In this document: one piece after another, positions 1 to 10,268 of the stretch
Numbering within the stretch: position 1 is the first letter of the stretch
How the letters are laid out: the number at the start of each line of letters is the position of its first letter
Source of the DNA: Alteromonas naphthalenivorans
Lineage (GTDB): Bacteria; Babelota; Babeliae; Babelales; CAIQNR01
Direction: 5' to 3'
Assembly (NCBI GenBank): GCA_047631715.1
Contig: JBLICC010000030.1
Location: 1-10,268 of the forward strand
DNA length: 10,268 nt
Notes under the pieces: model-generated
Seen by the model: only the letters and a program-made list of their open reading frames with translations
Told to the model about the DNA's origin: nothing
The model's database searches: none
Translations under genes and position numbers: made by a program

Positions 1-175
1 TGTACAAATGGTTGTACAGAAGTGTGTTGTTGCTCTGGAACCATAAGGCTTGTTGATTGATCTTGTAATGGTGCAAGCGCTGTTTGTTGTTGTTCTGGAA
101 TCATAATACTTGTTGATTGATCTTGTAATGGCGCAAGTGCTGTTTGGTGCGGTTCGAAAACTATAAGATCTGTTG
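1..175 (-). repeat. Degenerate 60-bp (20-aa) coding tandem repeat, about 3 copies visible
   Basis: Blocks 1-60, 61-120 and 121-175 align with period 60 (e.g. cttgttgattgatcttgtaatgg at 49 and 109). They encode HQTALAPLQDQSTSIMIPEQ / QQTALAPLQDQSTSLMVPEQ. The array may continue beyond the window. Confidence 0.85.
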
Positions 176-1268
176 CTCTAGGTATTGGAATAGCAAGAGC
201 ATTATCTTGTTGTGTAAATGGTTGTAGTGCAGTTGTGTTTGCAACAGAATTAACTAAATTTAAATTACGTTTACTATTTCGTATAATAAGATTTATTAAT
301 AGATCTTGTTTGTTAGGTGTGACATGAGGAGAAGTAAGGTCGCTATTTTCTGTTGTGGATGCATTAAGTTTATAGTGTGGTTGGCGTGCACTTTGTATTT
401 GTAGTGGGTTGTGCTCTGTTACCGGTATGCTAGAACTAAGAAAGCTATCGGATAATGGTGTAACTTCCATCCCTAGGTCTTGATTTTGGTTAGCCCCAAC
501 GAGTCCTGGTTTTCTTTTAATAATATCTGTTTTTAGACCGCGATAGTCTGTAGGTGTAGTTGATTGTTTTGCACTGTTTTGCATAACATGCCCTGGTTGT
601 CTAAGTATTAATTCTTTATAAAGTGGAACAGTTTTTTTATGCCTAGGCGTTTCTTTTTTTTCTTGTTCAAAAGTGTGATCATCTTCGCCACCAAGCATTA
701 TGCTTATATCTGTAGCAAAATTACTTAAATTTTTATTTGCATTATGACTTTGTTTACTACGTTTAATGAGCCGTGCTGTTATTGGGTCTGGTTGAATTGC
801 TTGAGCAGGTGCAGCAGAGATGTGTGTTTGTTCTGGCTCTGTTGAAGTTACAGGTTGAATTTTAGCTGTTGGAGTAGATTGATTTTGTTTAGGGCCAAGA
901 CTACTACGAATCGCAGATCTCATCCAATTATAAAGAGCACCGGGAATAGTATTATCTTCAGCATCAATGCTTGTATCGCTTTGTGTTTCTGGATTTTCGT
1001 CAGTGTAATATTCCGGTTCTATTCCGAAAGGATTAAGAGAACTTTGACCCATATCTTCTGGAGTTAAAATTTCAGTTGTTTCGTCACTGTTTTCTGATTC
1101 TAGAGTATTAGAGTTTACAGATGGTGCTTGGTTGCCTGTTGATGCAGCACGAATAGCTGGTTCCAAAACACGAACAGCAGTAACACCTGCGCGTCGAGCC
1201 ACTCCGGCACTAAACGCGTTTGTTGTAAGCGAAAATAAAGTAACGAGAACTATCCATTTCTTAACCAT
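1..1268 (-). CDS. Secreted low-complexity (Ser/Thr/Pro/Gln-rich) hypothetical protein, partial: >=422 aa, 3' end beyond the left edge of the window
   Basis: Manual translation from ATG at 1268 gives no stop codon down to position 3. GGAGG Shine-Dalgarno at 1274-1278 (minus strand). N-terminus MVKKWIVLVTLFSLTTNAFS-A is a Sec-type signal peptide (basic n-region, hydrophobic core, A-x-S/A cleavage region). Probably absent from the ORF track because its stop lies outside the window. No recognisable domain. Confidence 0.9.
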   Translation of the reverse strand, partial: MVKKWIVLVTLFSLTTNAFSAGVARRAGVTAVRVLEPAIRAASTGNQAPSVNSNTLESENSDETTEILTPEDMGQSSLNPFGIEPEYYTDENPETQSDTSIDAEDNTIPGALYNWMRSAIRSSLGPKQNQSTPTAKIQPVTSTEPEQTHISAAPAQAIQPDPITARLIKRSKQSHNANKNLSNFATDISIMLGGEDDHTFEQEKKETPRHKKTVPLYKELILRQPGHVMQNSAKQSTTPTDYRGLKTDIIKRKPGLVGANQNQDLGMEVTPLSDSFLSSSIPVTEHNPLQIQSARQPHYKLNASTTENSDLTSPHVTPNKQDLLINLIIRNSKRNLNLVNSVANTTALQPFTQQDNALAIPIPRATDLIVFEPHQTALAPLQDQSTSIMIPEQQQTALAPLQDQSTSLMVPEQQHTSVQPFV

Positions 1269-1278
1269 TTTAACCTCC

Positions 1279-1395
1279 GTTAAGCTCTTTTTATAATTTT
1301 AAGCTTACAAATAGTGTATCATATAGTGGGCTTTTTCGCAATAGGTATTGCAAATAGAAAATATAGTTAAGCTCGGGTAGTTTTGACTAAGCTTA
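1279..1395. promoter_or_regulatory. Twice-repeated bipartite motif GTTAAGCTC-N12/13-TAAGCTTA in the divergent intergenic region (candidate operator)
   Basis: gttaagctc at 1279-1287 and 1366-1374; taagctta at 1300-1307 and 1388-1395. The sequence pattern is seen directly; its function is inferred. Confidence 0.45.
1313..1341 (-). promoter_or_regulatory. Putative sigma70 promoter for the minus-strand secreted protein
   Basis: Minus strand: TTGCGA (1341-1336), 17-nt spacer, TACACT (1318-1313), preceded by an extended -10 TGn. Lies about 45 nt upstream of the ATG. Confidence 0.6.
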
Positions 1396-1457
1396 AAAAA
1401 ATAGCCTGTTTGTGATTGAGTTTTTAAGACAGGTGGTTCTTTATTACTATTTTATTA

Positions 1458-1486
1458 TTGCTAGAGGGGGGTTTCTGCCCTACACT
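1458..1486 (+). promoter_or_regulatory. Putative sigma70 promoter for the Skp1-like/LRR gene
   Basis: TTGCTA (1458-1463), 17-nt spacer, TACACT (1481-1486). AT-rich UP-like tract at 1441-1457. Confidence 0.55.
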
Positions 1487-1524
1487 GGATTTTTCGTAAA
1501 ACTACAATTTATAAAGGCATTTTG

Positions 1525-2751
1525 ATGATGAAAAAACTATTCGTATTTTTGAGCATATTTGGATTAATTACTGTGCAAGCTGCAGATCAAGTAGCAAAGC
1601 GCATACAAGTTGAGCAAGCAGCTGAAGTAGAAGAAGTAAAAATTAAAGTAGTATCGTTAGACGGTATAGAATTTGAGTTGCCCGCAGATCATAGGTTTCA
1701 AACAATTAAAAATGTTACGGATGATTTAGGAAGTGATGCACAAGATATGCCAGTACCATTACCTATGGTTGATGCAGCGCATCTTAGAGAAGCAATTGCA
1801 TTGTATCAAGCTGGGTATCAATTTCCTGTAACGGGAAAAGTATTACAAGATAGAGGCATTACGCTTGAAAGTTTATTGTCGTCATTGGATTATTTGGATC
1901 CACGAGATGATGATGGTAACCAAAGCTATTTAAAAAAATTCTATAGTGCATGGGCAAATCATGATGATAATCAAGAGTTGCCGGTATATTGTAATGTATC
2001 TGGTAATGGCATGCTTGATAGTATGAATTTAAAAACTGTGGGGTTGCCTGATACTATTCAAGAAGATCAGTTAGTATTTACTTTAGAAGATAAAAAATCT
2101 GTGCATAATTATTTAGAAAGAGCGCAAGAACTATCGGTTCAAGATCTTATGGACTTTGATAAAATGCCAAGAGTAGAACGAATTACAAGAATGGGTCGTG
2201 GAGGGGGCCGAATGATAGTAAGTTTTAATTTTGAAGGGCAACGTATTTCTTCTTTAAAAGGTTTGCAAAATGTGCCTGATGATATAAAAAACCACATTCA
2301 GGAATTAATATTTTCGGGTAATAGATTGTCTTGTATTGAACAAGAATATTTAGTGGGCTTTACAGTTCTTAGAAAATTATTACTAGATAATAATGAAATA
2401 ACAACTATACCGTGTTTTGCATTACCTTCTGTTGCAAGTTTAGATCTTGAGAATAATAATATTACTCATATTGCAGAGAATACATTTACTGATTTAGACA
2501 AGTTACAAACTATTTTTCTAAAGGGTAATCCTATCGAAACTATTGCACCAGAAGCTTTTAAAAAATTACCAGTATTAAGAGCAGTAGGAGGAAGCCGAAC
2601 TTTAGCTGCAACAATGCAACCAAGAAGTTTTGTAAATACTCCATGGATATTAGAAAATGTTTTGTTAAGAGAAACTGGTAATGATAATGTTGATTGTCTT
2701 AAATTCCCCGAAGGAGCAATCGTAGTAGAGCATGAAAGAAATGATAATTAA
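1525..2751 (+). CDS. Secreted protein with an N-terminal Skp1-like BTB/POZ domain and C-terminal leucine-rich repeats (408 aa)
   Basis: Start at ATG 1525 (AAGG 7 nt upstream) is preferred over TTG 1522. Signal peptide MMKKLFVFLSIFGLITVQA. nt 1639-1899 encode IKVVSLDGIEFEL...QTIKNVTDDLG...PVPLPMVDAAHLREAI...TLESLLSSLDYLD, matching Skp1-family motifs. About 5-6 LRRs at nt 2221-2589 (e.g. LRKLLLDNNEI, VASLDLENNNI, LQTIFLKGNPI). Confidence 0.88.
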   Translation: MMKKLFVFLSIFGLITVQAADQVAKRIQVEQAAEVEEVKIKVVSLDGIEFELPADHRFQTIKNVTDDLGSDAQDMPVPLPMVDAAHLREAIALYQAGYQFPVTGKVLQDRGITLESLLSSLDYLDPRDDDGNQSYLKKFYSAWANHDDNQELPVYCNVSGNGMLDSMNLKTVGLPDTIQEDQLVFTLEDKKSVHNYLERAQELSVQDLMDFDKMPRVERITRMGRGGGRMIVSFNFEGQRISSLKGLQNVPDDIKNHIQELIFSGNRLSCIEQEYLVGFTVLRKLLLDNNEITTIPCFALPSVASLDLENNNITHIAENTFTDLDKLQTIFLKGNPIETIAPEAFKKLPVLRAVGGSRTLAATMQPRSFVNTPWILENVLLRETGNDNVDCLKFPEGAIVVEHERNDN

Positions 2752-4568
2752 TCTTTTTGTAAGATAGTTAAAAAGGCTTCTTGCGGAACTTCCACATTAC
2801 CAATTTGTTTCATGCGCTTTTTGCCTTCTTTTTGTTTTTCAAGAAGTTTACGCTTACGACTAATATCACCACCGTAACATTTTGCAGTAACATTTTTACG
2901 CAACGGCGCAACACGTTCTCGGGCAATAATAGTGGCACCTTGAGCAGCTTGGATAATAACTTCGAACAACTGTCTTGGAATGGCTTTCTTTAATTTGCCG
3001 GCAAGACTTCGTCCAATATTATATGCGCTTTCTTTATGCACAATAACAGCCAATGCATCAACAGGACGGGTGTTTAAAAGAATATCTAGCTTAATGAGAT
3101 CTGCAGGTTCGTAACCCGCTTCATCGTAATCAAAACTTGCATAGCCAGAAGAAAGAGATTTTATTTGATCATAAAAATCGGTAGCAACTTCGTTTAATGG
3201 AAGCTTGTATTTGACGATCATACGAGATTCATCAAGTGGTTCCATGTTTTTTTGTTCGCCACGTTTTCTTTGGCACAACTCAAGAATGGCACCTAAATAT
3301 TCTTTAGGAACAATAATAGTTGCGTCGATCATTGGTTCGTAAATTGTGTCTATATGACTGCGATCAGGAAAGTCTGATGGGTTTTCTATTTCTAATTCTT
3401 TACCATTAGTAAGCGTCATTTTATAACGTACACTTGGAGCAGTTGCAATAACATTTTGATTGTATTCTTGTTCAAGACGTTGCTTAAATACATCCATATG
3501 CAAAAGGCCTAAAAAGCCACATCTAAAGCCTAATCCTAATGCAGGGGATGATTTTTTTTCTAACGATACACTAGCATCGTTAAGTGTTAATTTTTCTATA
3601 GAATCGCGCAAGAATTCAAAGTCACTATTTTCTACAGGAAAGATTCCTGCAAACACCATAGGCTTTGCTTCTCTAAATCCAGGATACGATTTAACAGGAT
3701 GTTTTGTTAGATATATTGTATCACCAACTTGTGCTTCTTTAACGGTTTTCATACCAGTAATAATGTAACCAACTTGTCCTGCATAAAGAGCATCAGTTGG
3801 TACTGGTCCTGGATACATAACACCAATTTCTAGCACTTCGTAACGAGTGTTAGTATGTGCAAGTGTAATGTTATCACCTTTTTTAAGTGTACCGCTTTCA
3901 AGTGTTACTAAACAGATAACACCACGGTAATCATCAAACCATGAATCAAAAAGAAGAGCTCTTACGGTATCATCTATTTGAGTTGTGGGAGCTGGCATAC
4001 GCTCTACAATAGCATCTAGAATTTCGGTAACACCAATACCGGTTTTTGCAGAAGCTAATAAGATTTCATCTGGTTTATAATCAAATAAAGAATCAAGCTC
4101 TCTACTTACACGTGGAGTGTCGGCATTGGCCATATCAATTTTGTTGATAATAGGAATAATAGTTAGATCTTGTTCAAATGCTAAATAAAAGTTTGCCATG
4201 GTTTGTGCTTGTACACCTTGGCAGGCATCAACTAAAAGTAATGCTCCTTGGCAAGCATACAAAGATCGAGAAACTTCGTAACTAAAATCTACGTGACCGG
4301 GAGTGTCGATCAAATTTAAAAGATATTCTTCGCCTTTATAGGTATAGACCATAGATACTGTTTGAGCCTTTACCGTAATACCCCGTTCTTTTTCTACTTG
4401 TAGTTTGTCGAGAAACTGTTCGTTTTTATGACGAGTAGAAAGCGTACCGGTAACTTCTAGAAGTCTGTCAGATAAAGTTGATTTTCCATGATCAATATGA
4501 GCAATCACAGAAAAATTACGAATTTTATCGGGAGTAAAGGTCTTTATAGTATCTTTTGTTAATTTCAT
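2748..4568 (-). CDS. lepA: Translation elongation factor 4 (LepA/EF4), 606 aa
   Basis: IRNFSVIAHIDHGKST (G1), ERGITVK, LIDTPGHVDF (G3), NKID (G4), SAK (G5), GFRCGFLGLLHM, and the LepA-specific C-terminal KCYGGDISRKRKLLEKQKEGKKRMK. Confidence 0.99.
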   Translation of the reverse strand: MKLTKDTIKTFTPDKIRNFSVIAHIDHGKSTLSDRLLEVTGTLSTRHKNEQFLDKLQVEKERGITVKAQTVSMVYTYKGEEYLLNLIDTPGHVDFSYEVSRSLYACQGALLLVDACQGVQAQTMANFYLAFEQDLTIIPIINKIDMANADTPRVSRELDSLFDYKPDEILLASAKTGIGVTEILDAIVERMPAPTTQIDDTVRALLFDSWFDDYRGVICLVTLESGTLKKGDNITLAHTNTRYEVLEIGVMYPGPVPTDALYAGQVGYIITGMKTVKEAQVGDTIYLTKHPVKSYPGFREAKPMVFAGIFPVENSDFEFLRDSIEKLTLNDASVSLEKKSSPALGLGFRCGFLGLLHMDVFKQRLEQEYNQNVIATAPSVRYKMTLTNGKELEIENPSDFPDRSHIDTIYEPMIDATIIVPKEYLGAILELCQRKRGEQKNMEPLDESRMIVKYKLPLNEVATDFYDQIKSLSSGYASFDYDEAGYEPADLIKLDILLNTRPVDALAVIVHKESAYNIGRSLAGKLKKAIPRQLFEVIIQAAQGATIIARERVAPLRKNVTAKCYGGDISRKRKLLEKQKEGKKRMKQIGNVEVPQEAFLTILQKD

Positions 4569-4602
4569 AATCTACCAGTATAAAGTTGAAAATCTTATCT
4601 CT

Positions 4603-4631
4603 AGGGTAGAAAAAGCTGATCCGATTGTCTA
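4603..4631 (-). promoter_or_regulatory. Possible sigma70 promoter for lepA
   Basis: Minus strand: TAGACA (4631-4626), 17-nt spacer, TACCCT (4608-4603). The -10 match is weak. Confidence 0.35.
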
Positions 4632-4688
4632 TCTATAACTTATTTTGAGCTTAAAAATATTTAATATAAGCTTCTAGAGGTAAAGCTC

Positions 4689-4718
4689 TTGTTTTTGTCC
4701 TTTAGGAACTGCTATGCT
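4689..4718 (+). promoter_or_regulatory. Putative extended -10 sigma70 promoter for the large LRR gene
   Basis: TTGTTT (4689-4694), 18-nt spacer, TGc-TATGCT (-10 hexamer at 4713-4718). It overlaps the ORF-track ATG at 4714, which supports a downstream true start. Confidence 0.5.
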
Positions 4719-4761
4719 TATTTTAATGTTGGAAATTAAGTTAAATGTTATGGAGAGAGTT

Positions 4762-6843
4762 ATGAAAAAGTTGCTTTTATTATTAAGTTTATGTGGAGTA
4801 TTAGTATTGCAGGCTTCTGATCATTATGATAATGATTTTCTACCTTTAGAAGAGTTACAACAAGATGATTTAACACCCGGTTCACGATTAAGTTCAGAGG
4901 CAGTTTCACCTAATGAATTTATAGAGTTAAATGAACTGCAAAAGGCTGTACTAGCAGAAGAATCACCTCGTTTTAATCGAAGTTCACCTCTTTCTCCAGC
5001 GATATCCGGAATCCGTAGTCAATCATCACTTTCAAGAAGGGGAAATGTATCTCCAGCAATACCGGGGATCCGTAGTCAATCTTCACTTTCAAGAACGGGA
5101 AATGTATCTCCAGCTACATCAATATTTTCTAGTAGGCCAAGATCTTCTTTATCTAGTATATTCAATAGAAGATTTTCAAATTCAAATTCTTCAAGTAGTT
5201 CGTCTTCATCTACTCCTCCACCTATAATAAAGCCTTCTATTAGACCAATTCAGTCATTAAATACGACTGATCCTATAATAAGTAATAAAGGTTGTACTCT
5301 TAAATTTGAAAAAAACAGTTTTATAACTTTTAAACATTTAGATGATCTAATTTCCGCTCCAAAAAAATCAAAAATAAAATCTTTGATTTTTTCTCATAAC
5401 AACATAACTAAAATCAAAGTAGGTGATCTTGAAAAATTTACTGAATTACTAGAACTAGATTTTTCTAATTGTTCTATAGAAGAAATTGAACCAGGAGCTT
5501 TTAAGGGTCTTGTAAAATTACAAAAATTGAATTTATCTGATAATAAAATAGTAGAAATAAAATCAGGAACCTTTGAAAATCTTACTGTATTAGATACATT
5601 ACATCTTTCTAGTAATGGAATAACAAAAATTGAACCAGAAGCCTTTAGAGGTCTTTCTGTATTGAGTTATTTAGATCTTAATTATAATAAAATAACAAAA
5701 ATTGAACCAGACGCCTTTAAAGGTCTTTCTGCATTGTATAAATTAGATCTTTCTAGTAGTAAAATAGTAGAAATTAAACTAGGAGATTTTGAAGGTCTTT
5801 CTACATTGAGGTTTTTAGATCTTAATCGTAATAAAATAGCAAAAATTGAACGAGAAGCCTTTAAAGGTCTTTCTGCATTGTATAAATTAGATTTATCTAA
5901 TTGTTCTATAGAAGAAATTGAACCAGGAGCCTTTGAAGGTCTTTCTGCATTGTATAAATTAGATCTTTCTAGTAGTAAAATAGAAGAAATTCAACCAGGA
6001 GCCTTTCAAGGTCTTTCTTCATTAAATTCTTTACAACTTGATAGTAATAAAATAACAAAAATTGAACCAAAAGTTTTTGAAGGTCTTTCTGCATTAAATT
6101 CTTTAAATCTTAATCGTAATAAAATAGCAAAAATTGCACCAAAAGTTTTTGAAGGTCTTTCTGCATTGGATGAATTAAATTTTTCTAGTAATAAAATATC
6201 AAAAATTGAACTAGGAGCCTTTGAAGGTCTTTTTACATTGAGGTCTTTATATCTTTCTAATAATGAAATAACAAAAATTAAACCAGGAATCTTTGAAGGT
6301 CTTTCTACATTGGATTTTTTAGATCTTGATCTTAATAAAATAGCAAAAATTGAACCAGGAACCTTTGAAGGTCTTTCTGCATTGGATAATTTATATCTTT
6401 CTAATAATGAAATAGCAAAAATTGAACCAAGAGCTTTTGAAGGGCTTTCTGTACTGAATGAATTATCTCTTGATAATAATAGAATAAAAACAATTGAACC
6501 AAGAGCTTTTGAAGGGCTTTTTGTACTGAATGAATTAAATCTTGATAATAATAGAATGATAAAAATTAAGAAAGATAGTTGGGTAGGGCTTTCTAAATTA
6601 CAAAAATTGAATTTATCTAATAATAGTATCAATGAAATAGATAACTATGCATTTACACATTTTAAAAATATAAAACATATTGATCTTAATAAAAATAAAA
6701 TAACTACTCTTAAGGAAAACGCTTTTCATGATTTATCACCTACATTAAAGGTATTGAAAATACATAATAGTTTTTCAATAGGAAAAAATGAAAAAATTAA
6801 CGAAATTTTAGGAACTATTAATCCAAGTGTAAAGATCAAATAA
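4762..6843 (+). CDS. Secreted leucine-rich repeat protein (693 aa): signal peptide, acidic then Ser/Arg/Pro-rich region, 19 'typical'-class 24-aa LRRs
   Basis: ATG 4762 has GGAG at 4752-4755 and begins a signal peptide MKKLLLLLSLCGVLVLQA. LRR consensus LxxLxLxxNxIxxIEPxAFEGLSx. Visibly more AT-rich than gyrA. Confidence 0.93.
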   Translation: MKKLLLLLSLCGVLVLQASDHYDNDFLPLEELQQDDLTPGSRLSSEAVSPNEFIELNELQKAVLAEESPRFNRSSPLSPAISGIRSQSSLSRRGNVSPAIPGIRSQSSLSRTGNVSPATSIFSSRPRSSLSSIFNRRFSNSNSSSSSSSSTPPPIIKPSIRPIQSLNTTDPIISNKGCTLKFEKNSFITFKHLDDLISAPKKSKIKSLIFSHNNITKIKVGDLEKFTELLELDFSNCSIEEIEPGAFKGLVKLQKLNLSDNKIVEIKSGTFENLTVLDTLHLSSNGITKIEPEAFRGLSVLSYLDLNYNKITKIEPDAFKGLSALYKLDLSSSKIVEIKLGDFEGLSTLRFLDLNRNKIAKIEREAFKGLSALYKLDLSNCSIEEIEPGAFEGLSALYKLDLSSSKIEEIQPGAFQGLSSLNSLQLDSNKITKIEPKVFEGLSALNSLNLNRNKIAKIAPKVFEGLSALDELNFSSNKISKIELGAFEGLFTLRSLYLSNNEITKIKPGIFEGLSTLDFLDLDLNKIAKIEPGTFEGLSALDNLYLSNNEIAKIEPRAFEGLSVLNELSLDNNRIKTIEPRAFEGLFVLNELNLDNNRMIKIKKDSWVGLSKLQKLNLSNNSINEIDNYAFTHFKNIKHIDLNKNKITTLKENAFHDLSPTLKVLKIHNSFSIGKNEKINEILGTINPSVKIK
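4993..5114 (+). repeat. 57-bp (19-aa) coding tandem duplication, about 2.1 copies
   Basis: tctccagc recurs at 4993, 5050 and 5107. Encodes SPAISGIRSQSSLSRRGNV / SPAIPGIRSQSSLSRTGNV / SPA. Confidence 0.92.
5374..6744 (+). repeat. 72-bp coding tandem array (19 LRR units)
   Basis: Units start at 5374+72(n-1). Recurrent framework blocks such as aaaattgaacca and tttgaaggtctttctgcatt. Confidence 0.95.
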
Positions 6844-7001
6844 GAAAAATGTAATTGTAAAAACATGGAAAGAGTTATTTTTAGTGTAGTTTTTGATTAA
6901 GTTAAGAATTTTAGTTCAACTATAAAAATAATTTATTAAAGTAAGAATGGTCTAGTTTTTATTTAGATAAGCTTGTTTTGGCTATCAATTAGGGTCCGTT
7001 C

Positions 7002-7030
7002 TTGTCTTCTCTGCTTATTCGGGGTATTAT
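7002..7030 (+). promoter_or_regulatory. Putative sigma70 promoter for gyrA (and probably the RRM gene)
   Basis: TTGTCT (7002-7007), 17-nt spacer, TATTAT (7025-7030). Confidence 0.55.
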
Positions 7031-7086
7031 ATCGTATATTCGTCGACTAATCAGTAGATTCTGATCTTACCAAAAGGGTGCAGGGT

Positions 7087-9843
7087 ATGTCAGCCGAAAA
7101 GGCCCAAGAAAAATTACCAAGAGGTATTAAACCAGTTTTAATCGAAGATGAGCTAAAAAGTTCGTTTTTAGATTACGCAATGTCCGTAGTGGTGAGTCGT
7201 GCTATTCCTGATATCAGGGATGGACTTAAACCAGTACATCGTCGTGTTCTCTATGCTATGTATGAACTTGGCTATCACTATAACAAGCCGTACAGAAAAT
7301 CTGTTCGTGTAGTTGGTGATGTGTTGGGTAAATACCATCCGCATGGTGACCAAGCAGTGTATAACACTATGGTTGGTATGGTACAAACTTTTGCAAAACG
7401 CTATCCATTATTAGATGGTCAGGGTAACTGGGGTTCAGTTGATGGTGACAACGCAGCTGCTATGCGTTACACCGAAGTACGAATGAAAAAAATTACGCAA
7501 GAAATTCTTGCAGATATCGATAAGAACACCGTTCAATTTGTAGCTAACTTTGATGAATCAACAACAGAGCCGGTCATTTTACCAAGTCGTATTCCTAATT
7601 TATTGATTAATGGAACGGCGGGTATTGCTGTTGGTATGGCAACTTCTATTCCACCACATAATTTGGGTGAAGTTATAGATGCTTGTTTAGCATTGCTTGC
7701 TGATGAAAACATTACTGACGAAGAAATTATAAAATTAGTTCCAGCACCAGATTTTCCTACTGGTGGTATTATCTGCGGTTTAACTGGTGTGCTACAGGCA
7801 TATAGAACCGGTCGCGGTAAAGTTATGGTTCGTGGCGTAACAGCTTTTGAAAAAACCAAAAAAGGTGGTAATTCAATTATAATCACTGAGTTGCCGTATC
7901 AGGTTAACAAAGCGGAATTGATTATAAAGACTGCCGATTTAGTAAAAAATAAAATTGTAGAAGGTATTTCTAACATTCGTGATGAGTCTGATCGCCGTGG
8001 TATGCGTGTGGTTATTGATATTAAACGAGGTGAGATTCCTGAAGTTGTTTTAAATCAATTGTATAAGTACACATCATTGCAAACATCGATTTCTATTTTG
8101 ATGCTTGGTTTGCTTGATAAGAGACCAATGGTATTTACTCTTAGAGAGTTGATTAAACAATTTTTACTGCATAGAGAAACCGTTGTTTATCGTCGAACTA
8201 AGTTTGAGCTTGATAAAGCAAAAACACGTGAGCATCTTCTTACAGGTTTTGTTATTGCGCTTGATAACATTGATGCTGTTGTGCAATTGATTAAAAAATC
8301 TAAATCAGCAGACGAAGCGATTTCAGGCTTAGAAAAGCAATATAAGTTAACCGGAGAGCAAAGCAAAGCAATTTTAGAAATGCGTTTGCAGCGTTTAACT
8401 GGCCTTGAACAACAAAAAATTCATAACGAAATTGCAGAAATTAAAAAGAGCATTGAGTACTTGATGTCTGTTTTGCAAAATCGTGATGTTCTTAAAAAAG
8501 AAATAGAAGTTGAACTACACGAAGTAAAAGCAACGTACAACAATCCGCGTCGTACACAAATTGAAGACAGCTTTACTTCTTTGACTAACGAAGATTTAAT
8601 TCCTGATGAAGACGTTGTGGTAACCTTGACTCAAAAGGGTTATGTAAAACGTGTAGGCCTTGAAAACTATGGTGTGCAACACCGTGGTGGTAAAGGTAAA
8701 ATGGGTATGCAAAAACTTGATGACAACGACGATGTTGTGCGCGACATGTTTGTTGCAAAGAGTCATGATGAGTTACTCTTTTTCACAAGTCTTGGTCGAG
8801 TTTATAGTATGCGTGTGTATGAGGTTGCAGAAGGTTCACGTACGTCAAAAGGACGTGCGGTTATTAACTTGCTTCCGTTAGTAGAAGGCGAATCAGTTGT
8901 AAGATTGCTTTGCATGCGTGGTATGGAAGATAAAAATATTGTGATGGTAACCAAAAAAGGTATCATCAAGAAGACTGATGCAAAATCGTTTGCAAAGATT
9001 CGTGTATCAGGTATTCGTGCGCTTGGTCTTAGAGATGACGATGCACTTTCGTTTTGCGGTGTTTCATCTGGAAAAGATAACATTGTTATTGCGACTGCAT
9101 TTGGCCAAGGTATTAGATTTAAAGAAACAGAAGTTCGTGCAATGGGCCGTCAGGCAGCAGGGGTTATTGGTATTCGCCTAAGAGAAGGTGACTCTGTTGT
9201 TGGTATGGAAATCATTGATGACGAAAATAAAAATATTTTGTTTGCTACTCAAAAAGGCTACGGCAAGCGAACACGTGTAGGAGACTTCCGTGTAGCTCAT
9301 CGTGGTGGATTGGGTGTTCGAACAATTCCAACAGACCGTCGTAATGGTGAGGTGGTTGGATTGGTTATTGTTAGTGAAACGTCTCATATTCTACTCATTG
9401 ATGATGTAGGAAAAATTATTCATTTGCTCCCAAAAGAAGTACGTACGATGGGAAGACAGGCTAAAGGGGTTCGCCTCATTCGTCTTGATTCTGGACGGCG
9501 ATTAGTTTCGATTGTTGCATTTGATGAAGATGAAGACTTAGATTCTGACGCACAAACTGACCCTATTTCAGGTAATCAACTTGAAAATAAGTCAGATAGT
9601 GCAACTGGATCGCAAGAAGTAAAGGGTGCGATGAAGGCGTCTATACAGGAAGAGGCTATTGCAGAAAATTCTGTAGGGGTTATACTTGTAGAAGATGCGA
9701 AGGAAGAATTACGTAATAAAACTGAGAAAGCTGTGTTGGCTGACCCTCAGGATGCAACAGAAATTTCCGCAGCGGCAACGCTGTTGGAAGACGAAATAAT
9801 TGGTATGTCGTTTGATGATGATCAGCAAACGATGATTTTTTGA
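7087..9843 (+). CDS. gyrA: DNA gyrase subunit A (918 aa from ATG 7087; alternative GTG start at 7078)
   Basis: [32 protein letters not shown], catalytic [29 protein letters not shown]. The intact GyrA-box QHRGGKG (8677-8697) and beta-pinwheel repeats distinguish it from ParC. AAGGG lies 8 nt upstream of ATG 7087. Confidence 0.98.
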   Translation: [918 protein letters not shown]

Positions 9844-9871
9844 TCTCTTTTTGTTTTAAGGATATGAACAA

Positions 9872-10213
9872 ATGAAATTGTATGTAGGAAACTTAAGTTT
9901 TAACTTGTCTGACAATGATTTACGCACAAAATTTGAAGAATTTGGCGCAGTTGAATCTGCTAACATTATCACTGACCGTGATACTGGCCGTTCTAAAGGT
10001 TTTGGCTTCGTAGAAATGCAAGACGCTGCTCAAGGTACAGAAGCTATTGCACAACTTAACGGCGCTGAATTTGAAGGCCGTAAAGTTATCGTTAACGAAG
10101 CGCGTCCTCGTCCAGAACGCACTGGTGGCGACCGTGGTGGAGACCGTGGTGGAGACCGTGGTGGAAGCCGTGGACCCCGCACTGGTGGTAATGGCGGCGG
10201 AGGTCGCTGGTAA
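9872..10213 (+). CDS. Single-RRM RNA-binding protein with Gly/Arg-rich C-terminal tail (113 aa)
   Basis: RNP2 LYVGNL, RNP1 KGFGFVEM, family motifs DRDTGRSKG and VNEARPR. AAGGA SD at 9858-9862. Starts 28 nt after the gyrA stop. Confidence 0.97.
   Translation: MKLYVGNLSFNLSDNDLRTKFEEFGAVESANIITDRDTGRSKGFGFVEMQDAAQGTEAIAQLNGAEFEGRKVIVNEARPRPERTGGDRGGDRGGDRGGSRGPRTGGNGGGGRW
10124..10171 (+). repeat. 12-bp coding tandem repeat x4 encoding (GGDR)3-GGSR
   Basis: ggtggcgaccgt ggtggagaccgt ggtggagaccgt ggtggaagccgt. Confidence 0.92.
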
Positions 10214-10246
10214 TCTGACCTCAGATTAACTTCGATTTTAAGGAAA

Positions 10247-10268
10247 AGGGTGTCTGTAAAGGCACCCT
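10247..10268 (+). terminator. Rho-independent terminator hairpin (possibly bidirectional)
   Basis: Stem agggtgtct / aggcaccct (9 bp with one G-U pair), GTAA GNRA tetraloop, 33 nt after the RRM stop, with an A-run upstream. The U-tract would lie beyond the window end and cannot be seen. Confidence 0.8.

Follow-up and report, generated by a model that had tools for sequence, protein, structure and literature searches.

Here, we report a bacterial protein of Skp1 ancestry and fold that has lost the Skp1 helices alpha7 and alpha8 and is fused to leucine-rich repeats (LRRs). It is encoded in a 10,268-nucleotide stretch of DNA (the whole stretch analyzed, hereafter the window) from a genome of the order Babeliales, phylum Babelota (Dependentiae/TM6; 845 kb, 58 contigs, 90% complete; GC content, 35.6%). 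Its best explanation, which we regard as evenly poised between right and wrong, is that of an exported protein that, once delivered to a protist host, acts there as a single-chain cullin adaptor. Skp1 fusions of this kind form a phylum-wide family, not a one-off.

The gene, its protein, and its neighbors

The protein (Table 1) consists of a signal peptide, a Skp1-type BTB core, a linker of ~80 residues, and LRRs. A further ATG codon at 1528 follows the TTG and ATG candidate starts, and the 408-aa form is entry P0002 in our protein collection. The signal peptide was called by inspection and a home-made hydrophobicity heuristic.

Table 1. Features of the Skp1-LRR gene (positions in the window)
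Feature	Position	Strand	Details
Open reading frame (ORF) of the Skp1-LRR protein	1522 (TTG)/1525 (ATG)-2751	+	409 aa from TTG, 408 aa from ATG
Signal peptide, Sec-type (predicted)	1525..1581	+	Basic N terminus followed by a hydrophobic core, probably cleaved after aa 20; read from sequence
Skp1-derived BTB core, aa 40-147	1639..1962	+	Pfam, phmmer, profile, model, Foldseek, VIA-align, family alignment
PVPLPM, at the position of the Cul1-contacting PxPN of Skp1	1750..1767	+	Asn replaced by Met82; PDB alignment, family alignment
DYLD, at the position of NYLD of Skp1	1888..1899	+	Asn replaced by Asp123; family alignment
Folded linker of ~80 residues	1963..2202	+	Conserved in the LRR subfamily; without family match
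LRR solenoid	2203..2691	+	Pfam LRR_8, E=1.6e-18; 4 canonical typical-class repeats plus 2-3 degenerate repeats

The gene lies between a divergent gene without a known family and a convergent gene that we take, from its sequence, to be lepA-like; the stop codons of the two convergent genes overlap (TTAA, window 2748-2751), leaving zero intergenic space. The divergent ORF (window 3-1268, minus strand; at least 422 aa) has a signal-peptide-like start and low-complexity repeats and was without a Pfam match. A second secreted-looking LRR protein (window 4714-6843, plus strand; 709 aa), in which a Ser-rich, low-complexity N-terminal part replaces the Skp1 core, sits in a stretch of ~25% GC, versus 36% for the genome. 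A run from a second study reproduced the Skp1-LRR gene without differences over 1438-1785, 1789-1960, and 1978-2362, with the reading frame intact in the pieces covered. Run X1 contained a 125-base variant contig over window 2037-2161 whose linker sequence differs at 12 positions, affecting 10 codons (5 of them synonymously and 5 not), and which represents either a second allele or a close paralog.

About five to six LRRs had been predicted originally. LRRs are indeed present, as four canonical LxLxxNxI repeats (at aa 262, 286, 307, and 331) plus two to three degenerate ones; they are of the "typical" 24-residue class, resembling LGR5/Nogo-receptor ectodomains, and are not demonstrably of the FBXL type. 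The last ~30 residues were poorly modeled, and a fold search with the full-length model returned LRR proteins only.

The Skp1-type core, its cullin-facing motifs, and the linker

Every Skp1-like peptide quoted in the original prediction was found after the signal peptide, in the order given there. Pfam Skp1_POZ (PF03931) matched aa 40-91 of the whole protein with 18.6 bits (E=0.0021; below the cut-off of 21.9) and the excised domain with 21.9 bits (E=0.0002), exactly at that cut-off, and a paralog scored 39.4 bits. When the protein was searched against the PDB with phmmer, the best 23 of 31 distinct matches were Skp1 (top E=4e-4), and no Elongin C or Cul3-type BTB chain was retrieved at E<=10. 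Modeling of aa 37-228 from 40 sequences gave a BTB fold with a mean pLDDT of 90.4; Foldseek placed Skp1-containing entries first (best E=1.3e-3, none below 1e-3), with Elongin C entries entering the list at rank 36. VIA-align matched the model to Skp1 (1ldk_D) with Z=8.1 over 105 residues (rmsd, 4.1; identity, 28%), a Z on a par with that of further BTB folds (8.9 for Nac1 and 8.7 for Elongin C), but identity to these was just 15-21% and was highest for Skp1 among the BTB-fold rows. Given the PDB matches, the model, the Foldseek ranking, and the VIA-align identity, the likeness of the core to Skp1 is real, and the observation is confirmed. A family profile of 40 domains (39 non-eukaryotic rows and one eukaryotic Skp1) matched Dictyostelium Skp1A in the PDB at E=2e-32 and Elongin C at 1e-7 to 4e-13, favoring Skp1 by ~19 orders of magnitude; of the best 60 of 66 matches, none was a Cul3-type BTB. 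A word-seeded homologue search with aa 30-230 found the protein itself alone, and ESM Atlas features, matched at <=0.80, are leads only.

The core comprises B1-B3 and A1-A5 of the BTB fold (strands at 40-44 and 50-54; helices at 60-74, 85-96, 105-110, 115-125, and 136-145), with helix A1 shortened and, as in Skp1, a short helix between A3 and A4. The C-terminal helices that hold the F-box in Skp1 had been thought unrecognizable here; alpha7 and alpha8 are missing as expected, but the A5/alpha6 helix is present at aa 136-145, beyond a 6-residue insertion after DYLD. PF01466, which covers alpha7/alpha8, was found neither in the source genome at E<=1 nor in any of 261 phylum genomes, while its positive control rang.

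In the 1LDK structure, the NYLD segment of Skp1 contacts Cul1. Alignment bore out that the Asn is changed both there and in PxPN (DYLD, Asp123; PLPM, Met82), so the window copy is a drifted member, among the more degenerate of the family. Across 83 family domains from 39 genomes, the NYLD Asn position held Asn in 48 and Asp in 24, followed by Tyr in 56 (Phe in 16), Leu in 74, and Asp in 56; the Asp of DLG was kept in 58 and the PxP prolines in 58 and 52, with the PxPN Asn in only 28 (3 of 15 rows in the LRR subfamily). Cullin-side positions are among the best kept family-wide, a conservation in which surface and core are taken together and which could in part be fold-driven. In Skp1, PxPN is a point of contact with Cul1, whereas the F-box is bound by alpha7/alpha8 (PMC1257465).

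For complex prediction, aa 37-228 were paired with the N-terminal 280 residues of P0025, a protist-like metagenomic cullin named cullin 1 by its source; it is 40-43% identical to plant CUL1-kind cullins (its nearest named relatives), has Cul3 as its best PDB match, and stands equally close to human Cul3 and Cul1. The ipSAE was 0.49 (runs, 0.49, 0.57, and 0.44) versus 0.00 for the best of three controls, with contacts agreeing at >=77% and a partner pLDDT of 71-75. The score mark was reached by 116 of 157 solved pairs and by 2 of 215 mismatched pairs; at <=0.60, it was reached by no more than 18 of the solved pairs but by both mismatches, and the value of 0.49 may come from likeness to the solved textbook Skp1-Cul1 pair. 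The prediction thus read faintly suggests that aa 37-228 could bind a cullin. For the claim that the core docks on a host cullin, whichever its type, this result (weakly) and the family-wide conservation of PxP(N) and (N/D)YLD speak in favor.

The linker occupies the place where alpha7/alpha8 and the F-box would be; the rows of the structural alignment covered model residues 1-112. Pfam assigned no family to the window linker and gave no F-box-like match in the source genome, and no F-box was detected in 78 family linkers (Pfam; best five matches where WD40 crowds). F-box-like proteins are encoded in 40 of 261 Babelota genomes; one genome (G024), without Skp1 fusions, had at least 25 such matches, a lineage-specific expansion of the classical F-box strategy. 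A motif, [LIF]Px[ED][ILVM], occurred in 28 of the 78 linkers (14 of 38 genomes) versus 1.3 +/- 1.1 in shuffles. As LPx(E/D)I it sits after the last Skp1 helix of many relatives, is absent from the window protein, and resembles the way in which an F-box begins. A profile built from 22 motifs picked by hand matched LRR proteins and no F-box chain, and the subfamily linker did not align to LPx(E/D)I linkers (hhalign probability, 0.4). Three tests left the motif untied to F-boxes, and the reading as an F-box remnant was set aside, to be kept as a lead only. Since the F-box itself contacts Cul1 and contributes to binding (PMC9507964), the linker must replace that contact or the affinity would be low.

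Distribution of Skp1 fusions

The source genome holds eight family members (five of them complete, with LRRs, and the other three truncated at contig ends), of which three lie in tandem on contig C1 and two on C2; the sole other genome of the genus (95% complete) had no family match. C1:2-382 and C1:1733-3679 are nearly identical over 121 codons (3 synonymous and 4 nonsynonymous changes), which points to a recent tandem duplication. PF03931 occurred in 46 of 261 Babelota genomes (45 above the cut-off) and in 0 of 14 controls; a survey of signal peptide plus Skp1-like plus repeat architectures had been proposed originally, but the scale of the family had been understated. The family profile matched 61 of the 261, a partly circular figure, because the profile includes rows taken from these genomes as well as signal-peptide columns. 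Fetched loci, a subset of the matches, yielded 83 distinct proteins from 39 genomes. The signal-peptide heuristic was positive for 75 of 82 members with an intact start, versus 172 of 407 source-genome ORFs of >=250 aa.

C-terminal modules of 29 representatives (one per genome) were 14 beta-propellers, 3 LRRs, 2 ankyrins, 1 M48 peptidase, and 9 unrecognized; the receptor classes are those of F-box and BTB proteins (PMC4209131). PF00651 (BTB) was found in 3 of 261 genomes, once in the same gene as a Skp1_POZ match, with weak co-matches on 3 of 33 relatives and none on the Skp1-LRR protein or in its genome. No cullin was matched in the 261 genomes, and positive controls rang in giant-virus bins. 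The M48 fusion (L030:334-1692, minus strand) joins a signal peptide and Skp1 core to a metallopeptidase, an enzyme instead of a repeat module. Six proteins (P0059, P0063, P0073, P0088, P0092, and P0107), several with signal peptides, combine a Skp1 core with Lcl_C (DUF1566), and three entries (P0032, L045:2618-7459, and L053) have two or three tandem Skp1-like cores per chain.

A search of 1.84 billion representatives returned 15 matches: the protein, 2 paralogs, 8 subfamily members, 2 short fragments, 1 doubled-domain protein, and 1 eukaryotic Skp1. Among 120 of 151 matches listed in a search of longer proteins, 50 were read as lacking PF01466 (36 of them secreted-looking), all 7 named bacterial rows were Babeliales, and RCC1, Lcl_C, and MYND were further fusion modules. 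A genome-collection scan with one relative gave two Babeliales loci and a short 31-residue match in a Ruminococcus contig, at a sensitivity too low for a conclusion on absence elsewhere than in this phylum. A quick tree set 40 fusion domains apart from 14 full-length Skp1 cores of eukaryotes and pandoraviruses (SH-aLRT, 98), with the window LRR subfamily as its own long-branched group; the trees were quick, with unfinished searches, and unrooted, and cannot give donor, direction, or number of transfers.

Four Skp1-core fusions without a signal peptide (P0067, P0115, P0145, and P0150) are joined to RCC1 repeats or to a MYND finger and ankyrins, and P0067 ends in a Tyr/Lys-rich tail that we associate with giant viruses of Mimiviridae; the fusion design may thus be shared with giant viruses. 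Five giant-virus contigs (L092-L096) carry full-length cullins, two of which (L092 and L095) resemble plant/protist CUL1, and one Skp1-bearing giant-virus bin had no cullin match. Three viral Skp1 proteins that were fetched are stand-alone, not fused to repeats.

Proposed function, alternatives, and known systems

In the best explanation, a captured eukaryotic Skp1 core kept its cullin-facing surface, lost the F-box-holding helices, and was fused to a variable target-binding module (in the window, LRRs). Following Sec export and release into the protist host cell, the core would replace Skp1 on the first repeat of a host cullin of the Cul1 type, the linker would take the structural place of the F-box, and the LRRs would bind a protein of the host (or of a co-infecting microbe) and bring it forward for ubiquitination; with their differing repeat arrays, the paralogs would address different targets. 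Of this, the Skp1 ancestry and fold, the loss of alpha7/alpha8, the fusions, the signal-peptide-like N termini, the family expansion, and the lack of a bacterial cullin are shown, whereas export and delivery, docking, cullin type, and ubiquitination are what we infer. A Sec signal alone reaches the periplasm only, and 42% of long source-genome ORFs pass the same heuristic. Cultured Babelota live as intracellular parasites of protists and are rich in repeat proteins with signal peptides and in proteins of the ubiquitin system (PMC4378268, PMC6561590): secreted ankyrin proteins are numerous in Babela, which also has ubiquitin-system proteins (PMC4378268), signal peptides are found on 44% of the proteins of Chromulinavorax (PMC6561590), components of type II secretion are encoded in TM6 genomes (PMC4776705), and the host range of the phylum is described as largely undefined (PMC12172432). 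That such a chain replaces both Skp1 and the F-box protein, as originally proposed, gains in part from its Skp1 ancestry, the phylum-wide loss of the F-box-binding helices (PF01466, 0/261), and the repeated fusion to receptor-type repeats. A wider proposal, to which we lean slightly less than to its contrary, is that Babelota turned a captured two-chain Skp1/F-box system into a monomeric single-chain Cul1 adaptor, shuffled it onto WD40, LRR, ankyrin, RCC1, Lcl_C, and peptidase modules, and shared it with giant viruses; Skp1 was perhaps captured with the first F-box helix, left as LPx(E/D)I in many relatives.

An unlikely, though not negligible, alternative is a drifted copy or non-cullin scaffold: the Skp1 core of this LRR subfamily would survive as a structural N-terminal LRR cap, or the protein would stay periplasmic or at the surface, with cullin binding gone. 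The two changed Asn residues, the shortened helix A1, the 6-residue insertion, and the long branch to the subfamily fit this, as do the best-kept subfamily residues (Y, W, and N), which are located in the helix that follows DYLD and suggest a fold particular to the subfamily, the fewest LRRs and a degenerate C terminus among the five complete paralogs, and the likeness of the LRRs to extracellular typical ones. Yet the subfamily keeps the DLG Asp in 14 of 15 rows and the first PxP proline in 13 of 15, paralog C1:392-1711 keeps PLPNI, the frame is intact in the second-study pieces, and the complex predicted with the window copy itself passed the mark, weakly. Lacking alpha7/alpha8, the Skp1 core is unable to load F-box proteins of the host (PMC1257465); if it binds a cullin, it would therefore do so in competition with host Skp1, and the protein could be a decoy that binds host cullin, displaces Skp1/F-box pairs, and blocks SCF, its LRRs serving localization rather than the capture of substrates. 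We consider this improbable: a decoy needs no diversified repeat module, but such a module is present in nearly every member and is the main point of difference among paralogs.

The Skp1-specific DLG and PxP motifs, the profile's preference for Skp1 over Elongin C, and the lack of Cul3-type BTBs among its best 60 of 66 matches all weigh against a single-chain adaptor for another cullin (Cul3, or Cul2/Cul5 through an Elongin C-like core plus a fused box), as does the monomer model, in which no ordered N-terminal dimerization extension is seen between signal peptide and core. That reading, quite improbable to us, draws on a one-chain architecture that is that of Cul3 adaptors (PMC3597819), on the tie of BTB and Elongin C folds with Skp1 in Z, on the equal closeness of P0025 to human Cul3 and Cul1, and on Elongin C bridging to Cul3 in a viral complex (PMC13769053). 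Very little credence is given to an F-box sponge, in which the core captures host or bacterial F-box proteins, not a cullin. Helices equivalent to alpha5 and alpha6 of Skp1, which lie near the F-box in Skp1 structures, are present in the model, and F-box-like proteins do occur in the phylum. Still, alpha7/alpha8, the critical F-box surface (PMC1257465), are absent, the source genome is without an F-box-like match, and genomes with F-boxes and with Skp1 fusions overlap at chance (10 shared, 9.3 expected).

Should the wider proposal hold, cullin ligases would be open to hijack by a third route, one that bypasses host Skp1 and its regulation, and a possible origin of single-chain BTB adaptors would have a living counterpart. 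Skp1 is described as a stand-alone adaptor and the single chain as a mark of Cul3 adaptors, a division that a family of Skp1-core fusions would break. Present in about a fifth of phylum genomes, the family would give a first concrete and testable mechanism for the manipulation of protist hosts by Babelota, along with dozens of natural single-chain recruiters for CRL1. For targeted degradation in Dictyostelium, fusions of Skp1 to a receptor have already been engineered, with full Skp1 and an F-box kept (PMC13020093). If the window copy does not bind cullin, better-conserved relatives (such as L037, L008, and L010) carry the question. No report of Skp1-derived fusions in bacteria was found in the literature searched, mostly open-access, and the term Skp1 was absent from the main texts of Babelota genome papers, bar one reference title; supplements of PMC4776705 (table S6), PMC4378268, and PMC4209131 could list such domains.

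Among known systems, Skp1 shares with the Skp1-LRR protein the core BTB fold, the Skp1-specific motifs, and the short A3-A4 helix and gives its best sequence and Foldseek matches. Skp1 consists almost entirely of the core and alpha7/alpha8 and needs a separate F-box protein (PMC1257465); the Skp1-LRR protein lacks alpha7/alpha8 and an intact PxPN, is fused to repeats, and has a signal peptide. Elongin C is a core without helix A5 and without DLG or PxP, whereas the Skp1-LRR protein has A5 and Skp1-like motifs. Chloroviruses, likewise parasites of microbial eukaryotes, encode their own Skp1 (A039L) and ankyrin partners (A682L/A607R), with adaptor and receptor as separate genes (PMC7019647). The bacterial F-box effectors (Legionella AnkB, Ralstonia GALA/RipG, and Orientia Anks) also steer host SCF with a repeat domain, through LRR or ankyrin receptors, but supply an F-box and depend on host Skp1, while no F-box was detected in the Babelota fusions.

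The strategy distinct from F-box effectors that was put forward originally had overlooked that a single-chain design is known from Cul3 BTB and Protochlamydia BTB-LRR proteins and so has precedent in protist-associated bacteria. Cul3 BTB adaptors (BTB-BACK-Kelch, MATH-BTB, and BTB-ankyrin) have cullin adaptor and substrate receptor in one chain, an architecture common to the Babelota fusions; a helical 3-box after the core stands in for the F-box, and they dimerize through an N-terminal extension and bind Cul3 (PMC3597819); no sequence match to them was found for the Skp1-LRR protein. The Protochlamydia PEX1 BTB-LRR family (73 secreted members [PMC4209131], first noted as 43 proteins [PMC1257465]) likewise belongs to a protist-associated bacterium and is expanded, with an N-terminal BTB fold, C-terminal LRRs, and a proposed hijack of host ubiquitination. 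By description, PEX1 proteins are set apart as BTB/POZ with type III signals, whereas the Babelota fusions match PF03931, not PF00651, have Sec-type signals, come from another phylum, and also carry WD40, ankyrin, and other modules. The Skp1-LRR protein is a member neither of Skp1 proper nor of the F-box or Cul3 BTB proteins and may, by analogy, work like a single-chain cullin adaptor, a strategy that is not new itself, being preceded by Cul3 BTB adaptors and chlamydial BTB-LRR proteins (PMC3597819, PMC4209131).
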